DNA of 64,000 nt. It comes from Lama glama. Taxonomy: Eukaryota. A program made the position numbers and the translations under genes. The notes below the pieces were generated by a model, which was not told the DNA's origin, made no database searches, and saw nothing but the letters and a program-made list of their open reading frames with translations. Positions 1 to 64,000 of this stretch are shown here, piece after piece. Position 1 is the stretch's first letter, and each line of letters opens with the position of its first letter. Location of the stretch: contig CM052831.1 in the NCBI GenBank assembly GCA_028534125.1, positions 23,746,001 through 23,810,000 of the forward strand, written 5' to 3'.

Positions 1-1261
1 GAGAGGCCCACAGTTGTCTCAGATTCTCTAGGGGTCACTCGCCCCCTTGAGAGTTAAGGACAGTGTGCTAGACCTAAGCAACCTACCAGGTCCTGTTTCT
101 CTACCCTCCCACCCCACTCCTTCCTTAATTCTCTTGTGTGAGCTGGGCAGGGCAGCAGGCTCTGTGGGTACAGTGGAGAAGACAGGAGACCCTGTGCCCT
201 GCCAGGGGTGCCATTGAGTCAGGGGAGGTGACATTAAGGAGGTCATTCTAGGTGGGACAGGCATCTGGAGACAACAGTCTTATGTCTTAGTGGCCCCAGA
301 ATATAAGGGCTGTTAGGACTCTTCCCCTGCCACATCTCCTTCCCCTTCCCTGGGGATGAAAGAGGAGAGACCTGTGAGAGAAGGAAGCCCAGGAGGGGAG
401 ATGATGGAGAGGTCAGTTTGGTTGTGGTCCTGATGGCCTCCTAGGGGTTGTACCTCTGTATGGGGTGGGGTGGGGTGGGGGGAATTCCTGCTGTCATCTC
501 CTTCCTCCAGAAAACTCCTAGGCTCAGGACTGTGAGATCTGTGTTGCCTCCTCTTTCATCTTTGGTTTCAACATCTTCAGATGACCAAATACTAAATTTA
601 TGGGCTTAAAGAGTTGCCTGAAACATTACTATGGTATGACATGTAACAGAGAAGCTTGAGAGAGCTTTCTAAGGCACTCACAGTTTTTCTTTAAAAGTTT
701 AAAGATTTTTCTTCTCTTGAACCCCCTTTTTCATGTATGCTTCTAATATTTATAGGAGTTATATCTGTTTGTTTGCTCCTTAAGTAAGAATGTGGACAGA
801 GAAGTCTCCTAGTAAATGCTGGTCCCTATTGCCACTGTCCCTCCACCCATGTCATTGTAGTAGTGACCTGCTAGTCCTCTGTGAAGCTTTCCCTATCCCT
901 CTGCCAGGTTAATTTTCCTAACGTAAAGTGTTACCACCCTGCTTCAGAATCCATGGTGGCTTGAATACATTATAGGTCAGGTCAGAGTGAAACAATGGGT
1001 GCAGTCGCTTAAATCTGCTCTGTCCCAGCAGTTCTACTTCTGGGAGTTTTCTTACAGAAGTACTTCACAAGTATACAAAGCCAGATGCAAGGATGCTCAT
1101 TTCATTATTATTTAATAAAAAAGTTAGAAATAATGTCAGTAGGGAAGTCAATAAATACATTGTGATTGTGTGTGACTATTATGCAGCCTTGGAAAGGAAT
1201 CATAGAGATGTGGAAAGATGTGTAAGGCATATAGCTTAGTTGGAGGGGAAATGGCAAAGGA

Positions 1262-1540
1262 GAAATATTAAATGATTCTGTTCATATGAAGTACTCAAGT
1301 ACTCAAATTTGTAGAGACAGAAAGTTGAATGGTAGGTACCAGGGTCTGGGGATTAGGGAGGGTGAGGAGTTATTGTTTAATAGGTACAGAGTTTCAGCGT
1401 GAGATGATGAAAAAATTCTGGACATAGATAGTGATAATTATTGCACATTGTGAATGTACTTAATGCCATAGAAGTGTATACCTCAAAATAATTAAAATGG
1501 TAAATTTTATATTGTGTATATTTTATCACTTTTTAAAAAG
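1262..1540 (+). mobile_element. Old L1 (L1MB-like) 3' end
   Basis: Characteristic GAGACAGAAAG...GGTACAGAGTTTCAG...GTGAATGTACTTAATGCC...AAAATGGTAAATTTTAT. Confidence 0.8.
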
Positions 1541-4500
1541 TTAGGTGAGAAAAAGAAAGCTGATTTTACTTGGGAGAAAAAGGCAAAATGACACATATAG
1601 CCTTATCCTATTTGTGTAAAGAACAGAAAGATGTATTGAAGAAAATCTACAGGATGAAGAGACCCCAAACCATTAATGGTGCTCATTTTAACATACTTGT
1701 AACCAGTTTAAAAATCTGTTATTTAAGAGCTAAGCAGGATGTCTGTTGGCTCTTCATTTCTCTACCTGTTGTGGAAGCCTCCTTTCTTCACGCTTCTTAC
1801 ACAAGTGCCAGCTTAATTGCCGCCCTCATCCCCTTGCACTGTCAGGTCTACTCTCTGACCTCCATCTCCCAGTGCCCTTTTTGTAGGAACTAGGGATAGT
1901 GGACAGAGGGTAGCTCATGTTTCAGGGGTGCATGCAGGCAGTAGACTAGATGTTTAACCTTGTCCCACCTCCTGGCACCTCCATAAAACTGTAGCATTCC
2001 TAGAGTTCACAGATTAAGACAGGCACCAAGAGTAGGTAATGCACCATTTATACCCAAATATAAGGCAGGCCCCAATTTGTCAGGGAATAGATTTTAAAAG
2101 AATTTTTTGGTACAACTCAAGTGTATGAACAGACTTACAGAGATAGATAAAGGTTGTATTTCTTAGAATATTTATTTCAAATTGCATGTACGTATTTAGT
2201 TATTATCTAAAATAATGTATTGCTTTAGAAGTTATGCTTTTTACCTACATATTTCATGAATTAGTTCTGCTCCAACTTGCTTGGGGCATCTTTGCCACTC
2301 CCATAGCCATATTTGGAGGGGTTCTCCTCTTGAATACTCATCCTCACTTCTCAGTGTTGGAGACATTTTCACTGGAACCTTTACCCCAAGCTGGTTGTGA
2401 CCTCTGCAATGAGACCCTTTTACCATGTTGATTTTTTTAAATCGCAGCTTTTAAAATTCATTATAGTTCACGTACCATATAATTCACCTCAAAAGAAGTC
2501 CTGTATCCATCATCCCCTCACACGGGGTCTTTTGAGCTGCCCCTGTCCTTTGTAGAACCTATGCTTGGCCTTAAGAAGCAGACACAGCAGCACCTTCCCA
2601 GGGTTGCATGCACAAGGACCTTATGGGTTGATTGGGATGCTGCACTTACATGAGGAGGCCAGAGGAGGACGGTAAGCCCAGGATGCAGGATCCTGGGGCA
2701 TTTGGAATGTTGGACCTTCCAGAGGTGCCAGCTGGCAGCTTACAGACTCTGGGCCCAAAAACTGATGGATATGGCCAGTAGATCTGGGACAGGTGAGGGC
2801 TGGGAAAGGAAGGGACAGGCTGCCCTTGGCCCAAGAATGATTTGTCTTACTCTCAGAGTGTTTTTACTCTGAAAATACCTTAGGCTCCTTCTATAGAACC
2901 AAAGGAAGGGAACAGTGGTAAGATGTCGAAAGTGGAAGTTCCCCATTGGCCTTCCCTCCCAATCCTCACATGCTCTTGACTGACTGAAGTCTCTTGCCCT
3001 TCTCACAAGCCAGGTGATTCCAAGGGAGTTGGTGTGTGATTTGCTTCAGAACTATGGGTGCAATTAAGCTTGATTTCCCCAAGGAAGTTTTTTTATATCT
3101 TGCTGTGCCTTATTTTGGAAAGACATCTTAGGACTCATGGAGGACGAGTAGCAAATGGTCAAGTGTTAGGACATAGTACTGTGACCTATGCAGTGTCAGG
3201 AATTTTCTCACTCCTGTATCTTGTTCTTTTCCTCGCTGGTCATGGAGGAACACTGACTGTCCTTGGTCAGAGTAGTTGGGTGATAAAGATGCCATATTGG
3301 TGCTGTGAGCCTGGTTTCTTTAAAGACCCTGGAGCGGGGAGTATTTACCTGAGTGAAGTGTTGTGAGGACCCAGAGGAAATTGTGCCCTCTGGGCACAGG
3401 ATCTGATGCAGTGCAGGGCCCATGTGGTTCATCCTCCAGCAAGTGCAGAACTCGTTGTGCTGACCTGGGCGGGTCGGGGTTGCCTGGGTTCTGTGGCTGC
3501 CCATGAAGACTGAATCATTTTTGGCACCATTTGCTTTAGAGGATGAGTTCATGTTTCATCTGGTTTGGGGACTTGCTGAGAGATGAGCAGGGGTAAACAT
3601 TGACCACAGGCACGGAGCATATAATCTTGTCTGAAGCCAATGGACCATTACTTATTAGCACACAAGAGAACCATGACTCAAAGTAAGAAAGTCCCCATAG
3701 ATGGAGACCTTGTAGCAATTTTGCCCATAGCCTGAGAGGGTCACTTCTGTGTGTTCCTGTTGTATATGTTTCCTGCAAGATGGTGGGAGTCATAGTCTGT
3801 ACCAAGGAGGAGGAGACTGGAGATGGAGATTTACTCTTGAAGAGTAACGGGCTTTTTAAGGAAGACTGGTAATTCTTGGTGTATGTATGGAATACATGTT
3901 AGAGATTTATGAATAAATTTCATATTCTGATAAAGACATATGGCATCTTAGAATCAATAATTTAAGTTTTCTTGAAGGAGTGGTGCTACAGTTTTGCTAG
4001 AAGAAGCTTTTTAAATTGCTAAAACTGTAATTCTAGCTGTGTAACTGATGAACATATTTCTAGGTAGTCTGAAAGCGCCCTCTCCCCGTCCCCTACCATC
4101 TTGGGGCCCTCTAGTCTTTCATTCCAGAAATCTGATCTGATGAGGCAAAGAGATGGGGCAGTGTGATCATGCTGGTGGTTCTAGGGAGGAGAAGCCTCTG
4201 AAAGGCTGCTGTTTCCCTTATAAAAAAGCTTGTCTGGATTTTTTGAACAGAGTCTGCTGTTTTATTTGTCCCTCAGCATTGGTGAAAGGATCTGCATTAT
4301 TGTGACTTTTGTGAAATAGTTCCACCTACAACTTGCAGTTTCTCCTTCATTAAAACTAGAATAAAATGCTAATGAGGGAGAAAAGGAACACCTGCTGTTG
4401 GACCCCAGGCATCTGTGTTAGGTTAATGCAGGGCTTCTGTGTCTTGTCTCTCTGCTCCTGCTGCTTCCTTTGGTGGAGCCAGCACCTGATATGGCATGGG

Positions 4501-5095
4501 TTTGACCCTTCCAGACTTCTTAGCAGTGACTCTTACCTCAAAGTATCTATCCTAGGAGATATGGTGCCTAGGGGCACCCATCTGTAGGGGAAGTGATCTT
4601 AGTATCTACTCCAGAAGGCTGCTGTAGGAGTGGAGGAGTTACAGAGCAGACTAAGTGCTCAATGAACAGTAGCTTTTGTCTCTGGCATGGTTGTATCTCA
4701 TTGTCATTGAAGGTTGAGGAGTTGGTCACTTCCTCCTCTGACCTTCCAGCACCATGTACACACTTTAGGGACAGCATGTATTGGAGTTATTATCCTCACT
4801 TGTTTGCATGTGGTCCATCTCCCAGGGTCTCCATCATGGAGTAGAGCTCTGAGCATGCAGTGCGGATTGGATCAGTGTGTTTTTTGTGTATGTGTGTGGA
4901 TGAGTTTAAAACCTTCAAGAGCTGAGCAGCCATCTGGATTTTCCTGTTTCAATTGCAGTGAATTATTTTACCCCCTAATATTTTCCCTTTCAGTTTTAAA
5001 AGTAACAAATATGTGCTCCAAGTCTGAGAATCTTTCCAGAAGTTTGGAACATTCAGAGAACTAAAGAGAGGGAATAGCAATCTTACCACATAGCA

Positions 5096-5480
5096 CAGGG
5101 CAGATCCAGGTTTTGTGGTGTCTGAAGTTTATATAATGTAATATAAATATATATAATTTACTTTCTACAAAATATATAAGCACCATTTTTAAATAAAAAG
5201 ATTTATAATTATGAAAACAATTGTATAAAAAAGTGAGTATTTGGATTGAAAAAAATCACAAAACATTATACATTTCAAAAATCAATACTTCAGTAATTTT
5301 TTCCCTACATTTTTGGGCAGCATATTGACTGCTTCATTCTATGACAGCAGTGTCATAATTTTTCTATAGAAAAGTCACATAGTCACTACTCTAGGTTGGT
5401 TAACCCTCATATGCTTTCTGTTATTGACAACTTAGAACAATTTCTGTCAGCTTTATAACTCATTATATGTCATGTAAACT
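5096..5480. mobile_element. Degenerate hAT-type DNA transposon fragment
   Basis: Terminus CAGGGCAGATCCAGGTTTTGTGG followed by an AT-rich body; family from memory only. Confidence 0.35.
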
Positions 5481-6579
5481 TTACCATTTTAACCATTTTT
5501 AAGTGTACAATTTAGTGGCATAGCTGGAACTTTTTGCCCATCTTTTCCTCTGTATGTCTTATGACATAGTTCAGACAATATAGATCATACATAAAATTGT
5601 GTATCTTCCTTCTTTCACTTAAAGAGCATATCATAAGCATTTTCTCAAATTGTTTAAAAATGTAAAATTAATAGGCAAATGTTTTATAGTATGCTAATAG
5701 TTCATCATACACTTCCCTACTGATGGATGTGAAGGTGAGTGTGTTCATGCTGGGGGATAAGAAGTGTCCTGCCGGGACTTGATGTTTATGGAGCAGTGGT
5801 GGGAGTCTTCCTAGGGTTGATGGTAGTTTGATGCCGTATACCCATGACCCAGGTGGGTCAATCTGGTCAGCCACTGTCCTTGATACCTTTACTCTTCCTT
5901 CCTGGCTTTATTTTGCTAAAACTCCTTTTTGTTTATTCATTTTTGTCACCAGAGATTGTGCCTCATTTGTTGCCCAGCTTTTCTGGAAGTCCAGGTCATG
6001 GAGGGAGTAATTTTCCTTCTTCATCGTCTTGCAGAGGCATCTTGTTTAAAGCTGGATGGCAGACCTGCCAACATTGCTGAAGAGGCCTTCAGCAGATACT
6101 CAGTACCAACCCATGGTCTTTCTTTGCTTTGCCTGCAAAAGATGGGGATAATTACCTTTCAGTGATAACTTAGCAACCTGAAAACCTTGGGTCTTTGGGA
6201 TGTGAACTCAATACCAACACAGAATTTCTGAATGCTAGTTAGTATATTTGTTTTAAACTATGATAGTTAATCTTCTGATAGCCACATTTTTACAGTTTAT
6301 TCTTCAGGGACCATTCTTTTGCCTGATTTTCTACAAAAGGGAATTTTTCAAGAGGTTGCTTTGTTTACCTGAGCTTAGACTTTGTTTACATGAAATGTTT
6401 CCACACCATCAGGTCCCAGATGAGTGCTTAGGTGCTGGGTCCTTCATTTATATTTCCCAGTTAATGCAGACTTAATAAGGTGGGAGAATATAAATGGAAA
6501 ATTAACACCCAGTTGATGCTGAGAATACATTTTGTAAAGTGTATGGCATGCCTCTTTAATGACACAGTTGTAATTTGAG

Positions 6580-7010
6580 GCACATCCTGTGGAATGCTTA
6601 CTTTGTGCTGGTGCTCTTCTGGGCTCTGACATTCAGAACAAAACAGTCAAAAATCTCTAACTTTATGGATTTTGTTTTCTTGTGGGGCAGAGTGGGGGAG
6701 ACAAAGTAAACAGGACAAATAAGAAAACCTAGTATGTTAGATGGCAGTTAAGTGCTGAGGAGAAAATAGAGCAGGGTTGTATAAGGAGTGTGGATGGGGT
6801 GATGAGGCACTTTTAGATGGGGTGGCTAAGGAAGACCTCATTAAAGAGGTGATATTTGCATAAAGAGCTGAAGGAGGTAAAAGAGTGAGCCAAGAGGATA
6901 TCTGGGGAAGAGTGTACCAAGCAGAGGGAATGGCAAGGACAGAGGCCCTGAGGGAGGTGTATATCGGACTTGTTTGAGAAACAAAAAAGCCAGTATAGTT
7001 GGAGTACATT
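6580..7010 (-). mobile_element. L2 fragment
   Basis: Reverse complement of the L2 3' end, followed by a purine-rich body (GGAAGACCTC...GAGCTGAAGGAGG...CTGGGGAAGAG). Confidence 0.7.
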
Positions 7011-7152
7011 TGCTGTTGGTTTTTCTACAGAAAGACTTATTGTACCAGTATGCTTCTGTTCTGCTCATTTGTATGTAAAGGATGCTTTTGCTTTACAAGA
7101 ATTGAAAAAGATAGCCATGCAACTGGTACAGGTTTGCTGGTATTAAGACCCT

Positions 7153-7312
7153 AATATATAGCACAGAGAAATATATTTAAGATCTTGTAGTAGCTCACGG
7201 TGAAAAAGAATATGAAAATGAATATATGTATATTCATGTATGACTGAAAAATTGTGCTGTACATCAGAAATTGACACAACATTGTAGACTGACTATAACT
7301 CAAAAAAAAAAA
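7153..7312 (+). mobile_element. 5'-truncated young L1 (3' end only) with polyA tail and TSD
   Basis: L1 3'UTR-like sequence ending GACTATAACTC plus an A run. TSD AAGACCCT at 7145-7152 and 7313-7320 at a TT/AAGA endonuclease-type site. Confidence 0.8.
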
Positions 7313-7644
7313 AAGACCCTGATAAAAATTAGGCTTTCAAAGTGAGCAGATGGCTTTAGGATTAGCAGTGGGATTTATGAGGGAAAACATGGCTGTCCCT
7401 GAAAGTCTCTACCATCAGAGAATATCTTCACAAGATAGTGACCCAGGTGTACCTTGCTAGGCAAGATGCTCCATGTAAGGCAAATGAGCCCTGTTAGAAT
7501 GGATGGGAAGGTTAATTTCAGCCAATGCATTTGCATGTAGAAACGATTTAATAGCTAGTATCTTTTAATTATAGTATTTTCTGATTATTAAAATACGTAC
7601 TTACTGTAAAATTTTTGTAACAGAGAAAGTATAAGAAAAATTCA

Positions 7645-8100
7645 GCCCTTTTATTGAAATATAATTTATATACAATAAGATTCCTCAGTTTTAAGTCTAT
7701 AATTTGATGAGTTTTGACAGATGTATGCAGTCATATATAGTCTTTTGTAGTTGACTTTTTCAGTTAACATAATGCTTTTGTGATTACTCTTTGTTGTTGT
7801 ATATATCAATGCATTCCTTTTTTTGTNNNNNNNNNNNNNNNNNNNNNNNNNNNNNNNNNNNNNNNNNNNNNNNNNNNNNNNNNNNNNNNNNNNNNNNNNN
7901 NNNNNNNNNNNNNNNNNNNNNNNNNNNNNNNNNNNNNNNNNNNNNNNNNNNNNNNNNNNNNNNNNNNNNNNNNNNNNNNNNNNNNNNNNNNNNNNNNNNN
8001 NNNNNNNNGGGTCACATAATAAGTATATGGGTAACTTAGTAAGAAACTGCCGAACTGTTTTCCAAGGTGGCTGTACATTTTCATTCCTACTAGCAATGTT
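7645..8100 (-). mobile_element. Old L1 3' region (interrupted by an N-run)
   Basis: TTTATTGAAATATAATT...; AACTGTTTTCCAAGGTGGCTGTACATTTT. Confidence 0.7.
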
Positions 8101-10467
8101 TGGGGAATCCATTGAGCAACCCTGGTGGTATAATCATGGGTTGTGTATGGTTGTTTGCAGATGTGGGCGATGGCTCTGGGGCTTATGGAGAGGAGGTGCA
8201 TGTGGTGAAGGTTGTTTTTCCACCATCAGGCTAATACGCCTCACACCATCCCCTGTGACTGCCTAACCCTGGGGTTTTTCTTAAGGCAGAGTAAGTGGCC
8301 CCAGCAGATCCCATTTGTAGCCTCATGGACTAGATTCTAGATGTGTGAGCTAAGGGCCCGGAGGTTTTCATGAGTCATAGTTGTTTTATTTGCAATATTT
8401 TAAAGTTAAGACTATTAATGTTAAAGCATTGTTTCCAATATATCCTTAAACCAATTTGATAGATTTAAGGGGATGGGCTGTGGGAGAAATCTGTGTCCTA
8501 TCCTAGGATGATCATGTTCTGTGTTCCTTACCTGGTCATAGTTTCATGGACAAACGTGAGGAAATGTGGAAAGCTAAAACAGTTGCTTAATCTGAAGCCA
8601 ACATTTTACACTATTCTCTATCTTCATAGGTTCAGGGTCCACACATTGCATGGACTTCTTAGTAACCATTAATACTCTAGGATTCCTGGGAAACTGGGCG
8701 TTAGACTCCAGATATTTAAAAACCTTTAAGAGATCCAGCTGCTCAAACTATGTGAAACAGAGAAAGAGTGGCAGTGAAACAGAGTAGGTGCTTTCGGCAC
8801 TTTTCTCTCTTCTGACCAGGCTGAGGCCACTAGAGAGGAAGCTGATCTGTTGTGTAATCCTTGGAAAGTTGATCCTTCATTTCCCACAGAGATAGGGCCT
8901 ATAAGGGACCCTAAAGCAAAAGCTCCATTTCTTTGTCTGCAACCCCAAATATGAGAAATATATTGTACAGTGAAGCCATACTTATGTTCATATTCAGAGA
9001 TTAAACATAATGAAAAGAATCACAAAACAGGACTTACTACGTGAAATACAATGGTACTCACTGTTTTTTCCGACTTGATTTTTTTTTCCCCCACTGGCTA
9101 CCACTCACTAATTTGGTTACACAACCCACAGAGTAGAGCTCTATGCCAGGTCTTTCCTCTCCATTTTACAGACCAGAAAACTGGAATCCAAAGGGAGCCA
9201 GGGACTTGGAGTCTTTCTCCAAGTAACTGAGTGGCAGAACTTGGACCAGAAGCTGGTTCCACCTCACTACAGGATAATCCATTTTCTCCCTAATTCTGCC
9301 TCACATTTAGGAGTTTCCTCTGTCATCAGTATTGGTACAGGCGAGAATAAGCCTTATTTTTCTTGCCTTTCTTACCTGATGATGATTCCTCTCTGGGGAG
9401 CAATGTCCCTTGGACTGCCTGAGTTGGGTGCTGGGGGGAGGGTGGCAAGGTGCCATGTTATACCCAGCAGCTAGTGAACACACAGGAGATCTGGGAGAAG
9501 CTGGTGGAGACCCTCACTGGGCTTTTCAGCCTCCAGCACATGAACCATATTGTAGAGAGTTGCCATGAAGGACCAGTTTTTGTTTTGGATTTCTCATTGG
9601 GGGTAGGTAAGAGAGATGCCTGGACAGAGATTTTTTTTTCCTACTTAACTCAATACATTTAAGGAATCTCGAACAGAGTTGGAAAGGTATTTGTATTAGT
9701 GTTAGCATTACTCTGGTTACAAGAGCAGTTTTACATGTTTATGAAAGATTTGAATTGCCTGGCCTATGAGGAGTGTCTTGTTCTTTCATAATTGAATAAT
9801 TATGGTACCTGGTTCTTGCTTGGATACTGGCAGGCTAACCATAAGCCAGTAGCTTTCCTTTGGTGTTGCTCTTACTCAAGAGGACTTGTTCACTACTGAA
9901 AAACTAGTGTGAACCTGTCTGTATAAACCTAAAGGGCTTGTGTGGCCAAGCCTCTCAGAGCTCCACCTTCTGGAGAGAGTCTGGAATGGCTGGAAGTTCT
10001 TCAACCTTTATGCAGATTGCCTCTGTGGTATCTTGGGACTCCTCAACACATGCCCTACTGAGGGCTTCTGTGATGAGAACAAAGTGCCAGCTGAGAAATC
10101 AGAACTTTTGGTGAGAACGTAGTGCCAGATGAGAAATCAGAACCTTTGGTTTGCTGCTCTTTACGTAAAGGAAAGTTTATTATTCCTATCCTCGAGTTCA
10201 GTTGGGGCCCACCATTGGCTCTCTCTGAAAGAAAGAGATTAACACCAGCTAAACTCTTTTTTTTTTAAAAAAAGAGGATGTTTTATAAATAGAAAATGTA
10301 AATACATGGTGAAAGCACTGTCACAGGACAGGCTAAATGTCCCATGTATATTTGAGTGCTATACAACAGCAGGTGTGCCAGAGACCCTGGGCCCCAGAGG
10401 CACCTGTGTGGGGACATCCAACAGATTGAGATTCATTTGGAAAGTATGGCTTACTGTCCCTAGCGCT

Positions 10468-10590
10468 GGGTGAGTTTCCTCAGCTCCCCGAATCAATTTA
10501 ATTGGTTTCAGCATCTACCTCATAGAAGGTATCCTGAGGACCAAATGAGGCAAATTCCCATAGTGAGCCTAGCACAGAGTCAGTGCTTTA
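10468..10590 (+). mobile_element. MIR fragment
   Basis: AGTTTCCTC...ATCTACCTCATAG...TGAGGACCAAATGAG core. Confidence 0.55.
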
Positions 10591-11214
10591 CCCTCCTTAG
10601 AGGACAGTTGGCACTCTAACTGACCCATTCTCACCACCACCACCATCTTGCAGTTAGAGTAATGGGAATCAGAGGAGTTCCCAGTAAGAACTCTATACAG
10701 ATACTGAAGTGTAGCCTAAGCCCTTTTAGTAGTGCTAGTAGCGACCGTGTAGTCTGAATTATAGACAGAAAACAGAATGAGCTGGACATAACCGGAAATG
10801 GTTCACAGGCACATAACAGCTGTGCTCTGCTGAGATCCAGTGTGCTTGGGGATTCCGAGTCAGGTCTAAGGCCCTGGACCTCACTGGATGAGACCCCTGA
10901 GTGCCCCAGGAGTGCAGCTTTGGTTTAAAGGTGTGCCCCAGCTTTTGAAGATCAAGATAGAACCGATAAAAATAGTCAGTGACCTAGAACACTGTGTATC
11001 TTTTTAAAAGGAGTTAGCCAGCCTTGATCGGTTGTTTTTAGATGCAGACGTTAATCATTAAAGCTAGGCCCAAGCTCCTCTGCTAATAAGGTTAATGGGG
11101 CTTGTCTTTGGCCTTAAGCAGGGCAGTGTGCGTAGACAAAGTGGGGGAGTAAATCTTACTAGATGATGCGTAAGCAGGTTTCCCTTCAAATGCGTTTTAT
11201 AAAAACAACTAATG

Positions 11215-11420
11215 ACCAAGAGTGAACCCTAATTTGAACTTTGATGCTGTATCAGTATAGGTTCATCATCATATGTAACAAGTGCACTCTGATGGGGGAT
11301 ACTGATAATGGAGGAGCCTATATCTATGTATCTTTGGGGCAGATGGTTATATGAGAAATCTCTGTTTTCTCAATTTTTCTGTGAACCTAAAACTGCTCTA
11401 AAAAATAAAGTATTAAAATA
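11215..11420 (+). mobile_element. L1MC-like 3' end
   Basis: GAGTGAACCCTAAT...TGTAACAAGTGCAC...GTGAACCTAAAACTGCTCTAAAAAATAAAG. Confidence 0.75.
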
Positions 11421-11808
11421 AATATAATTAACGGAGAGACTTGGACGTCAGTTACGTTAAGTTTAACAATTTTATTAGAAAATGGTAAGAATTAATCCCA
11501 ATATTAGGCTTGAAATTGTGATTTTACCTTGTCGTGGCTTCGCGGTAGTGGCTTTCCAACGCGGGGCGGGGTGATTGGGGCTGTTTAGGGGTCTCCGGAG
11601 GCATCACTGCCTGTCGACATCCGGTCCCGCCCGGCAAGAGCTCTGGCTGTTTGTTTCTGCAGCAGGAGGTGAGGCGGGAGTGGGCGGTGTGGGCGGGGCC
11701 GCGCGTAAGCTCAGGCTGTTTTGTCTTTCGGCTGGAGGAGGAGGACTAGCGCCTCCAAGGCAATTCCCAGGGCGCTTCCAACTCTTTGTCACTGTTCGCT
11801 TCCGGCAG

Positions 11809-11938
11809 AGCATTCTGGCCCGCACAGCCGAGAAGCTGAGGCCAGACGGACGGACGGGCAGACTGACGACAGACGGAGGACGCGCTGGCCGCTGGACCCC
11901 GCCGCCTCCCCCTTCTTCCTGCTGCCTGCACTTGGAGA
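11809..11938 (+). other. IP6K2: IP6K2 5' UTR part of the first coding exon
   Basis: Pyrimidine tract and CAG acceptor at 11806-11808, 130 nt upstream of the ATG. Confidence 0.75.
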
Positions 11939-12140
11939 ATGAGCCCAGCCTTCAGGGCCATGGACGTGGAGCCCCGCGCCAAGGGCGTCCTGCTGGAGCC
12001 CTTTGTCCACCAGGTTGGGGGGCACTCGTGCGTGCTCCGTTTCAACGAGACGACCCTGTGCAAGCCCCTGGTCCCAAGAGAGCACCAGTTCTACGAGACC
12101 CTCCCAGCCGAGATGCGCAAATTCACTCCCCAGTACAAAG
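11939..12140 (+). CDS. IP6K2: IP6K2 coding exon 1
   Basis: MSPAF...TPQYK; donor G|gtgagc. Confidence 0.97.
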
Positions 12141-15100
12141 GTGAGCCCCCAGGTGCCTTAGGGGTCTCGAGCGCCTGGCGAGGACATGCGAGGCCGGGGC
12201 AGCCATCCCGGGAGCCCTCACCCCCTCCCACTCACTCCGTGTTTTCCCTCCTCCTCCTCCTTTTGGCCCTCCGCCCAGCACCTCACACCCTCAGTTTTCA
12301 AGCCCTGGTAAGATTGCTCGATTTTGTTTTGTTTTGTGGATTTGTTTTGAGTTTATTTTGGTGGAAGTGTAGTTGTGTTTTATGTTCAGGTGTCTCTTGA
12401 TAATGGTAACCCATAGTTCCCGTGAGGGGACAGCGGGGGAAGACTTTGGGAGGATTTTACCCAGAATACTTGCTGCCTGCTTTTTGTCCTGGGGAAAACC
12501 AGAAGCCCTGGTGATTAGGTAGGCTGGGAGCAGGGTTGAGTCAGATGGAATGCAGGAGTGGGAGGCCTCTACTGATTAGCTGAAGCCCTTTGCTATTACG
12601 GAATGTCCCGAAATTGCTGTATTACGGCAACACTTTGATTCATATATGGTGACTCTTTCTTCCTTTTTATAATGCAATTGGGGGGGCATCAACAGCCACC
12701 AGCATGGTGTGGTCTTTCCTGGGGGGGGTGGGGAATCCTTTGTAAACCAAGGAATAATCTACTAAGGAAATTAACTTTAAAGTTGCATTGCCTGATTATA
12801 CAAAGGACTCTTGAACAACTTGGGTTCTTCTGGGACTGTTGAGACATGCTCTTCGAAGACAGAATGTACCGGGCGCCTCTCTGTACTCTGAATATGCATG
12901 TGNNNNNNNNNNNNNNNNNNNNNNNNNNNNNNNNNNNNNNNNNNNNNNNNNNNNNNNNNNNNNNNNNNNNNNNNNNNNNNNNNNNNNNNNNNNNNNNNNN
13001 NNNNNNNNNNNNNNNNNNNNNNNNNNNNNNNNNGGCCACAGGGAAGTGTGGTCCCCTGAATTCCCCACCCTGGCTCCTCTGCGCCCAGAGCTGGGGACTA
13101 CCTCAGAAGTGTCGTCTCTCTGAGCACGCATTCCCCTGCAGCAAGCAAGCGAGCGGGCGGGCAGCAAGGACTGAGCAAATTGAGTGAACCCAGGCCAGAG
13201 AGGCCTGGGAGGAAAGGTGTTCAGCCAGTCGGTTGTAAGGCATTCGTCGGCACCTGCTGAAATGATCCCATCTGACAGCCCCCTCCTCAAAGACTGTCTA
13301 ATTACACATGGCAGGTTCTAGAGACTCGGGGAGAGCTGCTTTCAAGGCTACTGCGCGTCTGTGCTCCCAGCCTAACCCTATTTGCCTTGTGTTCATTTTG
13401 TTCTTTTGTGACATGAGATTGCAAAGACCAATAAAGCAATATATTTAAGAAGGACAAAAGGCTTGGGGTGCCCACCATGTGGGGGTGCTGCAAGAAGCCT
13501 TTGCTAGGGTGTCTTGTGCTGTGTGGTTTGTTTTGTTTGCTCCTTTATTTTGTTTTGCTTGCCCAGTCTTCCCTTACCCTTGGATGCTTCATACCCCTCA
13601 GGCAAATCTGTGTTCCCCTGTGTTCAGGCTCTGCTTTAAAGCAAGCCTCAGGGCCACTGGAGTTTCTGTTTAGGGCATTAAAAATTCCCACAAGATATAA
13701 AGAGCAAATGTTTTTACATCTNNNNNNNNNNNNNNNNNNNNNNNNNNNNNNNNNNNNNNNNNNNNNNNNNNNNNNNNNNNNNNNNNNNNNNNNNNNNNNN
13801 NNNNNNNNNNNNNNNNNNNNNNNNNNNNNNNNNNNNNNNNNNNNNNNNNNNNNNNNNTGGTGTCATTTTTTCTAGCTGTTTTGATATTTGTTAGGTTTGC
13901 AGATGAGTTTGGGCCTCTGGCAACATAGAGACTAAGGAACAGGGTAAGAAAAAAACAACTGTTACAATCATGTTATTTATAACACATCTTCCTATGGAAT
14001 TAAAAGTCCTCTTTGTTCCTCACCCTCCTCCCAGGTGTGGTATCTGTGCGCTTTGAAGAAGATGAAGACAGGAACTTGTGTTTAATAGCATATCCATTAA
14101 AAGGGGACCATGGAAATGTGGACAGTGTAGATAATTCAGACTGTGAACCAAAAAGTAAGCTCCTAAGGTGGACGAACAAAAAACACCACGTCCTAGAAAC
14201 AGAAAAGACCCCCAAGGACTGGGTGCGGCAACATCGGAAAGAAGAGAAGATGAAGAGGTGGGTATAGACGGAGAGGGCACTGGACTCTGTGGGAGGGTGG
14301 GGAGGGATCTCAGTCACAGCGCAGTCCCCTGGGGCTAAGGACTCACACGATGGACTTAGGTGCCTTGTCAGTCTGTGGTCAGTTCCCGCATGGCATGCCC
14401 AGCTTCTCTTTAATTGACTCTGAGTTAGATCATGCCACGTTGGGTAAGACAACTGTAGAGGCAGCTGTGAAAGAGTTTCAGTCACTCATTCCTTCTGCAA
14501 ATGCCCTGTGCCAGGCACTATGCTGCATCCTAGAGATGGAGCAGTGACCCAGACAGGAGCCATCTGCTCACCCCAGGTTGTTCACTGATAGTGGGAGACA
14601 AAATGGTCAGTTGCGCATCCCCAAATCTTGGGGATCCACCTAAGCAGAGCCCACCAAGTACTGCACCTTGGCAGAGCTTGTAGAAACACAAAGTTATATA
14701 TACATATAAAATGTAGCTAAGTAGGTCGACTTATTCTTATGGAACTTCAGTTCAGATTGTCCCAGTCTCCAGCATTCTGAGTCAGGGAATCTGAATGTAC
14801 CAGAAGTCGGGGGGTGGTACTGCCTAGAAGAAGAGGGCAGTGAAGGCTGCCTTGCAGGATACAGGGTGGAGGCTGAGGCTGTTCTTGCACCTTAGGGTTT
14901 CCTTATTGTAGAAAAACAGTGAACTGGCCCCTTAATATTTTTAAATCAACTGTCTTTAGGTATAATATACATACAGTAAAATGTACCCATTTGCATTGTT
15001 AACGTGTACGCTGAAACAACCACCCAACATCAAGATATCAAACTTCCTATCAGTCCAGAAAGTTCCTTGATGCTTTTTTGGCCCTGATTTGAATTAAGAC

Positions 15101-18100
15101 AGTATGATTTACTGGCTTCTTGTCTCTATAGCCATAAATTAGAAGAAGAATTTGAGTGGCTGAAGAAATCTGAAGTCTTGTACTACAGTGTAGAGAAAAA
15201 GGGGAACGTAAGTTCCCAGTTTAAACACTATAACCCATGGAGCATGAAGTGTCACCAGCAACAGTTACAGAGAATGAAGGAGAATGCAAAACATCGGAAC
15301 CAGTACAGTATCCTTTGTTCACAGGGCATCTCTGCCTTGGAGGGGAGGGAAAAGCAAGTGAGGAGACCCTTGGAACTTGTAGAGAGAATTTGGATTTTTT
15401 TAGTTATGGTTGTGCCAGGACACCCTACATGGTAACTACGGGCAACTATCACTTCCCTTGGGGCTGAGAGCTGGTGTGGGAGTGCAGGTGGTGGGAATGG
15501 GGTTTGATGGGTTCCTAGGGGTGAGAGGTACCTCATGGAGGGACCGGGACCTACCTGCATCAGGGAGGCTTTAGCCTAGAGTGCAAGTTGCTGGCTCATA
15601 TTTTCAAACTCCTGCGGAAACTCCCAAATAGCCTAACTGCCAAGGTCTGCGGCTGACGGGGAGGACTGACCAGACTGGCACATGAAGAAAATACATGATC
15701 CTTTCTTTTTTGAGAATCAGGGAACCTATATGTACCAGATAGAATGATGCATTGAACCTCTAAGTACCAGTCACCCAGACTGAGTTAACCTACTCACATC
15801 AGCCTCCTGCCATGACTGTCTCTATACACCCAGCATCGCCCAGCTTCGCCCAGCTGAACTCTTCTGATACAAGTGTCAGATCATTTCATCTGTATACACC
15901 TCAACATGTATCTCGAAATGATAGACATTTTTAAAACATTAATACCATTATTACACCTTGAAAAGTGGATGGTAATTCCTTACTATCAAATATCTAGTAT
16001 GTGTCCCCATTTTCCTAATTGTCTCGTAACTGTTTTTGATTATTTGCTTGAATGGGGATCCAAACGAGGTTCACAAACTGCATTTGGTTGAAACGTTGTT
16101 AAGTCTTTTAAAATACTCTTTCTTTTTTCTCTTCTTGGAAATTTCTTGTCAAAAAAAACTGGATCTTCTAGAGTTTCCCACCATCTGGATTTTACTGATT
16201 ACATTCTGCGGTGTCTCTTACATGTTACTCTTTCCTCTCTGTTTCCATTAAGTTGATAATTTGATCTACAGGCTTGATCAGATTCAGGTCCAGTTTTAGG
16301 GGGGTGGGGGCAAGAATCCCTCAGAGATGGTATTGTACCTGTCCGTGAGGAAGCACAGTGTTTAGTTGTCTTTCTCTTTTGTATTGCCTTTGCCTTAAAT
16401 CCATTTTTTTCATTAGGTGATTTTCTAATTTTTTCATTCCTTCTTCATTTATTAGCTGGAAACCTGTGAAGAGAAACTTCTTACTAACTATGTGCTTATT
16501 CTGAGGTATAGTTTATATAGGAAAGGCAAGTTAAATGTTTATTTTCCTTTATTTACTAGATATTTGGAATGATGAGATGGTTTTTTAACATCCTTCAAAG
16601 GTGACCACCGAGTTTTTCAGCATTATTATGAATCCATGAATTTAAACATTTGATGTGTTTTAGTCCATTATAGTTATCTTTACTGATGCTCAAATTGTCC
16701 CATGTTTGGCCAGGAGAGCCTTTTAAAATAGGCTTCTGAGTCATTTTGACACAATGACAGTAGTTTGTGATGGCTGTCTTACGCCCTGGTATGAAGAGAT
16801 GGTACAGGGTCATGTATGTGTCCTACTCCATATGTGAATTCATTATTTCTTTAAGGCAGAAGTTGCAAGCTTTCTCAGTAGCGGGCCAGATAGTAAATAT
16901 TTTAGGCTTTGCAGGCCATGCACTGTATCACAACTCTGCTTTTATAGCATGAAAACAGCCATAGACAGTAATGTAAGTAAACAAACATGGCTGTATTCAA
17001 TAAAACTCTATGTATGGTCACTGAAAAATTTGAATTTCACTTAATTTTCATGTGTCATGAAGTTATTATATATTTTTTGACCTCCTAAAAGTGTAAGAAC
17101 CAGTCATTCCTAGCTTACAGGCTGTAGAGCAATGGGCAGTAGGTCATGGGTCACCAGTCCCTGCTCTAGGAGCACTGGTCTGGGCACTAGGGGAGATCAT
17201 ACATCTGGCTGTGGTTTCTAGACCTTTTCATTGCCCACAGCTGGGAAATACATATTTATTTTAAAGAGAAAACTTCGTAAGTTCATACTGATATTTCTAG
17301 TTCATATTTAAGATGAGGATTTACCAAACTTACTTGATGTTCTGTTGTGATTTAGGACAGTATGTTTTTGGACCTTGGTCCCACATCTTGCTGAGTTCAG
17401 GAAATGGTATATGTGTCACCGAGGCTGGGGGAGACCAGGACTGTGTTGAGTCCAGACCCAGGCTGTTTTCAGGACAGTTCTCTGACAAGAACTGAAGGGG
17501 CCTTTTAGCCTTCTTGTCAGACCTGGGCTCCCTGCATGGGAGGTAACAGGATCTCTGCAGCACTTTGTGCAGGCATTGTGCCCGGGGAGTGCCCAGGCCC
17601 CATGGAGCAGCACCTTTTCTTTAGAGGGGTATTGTCCTTAACTATTCAGAATTTATCTTACTGGAAAACCTGACTTCCCGTTATGAGGTGCCTTGTGTCC
17701 TGGACCTCAAGATGGGTACGCGCCAGCATGGTGACGATGCTTCAGAGGAGAAGGCGGCCAACCAGATCCGCAAATGCCAGCAGAGCACATCTGCGGTCAT
17801 CGGTGTGCGTGTGTGTGGCATGCAGGTGAGAGGAGTGTTAGGCATGGTGTGGGCTGGCCAGGGCATACAGGAACTGCCATTCCCCCACCCTGGCATGGTC
17901 CCATTTTCTCAAAAGATTACAGATTTGACTGAATCTGTCACTTTCTGATTAGAAAAGAAAGCATGCATGCCTGGGTGATCCCCTCTGGGACTGGCCTGAC
18001 TGGCTGAGTCCTGAGGTTGTGGACAGGAAGGGGAGAAAGGCAAGAGGGTTAGGCCCTTTCCACCAACCCATATGCTGAGCTGGGGGCCTGGGGATGGAAC

Positions 18101-18781
18101 CCAGGTCAGAGGGCTATATCCCGAGTGGGTGTTGACTGGAGAGGACAGTCCTGTGTGACTGGTATTCTTACTTAACAAGTTAAAGAATCTGATCCAAGGC
18201 TGTCATATCATTGCAGTCCCCAGGACCAGGCTCTGAGATAGATGACTGTTTTACCTGACCTGCTGGTCTCCCTCCCGCAGGTATACCAGGCAGGCAGTGG
18301 GCAGCTCATGTTCATGAACAAATACCATGGACGGAAGCTGTCAGTGCAGGGCTTCAAGGAGGCACTTTTCCAGTTCTTCCACAATGGGCGGTACCTGCGC
18401 CGGGAGCTCCTGGGCCCTGTGCTTAGGAAGCTGACTGAGCTCAAGGCCGTGTTGGAGCGACAAGAATCCTACCGCTTCTACTCAAGCTCCCTGCTGGTCA
18501 TCTATGATGGCAAGGAGCGGCCTGAGGTGGCCCTGGACTCAGATGCTGAGGACTTGGAGGACCTGTCAGAGGAGTCAGCCGACGAATCTGCTGGTGCCTA
18601 TGCCTATAAGCCCATTGGCACAAGCTCAGTGGACGTGCGCATGATCGATTTCGCACACACCACCTGCAGGCTGTATGGCGAGGACAGTGTGGTACACGAG
18701 GGCCAGGATGCTGGCTATATCTTCGGGCTCCAGAGCCTAATAGACATTGTCACAGAATTAAGTGAGGAAAGTGGGGAGTGA
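11939..18781 (+). CDS. IP6K2: Inositol hexakisphosphate kinase 2, spliced CDS join(11939..12140,14035..14257,15132..15307,17650..17825,18281..18781), 425 aa
   Basis: Starts [16 protein letters not shown]. Contains the IPK-family motifs [13 protein letters not shown] and MIDFAH. Exons total 1278 nt, frame intact, ends ESGE*. Confidence 0.98.
14035..14257 (+). CDS. IP6K2: IP6K2 coding exon 2
   Basis: ccag|GT GTG; [11 protein letters not shown]...EEKMK; donor AG|gtgggt. Confidence 0.96.
15132..15307 (+). CDS. IP6K2: IP6K2 coding exon 3
   Basis: tag|C CAT; HKLEEEF...HRNQY; U12-type donor A|gtatcctt. Confidence 0.95.
15720..16850 (-). mobile_element. Old L1M fragment(s) inside the IP6K2 U12 intron
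   Basis: T-rich degenerate L1 3' sequence (GATGCTCAAATTGTCCC...TTTGGCCAG; TGAGGTATAGTTTATATAGGAAAGGCA). Confidence 0.55.
16857..17165. mobile_element. MER58-like hAT-Charlie MITE
   Basis: GGGCCAGATAGTAAATATTTTAGGCTTTGCAGGCC...AATAAAACT...CCCTG. Confidence 0.75.
17650..17825 (+). CDS. IP6K2: IP6K2 coding exon 4
   Basis: [22 protein letters not shown]...VCGMQ; donor |gtgaga. Confidence 0.96.
18281..18781 (+). CDS. IP6K2: IP6K2 coding exon 5 (last)
   Basis: cgcag|GTA; VYQAGSG...SEESGE* (TGA 18779-18781). Confidence 0.97.
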   Translation, partial: VYQAGSGQLMFMNKYHGRKLSVQGFKEALFQFFHNGRYLRRELLGPVLRKLTELKAVLERQESYRFYSSSLLVIYDGKERPEVALDSDAEDLEDLSEESADESAGAYAYKPIGTSSVDVRMIDFAHTTCRLYGEDSVVHEGQDAGYIFGLQSLIDIVTELSEESGE

Positions 18782-19029
18782 GCTTGCTGGCTGCACCAGC
18801 ACCTGAGAGACTCTCTATGTCCCAGGCACAGCTGTGCTGCGCCAGGGAGGAGGCCAGTATGGCCAGGCGGTGGCCCCTGCAGCCTGGAGCTGATGTGCAG
18901 AGGCCTCTGTGAGTCCCAGCCTGAGCCAGCCCCAGCCGTGCTTGGAGTCTTTATTTATTTTAACTATTTCTTCAACATTCCACATTTGATGATGCAGATA
19001 CCTCTTTCTTCCCTGAGTGTAAATGTTCT

Positions 19030-19035
19030 AATACA
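19030..19035 (+). terminator. IP6K2: Probable variant polyA signal (AATACA) of IP6K2
   Basis: No AATAAA or ATTAAA seen just after the stop. AATACA sits in a U-rich context, downstream of an AU-rich TTTATTTATTTT near 18950. Confidence 0.55.
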
Positions 19036-20829
19036 AACCTTTTTGTTAATTGTAAACAGTGCTGCTGTCATTCTTGCCAGGGATAGGCAGCCAGCCCCCC
19101 ACAACCCTCAAGAAACCTCACACGTGCTGTGACCTCCCCCAGGGCCAGCGACATCCTCTTTGCCCGTGCCCCCACCTCATGGACTCTAAAGTCACCACAG
19201 CCTCGTGGCTTGGTCCTCAGTCCCCTACCCTAGCACCCACACACAAAACCTTAAATGGGTCCCTCGGGGGTCTGTACTGGCCTGATGTCCCAGCACCCTT
19301 TATGTAAATAGCTACAATTGACTCTTACCACAGGTCTTCCCCTGTTCTCATGTGACTTAAGCCAAGATTGGGCAGCAGGTGTGCCAAACCTTGGGTCCAG
19401 CTCCTGTGCCACTGGCAGCAGCTAATGGCTGACCATTGTGATGTCAGACATCCCGGAGCCAGTACTGGGGCCTCAGGTAGCCACCAGGCTCTGGATCTGT
19501 TGGCAGCCATTGGCTCTGTGGTAAAGGTCCCAGGAGGTCCCAGGAGATAGGGGGCTTGATGGGAGGGGGTGTTCTGCGCAATGTGGTCCTCTTGGCCACA
19601 CCTGTCACCACTCCTGCCCAGCCCTGGACCCCATGCAACTGCGCCATCCTTCGTGTAGCTCCAGCCAGGGTAGCCCCTAAGAGAGCTACTTCTGCTCAGT
19701 GCTAGGAGGGTTTCAAGAAGGAGAAAGTGTGGCAGGAGGTCTTGAACTACAGAACCAGACACCAGGGAGAAGAACACAGAGCCAGTGCCAAGAAGGTAGG
19801 GTCTGGATGTCTAGTTCTTGCTGCCCCACTCCTCGCTTGAACCTCTCAGTATCTCTTCTCCAAGGCCCACTATGCCTGTGTCCACTATGTCCAAAGAGGC
19901 CAGCTGCTTACACTGGCCTGCTCCCTTGACCCAGGCTTCCAGAGGGGAATGTGTCTGGACCAGCCCCTGGACAGGAATGGGAGGTCCCCAGGACCCTTAG
20001 GGCCTCTCCCCTCGGTTCCCTCCCCCACCTCCATAGGGCTTAAAAGACCTCAACAGGTCAGGGCTGACTGGGCCGGCTAGTCAAATTAGCTCTTAAGGCC
20101 ACAGGGTACCTCACTCCCACCCTCCACCAGTCATGTCTGCTCTCCGAAGCATCTGAAATAAGATAAACGAGTTGAAGTCCTAAAAAGTCCACAACAGAGC
20201 AATGTGATAGCGTTTTGATAGGGGTGGGAGTGTGACCACCTTATACACTGAGGGAGGGAATTGTGCCTTAGGCAGTGGAAACAACATGCAAAGACCCACG
20301 TTAGACAGGAAGAGAGAAGCTAGTGTCGGAGAAGAGGTGGAATGGGGAGCAAGTATGGGAGGACTTTGGACAGGGAAATGGCCCGACCGGGTTTCTGTTT
20401 TTACTGCCTTTTCCTCATTCTTGCTCCCAATTGCCCACCACTGGCGCAGTAAGCAGGGTCGTAAGGACTGGAGACATCGAGGAGACCGGGGCCTCCAAGT
20501 ATCGAGATCCAACAACGGGACTACTCACTGGGTCGCCGCCTTTACTGTTAGTAGGTCAGGACCCACTCCCCCGGGGTGGTGGGGACGCATGGGACTATCA
20601 GCACAGAACACAGGCTCTGCCTTTGGGCTTCGAAAGGAGCGCTCCTACGGGAAGTGGGACAGGCCGCAGCACTCGAGCTTGAGCGGGTAGAGGGAGTGGA
20701 GGGCCGGGCGAGAGAAACAGGCTGGGGCTCTACGAGGGGTGCCGGGGCGTGGATCAAGGGCTTGGAGTCGCAGAAGTCCAGGACGAAAGCGGCGGCGGAC
20801 TCTCGAGCGACGCCGGGCCGCGCCGTCTG

Positions 20830-20848
20830 TGGCCACCAGGGGGCGCCG
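20830..20848 (+). promoter_or_regulatory. CTCF consensus site
   Basis: TGGCCACCAGGGGGCGCCG against consensus TGGCCACCAGGGGGCGCTA (17/19). Confidence 0.7.
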
Positions 20849-21018
20849 CGCTTCCGTGCGAGGCCTGATACACTCCTGGGGCGGGGCTGCGGCGAGCGGG
20901 CGCGCGCGCGCACGCGCCGTGTGTCACGGGGCAAGGCGCGCGCGACGAAGCGCTCCCGGCCTGGCGTCTTCGTTCCACGGAAGCCGCGGTCTCCCTTGCT
21001 CCGGCCCGGCCCGGCCCC

Positions 21019-21189
21019 ATGTACCGCGCGCTGTATGCATTCCGCTCCGCGGAGCCCAATGCGCTGGCGTTCGCCGCGGGCGAGACCTTCCTGGTGCTGG
21101 AGCGCAGCAGCGCGCACTGGTGGCTGGCGGCGCGGGCGCGCAGTGGCGAGACTGGCTACGTGCCCCCCGCCTACCTGCGCCGCCTGCAG
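21019..21189 (+). CDS. NCKIPSD: NCKIPSD exon 1 (SH3)
   Basis: MYRALY...LRRLQ|gtgagt. Confidence 0.97.
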
Positions 21190-24100
21190 GTGAGTGTGCC
21201 CCTCCCCGGCCTCCGCCGCCCCAGACCGAGCTCCATCACAGGCTCGAAGGACCGACCCGGAACCCCAGGCCCGCCGGGACCTCCAGGAAATAAGGAGTTT
21301 GAGAACCTGACCCAGAAACCCCACGAGGACTGGGACCCTAAGAGCCCGCACCCCGACAAAAGACTAGGCCCTTGACAGCCAACTCTGAGGACCCCAGACC
21401 TACCAAAAGCCTAAGTCAGGGACTGAGGCTCCTTCAAATTCCAGACTCATTGGGACCCAACATCTGAACCCACATCCGAAAAGAATTCAAGAGTCAGTCC
21501 TGAGTCAGTCTAGCACCACCAAATTCCGACCAGTTCCCCAGATCCCTGAGATCACATACTTAGTCGGCCCCTTCGATGTATCCCCAGGATCCCATACTTT
21601 TGCCTCCCATCCCTCAGCTTCCACCACTGAGACCCCGGCAGCCCTGGACACAGTCTGTTTCCCCAACCATACTCCATGTCCTCACCGTCCCCAACTTGGT
21701 CCCTGGAGCCATGCACACCCCATGCCCTAAATGACCCCCCAAGCCCTGAGACTTCAGTATTTTTACTAGCCTTTACTCAGTCGCCCCCTAAGCTCTTCCT
21801 AAGACACCCTCTGCCAGCCCACTTTGAACCGGAGATCCCAGCCCCTGCTGACACGCCTGCCACTACTTTCCCTACCTCTTTCACAAGCCTCGGACCCTGA
21901 CCTTTCAGACTTCCTTTCTCTGAAAGTGAAGGAGTTCTGTCCCTCCTTGCTCCCTTTGTGAGGAAGTGAGACCTCCTTATGGCCTGCCCTGGTCTGACCA
22001 TGGCCCTATTTCCTTCCAGTGGAGGTTGCAGCCCCAGTTCCTGTTTCCCCAAGAATAGTCCTGGTGTGGGGGCAGGGGTGCATTGTCTCCAGCTGATCTA
22101 TTCTGATCACAGAGGGAAGGAGGGCCTGGAGCCTCCCGGCCTGGCCTGTGCCAGACACCCCCGCCCCATCCTAGTCTCTTGCCTTTAGGAAACATCCTGT
22201 CCCAACCCAGTTCAGGACAGAAATAACAGGATAAATTTGGAGATGTCATCTGGTCTTACCAAAGGGGATGGGCCCTGGGCCCTGGACCCTTGGTCTCATC
22301 CTGCCTAGAAGAGTCTGGAGAGAGAGTGGGAGCCCTGGACATCAGGGCTACTGGGTCCGGAGTGAGCATGTCAGACCCAGCCTCTATGGGGCCAGGGGCT
22401 TGTTGGAGATCTCTGAGGAAAGTCCTGCCTCTTCCCCAAGGGCCAGTGAGGCCCCTTCCCCGCCAGGGCCACAGGGGCTGGGTGTTTGGGGAGGGCAGAG
22501 GGGCTACCATCTTCTCTGTCTCTTGATTTCTTGCTGCATATCTCCCTCTGTCTTCATCTCCCTGGCTCTCTATCTCTGGGTCATTCTGACTCTCCACGTA
22601 TGTATGTCTCTTTCTTTCTCCGACTCTCTCTCCTTCTCTGTCTCTGAATCTCAGTTTCTTTCTGCGTTGTCTCCCTCTGCTTCTCTCTCTCTCTCTCTCT
22701 CCCTCTCCCTGTCTTTCTTGCTTTCTATGTGTTGTCTGTCTTTCTCCTGTCCCCCTTTCTGTCTGCTGTCTCCTGCACTCTGGCACACCCATGCTACCTG
22801 GAGGGCTTTACTGACCTCTGGGTCCATCTGTCTGTCCCTATCAGAGAAGCTTCTCAAACCTGCTCTGGACTGATGTTGCCATAGTTCTGAGGCTCCTATG
22901 CCTAATGGACCATGTGTGCCAGGGACAGGGAGGGATGAGGTGGCTGGTCCCACAGCTGCCACCCCCTACTCCCCAGCCCATGCCAGCCAAGCTGGTCGAT
23001 TGGACCCCTGCGTTGCTGCAGATAGCAGTACCGAATCTGGGGCAAGGGCCAGATCCTGCTCTCATGTCTGTGTTTTGCCACAGATACAGAATTGCTGCTT
23101 CCCAGAACAGGTCTGGAAGATTCCTGGAACAGCTTGAGGGGACGGGGGCTGGCAGCAGGGGTGGGGAGAGGAGATCCTTTCGGCCCCTCCTCAGCTACCA
23201 GGGCCTGCAAGAGGCTCTACGGGGACAAGGCTGTTCTGGAGTGTGACCTTGGTTTTGTGAAGGATCAGCAAGATCCAGAGTGATTTGTTAAGAAGACTTC
23301 CAGACTCTAGAGGCTCCCTGCTTGGCATCTCAGCCTGGGACCTGAGCCAAGCCTGGGGGTAGACTAAGTGTGTACTCCTGGCCTCCAACTCGGGGTCCCT
23401 GGGCTGTGTTTTTCCTCTAGGTCCCAGGTTTTCAGAGACATCTTAGCTGAGAGCCTCACTGCGAGGTAAAATCCTGAGCGGGACCCCAATATAAAGCAGC
23501 AGCACTGGGCCCACCCTATGCCCCAGCTCCCTGAGTGATGCAGTTTGTGAACCCTTATATTCTAGTTCAGCTTGCTCTGTTCAGATCTAGTCTTCCAGAC
23601 TTTAGCTGCAATGATCCTCTGTCTGCCCCAGGCTCTGTCCTGGGCTGGATCTGGGTTTAGTACCCTCTTGGCCCCCAGGCCTAACTGCCCACCCCCACAG
23701 GGCCTGGAGCAGGATGTCCTCCAAGCCATTGACCGGGCCATTGAGGCTGTGCACAATGCGGCCATGCGGGATGGTGGCAAGTACAGCCTGGAGCAGCGCG
23801 GAGTCCTTCAGTGAGTGTTGGGGGGCGGACACCTCCCAGTGTGCATGGTGAGGTTGGGGTCCTGCCAGAGTGCAGAATTGGTAGTGCAGAGCCGGGTGGA
23901 GCATGGGAGTGGAGCTTGGGCTAGGGTGGGCAGCATCCCCCTGGAGCATGTGAGGACTTTGGGAGTTATGAGGTAGATCCCCTAATAATCTCGCTGTCCC
24001 TCTGTCAGAAAGCTGATCCACCACCGAAAAGAGACCCTGTCTCGCAGAGGCCCTTCAGCCCCCAGCCCTGCAGCCATGACCTCATCCACCAGTGACCACC

Positions 24101-27100
24101 ACCTGGATGCTGCTGCTGCCAGGCAGCCCAATGGGGTGTGTCGAGCCGGGTTCGAGCGGCAGCACAGCCTGCCCAGTTCTGAGTATCTTGGGGCTGATGG
24201 AGGCCTCTACCAGGTACTTGATGAGAACATCCTGGGGAAGGGAAGTGCGTGGGGCTTAAGGCTTTGTCCAGAGGCTCGAAGGGTTCACTTGGGTCAGTGA
24301 TGCAGCCCAGAGCTCTGGGCCCTTGCCACGCTGCACCCTGGATGGCAGCCTGTCCCCTCAGACCCCACTTCCATCCTCCCAGATCCCGCCACAGCCTCGC
24401 CGAGCAGCACCCGCCACCCCACCCCCACCTGTGAAGCGCCGAGACCGTGAGGCCCTGGTGGCCTTGGGGAGCGGTGAGAAGCCGGGGTTGGGGGAATTGG
24501 GAGTCACCCTGTGCTCGGAATGGTTGCTGTGCCTGTGTCAGGTCCAGGCTTTGGGGGAAGACAGGGCACATGACGGGGCAACTGGGGGCTCTGGGCTTGG
24601 TGGGGAGGGTCTGGCAGGGGAACTGGGCCCTGTACGGGGGTCAGGGGCTCTGGGCTTGGAGGGTGGGGGACCCCAAGAAACAGTTCCAGCACAGCATCTG
24701 CTCTCTGCCCACAGGCGGCCGCAACACCACACCCTCCGGGGGGAGTTCTGTGTCCAGCGGCTCCTCTGTCAGCAGCACCTCCCTTGACACGCTCTATACC
24801 GGCTCCAGCTCATCTGAGCCAGGCCCCAGCTGCTCACCCACGCCCCCACCTGTGCCCCGCCGAGGCACCCACACCACTGTGTCCCAAGCTCAGCCCCCTC
24901 CCTCAAAGGTGCCAAATCCTGAGCCCTCTACAGAGGAGGTGACAGGTGATACAGCCTCGGCCCCCGATGAGCTGGAGGCCCTGGGTGCGCTAAGCTTGGG
25001 GACCACAGAGGAGAAGGCCGTGACTGAGACTGCCGTGCCCAGGACCATCGGGGCAGAGCTGATGGAGCTCGTGCGGAGAAACACCGGCCTGAGTCACGAG
25101 CTGTGCCGCGTGGCCATTGGTGTCGTGGTGGGTCACATCCAGGCCTCCGTGCCGGCCAGCTCACCTGTCATGGAGCAGGTCCTCCTCTCGCTGGTAGAGG
25201 GCAAGGTGAGGGTGGGCAGCAGAGCCAGGGGCCTCCCCATCCTGAGCCCACCCTGCTGCCCCCACCCTATCCCCACCCTCACACTGTGTCTGGCCCTTAC
25301 CTGACAGGTATTGTTGAGCTCCAGCTCTCAGCTTCATCGTGCTGGGTGCTGGGGATATGATGGAGAAAGGGAGGAAGAGCGTTCCAGGCAGAGATTCAGC
25401 CAGGATGAGGGCCATGAGGCAGGACCGAACTTGGCTCATGGGAGGGAGTGCAATAAGGCCAGCATGGCTGGAACATGGAGTCAGGGAGAGAGCAGGGAGT
25501 GTGGGAGGAGGTGAGATCTGGGGCAGGTGACAGATGAGACAGATGTGGGTGGCCAAGAGGTCTCTCAGGCTGCAGGGAAGGAATGGACATAGGACACGAG
25601 AGAGGGCAGTGCTTTGCTGGCCTTGGCTGTGGAGTCTCAAGAGCTATGGCAGAGGCCAGAGGGCTGACCCAGATGTGAGTGAGGTGTGTGGACATCATAG
25701 GGTGTGTGGGGTCCTTTGTCGATGTTGGGTCACTCGTCAGGGATCAGGATGGGAGGGTATGAGCCCAGTCCACACAGTGGGGGCCAGATGGGCCAGAGGT
25801 CCCTCCTCAGGGCTCCACTCTGTGTAGAATCAGGGAGTGGAGTCTGAGTCACATTCAGGCAGTGACGGAGTCCATGGCCTTCCTCGTGGAGGACATTTAT
25901 TCGGATCTGGACAAGAGGCAAGTAATTGGAAAACACCCCCACAGATGTGTCCTATGCAGAGTCCCGTCCCAGGAGGTTATCACGACTTGAGGGTGGTGGA
26001 ATTACTTGGAGAGGGGGTAGAGAACTGGGCCGGTGCCATCGGGAGCCTTGATGTTGAGAGCTGAGCTGTGGGAACGGGTCTTTTGTGGGAGCTTGATGGG
26101 GAGCAGTGAGGAGGAAGGAAGAGAACCTGGGAGGATGCTGACTGGGAGAGGCCGAGCCCCTTCCCAGACCTCATGGTCCGGGTTGAGCTCCAGGCCTCCG
26201 GGGCCTGCTGGAGATGGTGGGGGCAAGTGCGCTGAGTCAGGCCTCACCCTCTCCCTGCAGGACTTAAGCACTGCCCTGCCCTCAGGGCAGGTCTGCCATG
26301 ACCAGCAGCGGCTGGAGGTGATCTTTGCAGACCTGGCTCGGCGGAAGGACGATGCCCAGCAGCGCAGCTGGGCCCTGTATGAGGACGAGAGTGTCATCCG
26401 CTGCTACCTGGAGGAGCTGCTGCACATTCTGGTGCGGGGTGGGGGCCCCCAGGTAGCCCCCACCCTGCCCCATCCTCCCTTCCCAGCGTGAAGGAGTCTC
26501 CCCTGCTCATCCTCTGCCCACTCACATGTAGCCACTGAGTGACCCATCGCGCATCCTCCTCCCCACAGACGGACGCAGACCCTGAAGTTTGCAAGAAAAT
26601 GTGCAAGAGAAACGAGTTCGAGTCTGTCCTGGCCTTGGTGGCCTACTACCAAATGGTGTGTGTGAGGCAGAGGGGATCGGGGCATGGAGGGACCTGGGCA
26701 GAGGTGGGAGTTCCAGGCACTGAGCACACAAGGTCCCCTGCCAGGAGCACCGGGTGTCCCTGCGGCTGCTGCTTCTCAAGTGCTTTGGCGCCATGTGCAG
26801 CCTGGACGCAGCCATCATCTCCACACTCGTGTCATCTGTGCTGCCCGTGGAGCTGGCACGGGACATGCAGACAGACACACAGGGTGAGACTGGGGGAGCT
26901 TCCTGCCAGCTGGGGGCTTTCCCACCATCTGGGGGGGCTCTAACCACCTGCTTTGCTCCCCCACAGACCACCAGAAACTCTGTTACTCCGCCCTCATCCT
27001 GGCCATGGTCTTCTCCATGGGGGAGGCAGTGCCCTATGCACACTATGGTAAGAAGGCAGAGCAGCTGACCACAGGGAGCCCACAGCCAGCTGGAGATGGG

Positions 27101-30100
27101 AGCCGTGGCCTGAGGGGCTGGTGACCCACTGACCATAATCTGACAGAGCGTCCCCAGGGCTCACAGGAACCCCGGGAGGCTGGGCGGTGTCGAGGGTGGG
27201 GCAGGGCTGCCAGCTTCTGTGTGCCCCCCTCCCAGAGCACCTGGGCACACCCTTTGCCCAGTTCCTGCTGAACATCGTCGAGGATGGGCTGCCTCTGGAC
27301 ACCACGGAGCAGCTGCCGGATCTCTGCATGAACCTACTTCTGGCTCTCAACTTGCACCTGCCAGGTGGGGGCGGGGCCCAGCCAGGGTGGCTGACCCGCC
27401 AGGAAGAGGGCGCTCCCCAGGCTTAGCACCTGTGCTCTCGTCTACACCCATGTCCTCCCTCAGCCCCTGACCAGAACGTCATCATGGCCGCCCTGAGCAA
27501 ACACGCCAACGTCAAGATCTTCTCCGAGAAGCTGCTGTTGCTCCTGAACAGAGGAGGTGAGCCCAGGAATCTGTGCAGCGCCACTTCAGTGTCCTGTGAC
27601 TCCACGGCCCCCATCACTCCCCGGAGTGACTCTGGGCCCCCCTCTAGGGCCTCCCTGACCCCTCCTGCCCCTGCCTTCCAGACGACCCCGTGCGCATCTT
27701 CAAACATGAGCCACAGCCGCCACACTCCATCCTGAAGTTCCTGCAGGACGTGTTCGCCAGCCCTGCCACGGCTGCTATCTTCTACCACACGGACATGATG
27801 GCGCTCATCGACATCACCGTGCGTCACATCGCCGACCTGTCGCCTGGAGACAAGGTGCCTGGAGGCTGCTGCCGAGGGGATGGTAGCTGGGTGAAAACGG
27901 TGACAAAATGGGGGGACGTGACACTGAAGGCATGTCCCACAGGTGAGGGGCACTGCTGGAGCCAGGTGAGTGTGGGTGGCCGCTTGGAAACCGTGACAGG
28001 AGTGCCAAGGTCCAGAGGAGTCTGCCATCATGTGATGGGGGGCTGTCTGGAGGAAGCAGGAATGGAGGGACACAAGAAGAGGAAGTGGCATTGACACCAA
28101 GCCTTGGAGGCTGCAGTGGGAGGTTGTCACCCCGACTCAGAGGCAGGGGAAGTGATCTGATTAGCATTCCGAATGGAACGGAGACTCTGAGGGATCACAG
28201 TGGAAGTGGGATGCTGGCTAGGACCCAGCCGTAGCTGTCCAAGTGGCATGGATGGGGTGGGAGGGGAGGTCACGTGTGTTAGAAGTGGGCTGGCAGGGCT
28301 CACTGCTGGGTTAGTCTGGAGTGATTGGGTAGATGAAGTGCTGATTGCTGAGGTGGGGCAGAACTTTGGGGAGAAAAATAAAGTTGTGTTTAGATGTGTC
28401 AAGGTTGAGAAGCTACCTGCTGGACATCCAGGTACGGAGGACGTCAGGGAGGAAGTGGGGTGTGGGCTGGGACTGGAAAGAGACACTTGGAGTTGCCTGT
28501 GCATAGAGGTGATGGAAAAACTGTGACAGTGAGGTCACCTTGGGTGTGAGATGGAGGGGTCAGAAGTAAGCTCAGGCCTCAGCCTGGGGCAGAGTTGAGG
28601 CAAGTAGGGAGACACTCAGGAGGAAAACCAGGAGAGCTAGAGCCCAAAGCCATGTGATTAGAGGCAGGGGGGGATGAGCCCTGGATTTGCCACACGGAGG
28701 TCGGGGGTGACCAGCAAGCAATGTCAGTGGAGTGGAGGGAAGAGAGTCTGTGTGGAAAGTTGAAGAGAGGATTTGAACTTGGAGGGGAGTGAAAGGGGGC
28801 AAGTGGGAGCAGTGAAGGGGAGCAGAAAAAAGTGGAGGGAGTCACTGGAGGGAGCTGTGGGGTCAGGGAAAATGTTTTAAAGGTGAGAGATGCTGGTGCA
28901 CGTCTCAGCCACAAGAAATGACCCAGCAAATGGGGAGGACTGACTAATGTGTTGGGAGAGTGGCCACTACAGGGGTCAAGCAGAAGTCAAATAGATCAGG
29001 CAGCGGGAGCGGGGAGGATCCAGACCCCGTGGAGGGATGGCCCTGACCGGAGCTGGGGCAGCTCATTCGGTGGGAATGAGTGAGGTGGGTGCAAAGGGGA
29101 AGACCAGTGGTGTCTGAAGACTGCTTGTTTCCTCCATGAAGCACAAGGCCAGCTGACCAGGCAGTTGAGGTTGGGAAAACAGAGAAGGTGGTCCTTCAAT
29201 GAGGTCCTTCAAGTGGTCCTTCAAATGGTTCAAGTGGTCCTTCAAGGAGGAGTGAACGTGCCAGAGAAAAGTGGTGGGAGTCTAGGCGGTGAGATCTGTG
29301 GTGGGGAATGGCATTCCTGCCTGTGCACGGCCCTGTAGTTGTCTGCCGCTTAAATACTAGGATTAGATTTGCAGGTGCTTTTTCATTTGACCAGGGTTGG
29401 GAGGTAGCAGGGTGATGCTGCCTTCAGGTGGTTTTGATATTCATTCCTCTAATCGGAGGTAAAGAGAGAAATGAGAGATGGTGTGGGGGGATCCAGATCA
29501 GTGGACGGGGTGGGGGGGTCTCAGGATAAGGAGCTGGTAAAGCCAGAAGTGCTGGGAGAGTGGGTGGGGTGGAGATGGATTCAGGGCACCTGCAGAAGTT
29601 AAGACAGCCAGGTCTCAGGGATGGACTGGATTTGGGTTGTGGGGAGAGAGGAATCAGAGAGGATGCCTACAGTTTTGGCTCGAGCATTTGAAAGGATAGC
29701 AGTGCTCTTCATTAACATAAAGAACCTGAAAAGGCCCTCAGCTTTGGGAAGACCAGGAAGATCATGAGGTCTCTATGTGATAAGCAGATAACAAGTGGGC
29801 AGACGGATATTTAGGTCTAGAGCTCACTGGAGAGCCTAGGCAAGAGGTATGAGTGTTGGTCAGAATTTGAAGCTGTGAGCGTAAACCAGATTTTCCAGGC
29901 TGTGAGGACAGACTAAGAAGTGGAGGGCCTCGGACAGACAGACAGCAGCCCCACGAGAGCCCAGCATTAAAGGTGGGGTGGGGGCTCGCTGCTTCCCCTC
30001 ACCACCTCTCTGAGCCAGGACTTCCTGGGCCGGCCCTATTCTGGGACTGTGTGTCTGAGATGATTCACATATTCACTTACTTATTCAACGACTATCAAAG

Positions 30101-30483
30101 GCCATTTCTGTGCTGGGTACATTCTGGGTGCCGGGGATGCAATCCTGATGTTCAGTGGTGTGAGATAGTCCACAGCCCTGGATCCATGTGGCTGCCAGGA
30201 GGCAGCAGTGGCCTCTCCGTGTCTGACAGCAGTCGCAGTGCCTCCCTGGGGTCCCTGAGCTTGCCTGCTCTTCCCGCAGCTGCGCATGGAGTACCTCTCC
30301 CTGATGCACGCTGTGGTCCGCTCCACGCCCTACCTGCAGCACCGCCATCGGCTCCCTGACCTGCAGGCCACACTGCGACGCATCCTAACTGAGGAGGACA
30401 CCTCACCCCAGTGCCAGATGGACCGCATGATTGTCCGAGAGATGTGCAAAGAATTCCCAGTGCTGGGTGAGGCCCCCAGCTAG
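21019..30483 (+). CDS. NCKIPSD: NCK-interacting protein with SH3 domain (SPIN90/DIP/WISH), 13 exons, 721 aa
   Basis: N-terminal SH3 domain ([18 protein letters not shown]...WW...GYVPPAY), Pro/Ser-rich middle, Leu-rich C-terminus. Exons total 2166 nt, all introns GT-AG. Confidence 0.98.
22510..22780. repeat. TC-rich low-complexity tract in NCKIPSD intron 1
   Basis: (TC)n core at about 22682-22700 with degenerate flanks. Confidence 0.8.
23701..23810 (+). CDS. NCKIPSD: NCKIPSD exon 2
   Basis: cag|GLEQDVLQ...RGVL; CA|gtgagt. Confidence 0.95.
24009..24213 (+). CDS. NCKIPSD: NCKIPSD exon 3
   Basis: KLIHHRKE...GGLYQ|gtactt. Confidence 0.95.
24362..24473 (+). CDS. NCKIPSD: NCKIPSD exon 4 (alternative in-frame acceptor at 24383)
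   Basis: [14 protein letters not shown]...ALGS; G|gtgaga. Confidence 0.9.
24715..25205 (+). CDS. NCKIPSD: NCKIPSD exon 5
   Basis: GRNTTPSGG...SLVEGK|gtgagg. Confidence 0.95.
26261..26431 (+). CDS. NCKIPSD: NCKIPSD exon 6
   Basis: DLSTALP...LLHIL|gtgcgg. Confidence 0.95.
26569..26655 (+). CDS. NCKIPSD: NCKIPSD exon 7
   Basis: TDADPEV...AYYQM|gtgtgt. Confidence 0.95.
26745..26883 (+). CDS. NCKIPSD: NCKIPSD exon 8
   Basis: EHRVSLRLL...QTDTQ; G|gtgaga. Confidence 0.95.
26967..27047 (+). CDS. NCKIPSD: NCKIPSD exon 9
   Basis: HQKLCYS...PYAHY; G|gtaaga. Confidence 0.95.
27236..27364 (+). CDS. NCKIPSD: NCKIPSD exon 10
   Basis: HLGTPFAQ...NLHLP; G|gtgggg. Confidence 0.95.
27464..27556 (+). CDS. 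NCKIPSD: NCKIPSD exon 11
   Basis: PDQNVIM...LLNRG; G|gtgagc. Confidence 0.95.
27682..27854 (+). CDS. NCKIPSD: NCKIPSD exon 12
   Basis: DPVRIFKHE...SPGDK|gtgcct. Confidence 0.95.
27900..29960 (-). mobile_element. Highly degenerate L2-like relics in NCKIPSD intron 12
   Basis: Purine-rich degenerate sequence with L2-type motifs (GGACATCCAGGT...GGAGGACGTC; TCTAGAGCTCA...GGAGAG). Confidence 0.4.
30280..30483 (+). CDS. NCKIPSD: NCKIPSD exon 13 (last)
   Basis: cag|LRMEYLSL...GEAPS* (TAG 30481-30483). Confidence 0.96.
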
Positions 30484-31140
30484 CACCTCCTTTCCTCCTT
30501 TCCCTGCAGCCCTGGGCAGGGTGCAGGGGACTTGGAGCCTTGGCCCTAAGAACGTTTTACACTGACAGTGTGAGGGGAGGTGATGGTGGAAGGGACCTGA
30601 GCAGGGGCCCCCACCTGAAGTAGAGCTAATGCGAGGGGCCAAGCACAGTATCGCGGACCATGTGCTGGGAGCTCTGCAGGAGCAGGGGGACCATGTGCAC
30701 CGAATGAAGCCCCTCCATCTCCCGGTCGGCTGCCTCTTCAGCATGCCCCCCACCCCCACACACGTACACCCAGAGTCCTGCTGCTGCTCCAGGCTGGGCC
30801 AGAGCCCTCATAACCGCCCTGCCTGGTCTGTGTCCTGGGCCTCAGCAAGCCACGTCCTCGGGGTGAGAGGAGGCACCTTCTGCCAGCTCTGTTCTTTGCC
30901 TTAGCTTTGCAGTGAGTGCTGCTCATGTGATCTGCTCCCCCAGCCCTCACTCCCACCCCTGGAGGTCTTGGCCAGGCTGCTGCTTTCAAAGCAGAATCTT
31001 GGAGACAGGCCATCCATCCTGGAGCCTCACAGAGTGGGGTGATGGCAACGATAAAGCCAATGACAGAATCTATTTTCTCTGTAAAAATGTAGACTGAAAA
31101 GCCATGTGTATTTTCCTATGTGCTGCAGCTCACCTTTGGA

Positions 31141-31146
31141 AATAAA
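31141..31146 (+). terminator. NCKIPSD: NCKIPSD polyA signal AATAAA
   Basis: Canonical hexamer about 660 nt after the stop, with UGUA elements upstream. Confidence 0.8.
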
Positions 31147-34100
31147 TCACAGGCATCTGGAAACCAGCTTCCCTGTATGGTCCTGGGTGGCAGTGGGAGA
31201 GGATGGGCAGGGGCGCTGGGGCCTCCAGATCTCGTCACTAGCTTGCCCTGCCCGCTCCAGCCTGAGGATGTAATGGTCTCTGAGAGGCCTTTCCATCCAG
31301 GTCCCTTGAGCTCTGTTCCAGCCTCTCTTCCCTGGGTTCCCAGTCCTCCTGGGCCGCAGCCACAGCCAGCAGGAGTCCTGTGGTCCACCTGCGGGTAGCT
31401 GCCCCTCCAGGCTTCACTTACCTCCTTCTCTCCCTTGGATGCCATCTCTCTCTTGCCTGTTGAAGACAACATCCTTTACTGTTGTTCTCAAATGAAGTGG
31501 GCTCTACCCTAGCCCTGGCCTCCCTGAACCCCTAGGCCTGCCCAGCTGTTTCCCTTCCTCAGTTGTCATTGGATCTAGCAAGATCTCCTCATTTTGCAGC
31601 CTCAGCACAGATTTGATAATTATGGTAGGACAAAAAGAGTACCTCAGGTGTGGGGTTAGATGTGCACTACTGTTTGAGGGGAATTAGAAGCCACCGTTTG
31701 ACAAAAACTTTATTTTCCCTTTGGGCTCCCAAGTCAACAAAGTCTGTCGCCGTAAGTGGGGAGGAGAGTACAAACCAATAGGCAGACAGCAGCTAGCAGT
31801 GGATCCCATCAGTTCCCTCCATTGTGGTACCCAAGACGATGCTCATCAGATTGCACACACCCAGAATCACTGATGCTGTGACTTCTGGTCACCGCTTTTC
31901 CTTTCTCATTGTGCTGAAGGCAGAGGGCCATTACCCTTCCAGCAGAGTGTAATGCAGCAAGGGCCCAGAAAGGCCAGTCTAGGAGTGAGGTCTTGGGGAA
32001 ACAGGTCCACGAGAGCAAAGCACAGGAGATGTGCCAACAGGGAGTTGTTCTTCCTGAACTGTTGACTCTTCTAGAAGGTTAAGTGCACAGGCTCACGTGG
32101 ACCTGAGGAGGAGCTAACAAAATGGCCCCCAGGAAAGCTGTGTGTGGTACAACCTGGTCACCCTTCCTCCTGGAGGCCTGTGCCTCCTGTTTCACAGCTG
32201 GAATCAGTGGCACTGGCTTCCAGTCACGACTCCTTTCTCTTTGGAATGCTGAAGGCAGAGAACCATGGATCTCCTCCTGAGACAGCGTAATTCAGTGGTA
32301 AGCACAAGTCCTCAGGAAGCTGAGGCAGGAACATCTGATGGCCTCCGTGCCTTGCTTTGTCCCCTGTTAGGCTGCACACACTGGCCTTGTGGGAAGAGCA
32401 GGGCTGTGCTGTGCCATCTGTCCCAGTGCAGGCCCCATGCCGAGATGACTATAAGCCCCTGAGTGCTTCGGCCTGATTGTCCAAGGGCCCCTTGTACATG
32501 TTTTAAGGGGGGCAGGAGCCCCAGCTGACAGAGAAATGCTGTCTCCTGGCAGCAAACATACACCAAGAGGGTCCAGGACTCCAGGACCCCTCAGCAAACA
32601 CCTTGATGATGGTCTCACTACACAGAATTACAACCACCAGGGGAAATGATTAGCCAGAGAATTCCTCAGGGAAGGAACTGTCTGTTTGAGAGAATACCTC
32701 TGACTGCCTGGAAGGATGGTAGATGTAGGAAGTGGTTAGGCAGGAGACAGGGCAGAAAAAGAAGTAAGCCACTGAAAGGGGAGTGTTTGGGGGGTGGCTG
32801 AAGGAAAAAACTCAAATTTTGAGGGGCAATGAGGGGCGGGGGATTGAGCTGACTTCTGGGCTGGAAATGGGTGCCTACAGATGTGGACATGACCAAGGAC
32901 AACAGGCCACACACATGCATAAGGCAACTCCGGGGTAAGGGGTTGTGTGAAGACCACCTGCCTGCTTAGCCCCCAAAAGATGCAGACTAAGGCTCCAAGT
33001 ATGTGAGGACAGTTTTTTTCTCTTGTTCAATGGGAGAACAACATACTAAGAAGTGTACAGTACACAAAGAGTACAGCTTAATGAATTATGACAGGATGCT
33101 AATATAATCACCACCCAGGTCAAGAATGGAGTGTCACCAGTTTCCAAAGCCCATTTGCATGCCCCTCTTAATCATTGGCTCCTCCCTTCTCCCCAGACCT
33201 CCTCCCTAGAGGTAATTACAGATAAGTTTTGCCTGTTTTTGAATTTTATTTATAAATGCAATCATACAGTAGAAATGCTGGCTTCGTCACACACCATCAA
33301 ATTTTTGAGATGTGTCTGTGTCATAGTATGTGGTTGCAGTGTGTTCATTCCCAGTGCTGTGTGGGATACGCCCCCAGTTATTTATCCACTATTGATGACC
33401 TTTCAGTTGTCGCCAAGTTTCACCTATCACGAATAGTGCTGTAAGCAGTACTGCTGTACATGGCTGCTTCTTGCACATATGCATTATATTGAGGGGTATA
33501 TGCTCAAGCGTGGAACTGCAGAGTCACAGGCAGATATTGCCAAATGGTTTTCCAAAGTGGTTGTACCCAGGTACCCTCCTCCAGTAGTGTCTGAGTTCCA
33601 GCTCTTCCATATCTTTTCCGAAACTTAGTATTGTCCGTCATTTGTTTTGTAGTCATTCTGGTGAAGCACAGTAGTATTTATTTTTAAATTTGCATCTCCA
33701 CAATGACTAAAGAAGTTAAGCACCTTTTCATTAGTTTACCTCTATTTGGATCTCCTCTTGTGAAGCACCTGTTCAAATCTCTTGCCCATTCATCTGCTGG
33801 GTTGTCTGTCTTTTATTGGTTTGCAGTATGTATTCCAGATATGAGTCCTTGGGTCGTATATCTTACACTGTCTTCTTCCATTATTAATGCTATCTTTTGG
33901 TGAAAGGAAGTTCTTAATTGTAATGTAATCCAGTTTTTCAGTATTTTCCTTTATGGTGAGTATATTTTGTGTCCTGTTTGAAAAAAATCTTTGCCGAAAG
34001 CTTCTGTGTTCTCTTCTCAAAGCTGTATTGTCTTTCTTTTCATATGTCAAATCTATCTGGAATTGATTGTGTGGGTAGTATGAAGTAAGGATCTCACTGA

Positions 34101-34395
34101 GTTTGTTCTGCATGGATGTCCAGTTGACTCGGCACCATTTATTGAAAAGGCCATCCTTTCCTCATGTTGGCTCTTAAGAGCCACCCTTGTCAATATCCAA
34201 GTCTCCACACATCTTCAAGCCCCTCTCTGGATTTTGTTTCATTGGTCTGTCTATTCTTGAACCAGCAACATTCAGTCTTGGTTTCTATAGCTTTCTTTAT
34301 ATCCAGTAGAGGAAGCTGTTCTCCTACTTGGGTTTTTTTCAGGACTGTCTTGGGTATTCCTGGCCTTCATAACATTTTAGAATCTAGTTTGTCAG

Positions 34396-34398
<3 letters not shown>

Positions 34399-34454
<56 letters not shown>
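34399..34454. repeat. (AC)28 microsatellite
   Basis: Perfect dinucleotide run. Confidence 0.97.
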
Positions 34455-34457
<3 letters not shown>

Positions 34458-34530
34458 ATTTCTACTGAGATTTCTATCAGAGTTGCATTGAATCCATGTA
34501 TCATTTGGGAAGAATTGGCATCTTTGCAGT

Positions 34531-34989
34531 CAGGCATACCTCATTTTATTGCACTATGCATAAAGTGCATCTTTTACAAATTGAAGGTCGGTGGGCAACC
34601 CTGCATCAAGCAAGTCTTTTGGNNNNNNNNNNNNNNNNNNNNNNNNNNNNNNNNNNNNNNNNNNNNNNNNNNNNNNNNNNNNNNNNNNNNNNNNNNNNNN
34701 NNNNNNNNNNNNNNNNNNNNNNNNNNNNNNNNNNNNNNNNNNNNNNNNNNNNNNNNNNNNNGCTGACTGCTCAGATGATAGCATTTTTAAGCAATAAGTA
34801 ATTTTTAATCAAAGTATGTACTTTTTTTAGACATAATGCTATTGCACACTTAGTAGACAAGAGTGTCGTCTAAACATAACTTCTATGTGCCCTGGGAAAC
34901 CAAAAAATTCATGTAACTCGCTTTACTGTGGTATTTGCTTTACTGCAGTGGTCTGGAACTGGACCCATAATATCTCTGAGGTATGTCTG
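34531..34989. mobile_element. Tigger1-derived MITE (about 460 bp) nested in L1
   Basis: Terminal inverted repeats CAGGCATACCTC (34531) and GAGGTATGTCTG (34978-34989). Confidence 0.85.
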
Positions 34990-36499
34990 TGTTGAATCTT
35001 CCAAATCTTTGAACATAGTTTTTCACTCCACTTATGTCTTTATTTCTGTCAATAATGTTTTTTTCTTCCAGTTTTTACTGAGATATAATTGACACATATC
35101 ACTATGTAAGTTTAAGGTATGCAGCATAATAATTTGACTTACATACATCATGAAATGATTATCACAATGTTTAATGTCTATGTGTGTGTGAGAAGAGTCA
35201 TAGCATATCTTTCATTATATTTATTCCTGGCATTTTATGTTACATGATGCTATTGTAAATAGCATCATTAAAATTTTATTTTTTAACTTGATACACAAAA
35301 ATTACAACTGACAAAATTTCTTTTGGATTTTTTTTACGTACACATTCCTGTTGCCTTTGAATGAATTTTTTCCTTTCTAATCCTTGTACCTTTTAATTAA
35401 TTAATTAATTTTGCCTTACTGCACTGGCAAGGCCCTCCAATATAATACTGAGGTTTGTGGTCATGAATGTGAAACGTTTTTCTCTAGCAATGCTCTGCTT
35501 CTCCAAAGACGAGGAATTCCCAAATAGTCTATTTCAAGTGGGGTTAGATTTTAGCCCAGTGAGTTTGTCTAAGAAGTTGTTATAGGACTGGCTAATGGTT
35601 AAGGTGAGGTGACGAATAATAGATTGGAAGTCTTAGTGAGATCAAAGAACTGTTGGATAATTGAGCTGGATGGGTTGGCCAGGTCTTCTGACCTCATCTC
35701 CCAGCAAGGTATCCCTGACTTGACTGGGAGGAAGGAGGGGGCAAACACAGAGTAGGGAGAAAAAAGCATGAGGTGAGTGGCTGAGATGTTCTAGATGGCA
35801 GTGGAAAGAGGACTTGGAAAGAGAAACTATACTTGATTTTTGTCTTTACAGGGAACATTAGAAGCTGCCACTGGGGGTGTGGCATAGAAGTGAGTGTAGA
35901 TGGGGAGGGGGAGGATTACATGGAACAGCAGCCACAAAGGACAATGGTGGATGCTGAATGGCAGGGAGCGACACAGAGAGCCATCTGCAGTCGACAGGGG
36001 AGTCAAGGAGAGGTGTAGGTCTTGGCTCTCCACGAGGAGCATCAGTTGAGGGCAGTGCTAGCCCTAGTGGAGAGCTGGGCTTGACTTCCCTTGGCCACGG
36101 TCCCTTTATGCCTTTGCACTTTTGCCCACACAGCTTCTAAGACCAAGGATGGCTCCCCCTTCCCTTGAAACTGCCGACCTTCTCTTGGCTATTCAAGGCT
36201 CTGCTCAAGCATCTTCGTTGGGAAGCTTTCCCAGATTGCTACATTGGCTGCTCAAGTTCCTCCTCTGGGACCCCAGCATCCCCCTACCTTTCTCTCTCCT
36301 CCGTTAGTGTAAAGTTTTCTGCCTTCCACTAGCTAGATTGTGGACCTGAAGGCCGGATATGCGTTCAGAACCATGTCTTTGGCCTCCCTCCTCCAGCTCC
36401 TTCGTGGACTGGACCCCCATCCAACCGAGTCCCGACTTCAGCGCCTCTTCAGATGCTACACCTTCACGCTTATAGGACCGTATATCTGGCTCTGGCCTT

Positions 36500-39400
36500 A
36501 GGGTCCTCATGTAGAGACACGGGACGGTACCACCAGAGCCCTTCCAACAGCTCTCCGTAGTCACGTGAGGCCCTCGGGGGCGGAGCCCACGGGAACCCCG
36601 CCTCCCGGAAGTCAGGGGCTGGGGGCTAAGAATGTGCTGTCTGACTGGTTGATGGTGATGTCATAGGTACCATTTGGGGCGGGCCAGAGGCCTTATCCTG
36701 GAGTTCTCCGCCGGTTCCAAGCAGGAGCCGCGCCCCTTGGAGTATTTCGGCACTCAGCCCTTAACCTCTCCGCGGTCCAGGGACGCCTGCGCCGTTTTCC
36801 CGATGAGCTGCAGCCCGTTGTCGCTGCTGCCTTTGCAGACTTTGCAGAGCACCTCCTGGGTTATTTCTCCGGGCTATCCTGGAACCCGCGGAGCCCCCTC
36901 CCACCAAACAATGAGTCCGCCATAGGGGCGGAGCCACCCATTGTGCCAATAGAAACAGTGAATTTTCGATAGGAACGGTCGGCTTTCCCTGCCCTCCCGC
37001 CCTGACTTGTCTTCTGTGACGTCTATTCCGCGGCGTTTGCCATTGGTCAGGCAGCCCGACGTCAGCCAGGAGTTACACAGCGCCAGGAGAACTGAGCTTC
37101 TATTAGTCCCTTCAACGGATTAAGGGACGCGGTCGTAGCGGGAGAGGGGCGGGGACCCGAGGAAGCCGGGTCCGTAGGCTTGTGGCAACGCCGGGTTCCA
37201 CGTGGCATTCCAGAGCACTCGAGACTCGCCGCCTGGAGACGGGTGTAGCTTCCAGTGGAAGAGCCCCAGCCAAGGAGACTGCTGTGGGTCGGCAAGGCCG
37301 GGAAGAGTTTGGCCTCTGCTTCCGCCTCGGGCAGGTCACCTCCTATCCCTGCTCCGTGGGGCGCTCCAAGCAGATGGTCGCGACATGTTTCATGACTTAA
37401 AACTCAATGATCGAATAGTTAAAGTTATTTTGGGGGCTGGAGGCGCCCCAGGCCCCGTCGAGCCATCGTCCCCTCCAAACCCAGGATTCCACATGGTATT
37501 CCCACCCAATAGTCGTGAGAACGCGTTCTCTGCATGTCATGGGCACCAAATTTTCAGACCAAAATCCGGGACAGGCAGGGTTTGGAACTAGTGCTCAGGA
37601 AGGGGGACAAGAGATACACAAGCAGAGGAAAGGCTGGGAGACGGAGCTGGGACAGCGCTCTAGAGGGAGGGAGGCGGATGAGGGCGGTGGCCACGAGGAG
37701 GAGGGTGGATCCAGGGGTGGTGAACCTTCGCGCCCTGTTCAGCACCGTGGGTAGCACTTATACCCTGCCCTCAATAAAGATGGCTGCAACAACTTCGGTA
37801 TATAGAGCTGCCATGCGCGACGGCCTGTACCATTGGGTTTGGGGCTTCCGGGCGGAGGTGGAATGAACCATCACAGCGGCCGGGAGCCATGTTGGAGCGG
37901 CGGGAGGCGGCAGCAGCGTCGGGGATGCTATGGTGGGGGCAGCAAAAGCCGGGCCCACACGTCAAAGGGGCTCTGGCCACGGAGTAGATGGTGTCCAGAG
38001 GGTGGCGGCGGCGCGGAGCGACGGGCAGAGAGGCGGGGGATTGGGGCGGCGGAAGGGGTTCGGGTGGGGGCCCGAGCAGCGAGGCGGGCCCAAGGTCTGG
38101 ACCCGGGCGGGGGACGGTGGAGGCGGTGTGGGGAAGTGGTGGGTGATGGCGAGGCGGCAGCCGTGGTGGGGTCTCAGGGGGCCGACGACCCCACTACTCC
38201 TGCTCCTGCTCCTCCTCTCTTTGTTCCCTCTTAGCCAGGAGGAGCTGGGGGGCTGCAAGGGCCAAGACTGGGACCCGGGGGTAGTTGCCGCTACTGGGCC
38301 AGGGGCGCGGATCGGTGGCGGAGCCTTAGCTCTTTGTCCCGAGCCGCCTGGGGTCCGAGAGGATGGAGAGCCTGGCCTGGGATTCAGGGAACCTGCCTTC
38401 GTGGGGCTCCGAAGGGAAAAGCAAAGCGCCCAAAGCGGTCGAAAGCCCTCTGAGCAGCCGAGGCTGGAAGCAGAATACGGGGTCCAGGCATTTGGCAGCC
38501 GCGGGCGGGAGACAGGACAAGGACCAGGATCTCTGTTATGCTGGCGCCCAGAGGTCTCCTCTTGTGGGCGGACAGGGTCCTTGCGAAGAGAGAGTCTGTC
38601 GCCAGAGGCTCTGTCCCCAGGGGTCTCGGGTCCTGAGAACAGCTCTCCCTTCCCTTCGGACCTTCTCGTTCGGCTGCGTGGTTCCCAGTCGATGTCCTCC
38701 CAGAGGAATATTGGGAGAAGTGACCCCAAAAAAGTGGGAATCACGCGCTGCTGCGGGGAGTTGTGGGCGCCGGGGCGCAGGGGTCAGAGAGAGAGAACCG
38801 CGACATTCCGAGCGAAGAGGACAGTCCCCCAGTCGGACTGCCCTCCCGAGGTTGCGGTATCTGGCTCTGAGCTGGATTCAGCACCTCGCACACCGAGGAC
38901 AGCTCCCGCGTCTGGTTCAGCACCCCGCGAGTCTCGGACAGCTCCCGAGCCGACGCCCGAGCGCATGCGCTCCCATGGTCTCTTCCGCCGCTTCCTTCCG
39001 CAGCGCCCCGGGCCGCGCCCCCCTGGGGTCCCAGCCCCGCCAGGAGTATGGAGAATTTCTCCAGCCGGCCGGGTCCGTCCCCGTCGCGCTGCGAACCGCC
39101 ACCCACAGTTTCCGCAGTACAACTACCAGGCGCTAGTGCCCGAGAATGAGGCGGCGGGTACCGCGGTGCTACGCGTAGTGGCTCAGGACCCAGACGCGGG
39201 TGAGGCCGGGCGCCTAGTCTACTCCCTGGCTGCTCTCATGAACAGCCGCTCTCTGGAGCTGTTCAGCATCGACCCGCAGAGCGGCCTCATCCGCACAGAG
39301 GCCGCTCTGGACCGCGAGAGCATGGATCGCCACTACCTGCGCGTGACAGCACAGGATCACGGCTCGCCGCGCCTCTCAGCCACCACCATGGTGGCCGTTA

Positions 39401-40050
39401 CTGTGGCCGACCGCAACGACCACGCGCCGGTATTTGAGCAGGCGCAATACCGGGAGACGCTTCGTGAGAACGTGGAGGAGGGCTACCCTATCCTGCAGTT
39501 GCGTGCCACAGACGGTGATGCGCCCCCCAACGCCAACCTGCGTTACCGCTTTGTGGGGCCGCCGGCTGCGCGCGCGGCCGCAGCCGCCGCCTTCGAAATT
39601 GATCCGCGCTCGGGTCTCATCAGCACCAGTGGTCGCGTGGACCGCGAGCACATGGAAAACTACGAGCTGGTAGTGGAGGCCAGCGACCAGGGCCAAGAGC
39701 CCGGGCCTCGGTCAGCCACCGTGCGTGTGCACATAACTGTGCTGGATGAGAACGACAACGCGCCCCAGTTTAGCGAGAAGCGCTACGTGGCGCAGGTGCG
39801 CGAAGATGTGCGCCCCCATACGGTGGTGCTACGCGTCACGGCCACCGACCGGGACAAGGACGCCAACGGACTGGTGCATTACAACATCATCAGTGGCAAC
39901 AGCCGCGGCCACTTTGCCATCGACAGCCTCACGGGCGAGATCCAGGTGGTGGCACCTCTGGACTTTGAAGCAGAAAGAGAGTATACCTTGCGCATCCGGG
40001 CTCAGGATGCGGGCCGCCCACCGCTGTCCAACAACACAGGCCTGGCCAGC
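36500..40050. promoter_or_regulatory. Large CpG island covering the CELSR3 promoter and the 5' part of exon 1
   Basis: Sustained CpG enrichment. E-box TCACGTGA 36561, ETS CCGGAAGT 36605, CCAAT 36946, ATTGG 37042, GACGTCA 37058. Confidence 0.85.
37738..37758 (+). promoter_or_regulatory. Canonical-spacing RE1/NRSE (REST site) in the CELSR3 promoter
   Basis: TTCAGCACCGTGGGTAGCACT against consensus TTCAGCACCnnGGACAGCGCC. Lone right half-site GGACAGCGCTC at 37650-37660. Confidence 0.75.
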
Positions 40051-41884
40051 ATCCAGGTGGTGGACATCAATGACCATACTCCTATCTTTGTCAGCACTCC
40101 CTTCCAGGTCTCTGTCCTGGAAAATGCACCTCTGGGCCACTCAGTCATCCACATTCAGGCAGTGGATGCAGACCATGGGGAGAATGCCAGATTGGAGTAC
40201 TCCCTCACTGGTGTGGCACCTGATACACCCTTTGTGATAAACAGTGCCACTGGCTGGGTCTCTGTGAGTGGTCCCCTAGACCGTGAGTCTGTGGAGCATT
40301 ACTTCTTTGGTGTGGAGGCCCGAGACCATGGCTCACCTCCTCTCTCAGCCTCAGCCAGCGTAACGGTGACTGTGCTGGATGTTAACGACAATCGGCCTGA
40401 GTTCACGATGAAGGAGTACCACCTACGGCTGAANNNNNNNNNNNNNNNNNNNNNNNNNNNNNNNNNNNNNNNNNNNNNNNNNNNNNNNNNNNNNNNNNNN
40501 NNNNNNNNNNNNNNNNNNNNNNNNNNNNNNNNNNNNNNNNNNNNNNNNNNNNNNNNNNNNNNNNNNNNNNNNNTGACACTGGCTCTGCCACTGGACTACA
40601 AGCAGGAACGCTACTTCAAGCTGGTGCTAACTGCATCTGACCGTGCCCTTCATGATCACTGCTATGTGCACATCAACATTACAGATGCCAACACTCACCG
40701 ACCTGTCTTTCAAAGTGCCCACTACTCAGTGAGTGTGAATGAGGATAGGCCAGTGGGTAGCACTGTAGTGGTCATCAGTGCCTCTGACGATGATGTGGGT
40801 GAGAATGCTCGAATCACCTATCTCCTGGAAGACAACCTGCCCCAGTTCCGCATTGATGCAGACTCAGGGGCCATTACACTGCAGGCCCCACTGGACTATG
40901 AGGACCAGGTGACCTACACGCTGGCTATTACTGCTCGGGACAATGGAATACCACAGAAGGCAGACACTACTTACGTGGAGGTGATGGTCAATGATGTGAA
41001 TGATAACGCTCCACAGTTTGTGGCCTCCCATTACACAGGGCTGGTCTCTGAGGATGCCCCACCTTTCACCAGTGTCCTGCAGATCTCAGCCACTGACCGG
41101 GATGCTCATGCCAATGGCCGAGTCCAGTATACTTTCCAGAATGGGGAAGATGGGGATGGAGATTTTACCATTGAGCCCACCTCTGGCATTGTCCGAACAG
41201 TGAGGCGGCTGGATCGGGAGGCAGTGCCAGTGTATGAACTGACTGCCTATGCAGTGGACCGAGGCGTGCCCCCGCTTCGGACTCCAGTCAGCATCCAGGT
41301 GACAGTGCAGGATATTAATGACAATGCACCCGTCTTCCCGGCTGAGGAATTTGAGGTGCAAGTGAAGGAGAACAGCATTGTGGGCTCAGTGGTGGCCCAA
41401 ATCACTGCAGTAGACCCTGACGAAGGTCCCAATGCTCATATAATGTACCAGATCGTGGAGGGGAACATCCCTGAGCTGTTCCAAATGGACATCTTCTCTG
41501 GAGAGTTGACGGCACTCATTGACTTGGACTATGAGGCTCGCCAGGAATATGTGATTGTGGTGCAGGCCACATCAACCCCTCTGGTCAGTCGGGCCACTGT
41601 GCACGTCCGCCTGGTTGACCAGAATGACAACAGCCCTGTGCTCAACAACTTTCAGATCCTCTTCAACAATTATGTATCCAACCGCTCAGACACCTTCCCC
41701 TCAGGCATTATTGGGCGCATCCCAGCATACGATCCTGATGTCTCTGACCACCTCTTCTACTCCTTTGAGCGGGGCAATGAGTTGCAGCTGCTAGTGGTCA
41801 ACCAGACCAGCGGGGAGCTTCGACTCAGCCGCAAGCTAGACAACAACCGTCCACTGGTGGCCTCCATGTTGGTGACTGTTACAG
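38146..41884 (+). CDS. CELSR3: CELSR3 exon 1 (signal peptide, prodomain, cadherin repeats; contains 140 N)
   Basis: MARRQPWWGL...MLVTVT; G|gtgagc. Furin-type RVRPRR precedes the first cadherin repeat. Confidence 0.96.
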
Positions 41885-44800
41885 GTGAGCAGCAGAGGGT
41901 AATCAAATGAGCCAGTGACCTCCGGGGCCCCACAAGGCACTTCAAACCAGAGAGATTTCCAAGCCTTCCAAGAATTCCTTAAGTGCTGGGTTCCTTCACC
42001 CCATAGGATCTGCCATAGACCTCACAGGTTAGGTTCATATAGTTTCTTCTTAGGTTCTTGGACGGTCTCCACAGAACCCCAAAGATTCTAGAGCATTAGC
42101 AGATCCCATAAAGACTGTAAAGAACTGTCTGCTTGCTGGTCTAGGGATAGCCCATCTCCCTCTGAAAGGCTGGAGATCCTGGGGTAATGCTCTGGAGGTT
42201 CCAGGAAATGCCACAGGCCAGTCAGCCCACACCACACCCCTATTCAAATGAAGCGTTACTTTAGGTCCAGTCTGACCCTCAACTTACCTGTGGAGGGGAG
42301 GGAGGCCAACAGTTTAGTGGTTGGGAAGCGCAGCTTACTCTGGCAGCTCAGGCATTGAGTGGACCCACACTGGCCTGACTGCTATCCAAGGGGCTGCCTG
42401 AAGCCCTGCCCTTTGGGAAAATGTCCAGAGGTCTACCTGCCTCTTTCCTACCTCCGTGGTCCAGGCTTTCATAAACTTCTCCCTCATAGAAGAGGGCAGG
42501 CAGGAGAGGCTCTTGCAGTCCTGTCTACTGGAGGCTGCAGGGGTTGAGAGACAGACTTTACCAGTGCTCATTCTCAAGTTTTGGAGTATAAATTACAGGC
42601 ACTGCCAAAGAAGGCACATTTTATTTATCCTTCAATTCACTTGTCCCAGGGAGGGGAAGCCCCTGACCCCAGACTGACCTCTTCCCCCACTTCTGCCTGT
42701 AGATGGCCTACATAGTGTGACGGCACAGTGTGTGCTGCGTGTGGTCATCATCACGGAGGAGCTGCTGGCCAACAGCCTGACAGTGCGCCTGGAGAACATG
42801 TGGCAGGAACGCTTCCTATCGCCACTGCTGGGCCACTTCCTGGAAGGCGTGGCCGCGGTACTTGCCACACCCGCGGAGGATGTCTTCATCTTCAATATTC
42901 AGAACGACACGGACGTTGGGGGTACCGTGCTCAATGTGAGCTTCTCGGCGCTGGCGCCGCGGGGATCCGGGGCTGGCGCTGCGGGTCCCTGGTTCAGCTC
43001 TGAGGAGCTGCAGGAGCAGCTGTACGTGCGCCGCGCCGCCCTTGCCGCCCGCTCACTCTTGGACGTGCTGCCCTTTGACGACAACGTGTGCCTGCGCGAG
43101 CCCTGTGAGAACTACATGAAGTGCGTGTCCGTGCTGCGTTTTGACTCGTCTGCACCCTTTCTGGCCTCGGCCTCCACGCTTTTCAGGCCCATCCAGCCCA
43201 TCGCAGGCCTGCGCTGCCGCTGCCCGCCCGGCTTCACCGGAGACTTCTGCGAGACGGAGCTCGACCTCTGCTACTCCAACCCATGCCGCAATGGCGGCGC
43301 CTGCGCGCGGCGCGAGGGAGGCTACACCTGTGTCTGCCGCCCGCGCTTCACAGGTGAGACGGGCGCCAGGCCGGGGTGAACCCAGGCAGAGAGTGGGACA
43401 GAACTATTGTGCAAGCGAGGATTGAGCATCACTCTTGAGGCAACCGGGGTCGGGGCCCTGGACAGGCGGGGCGGTGAGGCTCTGTGGTAGTGGACGGGGC
43501 GGGACCCGGGGAGGGGCGTGGCCGCAGCCGGGCGGGCCAGGCAGAATGGGGGCGTGCCCACAGCGAGCTCGACTTTTCAGAGGTCTTGGCGCTGGCCTGG
43601 AGCACGTGGCCTTCGGAGGGGCGGGGCCCGCTGGAGCATTGGCCTGCGCGGTCTTGACCTCTGACCGCGGCTTGACCCCTAGGCGAAGACTGTGAGTTGG
43701 ACACGGAGGCCGGACGCTGCGTGCCCGGCGTCTGCCGCAACGGGGGTACCTGCGCGGATGGGCCCGACGGCGGCTTCCGCTGCCAGTGCCCAGCGGGTGG
43801 CGCCTTCGAGGGTCCGCGCTGCGAGGTGGCAGCACGCTCCTTCCCGCCCAGTTCGTTCGTCATGTTCCGCGGCCTGCGGCAGCGCTTCCACCTCACGCTG
43901 TCCCTCTCGTAGGTGCCCGCACGCATCTGTGCGCCTGCACGCCTTCCCTACTACCTCCATGACCCTGATACCTGACTGCCCCATCCTGGGGTCCCACAGC
44001 ACACCACCGCTCCCCTGATGGCCTGCCTGACCTCACCCGCTGGTCCCACCCTCTCTTGTCGCTTCCTCTCTTACCCCAGCCTGGGCGGGAACGTCGCGAA
44101 CCTTCTTGTCTCAGGGATGGTGGGTGTGAGGAGGGGTCTGGATCATGACGCACCCGCCCACCCCGCCCAGGTTCGCCACCGTGCAGCCAAGCGGACTGCT
44201 GTTCTACAACGGGCGCCTGAACGAGAAGCACGACTTCCTGGCCTTGGAGCTCGTGGCTGGGCAAGTGCGGCTGACATATTCCACCGGTGGGTGCCCCGGC
44301 AGATGAGTCTGGGGGCAAATGGGTGCAGGTGTGGGTGAGATGGCTGTGGGGTGCAAGTCTCAGGTTCCCTCAGGTTTGCCCCACCGGCACACCTGAACAC
44401 ACACCAAATGCCCAACAGACACTGATGAGGACCACTTTCCCTGTGGGAAAGCTCAGCTCTCCAAGAAGCATGTGCTTCTCCTATCTGTCCAAAAGCACTC
44501 TAGTCCAGCAGTTGTAGTCACCAGTGAGGAGAGTGATCTGATGTATTCAGGGTCACCCTGGGAGTAGCTGTGCCTGCATGCTTGGGTGGGTGGGGGAATT
44601 TAGCAGCTCCAGACAAGCCTCCACACACGTCCACCCCACAGGTGAGTCCAACACAGTGGTCAGCCCCACAGTTCCAGGGGGCCTGAGTGACGGGCAGTGG
44701 CATACAGTGCATCTGAGATACTACAACAAGGTGGGCACCACCCTTGGCATCGGAGTATGGGGGGAGCTGGGATGCCAGATTCTGCCCCTCAGGGGTCACC

Positions 44801-47800
44801 CTGGGGGTCCTGTTGAGTGGTGTACCTGGGTCTCTAGCCCCGGACAGATGCCCTGGGGGGTGCACAGGGCCCCTCCAAGGACAAGGTGGCTGTCCTGAGC
44901 GTGGATGACTGCGATGTGGCCGTGGCTCTGCAGTTTGGTGCTGAGATTGGCAACTACTCATGCGCAGCTGCTGGCATGCAAACAAGCTCCAAGAAGTGAG
45001 GTCCCCAGCCCCTGATCCCCAAGCCTTCTGCCTGCCAAAGCCCACCCCAGCCCTTCACATACTGCCTGCCAAACTCCCCATCATTCCCCAAACCACCAGA
45101 TTTCCCTTTCCCCAGTAGGATGCTGAAACCCTACTTCACCTTAGCCCCCATCTCTGTATTCTACCTCAGACTCCCCACTCCCACACAATCCCACAAAGTC
45201 TCCACTCCCCCGATCTCTAATGCTCCATGTCCCCATCAGCCCCCAGACTCTTCACTCTCCATCCCCTACCCTAGCCACCCAGATGCCTCCCTTTCTCATC
45301 CTAGTCCTCAACACCAGCCTCTCCCACCTTTCCTCAGACCATCTGCCAATCATGAACTGTCCTTTGCACCCCCACAACTAAAGTAAGGACCCAGTTCCTT
45401 CCCCAGCCTGACCTTACTCTCCCCACCAATCATCTTACCCTCTGAGTCCTACCCCCTCCATTTCCTGTGGCCCCCCAGGAGCAAATCTACCCTGGCCCCA
45501 GTCCCACCAATGACTTGGACCCCTGACCTCCAGGTCCCTGGACCTGACGGGCCCTCTGCTCCTGGGGGGTGTCCCCAACCTCCCCGAGAACTTCCCCGTG
45601 TCCCACAAGGACTTTATTGGCTGCATGCGGGACCTGCATATTGATGGCCGCCGAGTGGACATGGCGGCCTTCGTGGCAAACAATGGCACCACAGCAGGTA
45701 GGCCATGTCCGCATCAGAGGGAAAGGGTGGAGGGCTATATGGATTGATTCAAAATCTGACCTCACCCCTGTCTCCTTTCCTGGCAAGGACCATGCCCCAG
45801 CCTAGCTACCAATTCCACCCTCTGAGAGAACATGGGGCTGAGACCATGGCCACTTTCAGCCCCTCTGGTCCCCTGTTTGTCCAGCACTTGTACCCTCACC
45901 ATGTTCTTACATCCTCCATGTGCCTTCCTCTCCCAGGCTGCCAGGCCAAGCTGCACTTTTGTGACTCGGGCCCCTGCAAGAACAGCGGCTTCTGCTCAGA
46001 ACGCTGGGGCGGCTTCAGCTGTGACTGCCCTGTGGGTTTTGGAGGCAAAGACTGTCGGCTCAGTGAGTGGGCAGCCTGGGGCAGGAGGGGCCCACAGGGT
46101 AAGTTCTGTTCTTGAGGTGGGGCTTGTGACCCTGCTTCTTTTATCCCACCAGCCATGGCCCATCCCCACCATTTCCGTGGCAATGGCACTCTGAGCTGGG
46201 ACTTTGGAAATGACATGGCTGTGTCTGTACCATGGTACCTGGGGCTGGCATTTCGGACACGGGCGACGCAGGGTGTCTTGATGCAAGTGCAGGCTGGGCC
46301 ACATAGCACACTTCTCTGTCAGGTGTGTCTGTCCTCCTGATCCTGTCCTCCTGATCCTCCTGTACCCTCAGCTCTCCATCTCTAATGCCACCAGCAACAT
46401 TCCTGTGGGTTCCAGCCTGGTCACACAGCATACTTCTCTGCTAGGTGTCCTGACCATACTTGACTCTGCTCTGGACCCTGGCTTTGACCCACTTCCCCAC
46501 CATGATATCCTCTGCAGGTGCAGGGTACTGACATAGCTCTCATGTGCCATCTACACCAATCCTCAACCCCTGGTCCTTCCCCATGCCCCCTAACTTCACT
46601 CGCAGCAGCGTAGTGTCCCCGGGCACAGTGCCGCATGTGCCAGATATAGCCTTGCCCCTGCTGTTCTGACCTGTGATATTCTTGACCTCAGAGTCCCCTG
46701 ATTTCACCTCCTGACACTCCCAGCTCCAGCCCCACTTGGGGCTCTGACCTCACAGCTGTGCCTCTCTGCCCGCAGCTGAATCAGGGGTTGCTGTCCGTGA
46801 CGGTGACCAGGGGCTCGGGCCGAGCTGCCCACCTCCTTCTGGACAAGGTGACTGTCAGTGACGGCCGATGGCATGATCTGCGGCTGGAGTTGCAGGAAGA
46901 GCCGGGTGGCCGGCGGGGCCACCATGTCCTCATGGTCTCATTGGACTTTAGTCTCTTTCAGGTCTGACCTCTCACTCTGAAGTAGTCCATTCTCAGTCTT
47001 CTGACCAGATCCGCCTCATTTGACCCACCTCTAGTCCAGCTCCTCTCAGTTCCCTCCACTGCACGTAGTCTCATGTCTCCCCCGGCCCTCTCCTCAGATC
47101 CTTGCTCTGAGCACATGCTGCCAGCTAGGCTGGTCCACTGCCAGGCCCTCCTCATGTCAGGGATGCTATGCAGATTTCTGGCCTGGTCTTGGGGAATCTC
47201 TACGGCCAGTGCTTTGCCTAAATCCTGGAAACCTCTTCAGGTCTCTGCTCCGATCTCCCCAGCTCAAAATCCTGGAATTTCAGGGTCTGTTCTGGGTCCA
47301 GGAAAGAGGGATCTGTCTGAGCTCAGCTCTCGACTGAAACCATCCTGTCACTCATCTGCTGTGCTCCAGTAGGTCTTCCATACCTGGGAGCATCTCATGC
47401 CCAGACCGGTCCCCTGGCCCAGAGGGGCAGACAGTGGTCCTGCAGGGCTAGAATAAGGCCAAGACTGACCCTGGGGCAGGGCAGGGGTCCATCAAGTCCC
47501 CCCACACCCCCAATGCTGACTGCTCCCCTCCTCCAGGACACCTTGGCAGTGGGGAATGAGCTGCAGGGCCTGAAGGTAAAGCGACTCCACGTGGGAGGCC
47601 TGCCCCCCAGCAGTGATGAGGAGGATCCTCAGGGGCTGGTTGGCTGTATCCAGGTGGGGGTCAGCATGCGAACATGATATGGGGCATCAGGGTGGGTGGT
47701 CAGAGATCAAGATGCCTTGGGACCTGAAATGCTGCATTCACATGGGGGTTGGCACAGGGGTAGCAGTGTCCGAGAGCCATCAGAGATGGGTCAAGCCTTT

Positions 47801-50800
47801 CTGTGCTGCTGAAGGTGAGAGTCTAGCTTAGATTATCAACAGTCACTGGAGGCTTGTGTCAGGGACAGCATGATTGGGTGTCCCACAGGGGCACTGAATT
47901 GAGGATTTGGGATCAGAGTCCAGGATTTGTAAGGAGATTGCATATCAGGGTTCTCAAACCAAGTGGCTGGCTCTGCAGGACTTGAGGCTGAGGTGCTTTG
48001 CCATGGGTCTCATCCCCTGCTGGCTGTGTTCATAGGGGGTATGGCTCGGCTCCACACCTTCAGGGACTCCGGCCCTGCTTCCCCCAAGTCACCGAGTGAA
48101 CGTGGAACCTGGCTGCGTTGTGACCAATGCCTGTGCTTCTGGGCCCTGCCCACCCCACGCTGACTGCCGAGACCTCTGGCAGACCTTTTCCTGTACCTGC
48201 TGGCCAGGTGAGACCTGGGGGAGGGAGGCAGGGTGATCTGGGGCTCTTGGTGAAGACTGGGGAACCTGGAGAGCATGGAGGAGGCAGGGACTGAGAAGGA
48301 CAGGTACCTGCTTCCCCCCATGCTCTGTGGCCAGTGTCCTAAGTTCTCTGACCTAACCTGCAGGTTACTATGGCCCAGGCTGTGTGGACGCCTGCCTCCT
48401 GAACCCCTGTCAGAACCAGGGGTCATGCCGGCACCTCCCCGGGGCCCCCCATGGCTATATCTGTGACTGTGTAGGTGGCTATTTTGGGCACCACTGTGAG
48501 CACAGGTAAGGGGCTGGGGGTCGAAATGATGGAAGGAGCTGGTGGTGGGGAGAGAGAGGATCACTGTACTATCGTGGAGGCATCTCACCTGCCTGTCTGC
48601 CCCAGGATGGACCAGCAGTGCCCACGGGGCTGGTGGGGGAGTCCAACGTGTGGACCCTGCAACTGCGATGTTCACAAGGGCTTTGACCCCAACTGTAACA
48701 AGACCAATGGGCAGTGTCACTGCAAGGTGTGCCTGGCTCTTGAGTCCTGACCTTTTAACTCTTCCCTAGACATGATTTTTGATGCTTATCAAGCTTGCTG
48801 ACCTCTGCCACCTCACTCAGCCCCTGACCTTTTACCCCTATCCCATGACCTAATGGCCACATTTTATCCTTGACATCTAACCCCTCCCTTAGGTTTCATT
48901 TGAGGCCAGTCTTCCTACTGGCCTGTGAGCACTGTTCTCCTGACCCTTTGCCCTTGATTCCACTCATTCCCCAAGTCCTGAGCTGAGACCCCCTACCTTA
49001 AGCCCTGACCTCTGACCTTAGGCCCCTGACCCATTCTCAAACAGGAGTTCCACTACCGACCACGGGGCAGTGACTCGTGCCTCCCATGTGACTGCTACCC
49101 TGTGGGCTCCACCTCGCGCTCATGTGCACCCCACAGTGGGCAGTGCCCCTGTCGCCCAGGAGCCCTTGGCCGCCAGTGCAACAGCTGCGACAGTCCTTTT
49201 GCCGAGGTGACAGCCAGCGGCTGCCGGGGTGAGCAGGCTCCACCCAGCCCCACATATAGAGAGCTGGCTCTGGCCCGCTGCCACCAAGCGGGCCAGAGCC
49301 ATGGCATGCTTGGCTCCTTGGGTGGGGACTCTAAGAAGCTTCTCTGAGAGAGCCTTACTTACACCCAGGCACTCCCATATCTACCCTGAGTATTTGGATG
49401 ACCTGTCACAGAATCTGACGGGCCAGCTCCTGTGAGGCCAGCAGGGGAGTGGGGGGGTTGCTTGGCGGATGCAGGACAGTGGAAGTAGCTGTCACTTGCC
49501 CCAGCTCCTGGCTGCCTGGCTCAGTGCCTCCTCTCTCCCTAGTGCTCTATGATGCCTGCCCCAAGTCCCTGAGATCTGGTGTGTGGTGGCCCCAGACCAA
49601 GTTTGGTGTCTTGGCCTCAGTGCCCTGTCCTCGGGGGGCCCTGGGTGAGTACTAGGAGGCAAGTACATCACTGAGGGGGGTGCAGGCTTGTCCTCTGCCT
49701 GCTGGAGCCACCTCTTTTCCTGAGTTGGTCGGCCTTGTTCCTACAAAGAAGTGGGAGTTGGGTAGGGGTCCATGTGGGCCCCTCACTACCTCTTTGGGGC
49801 TCCGGGTCCCTCACCACACCCTCAATGAGCCTCCATCTGTTTCTCTTGGCTTCTGGGCAGGATTGCGGGGTGCAGGTAAGGGGTACGTGTTTGCTTAGGT
49901 GCGCTGCCCCCTCCCACTGCCAGAGCTTTTGCAGATCCCTCCTGTTGCCTGAAGTCCCTGCAGACCCCTCCCCACTGCCTGAGGTCTCTAAAAGCTACTC
50001 CCAGCTGCTTGAAGTCCCTGGAGAACCCTTCCTGTTATCTGAGGACTCTGGGGGCCCTCTGATGCCTCACATCCTCAGAGGCCCCTCCCCACTGCCTGAG
50101 GACCCTGAAGAGTACCCCCCCACATACTTCCTAAGGTCCTTGTAGACCCCTCCTCAGTTCCTGAGGTCCCTGCAGGCCTCTCCCTACTACCTGAGGGCAT
50201 GAAAGACACCCACCTTCTGTTTGAGGATCCCACTTCTCTCTGTTGCCTGAGGTCCCCACAGAATCCTTCCTGCTGCTTCAGGTCTCTGCAGTGGCCAGAC
50301 AGAGATTGTCTGTGAATGCATGCTCTTGTGTGTGTCTCTCTGTGCCTGTGCACGCATCTGTGAGTCTGTCTTTTGGGGAGGGGATTCTATGTAAGTCAGG
50401 GAGTTCTGCGTTTAAGTCAGACTTTACCAGTGTCCACAAGCTCTCTTAAGGCCCAGGTCACTTCTCATTCAACTCTCATTCCAATCGCAAAGACAAGGGA
50501 GAGAGATCAGCAAAGGCACCGCTGGGGCAATTAAAATGTGTGTGAGAGCTTCCACCCCCACATCATGTTGGTCACAAAATACATCTGGAAAACCTGGTCC
50601 ATGTCACTGTGTATATGTGTGTGTGTGTCAGAGAGAGAAAGAGAGAGAGAGAGCGAGTGAGAGAAAGAGAAAGAGAGCGAGCGAGCGAGCGAGAGCATGT
50701 GCCTGCAAGCATTGTAGGTCTGTGTGTTTGTCCTGGTCTGCACATCTGTTTATGTGTAGATGTGAGAGCATTGGTATGTGTGCTTGCCCTGGGCCACGGG

Positions 50801-53800
50801 TCTGTGCAGCTGTTCTGGCTTGTGCATATGTCTGTGCACGTGTGTACACATACAGCCCTGCTGATGTGTTCTTTATATCATGGTGGTTCAAAATGGTCCA
50901 CAGACCCCTCAGGAATTGACTGACAAGCCCCTGGGGCCCATCTGGGCTGAGGACTGGGGTGGTTCTGTCCAGGGATCCAGCCACAGATGCCTACTACCTG
51001 GTCTCTGCCTCAGAGCTCCCCTGGGATAGGGGAGGGTGCTGTGGTCACCTCATCAGCGGAGGTGTCCGGGCCCCGGGCCTGACGAGGGGTTGCCTGCTCT
51101 CAGGTACCGCCATGCGGCTATGTGATGAAGACCAGGGTTGGCTGGAACCCGACCTCTTCAACTGTACTTCCCCTGCCTTTCGAGAACTCAATCTGCTGGT
51201 GAGACTGCCCAGACCTTGCCCTGCACTGAAGACTGGCCTTGGCCCCGGACCTGGGGTTTTCCTGGTTGCCCTTTAATCTAACCAAACCCTTCTTGTTGTG
51301 AGGCTTTTGAGAAAGGCCTGAGTGACCACCTCCATCTTTGTCTTGGTAGCTGGATGGCCTGGAGCTGAACAAGACAGTCTTGGATACTGTGGAGGCCAAG
51401 AAGCTGGCTCAGAGGCTTCGGGAGGTAACCGGCCACACCGACCACTACTTCAGCCAAGATGTCCGAGTCACTGCCCGCCTGCTGGCCCATCTGTTAGCCT
51501 TTGAGAGCCACCAGCAGGGCTTCGGGCTGACAGCCACACAGGATGCCCATTTCAATGAGGTAGGGCTGCACCCTGGGCTCCCAATCCCCTGGCCCAGGCT
51601 CCCCTGCCCTGGATCCCCGACTCAGGCCCCTCCTGACCCTGGGGAGGTGAAGGCTCTGGGCTCTCTCTTCTGCTTTGTCCTCTCTAGGTCCACCCCCTTG
51701 CCTGCTGGGGTCCCTCTAGGCACCTGGCCAGACCCCTCAGGCCTGCCCTGTCCCCTCACCCTCCTGATCTGGCTGGGCCCCACTCTCCCCTCCCTCCTCC
51801 CAGAACCTGCTGTGGGCCGGCTCTGCACTGCTTGCTCCAGAGACCGGAGACTTGTGGGCGGCACTGGGGCAGCGGGCCCCTGGGGGCTCCCCAGGCAGCG
51901 CGGGGCTGGTGCAGCATCTGGAGGAGTATGCGGCCACGCTGGCAAGGAATATGGAACTCACATACCTGAATCCTGTGGGGCTGGTGACACCCAACATCAG
52001 TATGTGGAGGGTAGGGGGGTGGGACAGGCGGCTGTGTAAGGGCAAGGACTTGGAGGTCCGAGGGGCCGGGGGCTAGTGATGTCGACATTAGTGGTACAGG
52101 CTGTGCTGCCACCCTCAGCGCTTTGCAGGGACAGGCTCTGAGCTGGTAGCAGGAGGCTGTGGGCTGTGGGTGCAGGATAAGGGGTAGGAGGGAATGGGAC
52201 AGCACCGGGAAGAGACCCTTGACGGGTCTCACCCCTCTTCCTCCTGGGCAGTGCTCAGCATCGACCGCATGGAGCACCCCAGCCCCACCCGGGGGACCCG
52301 TCGCTACCCTCGTTACCACAGCAACCTTTTCCGGGGCCAGGATGCCTGGGATCCTCACACGCATGTGCTGCTGCCTTCCCAGGCCCCACGGCCATCCCCT
52401 GCTGAAGGTGAGAGCCCTTGGATGACCCCTGGGCCAGGTCCTGTTTCCCTGCCCTCCCCTAAGCCAGATACCACGTTGTCCTCCTGCCAATTCTCCCCTT
52501 GCCAGAACTCCCCCACATCAGACCCCCACTGTGTGAGACCCTCTCACACCAGCTCTCCATCCCACAACTTGCCACAGTACCTCTCACCTCTCCACATCTG
52601 CTCCGTCACCGTAGATGACCTCTCCCAGCCTTGATATTCGGGATCCAGCCCTGGGGGGCCCATGTGTCCTTCACGGGCTCCTGTCTCCTGCACCACCTAG
52701 TTCTGGGCCTGCAGGGAAGAGATTCCCATGCTTGATGCTGGGTTGGGTTCAGAGCTGGGTTTGTGGGTGCTCAGGGTCAGAGGTCACTGACAGTGGCTCC
52801 TGCCTGCCATCCCCCGGCAGTTCTGTCCACAAGTGGCAGCAGCACTGAAAACTCCACCACCTTGAGTGTGGCTCCGCCACCGTCCCCCCCGGAGCCTGAG
52901 CCCGAGCCTGGGATCTCCATCATCATCCTCCTGGTTTACCGCACCTTGGGGGGGCTGCTCCCTGCCCAGTTCCAGGCTGAGCGCCGGGGTGCCAGGTAGG
53001 AGTAGAGTTACTCCCGGGCCCCTCACCCCTGGACTTCTTATGAGCTTCTACCCAACTGAGCACCCCCATTTTGGGGGGACAAATGAGCAGTTTCACAGTC
53101 ATACAGAGACGCCTCTGCCCACAGCCCTGGGAGCTTTATCCATGCTGGGCTCCATGTAAATCATGTTCTGGGAAGTTGTGGAGAGTAGCAGACAGATGAG
53201 GAGCCACAGCTGGGGGTGGTCACATGAAGGAGTTTACAGGAGCCAAGTACAGGCAGGCGAACTGGCTGATAGAGACAGGCGAAGACAGGCTGACTGAGGG
53301 AGGTCAGCTGGGGGTGGCGGAGAGGGCAGTTTGAGGCAGTCTGGAACTTCTCAAGCTGCAGACCCCAGTGTGGAGAGTGGGTCCAAAGCCCCTCGGCTGC
53401 ATTTCTGCAGAACCAGGCCATGGACTCCCAGTCCTGAAGCAGCCTAGCAGAGGCCAAAGGGGTTCTCAGAAACAACATCCACTCTGGGGCATCCCAGACT
53501 CTGGGCCACGGCAGGTGGCGTGAAGACAGTAAGGTGGGTGGTCAGAGCAGGGGGAGGTCTGCAGTGTCCAAGCCCAGGTGGGGTGTCTCCTCAGGCTTCC
53601 CCAGAACCCTGTTATGAACTCCCCGGTGGTCAGCGTGGCTGTATTCCATGGACGCAGCTTCCTAAGGGGTGTCCTGGAGTCCCCGATCAGCCTTGAGTTC
53701 CGCCTGCTACAGACTGCGAATCGCAGCAAGGCCATCTGTGTGCAGTGGGACCCGCCTGGCCCGTGAGGACCTCCAATCTGGAAACCCTTGGTCCCCCTGG

Positions 53801-56800
53801 TAGCCCCCGGGAGGCCCAGCCTACCCCTGGGGCCCCCACCAACGCCCCTGTGTGCCCAGGCCCACAAGGAATGCTGCTCCCCAACTCCAGGCGCCCTCAG
53901 CCCCTCCCACTGTCTCTCAAACCCCGCCTGGCAATGGGGCATCCCCCAGAAGGGATGGTAAGTCTAACTGCCCTGTGGCTGCAGGGTGGACCGGCATGGC
54001 ACTTGGACAGCACGGGACTGCGAGCTGGTGCACAGGAATGGGTCCCACGCACGGTGTCGCTGCAGCCGGACGGGCACCTTTGGGATCCTCATGGATGCCT
54101 CCCCCCGCGAGGTGGGGCTATATTCATAGTCCTGAGGAAGTGGGAGGGTCAAAAGCAGGGGTGCCCAACACCCCAGCGACCATCCTATCCCCACAGCGGC
54201 TAGAGGGCGACCTGGAGCTGCTGGCTGTGTTCACCCACGTGGTCATATCGGTGTCTGTGGCCGCACTGTTGCTGACCGCAGCTGTCCTGCTGAGCCTGCG
54301 CAGCCTCAAGTCCAACATGCGTGGCATCCATGCCAATGTGGCTGCCGCCCTGGGGGTGGCAGAGCTCCTCTTCCTGCTGGGGATCCACAGAACCCAAAAC
54401 CAGGTGCCGGGTCAGGGCCAGGGGATCTGTGTCCTGATGACCTCACCAGGCCCTGGGAAGGCCTGGGCCAGAGTTCAGGGTCAGAGGTCAGGGATGCTCA
54501 GGCTGGGGCCCGGGTTTGGGGCAGGATGCTGGGGTAACCTGTGGTGGTTGAGGGGATAGAGGCGGGGCAGGGCAGGAAAGGTCCTGACGTCCCGCTACCC
54601 TGCCTCCAGCTGGTGTGCACCGCGGTCGCCATCCTCCTGCACTACTTCTTCCTCAGCACGTTCGCGTGGCTGCTTGTGCAGGGACTGCACCTCTACCGCA
54701 TGCAGGTCGAGCCACGCAATGTGGACCGCGGCGCCATGCGTTTCTACCATGCCCTGGGCTGGGGCGTCCCCGCTGTGCTGCTGGGTGAGGGCCTGTGACC
54801 CCCAACCGCCCTTCCTCAGTGGCCTGACCCCTGCCCCCCATCCTAATCATGACCCCATCCTCACTCCTCCGTGCCACCTGCTCAGGGAGGAGCCTGCCCT
54901 GCCCCTGCCCCCAGCTTCTCCCCATACATGAGTGGGTCAGCAACTCTAGAACATGCCCCATCCATCCTCTCCCTTCTCCCCCACAGGCCTGGCTGTCGGC
55001 TTGGATCCCGAAGGCTATGGGAACCCTGACTTCTGCTGGATCTCGGTCCATGAGCCCCTCATCTGGAGTTTTGCAGGCCCTGTCGTCATTGTCATCGTGG
55101 TGAGTGCCCTCACTCAGTGCCACCTGTGTGCTCCCCTTGGGGTGGGGACGGTGGCCCTGCAGCTGGTGTGGTGGTTTTAGCTGAGGGGCGCTAGTGGCCG
55201 TCCACAGGCTTCCTGGGCTCGGCCTCCATTTCTGTTCCTGTTTAACTGGCATAGAGATGGGAGGTGCGGGGCTCAGAGACTGCCTCGCCCCGCCACTGTC
55301 TCTCTCTTGTCTCCAACTCTCAGTCCCTCCCTGGTTACTCTCTGACTTCTTTTTTGATTCTAAGCTCCTCTACCTCTCTTTGTTTTTGATCTTTGTTTTG
55401 TGTGTGTGTGTCTGTTGGTATTTCTTACTCATTCTGCCTCTCTCTTTGAGTCTTAGCCTCTCTCTGTCTCTGTCTCTGTCTGTCTCTCACTATCTCTGTC
55501 TCTCTCTGCCTTGCCCCTGCTCCACATGTCTGGCCGTGGGTCCAGATGAATGGGACCATGTTTCTCCTCGCTGCCCGCACATCCTGCTCCACTGGGCAGA
55601 GGGAGGCCAAGAAGACCTCTGTGCTGTGAGTTGGCTGGCTGGGGGGAGTGGGGGATTCTCAGAACGGCAGCCTTCTCCTGAGTGGGGTCTGGGATTCCTG
55701 GAGCATCCCTGGTGCAGGCTGGGCTCCAGATTCTGGGCTGGGGCAAAGTCACACCTGCCCTGGCCAGCGGTCCCTCTCTGGTGCCCTTGCATTACTCTGG
55801 CTCCAGACACGCTTCCACCCTGCCATCTTCCCAGTCTCCCATGGCCTGGGTGGCTCACTTGGCCCCCTGTCCAATGTGTTCCACCTGCCTTCCATGTTTT
55901 CTCTCAGGCTCCAACCTCCTTCCTGTGTGTTTTCCCCATGTCCCCTCATGACTGCCTGAGTTCTCTCTGGTTCTTTCTGTGACCTCCAGTCTCCCTGAGT
56001 GTCCTCCCAAAACCTCCATGTTTCTGTGTGAATCCCTTTCCTTCCCTATCCCCTGGGTGTCCCCTATGTGACTCCTGTGTGTCCTCCTATGTCCCCCACG
56101 TGAGCCCTGTGTGACCCTCGCGTGTGCTGTGTCCTTTCATGTTCCTGCGGCAGGACACTTCGCAGCTCCTTTCTGCTCCTTCTGCTGGTCAGTGCCTCCT
56201 GGCTCTTCGGCCTCCTGGCGGTCAACCACAGTGTCCTGGCCTTCCACTACCTCCACGCTGGCCTCTCTGGGCTCCAGGTAACTCCAGCACCCCTCCTTCA
56301 CCCTGGACCAGAGGGGGCTTCAGCAGGGTGGGGCCTGGGGCCTTGACCCCAGATGGGATGACTGACACCAGGCTGATACTGATCCTGGATTGACTTTCAC
56401 CGGCACTAAGATCTCTGGCTGCTTGCTGGTCCACACTGACTTGCACTGACTCTGGTCACTCGGGCCACTCTGACCTCTCACTGCCTCTGCTGATTTAACT
56501 CCCTTATTGGGTTCTGCCTCAGGTTCATCACTGACTCACTCTGACCTGCAATGACTGATCCCCCTTGCTGACCCATGGTGACCTACCCTGGCCCTAACTG
56601 ACCCTGTGGTGGCCTGACCCTGTCCTCTGCCTCATTTCTGACCTCTCACTGACTCCACACTGGTCCTTGCTGACCCACAGGGCCTGGTGGTGCTGCTGCT
56701 GTTCTGTGTCGTGAATGCAGACACTCGAGCCGCCTGGACACCAGCCTGTCTGGGCAGGAAGGCAGAGCCCGAGGAGGCCAGGCCAGCGGCTGGGACGGTG

Positions 56801-59800
56801 AGGGGCTCCCAGAGCTGGGGAGTGAGGGTGGGGGCCCCGGGAAGCCAGGCTTTGAGGCTTTTCCAGGGCTGGCTCATGCTCCTGTCCCACCCACCTCCCC
56901 CAGGGGCCTGGGGCTTACAACAACACGGCTCTCTTCGAGGAAAGTGGCCTCATCCGCATCACTCTCGGTGCCTCCACCATCTCCTCAGTGAGCAGTGCCC
57001 GCTCCGGCCGGACCCAGGACCAAGACAGCCAGCGGGGCCACAGCTACCTCAGGTGAGGGGAGTGGCCTCCTCGCGAGGGGCGCACACAGCTCGGACCAGC
57101 CGCACTTTGCCAGGGGTTGGCATCACCACGTCCTTGGGGTGGCACCTCCCATCTCAGCCAGCTGGGCCTCTGCTACTGCCTCTGCCCCAGATGCTTCCTG
57201 CCACACACCCAGGGGTGCCTTCAGAGCCATTCCACACACAGCTGGCTGTGCACCTACAGACGTCCCTGCCTCCAGGGCACCCCATCACATCCCTCTTTGA
57301 TGGGGGGTTCTCCTGCATTTCCAGGGACAATGTCCTGGTTCGACATGGCTCAGCTGCTGACCACACTGACCACAGCGTCCAGGCTCACGCTGGCCCCACT
57401 GACCTGGACGTGGCCATGTTCCATCGAGATGCTGGTGGAGGTGGGAGCCTGGGCCAGGGAGGAGGGAGGCAGAGGATCTCCCTGATTCACCTTTCTTCTG
57501 CCCCAATCTGGGAGTATCTGCTGACTGTCCTGGGGAGATCTTTCCTGAAGTCACTGCCCCAGGAGGCATCTATCCCCCAGCCCTGGTTCTCCTGGCAAGT
57601 CCCAGCCTTCTGTTCCTACCCCAACTCCAAGCTCTCCCCAGTTCCCAGCCCCAGCCCCTTGTTTTTGCCTCCCACAAGCCCCCCAAGTCCCTTGCCTCCC
57701 TAGGCCACTGCTAGGCCTTCCTCCTGACCTTCCCAACTTCAGGTGCTGACTCCGACTCTGACAGTGACCTGTCCTTGGAGGAGGAGAGAAGTCTGTCTAT
57801 CCCATCCTCAGAAAGCGAGGACAACGGCCGGACACGGGGGCGTTTCCAGCGTCCTCTCCGCCGAGCAGCGCAGAGTGAGAGGCTCCTCACCCACCCCAAA
57901 GGTGATGGGGCCTTCTACCCAACAAGTGACCAAGAGATACCCCATATTACACTTGGGTGTAACCCAGGGACCCTGTTATCCCCTGCGGAGTCCTGGGACC
58001 AACCTACTGGGGACCCGGGGTCATCATTGGGCCCATACGTACCTCTCCCCATCCAGCCTCCCAGCAGAGTTCTGTTAGCCAAAGACCCAGGAATGGCCCA
58101 GGTAACAGAAGAATGAGGTCAGGGATTTTTATAGGGTGACATGTCATCCCTCCAGCTCATCCTCTTCCCTGAGGGCTGAGGTTCAGCCTGGTCTTCCCGA
58201 CCCCTCAGCCATCAGGTTCCCCCACCTCCAGTCTCTGTCCACCTCCAGTCAGGAGTAGGGGTGCTTATCAGTAACCCTCTCCCTAGATGGTTCCATTGAC
58301 CTCTGAGAGACACCTTCCTATTCCTACCTCTGCTCCATGAGAATAGCCCAGATTTCAGGAGTCTTTAGGGTTGGGGGTCACTGAGTCTGGGTCACAGGGG
58401 CCATGGTCACTGGAGTCAACCCAGAGGCTCCTGTAACCTGCCCTGGCTCCACAGATGTGGATGGCAATGACCTCCTGTCTTACTGGCCAGCCCTGGGGGA
58501 ATGCGAGGCTACTCCCTGTGCTCTGCAGACCTGGGGCTCCGAAAGGCGCCTGGGGCTGGATACCAGCAAGGACGCAGCCAACAACAACCAGCCGGACCTG
58601 GCCCTGACTAGTGGAGATGAAACCTCCCTGGGCCGGGCCCAGCGCCAGAGAAAAGGTGTGGATCCTTGACCTTGGCCTATACCCAGGGGACTGCCCATGC
58701 CCTGACTCAGGGAATTTCATTCTTCTACTCCAAATAGCTTCACAGGGATCCTGAGAACTTCTCTCGCTCTGATCTGGGAGGTTTCTGCACCTCTACTCTG
58801 CTTTATGGTCCCTGGGGACTGCCCCATCCTGACCTGGGAATTGCCTGCCCCCCCCCCCTGTACCCTAGCCAGCACCATGGAAACCCCAGTGGCCACTCCC
58901 GCCTCACCCCAGGGGATTCCTCCCCTTCCTCCAACCCCAGTCTGCTTTGTAAGGATCCTAGGAGCTGCTATGCCTCAGAACCCACAAATTCTGTTCTAAC
59001 CTGGAAATTTTCTGGCCCTCTACCCTGCTTTACAAGGATCCCAAGAGATTTTCCCTGTCTCAACTCAAGGGGTTTCTGCCTTCACCACTGCATCACAGAG
59101 ACTTCCCACCGAGGACTGTTCCTGCCCCAACCCTGGGAATTCCTGCCCCTTGGACCCTGGCCTGCATTACCAGGACCTGGGGGCTGCCCCTTCTCTGACC
59201 TTGGGGGGAGGTTTGCCCCTGCCCCTGTACCCTGAGGACTGCCCCTGTCCTGACCCAAGGGATTACTGCCTCCCCACTCTTACCCCTGTCCTGCAGCCTC
59301 TCTAGGATTCCCAGGAGCTACCTCTGCACCCTCTCCCTAAAGCGTTTCTGCCCCCAACCCTGTGTCACAGGGATTCCAGGGGCTGCTGCATTCCTAGACC
59401 CAGGGGGTTCCTGCTCCACCCTCCACCACGTACACACCCTGTCCTCTATTTGCTCCCCCTCTAGGCATCCTGAAGAACCGATTGCAGTACCCACTGGTGC
59501 CACAGACCCGGGGTGCCCCGGAATTGTCCTGGTGCCGTGCAGCCACCTTGGGCCACCGTGCTGTGCCGGCTGCCTCCTATGGTCGCATCTATGCTGGAGG
59601 GGGCACAGGCAGCCTTTCGCAGCCAGCCAGCCGCTACTCCTCTCGAGAACAGCTGGATCTGCTTCTTCGCCGGCAGCTGAGTCGTGAGCGACTGGAGGAG
59701 GCCCCTGCCCCTGTCCTGCGTCCCCTGAGTCGACCAGGTTCCCAGGAACACCTGGATGCTGTGCCAGGCCGCCTGGAGCCCAGGGATCGGGGCAGCACCC

Positions 59801-61828
59801 TACCACGGAGGCAGCCACCCAGGGACTATCCTGGTGCCACAGCCGGCCGCTTTGGGTCACGCGATGCGCTGGACCTAGGGGGACCCTGCGAGTGGATGCG
59901 CACGCTGCCCCCGCCGCATGGTGCCCGGGACCTTGACCCACAGCCCCCGCCTCTGCCACTATCTCCCCAGCGACAACTGTCAAGGGACCCCCTCTTGCCA
60001 TCCCGGCCCCTGGACTCTCTGTCCAGGAAATCGAACTCGGGGGAGCGGCTGGACCGTGTGCCTAGCCGGCACCCCTCACGAGAAGGCCTCGGGCCCCCAC
60101 CGCAGCTGCTCAGAGTCAGGGAAGACCCAGCCAGTGGCCCCAGCCACGGCCCCTCCACAGAGCAGCTGGACATTCTGTCCTCCATCCTTGCCTCCTTCAA
60201 CTCCTCGGCTCTCTCCTCTTCCGTGCAGTCCTCAAGCACACCCTCGGGCCCTCACACTACAGCCACGCCTTCTGCCACAGCCTCTGCTCTTGGGCCCTCC
60301 ACGCCACGTTCTGCCACGTCCCACAGCATCTCGGAGCTGTCCCCGGACTCAGAGTAAGCAGGGTCCAGCCACCTGCTCACATCCCCATCAGTTTAGGGCA
60401 ACTTCCTGGGCACCTGGGTCTGTGTTCCACCACAGAATGGAGCGGGGATTGGCAGACAGCATGGGCTACCCCAGGCTCAGCACTGCCAAGGGGCCACAGG
60501 CCAAGGGCAGAAATCTGGCAGCAAATGGGGTGATGAGCCCAGACTTTGTCAGCTGTATGCCTAGGGCCAACCACCCTCCCTTGCACCTCCTGAACTAAAG
60601 AGAGCAAGGTGCCTTCCAAAGAGCCTGAGCTAGTGGAAGGGGGCGGGCAGAGCCAAGGCCTAGAAGTGGGAGGTAGCCCAATATGTGGAAGGGGCAAGGA
60701 GGAGAGGAGGGGTCTCTACTTGGGAGGATTTGCTTAGGGGGTAGAATGGAATAGAAAGGGGCCAGAAGTAGTGCCAGGATGTGGGTGCCTTATATGCCAG
60801 GCTGAAGAACTGGGAGTAAATCATTCATTCATTTACTCACTCAGTCAATACTAAGTTCCTTCTGCCTGTGGAGACTGGGCTAGTACACACAGGAACTGAG
60901 TTGGGACCTGGTGCATCTCAGGTGCCTGTGGGGTATCTGTAGGGTAGGGGATGGCAGACATACCTGGGAAGCAGCTGAATTACAGGATTCAGAGGGAGTG
61001 AGGGGGGAGGGTATAGCTCAAGTGGTAGAGCACATGCCTAGCATGCACAAGGTCCTGGGTTCCATCCCAGTACCTCCTCTAAACATAAATAAACCTAATT
61101 ATCCCCCCAAGTAAATTAACAATAATAATAATAGCAAAATAAAAATAAAATGCAGAGGGAGTGAGTAGGAATCAGAAATTCCCAGGTCTTGGAAGCCAAA
61201 AGCAGAGTTGAGTTTCCAAAGGAGGGACAGCTAGGTCAGGCTCTGTGGAGGTCTGTAGGGTGAGAGGTGACTTTGGAGGGAAGGGCACCCTGGGAGTGGG
61301 GCAGGAGACCAACAGTACCTGAGCAGAGTTGGAGGAGGAGACAGGAAGGAGAGGCAGGGGATTTGGGGGCCTGGTGCCCAGAGCCCTGGAAGGATACTGG
61401 GGTAGAGAGGAGAGGGAGCTGGGAGCACCCCCTGGCTCCTGCCTTGGGGGTCTGGCTGTTGGGGGATGGGGTGCTTGGGGAACTGAGCAGGGGTTCAGGT
61501 TCTGGAGTCCCACTTGACTTCTCTGAGCCTCAGTTTCCTCATCTGCAAAATGTGTCTGTAGTAACAAACTCTTTGAGACATGGAGACTTTTGAGACACAA
61601 TTTGTCAGGTGCTTGCTAAGCACTTAGAGAAAAGACATAGGTGGCCAGCCAGGGGGCCTTGCTGGTGAGTCTGGGGCTAGGGACTGAGAGGCAAAGGTGT
61701 TGGGGGAGGTAAGGAGAGGTGGTCCACGCTGGGTCTGGTGGGGGGGGTGTCCAGAGCCACCTGACAGCAACCACCTGTGACTCCACATTCAACTCTGCAG
61801 AGTTCCCAGAAGTGAGAGTCACTCCTGA
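38146..61828 (+). CDS. CELSR3: Cadherin EGF LAG seven-pass G-type receptor 3 (adhesion GPCR C3, Flamingo homolog), 35 exons, about 3313 aa
   Basis: Signal peptide (PLLLLLLLLSLFPLSQEE), cadherin repeats (DRE and DxNDN motifs), EGF and laminin-G domains, GAIN/GPS, 7TM and tail ending EVPRSESHS*. Exons total 9942 nt in frame without the microexon. Confidence 0.98.
42703..43353 (+). CDS. CELSR3: CELSR3 exon 2
   Basis: GLHSVTAQC...CRPRFT; G|gtgaga. Confidence 0.96.
43683..43908 (+). CDS. CELSR3: CELSR3 exon 3
   Basis: EDCELDTEAGRC...TLSL; TC|gtaggt. Confidence 0.95.
44171..44286 (+). CDS. CELSR3: CELSR3 exon 4
   Basis: FATVQPSGLLFYNG...LTYST. Confidence 0.95.
44642..44730 (+). CDS. CELSR3: CELSR3 exon 5
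   Basis: ESNTVVS...RYYNK|gtgggc. Confidence 0.95.
44838..44995 (+). CDS. CELSR3: CELSR3 exon 6
   Basis: PRTDALGG...QTSSK; AA|gtgagg. Confidence 0.95.
45534..45697 (+). CDS. CELSR3: CELSR3 exon 7
   Basis: SLDLTGPLLLGG...NGTTA. Confidence 0.95.
45937..46062 (+). CDS. CELSR3: CELSR3 exon 8
   Basis: CQAKLHFC...KDCRL (EGF). Confidence 0.95.
46153..46322 (+). CDS. CELSR3: CELSR3 exon 9
   Basis: MAHPHHFRG...TLLCQ. Confidence 0.95.
46776..46961 (+). CDS. CELSR3: CELSR3 exon 10
   Basis: LNQGLLSV...FSLFQ. Confidence 0.95.
47537..47653 (+). CDS. CELSR3: CELSR3 exon 11
   Basis: DTLAVGNEL...VGCIQ. Confidence 0.94.
48036..48207 (+). CDS. CELSR3: CELSR3 exon 12
   Basis: GVWLGSTP...CTCWP. Confidence 0.94.
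48364..48505 (+). CDS. CELSR3: CELSR3 exon 13
   Basis: YYGPGCVDAC...HHCEH. Confidence 0.95.
48606..48726 (+). CDS. CELSR3: CELSR3 exon 14
   Basis: MDQQCPRGWW...CHCK. Confidence 0.95.
49045..49228 (+). CDS. CELSR3: CELSR3 exon 15
   Basis: EFHYRPRG...ASGCR (laminin-EGF). Confidence 0.95.
49543..49644 (+). CDS. CELSR3: CELSR3 exon 16
   Basis: LYDACPKS...PRGAL. Confidence 0.95.
49861..49875 (+). CDS. CELSR3: CELSR3 optional 15-nt microexon (adds LRGAG)
   Basis: ttctgggcag|GATTGCGGGGTGCAG|gtaagg; phase 1-1, frame-preserving, strong donor. Confidence 0.75.
50608..50695. repeat. Compound (TG)n-(GA)n-(GCGA)n microsatellite
   Basis: Read directly from the sequence. Confidence 0.9.
51104..51198 (+). 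CDS. CELSR3: CELSR3 exon 17
   Basis: TAMRLCDEDQGW...ELNLL. Confidence 0.95.
51350..51559 (+). CDS. CELSR3: CELSR3 exon 18
   Basis: LDGLELNK...AHFNE. Confidence 0.95.
51804..51999 (+). CDS. CELSR3: CELSR3 exon 19
   Basis: NLLWAGSA...VTPNI. Confidence 0.95.
52252..52407 (+). CDS. CELSR3: CELSR3 exon 20
   Basis: LSIDRMEH...PSPAE. Confidence 0.95.
52821..52995 (+). CDS. CELSR3: CELSR3 exon 21
   Basis: LSTSGSS...ERRGA. Confidence 0.94.
53595..53762 (+). CDS. CELSR3: CELSR3 exon 22
   Basis: LPQNPVMNS...CVQWDPPG. Confidence 0.95.
53985..54111 (+). CDS. CELSR3: CELSR3 exon 23 (GPS)
   Basis: VDRHGTWTARDC...CRCSRTGTFGILMDASPRE. Confidence 0.95.
54197..54403 (+). CDS. CELSR3: CELSR3 exon 24 (TM1-2)
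   Basis: RLEGDLELL...RTQNQ. Confidence 0.95.
54610..54784 (+). CDS. CELSR3: CELSR3 exon 25 (TM3-4)
   Basis: LVCTAVAILLHYFFL...GWGVPAVLL. Confidence 0.95.
54987..55099 (+). CDS. CELSR3: CELSR3 exon 26
   Basis: LAVGLDPEGYGNPDFCW...VIVIV. Confidence 0.95.
55546..55625 (+). CDS. CELSR3: CELSR3 exon 27
   Basis: MNGTMFLL...KKTSV. Confidence 0.94.
55561..55647 (+). ncRNA. Region homologous to the human MIR4793 hairpin (spans the exon 27/intron 27 junction); expression here unproven
   Basis: ACATCCTGCTCCACTGGGCAGAGG and TCTGTGCTGTGAGTTGGCTGGCT resemble my recollection of miR-4793-5p and -3p. Conservation may simply reflect coding and splice-site constraint. Confidence 0.3.
56154..56277 (+). CDS. 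CELSR3: CELSR3 exon 28
   Basis: TLRSSFLLL...LSGLQ. Confidence 0.94.
56681..56797 (+). CDS. CELSR3: CELSR3 exon 29
   Basis: GLVVLLLFCVVN...PAAGT. Confidence 0.94.
56904..57052 (+). CDS. CELSR3: CELSR3 exon 30
   Basis: GPGAYNNTALFEES...HSYL. Confidence 0.94.
57325..57434 (+). CDS. CELSR3: CELSR3 exon 31 (3' end may instead be 57440)
   Basis: DNVLVRHG...MFHRDA; two in-phase GT donors 6 nt apart. Confidence 0.85.
57743..57901 (+). CDS. CELSR3: CELSR3 exon 32
   Basis: ADSDSDSDLSL...LTHPK. Confidence 0.94.
58455..58655 (+). CDS. CELSR3: CELSR3 exon 33
   Basis: VDGNDLLSYW...QRQRK. Confidence 0.94.
59465..60353 (+). CDS. CELSR3: CELSR3 exon 34
   Basis: ILKNRLQYPL...SELSPDS; GA|gtaagc. Confidence 0.95.
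61003..61150 (+). mobile_element. tRNA-derived SINE (camelid Vic-1-like) with target-site duplication
   Basis: A box TAGCTCAAGTGG, B-box-like GGTTCCATCCC, A-rich tail. TSD CAGAGGGAGTGAG at 60990-61002 and 61153-61165. Confidence 0.9.
61510..61630 (+). mobile_element. MIR fragment
   Basis: CACTTGACTTCTCTGAGCCTCAGTTTCCTCATCTGCAAAATG core. Confidence 0.8.
61801..61828 (+). CDS. CELSR3: CELSR3 exon 35, coding part
   Basis: ctgcag|A GTT CCC AGA...TCC TGA = (E)VPRSESHS*. Confidence 0.92.
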
Positions 61829-63512
61829 GGGGCAGACGTGTGGATGAGGAACAGCCGAGGGCGATGGAGGATTTGGGTGAACAGAAGACTCCCGGAGTCA
61901 GAGGCTGATCCCAAGGCAGCCTCCTACACCCCTCGCCCCCCAGCTTTCCCCGTTGCTACAGTGCTGACGTGTGAGCGTGTGAGCGCAGAGCGAGGGAACT
62001 GAAGGGAGGACTTTTATACATTTTGTACCTTTGTAACCAGATATGCTTATGTTATTTTTCAGCTTTTCTGTCTCCCAGATTCTGAGGCTGGGCTAGGAGG
62101 GGGAGGGGGACAGAGGGAAAGAGGTGCAGAGTTTGGCCCCCTTTGGGTCCCTGGCAAATTATATGATATTTCCTCTCATCTTACCAGGGTGGATTCAGAC
62201 AGGAGGGGTAAATTCCTTCCCCACCCCTCCACTGCCCGCCCAGGTAGATCTGAATATCGTCAGGGCCAAAAGTGCAGAACTGATCTTTGCTTTTTCTTGG
62301 ATATCCCAGGGGCCAAACTTCTGGGACTGGGAGTTGGTCTTGGAAACAGGGGTCCTCTGACCTCCTCACAGGGGCTCACTCTTGTGTCCCTCCCCATGGA
62401 TGTGTGTGTTCATTACGTGAGTCCCTGCCACTTACTGCCTTATGACCCAGGACTGATGCTGTGGGGCGCTGGTGGAGCAGCAGATGTCATGTTTACAGAG
62501 CAAGGCTTCCCTTTCTCCCATGGGGAGGGGCTCAGGCCTCTATTCAGACATTCCTGCAGAAGGTGGATGGAGGGGTTATTTGCCAGCCCCTGCCCCTGCT
62601 GTCAGTAAAAGTTGTCTGTGGTGCCATTTGATTCCCTGACACTGCCCCCTGCTGGAATTTATTCTGCAGGAGAGGTTGGTGGTGGAAGCAAAGGGAGAAG
62701 CAGAAACAAGGGAACTGAAGACTCAGAATGTAGGTGCCACTGCCTCCCATGTTTACAGGAGCCTCCCTGGCCCTAGGCACCCGGGCTGCAGGAAGTGACT
62801 CAGTTCCATCCCTCCTTAATTCCCTTCTAAAGGGAAAAATGACTGTTAGGACCATGTTCACAAACTCACTTTTATTACTTTGTCTGATGTCCAGAAATGG
62901 GGACTTTTAAATTTTGTTACTTTGTTTACAGGTCAAGGTTGAAAACACTTTTAAACTTTGTTTACAACTTACAACTTTGAACTTTTACACTTTGTTTACC
63001 GTTGAGAATATTTTTTTCGTTTTGTTTACAAATGAAAGGTAGAGAATGTGGGAGAGGGGTGTGGAGGACCCACCTGTGAGGACCCTGAACCTGGCCACCT
63101 TGAGGGGTTTCTAACCCCTCACTCTCCCAGGCCAAAGGTCAGCCCTGAGTCCCTGTAGAACAGCAGGCCCAGTAGGCATCCTCTTACCATGGGGAACAGT
63201 GACCAAGCAGGGTTGTGAAGGGTCGGTGCAGACACCCCACTCCTTCATGCACACTCTTGGGAGGCAGTTTTGAAAGAGACTGAAAGCTCTGCTTTACTGA
63301 CTGGTGCCAAATCCCGCCAGCCAGGACCCCAGCTCTCCTTATCGAGTGTCCCCAGCCGTTGAAGGGTTGAGGGGCCTGCCGTGGGGAGAGGGGGTTGTCC
63401 TTGCTGTGTCCTAGGTTCTGTAGATGCCCCTCTCCAGAGGTCCCCTCTCGAGCCCAGTGGCTCCTTTCCCTGTCTGTGTAAATTGTTCCGTGAAGCCGCG
63501 CTCTGTTTTGGG

Positions 63513-63518
63513 AATAAA
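63513..63518 (+). terminator. CELSR3: CELSR3 polyA signal AATAAA
   Basis: Canonical hexamer about 1.7 kb after the stop, followed by U/GU-rich sequence. Confidence 0.85.
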
Positions 63519-64000
63519 CTTCTATAGAAAATGGTTATTGCCTCTTTCTGTTTGGGGGTGGGGTACCAGGGTGGCTATGAATGATTCAGGCCAGGCTGAC
63601 CTTTGGGAGAAATGTGAGCACTGCCCTCACCCACCTTCCCAAGAATATTCGGCTATTTTTAGCTTATTTCATTGGAGATTTGGACCAGGTTCCGATCTCT
63701 TTCATCCTGAATTTTGTCCAGTGGCCTTGAGGTTGGGCCTGAAGTATGAGCACACGTACTGAGAGTCAAGGCAACAACTTGATGGCTTCCTAAGTCTGCA
63801 GGGCCTGCAGCCCTCACCTGGCATTTTCTCTGGCAGTCAGACCCACCTTAGGAACTGCCCTCAGCCCACTGACAGCACTGAGGAGCCTCTCAGACTTGGA
63901 ATTGCCGGGACATAGCGTTCCTCCGGAACTCAGGCAGAAGGCTTCGGGCCTGATGCCCGGCCTGTGCTATGTCCAGGAGAGGGGAACCTCTCAGCCTTTC

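Follow-up and report, generated by a model that had tools for sequence, protein, structure and literature searches.

The locus studied here raises the question of why a stretch of prodomain codons in exon 1 of CELSR3 should spell a split REST/NRSF site (RE1/NRSE) twice, and whether this repeat has been kept for its DNA or for its peptide. The DNA analysed, hereafter the window, is a stretch of 64,000 nucleotides from Lama glama. By analogy with the human gene, the repeat is very probably the orthologue of a tandem REST/NRSF element that consists of two head-to-tail gapped RE1 units written in prodomain codons, each of which would likely bind one REST and which would likely help to silence CELSR3 outside neurons.

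Position and geometry of the exon 1 element

The prodomain encoded in the window shares 99.7% identity over 330 aa with a protein labelled Vicugna pacos CELSR3. The features on which the following description is based are listed below, all in window coordinates.

37738..37758, + strand: canonically spaced RE1-like site 5' of the ATG; perfect left half, 2-nt gap, right half off consensus at 4 of 10 positions
38146..41884, + strand: coding part of CELSR3 exon 1 (signal peptide, prodomain, cadherin repeats); open reading frame with ATG, splice donor at its end, orthologues named CELSR3
38877..38885, + strand: RE1/NRSE left half of unit 1; 0 mismatches; third base of D244, S245, A246, two bases of P247
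38886..38896, + strand: gap of unit 1, 11 nt; residues 248-250 variable, length constant
38897..38906, + strand: RE1/NRSE right half of unit 1; 1 mismatch; R251 T252 A253 P254
38907..38915, + strand: linker between the units, 9 nt; 3 synonymous differences from human primers
38916..38924, + strand: RE1/NRSE left half of unit 2; 0 mismatches; third base of G257, S258, A259, two bases of P260
38925..38935, + strand: gap of unit 2, 11 nt; residues 261-263 variable, length constant
38936..38945, + strand: RE1/NRSE right half of unit 2; 1 mismatch; R264 T265 A266 P267

The tandem units are located at +731 to +799 relative to the CELSR3 ATG at 38146 and encode, in frame, CELSR3 residues 244-267. Each of them is composed of a perfect 9-nt left half, an 11-nt gap, and a 10-nt right half with one mismatch to the consensus used in an earlier, sequence-only reading of this DNA, and the 9-nt linker between them gives the overall order left-11-right-9-left-11-right. 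That reading had placed the two units at 38877-38906 and 38916-38945 with a 39-nt period, had given their peptides as DSAPRTPRTAP and GSAPRESRTAP, and had described the half-sites as alike and the spacers as diverged between the copies. All of this was reproduced at the same coordinates and in frame from the ATG: the 39-nt units are identical at 28 of 39 bases, comprising 19/19 in the half-sites and 9/20 outside them, with 4/11 in the spacers, which is in keeping with an in-frame duplication of some age.

A search of the 64-kb window with the gapped pattern (gap of 0-15 nt) returned two matches, which are the two CELSR3 units, while 100 shuffled controls gave a mean of 0.01 matches and in no case two. 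Tandem Repeats Finder at a score of 30 made no call on the 39-nt repeat, because the copies are too diverged. When the element was searched against its own genome, the single match was the window itself, and no second copy was seen.

The promoter RE1 that had been proposed at 37738 is present, but it is weaker than was implied, since its right half departs from the consensus as listed above, and no canonical RE1 site with three or fewer mismatches was found in the whole 64-kb window. A lone right half-site with one mismatch lies at 37650-37659, ~90 nt 5' of the promoter RE1-like site. As well, a gapped RE1 look-alike with a 12-nt gap and three mismatches occurs on the minus strand of CELSR3 exon 1 (38607-38637). 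This candidate was excluded, because its residues are only moderately conserved and do not display a half-site-shaped pattern like that of the main element.

As for the gene model, the frame upstream of the CELSR3 ATG is open for 72 codons (37930-38145) from another ATG at 37930, and the orthologue predictions P0001-P0003 possess a similar open extension without the Met of 37930; the extension may be a GC-rich 5' leader that is open by chance. Several CELSR3 isoforms of cat and rhinoceros, 4063-4210 aa in length (P0011, P0013-P0015, P0034-P0037, P0039, and P0040), additionally carry Pfam PF00916 and PF01740, which we take to be sulfate-transporter domains. Their presence on CELSR3 isoforms suggests annotated read-through into the neighbouring SLC26A6.

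Relation to the human element and to other REST sites

The tandem gapped REST element of CELSR3 is already known and in print for human. According to Tang et al. (2021, PMC8096226), exon 1 of human CELSR3 shows a REST ChIP-nexus peak over an arrangement described as 'left-11bp-right-9bp-left-11bp-right', and the presence of REST there is supported by ChIP-nexus, ChIP-seq, and EMSA. In EMSA, each single unit produced one shifted band and the pair produced two, which the authors interpret as a single REST on each full unit, the reading that they prefer; they also allow one with four half-sites. The same paper states that the CELSR3 sites had earlier been found important for neural expression, a result that it attributes to Jia et al. 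(2014, PMC4187713). For mouse, the available part of Johnson et al. (2008, PMC2573930) reports that in ES and neural stem cells Celsr3 is REST-occupied and is strongly induced by dominant-negative REST, and that it has tandem RE1 motifs within 1 kb.

The CELSR3 primers of Tang et al. were made for human genomic DNA, and five of the eight map to 38872-38984 with 0, 1, 2, 3, and 3 mismatches, while the remaining three have no convincing match within the window. In view of the matching geometry and this mapping, the element in the window is therefore considered the orthologue of the published human one. They share the gene and its first exon, the order and orientation of the half-sites, and the three spacings. 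Of the 82 bases covered by the primers, none of the 37 within half-sites differs, against 6 of the 45 elsewhere (one-sided Fisher p 0.023; one species pair); besides these six bases, the two differ in species, and binding of REST and repression in the llama are predicted by analogy. Among the public sequencing runs listed for this stretch, none is recorded as ChIP.

The sequence-only reading had warned that REST control of this gene might already be published, and had named a REST summit in the human or mouse orthologue as its check. Its warning was borne out by Tang et al. (PMC8096226), whose ChIP-nexus peak covers these four half-sites. Its central proposal, namely that the repeat may be kept as a DNA silencer rather than for its peptide, gains support from the REST binding published for human (PMC8096226) and from the conservation pattern described below, which it had predicted; the joint action with the promoter site at 37738 that it further proposed is hypothetical.

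Similar arrangements have been described in other neuronal genes. Head-to-tail tandem RE1 groups are found, e.g., in SNAP25 and L1CAM, and were proposed to originate by tandem duplication, according to the available part of Johnson et al. (2006, PMC1557810), the main text of which, as far as available, does not name CELSR3. Like the CELSR3 units, these groups have two sites within 100 bp, lie head to tail, and likely arose by tandem duplication, whereas they were found with a canonical matrix and the CELSR3 sites are gapped and located in coding sequence. The clustered protocadherins offer a comparable case, since their variable exons hold NRSEs, among them a tandem pair in PCDH-gamma-a (PMC8096226); here too, REST sites occur within exon 1 of neuronal genes of the cadherin family, but the genes are different and the sites are canonical or right-half-only. 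In addition, two methylation papers on Down syndrome, in the parts available, report differential methylation of CELSR3 exon 1. Hypermethylation of this exon was described in Down-syndrome cortex, with CELSR3 expression raised and REST lowered; one of the two papers places CELSR3 among the top REST targets, and the tandem element is located in neither of these parts.

Conservation over the half-sites

Between human and the window, third codon positions differ at 0 of 12 sites within the half-sites and at 5 of 14 outside them (p 0.030; one species pair, 82 bases). A broader comparison was made with proteins. Two protein searches yielded 7 and 54 hits, and from these 61, the removal of 3 that lack the N-terminus and 5 duplicates left 53 orthologues, which are related sequences (about nine are from cats) and in which, as proteins, the codons are invisible. 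The named orthologues come from rodents, primates, carnivores, bats, ungulates, armadillo, elephant, tenrec, and aardvark.

Among the 53 N-termini, modal conservation reaches 94.7% for the 14 half-site residues, compared with 55.9% for the 8 spacer and linker residues and 74.0% for the prodomain. When the half-site mask was slid along the prodomain, its true position ranked 1 of 265; an analysis limited to the first five proteins gave the same rank. The two S-A pairs show no variation (53/53), and a fixed-spacing pattern, which was written after viewing the alignment, matches 53/53 orthologues; therefore, the element is without internal indels. Several orthologues carry a 4-residue deletion directly behind unit 2, and a one-codon deletion that would give an 8-bp gap occurs in 0/53.

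The substitutions seen in half-site residues appear, from the protein sequences, to fit the REST motif. The commonest change in the left half is P to L (2/53 and 13/53 in the two units), which is also an ordinary CpG change. The base affected is the ninth in the left half, a position that is barely conserved in gapped REST sites (Tang et al., PMC8096226). R to G at 251 can preserve the two G bases of the right half. Other right-half changes among the orthologues are T to I or R and A to V, and the positions that they hit are presumably degenerate in the REST matrix.

Given the peptide and the codon use of exon 1, the chance of codons that spell the motif is 1.1e-3 and 6.6e-4 per unit, values that are post hoc and come from units that are not independent. 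At 244 and 257, none of the residues without a T-ending codon (E, K, Q, M, and W) occurs, which agrees with a constraint on the motif, but this test is weak, as the same holds for 10 of 43 comparable columns. Of the 54 hits, which were drawn from 3034 scored candidates, none was named as an orthologue from a marsupial or a non-mammal; since the query region is fast-changing, these missing hits do not date the element. In the literature searched, mostly without subscription journals, no codon-level evolutionary analysis of the element was found, and the pattern of conservation described here for placental mammals may add slightly to what is known about it. Work by Stergachis in 2013 reportedly dealt with exonic factor binding and codon choice.

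The near-constant residues over the half-sites among mammals are likely due to REST sites that overlie those codons. The repeat might instead be kept for its peptide, for example, because this part of the prodomain undergoes Ser/Thr glycosylation or is recognised by a protease or a partner, with REST binding as a by-product, and it is true that further short stretches of the prodomain are well conserved too and that amino-acid conservation by itself cannot separate selection on DNA from selection on peptide. However, the third codon positions are constant in the half-sites and free alongside (in one species pair), the limits of conservation coincide with those of the half-sites down to single residues, dissimilar amino acids occupy the position ahead of each S-A-P, and REST binding has been published for human, all of which make a purely peptide-based explanation highly improbable. 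As to the origin of the pair, it is unlikely that the two units arose separately as gapped sites that share the motif without duplication. The low agreement outside the half-sites and the missing tandem-repeat call would suit such an origin, but both units have the rare 11-nt gap, an identical off-consensus base in the right halves, and one reading frame; an Arg follows both left halves in most orthologues; and head-to-tail RE1 groups were ascribed to tandem duplication in the available part of PMC1557810.

Gap width and mode of REST binding

The units share with the gapped RE1/NRSE class (PMC8096226; PMC9903721) the normal order and orientation of the halves, a widened gap, and the relaxed ninth base, and they differ from it in that the gap is 11 bp in both units instead of the enriched 7-9 bp or the repressing 8-9 bp. 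They differ as well from the canonical 21-bp RE1/NRSE, in which the gap is 2 bp. Genome-wide, REST gaps were found to be 2 or 7-9 bp (Tang et al., PMC8096226), and in a genome-wide reporter assay, according to the available part of Mouri et al. (2022, PMC9903721), repression occurred only at 8- and 9-bp gaps and not at other spacings or with flipped pairs. The remark made from the sequence that an 11-nt spacer is at or beyond the usual widened range agrees with these values. Altered-gap REST sites have also been catalogued by Choi and Lee (2024, PMC11025195), the available main text of which is without CELSR3.

This gap width underlies the main rival to one REST spanning each unit, namely half-site binding. 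Because 11 bp would be too wide to span, each unit would hold one REST mainly via one half, and the promoter site would do most of the repression, with the exonic pair as a booster. The gap is indeed beyond both the 7-9 bp class and the 8-9 bp that represses in reporters, and one EMSA band per unit is equally compatible with half-site binding, which Tang et al. name themselves. Against this, all four half-sites and the exact gap width are retained in 53/53 orthologues, even though several of these carry the 4-residue deletion that follows unit 2, and Tang et al. prefer one REST per full unit; we regard half-site binding as improbable. A tentative and rather doubtful further reading is that the 11-bp gap itself is selected, as the loss of one codon would make an optimal 8-bp site of either unit and yet is seen in 0/53 orthologues. 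REST would then bind in an additional way, either across 11 bp or as two cooperating molecules 39 bp apart, and this part of the prodomain would owe its peptide to a silencer that has been retained since placental mammals arose.

REST recruits co-repressors, and REST bound to the element would recruit them ~0.7-0.8 kb behind the start codon, where the unit pair would add to the repression of CELSR3 in non-neuronal cells. With one REST spanning each unit, fingers 7-8 would contact the left half and fingers 3-5 the right half, and finger 6 would bridge the gap out of the groove, as in the finger model of Tang et al. (PMC8096226), which was simulated for an 8-bp gap and not for 11. The 39-nt unit would have arisen by in-frame tandem duplication before the placental mammals split, and what fixed S-A-P and R-T-A-P would have been selection for the DNA motif, more so than for the peptide.

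As a discovery, the element matters little, as the element itself, its geometry, and its REST binding are in print for human. As an example, it would be a clean case of coding DNA with two jobs, in which silent changes in the half-site codons of CELSR3 could alter expression, and its conserved 11-bp gap is well suited to probing the widest span that REST can bridge.
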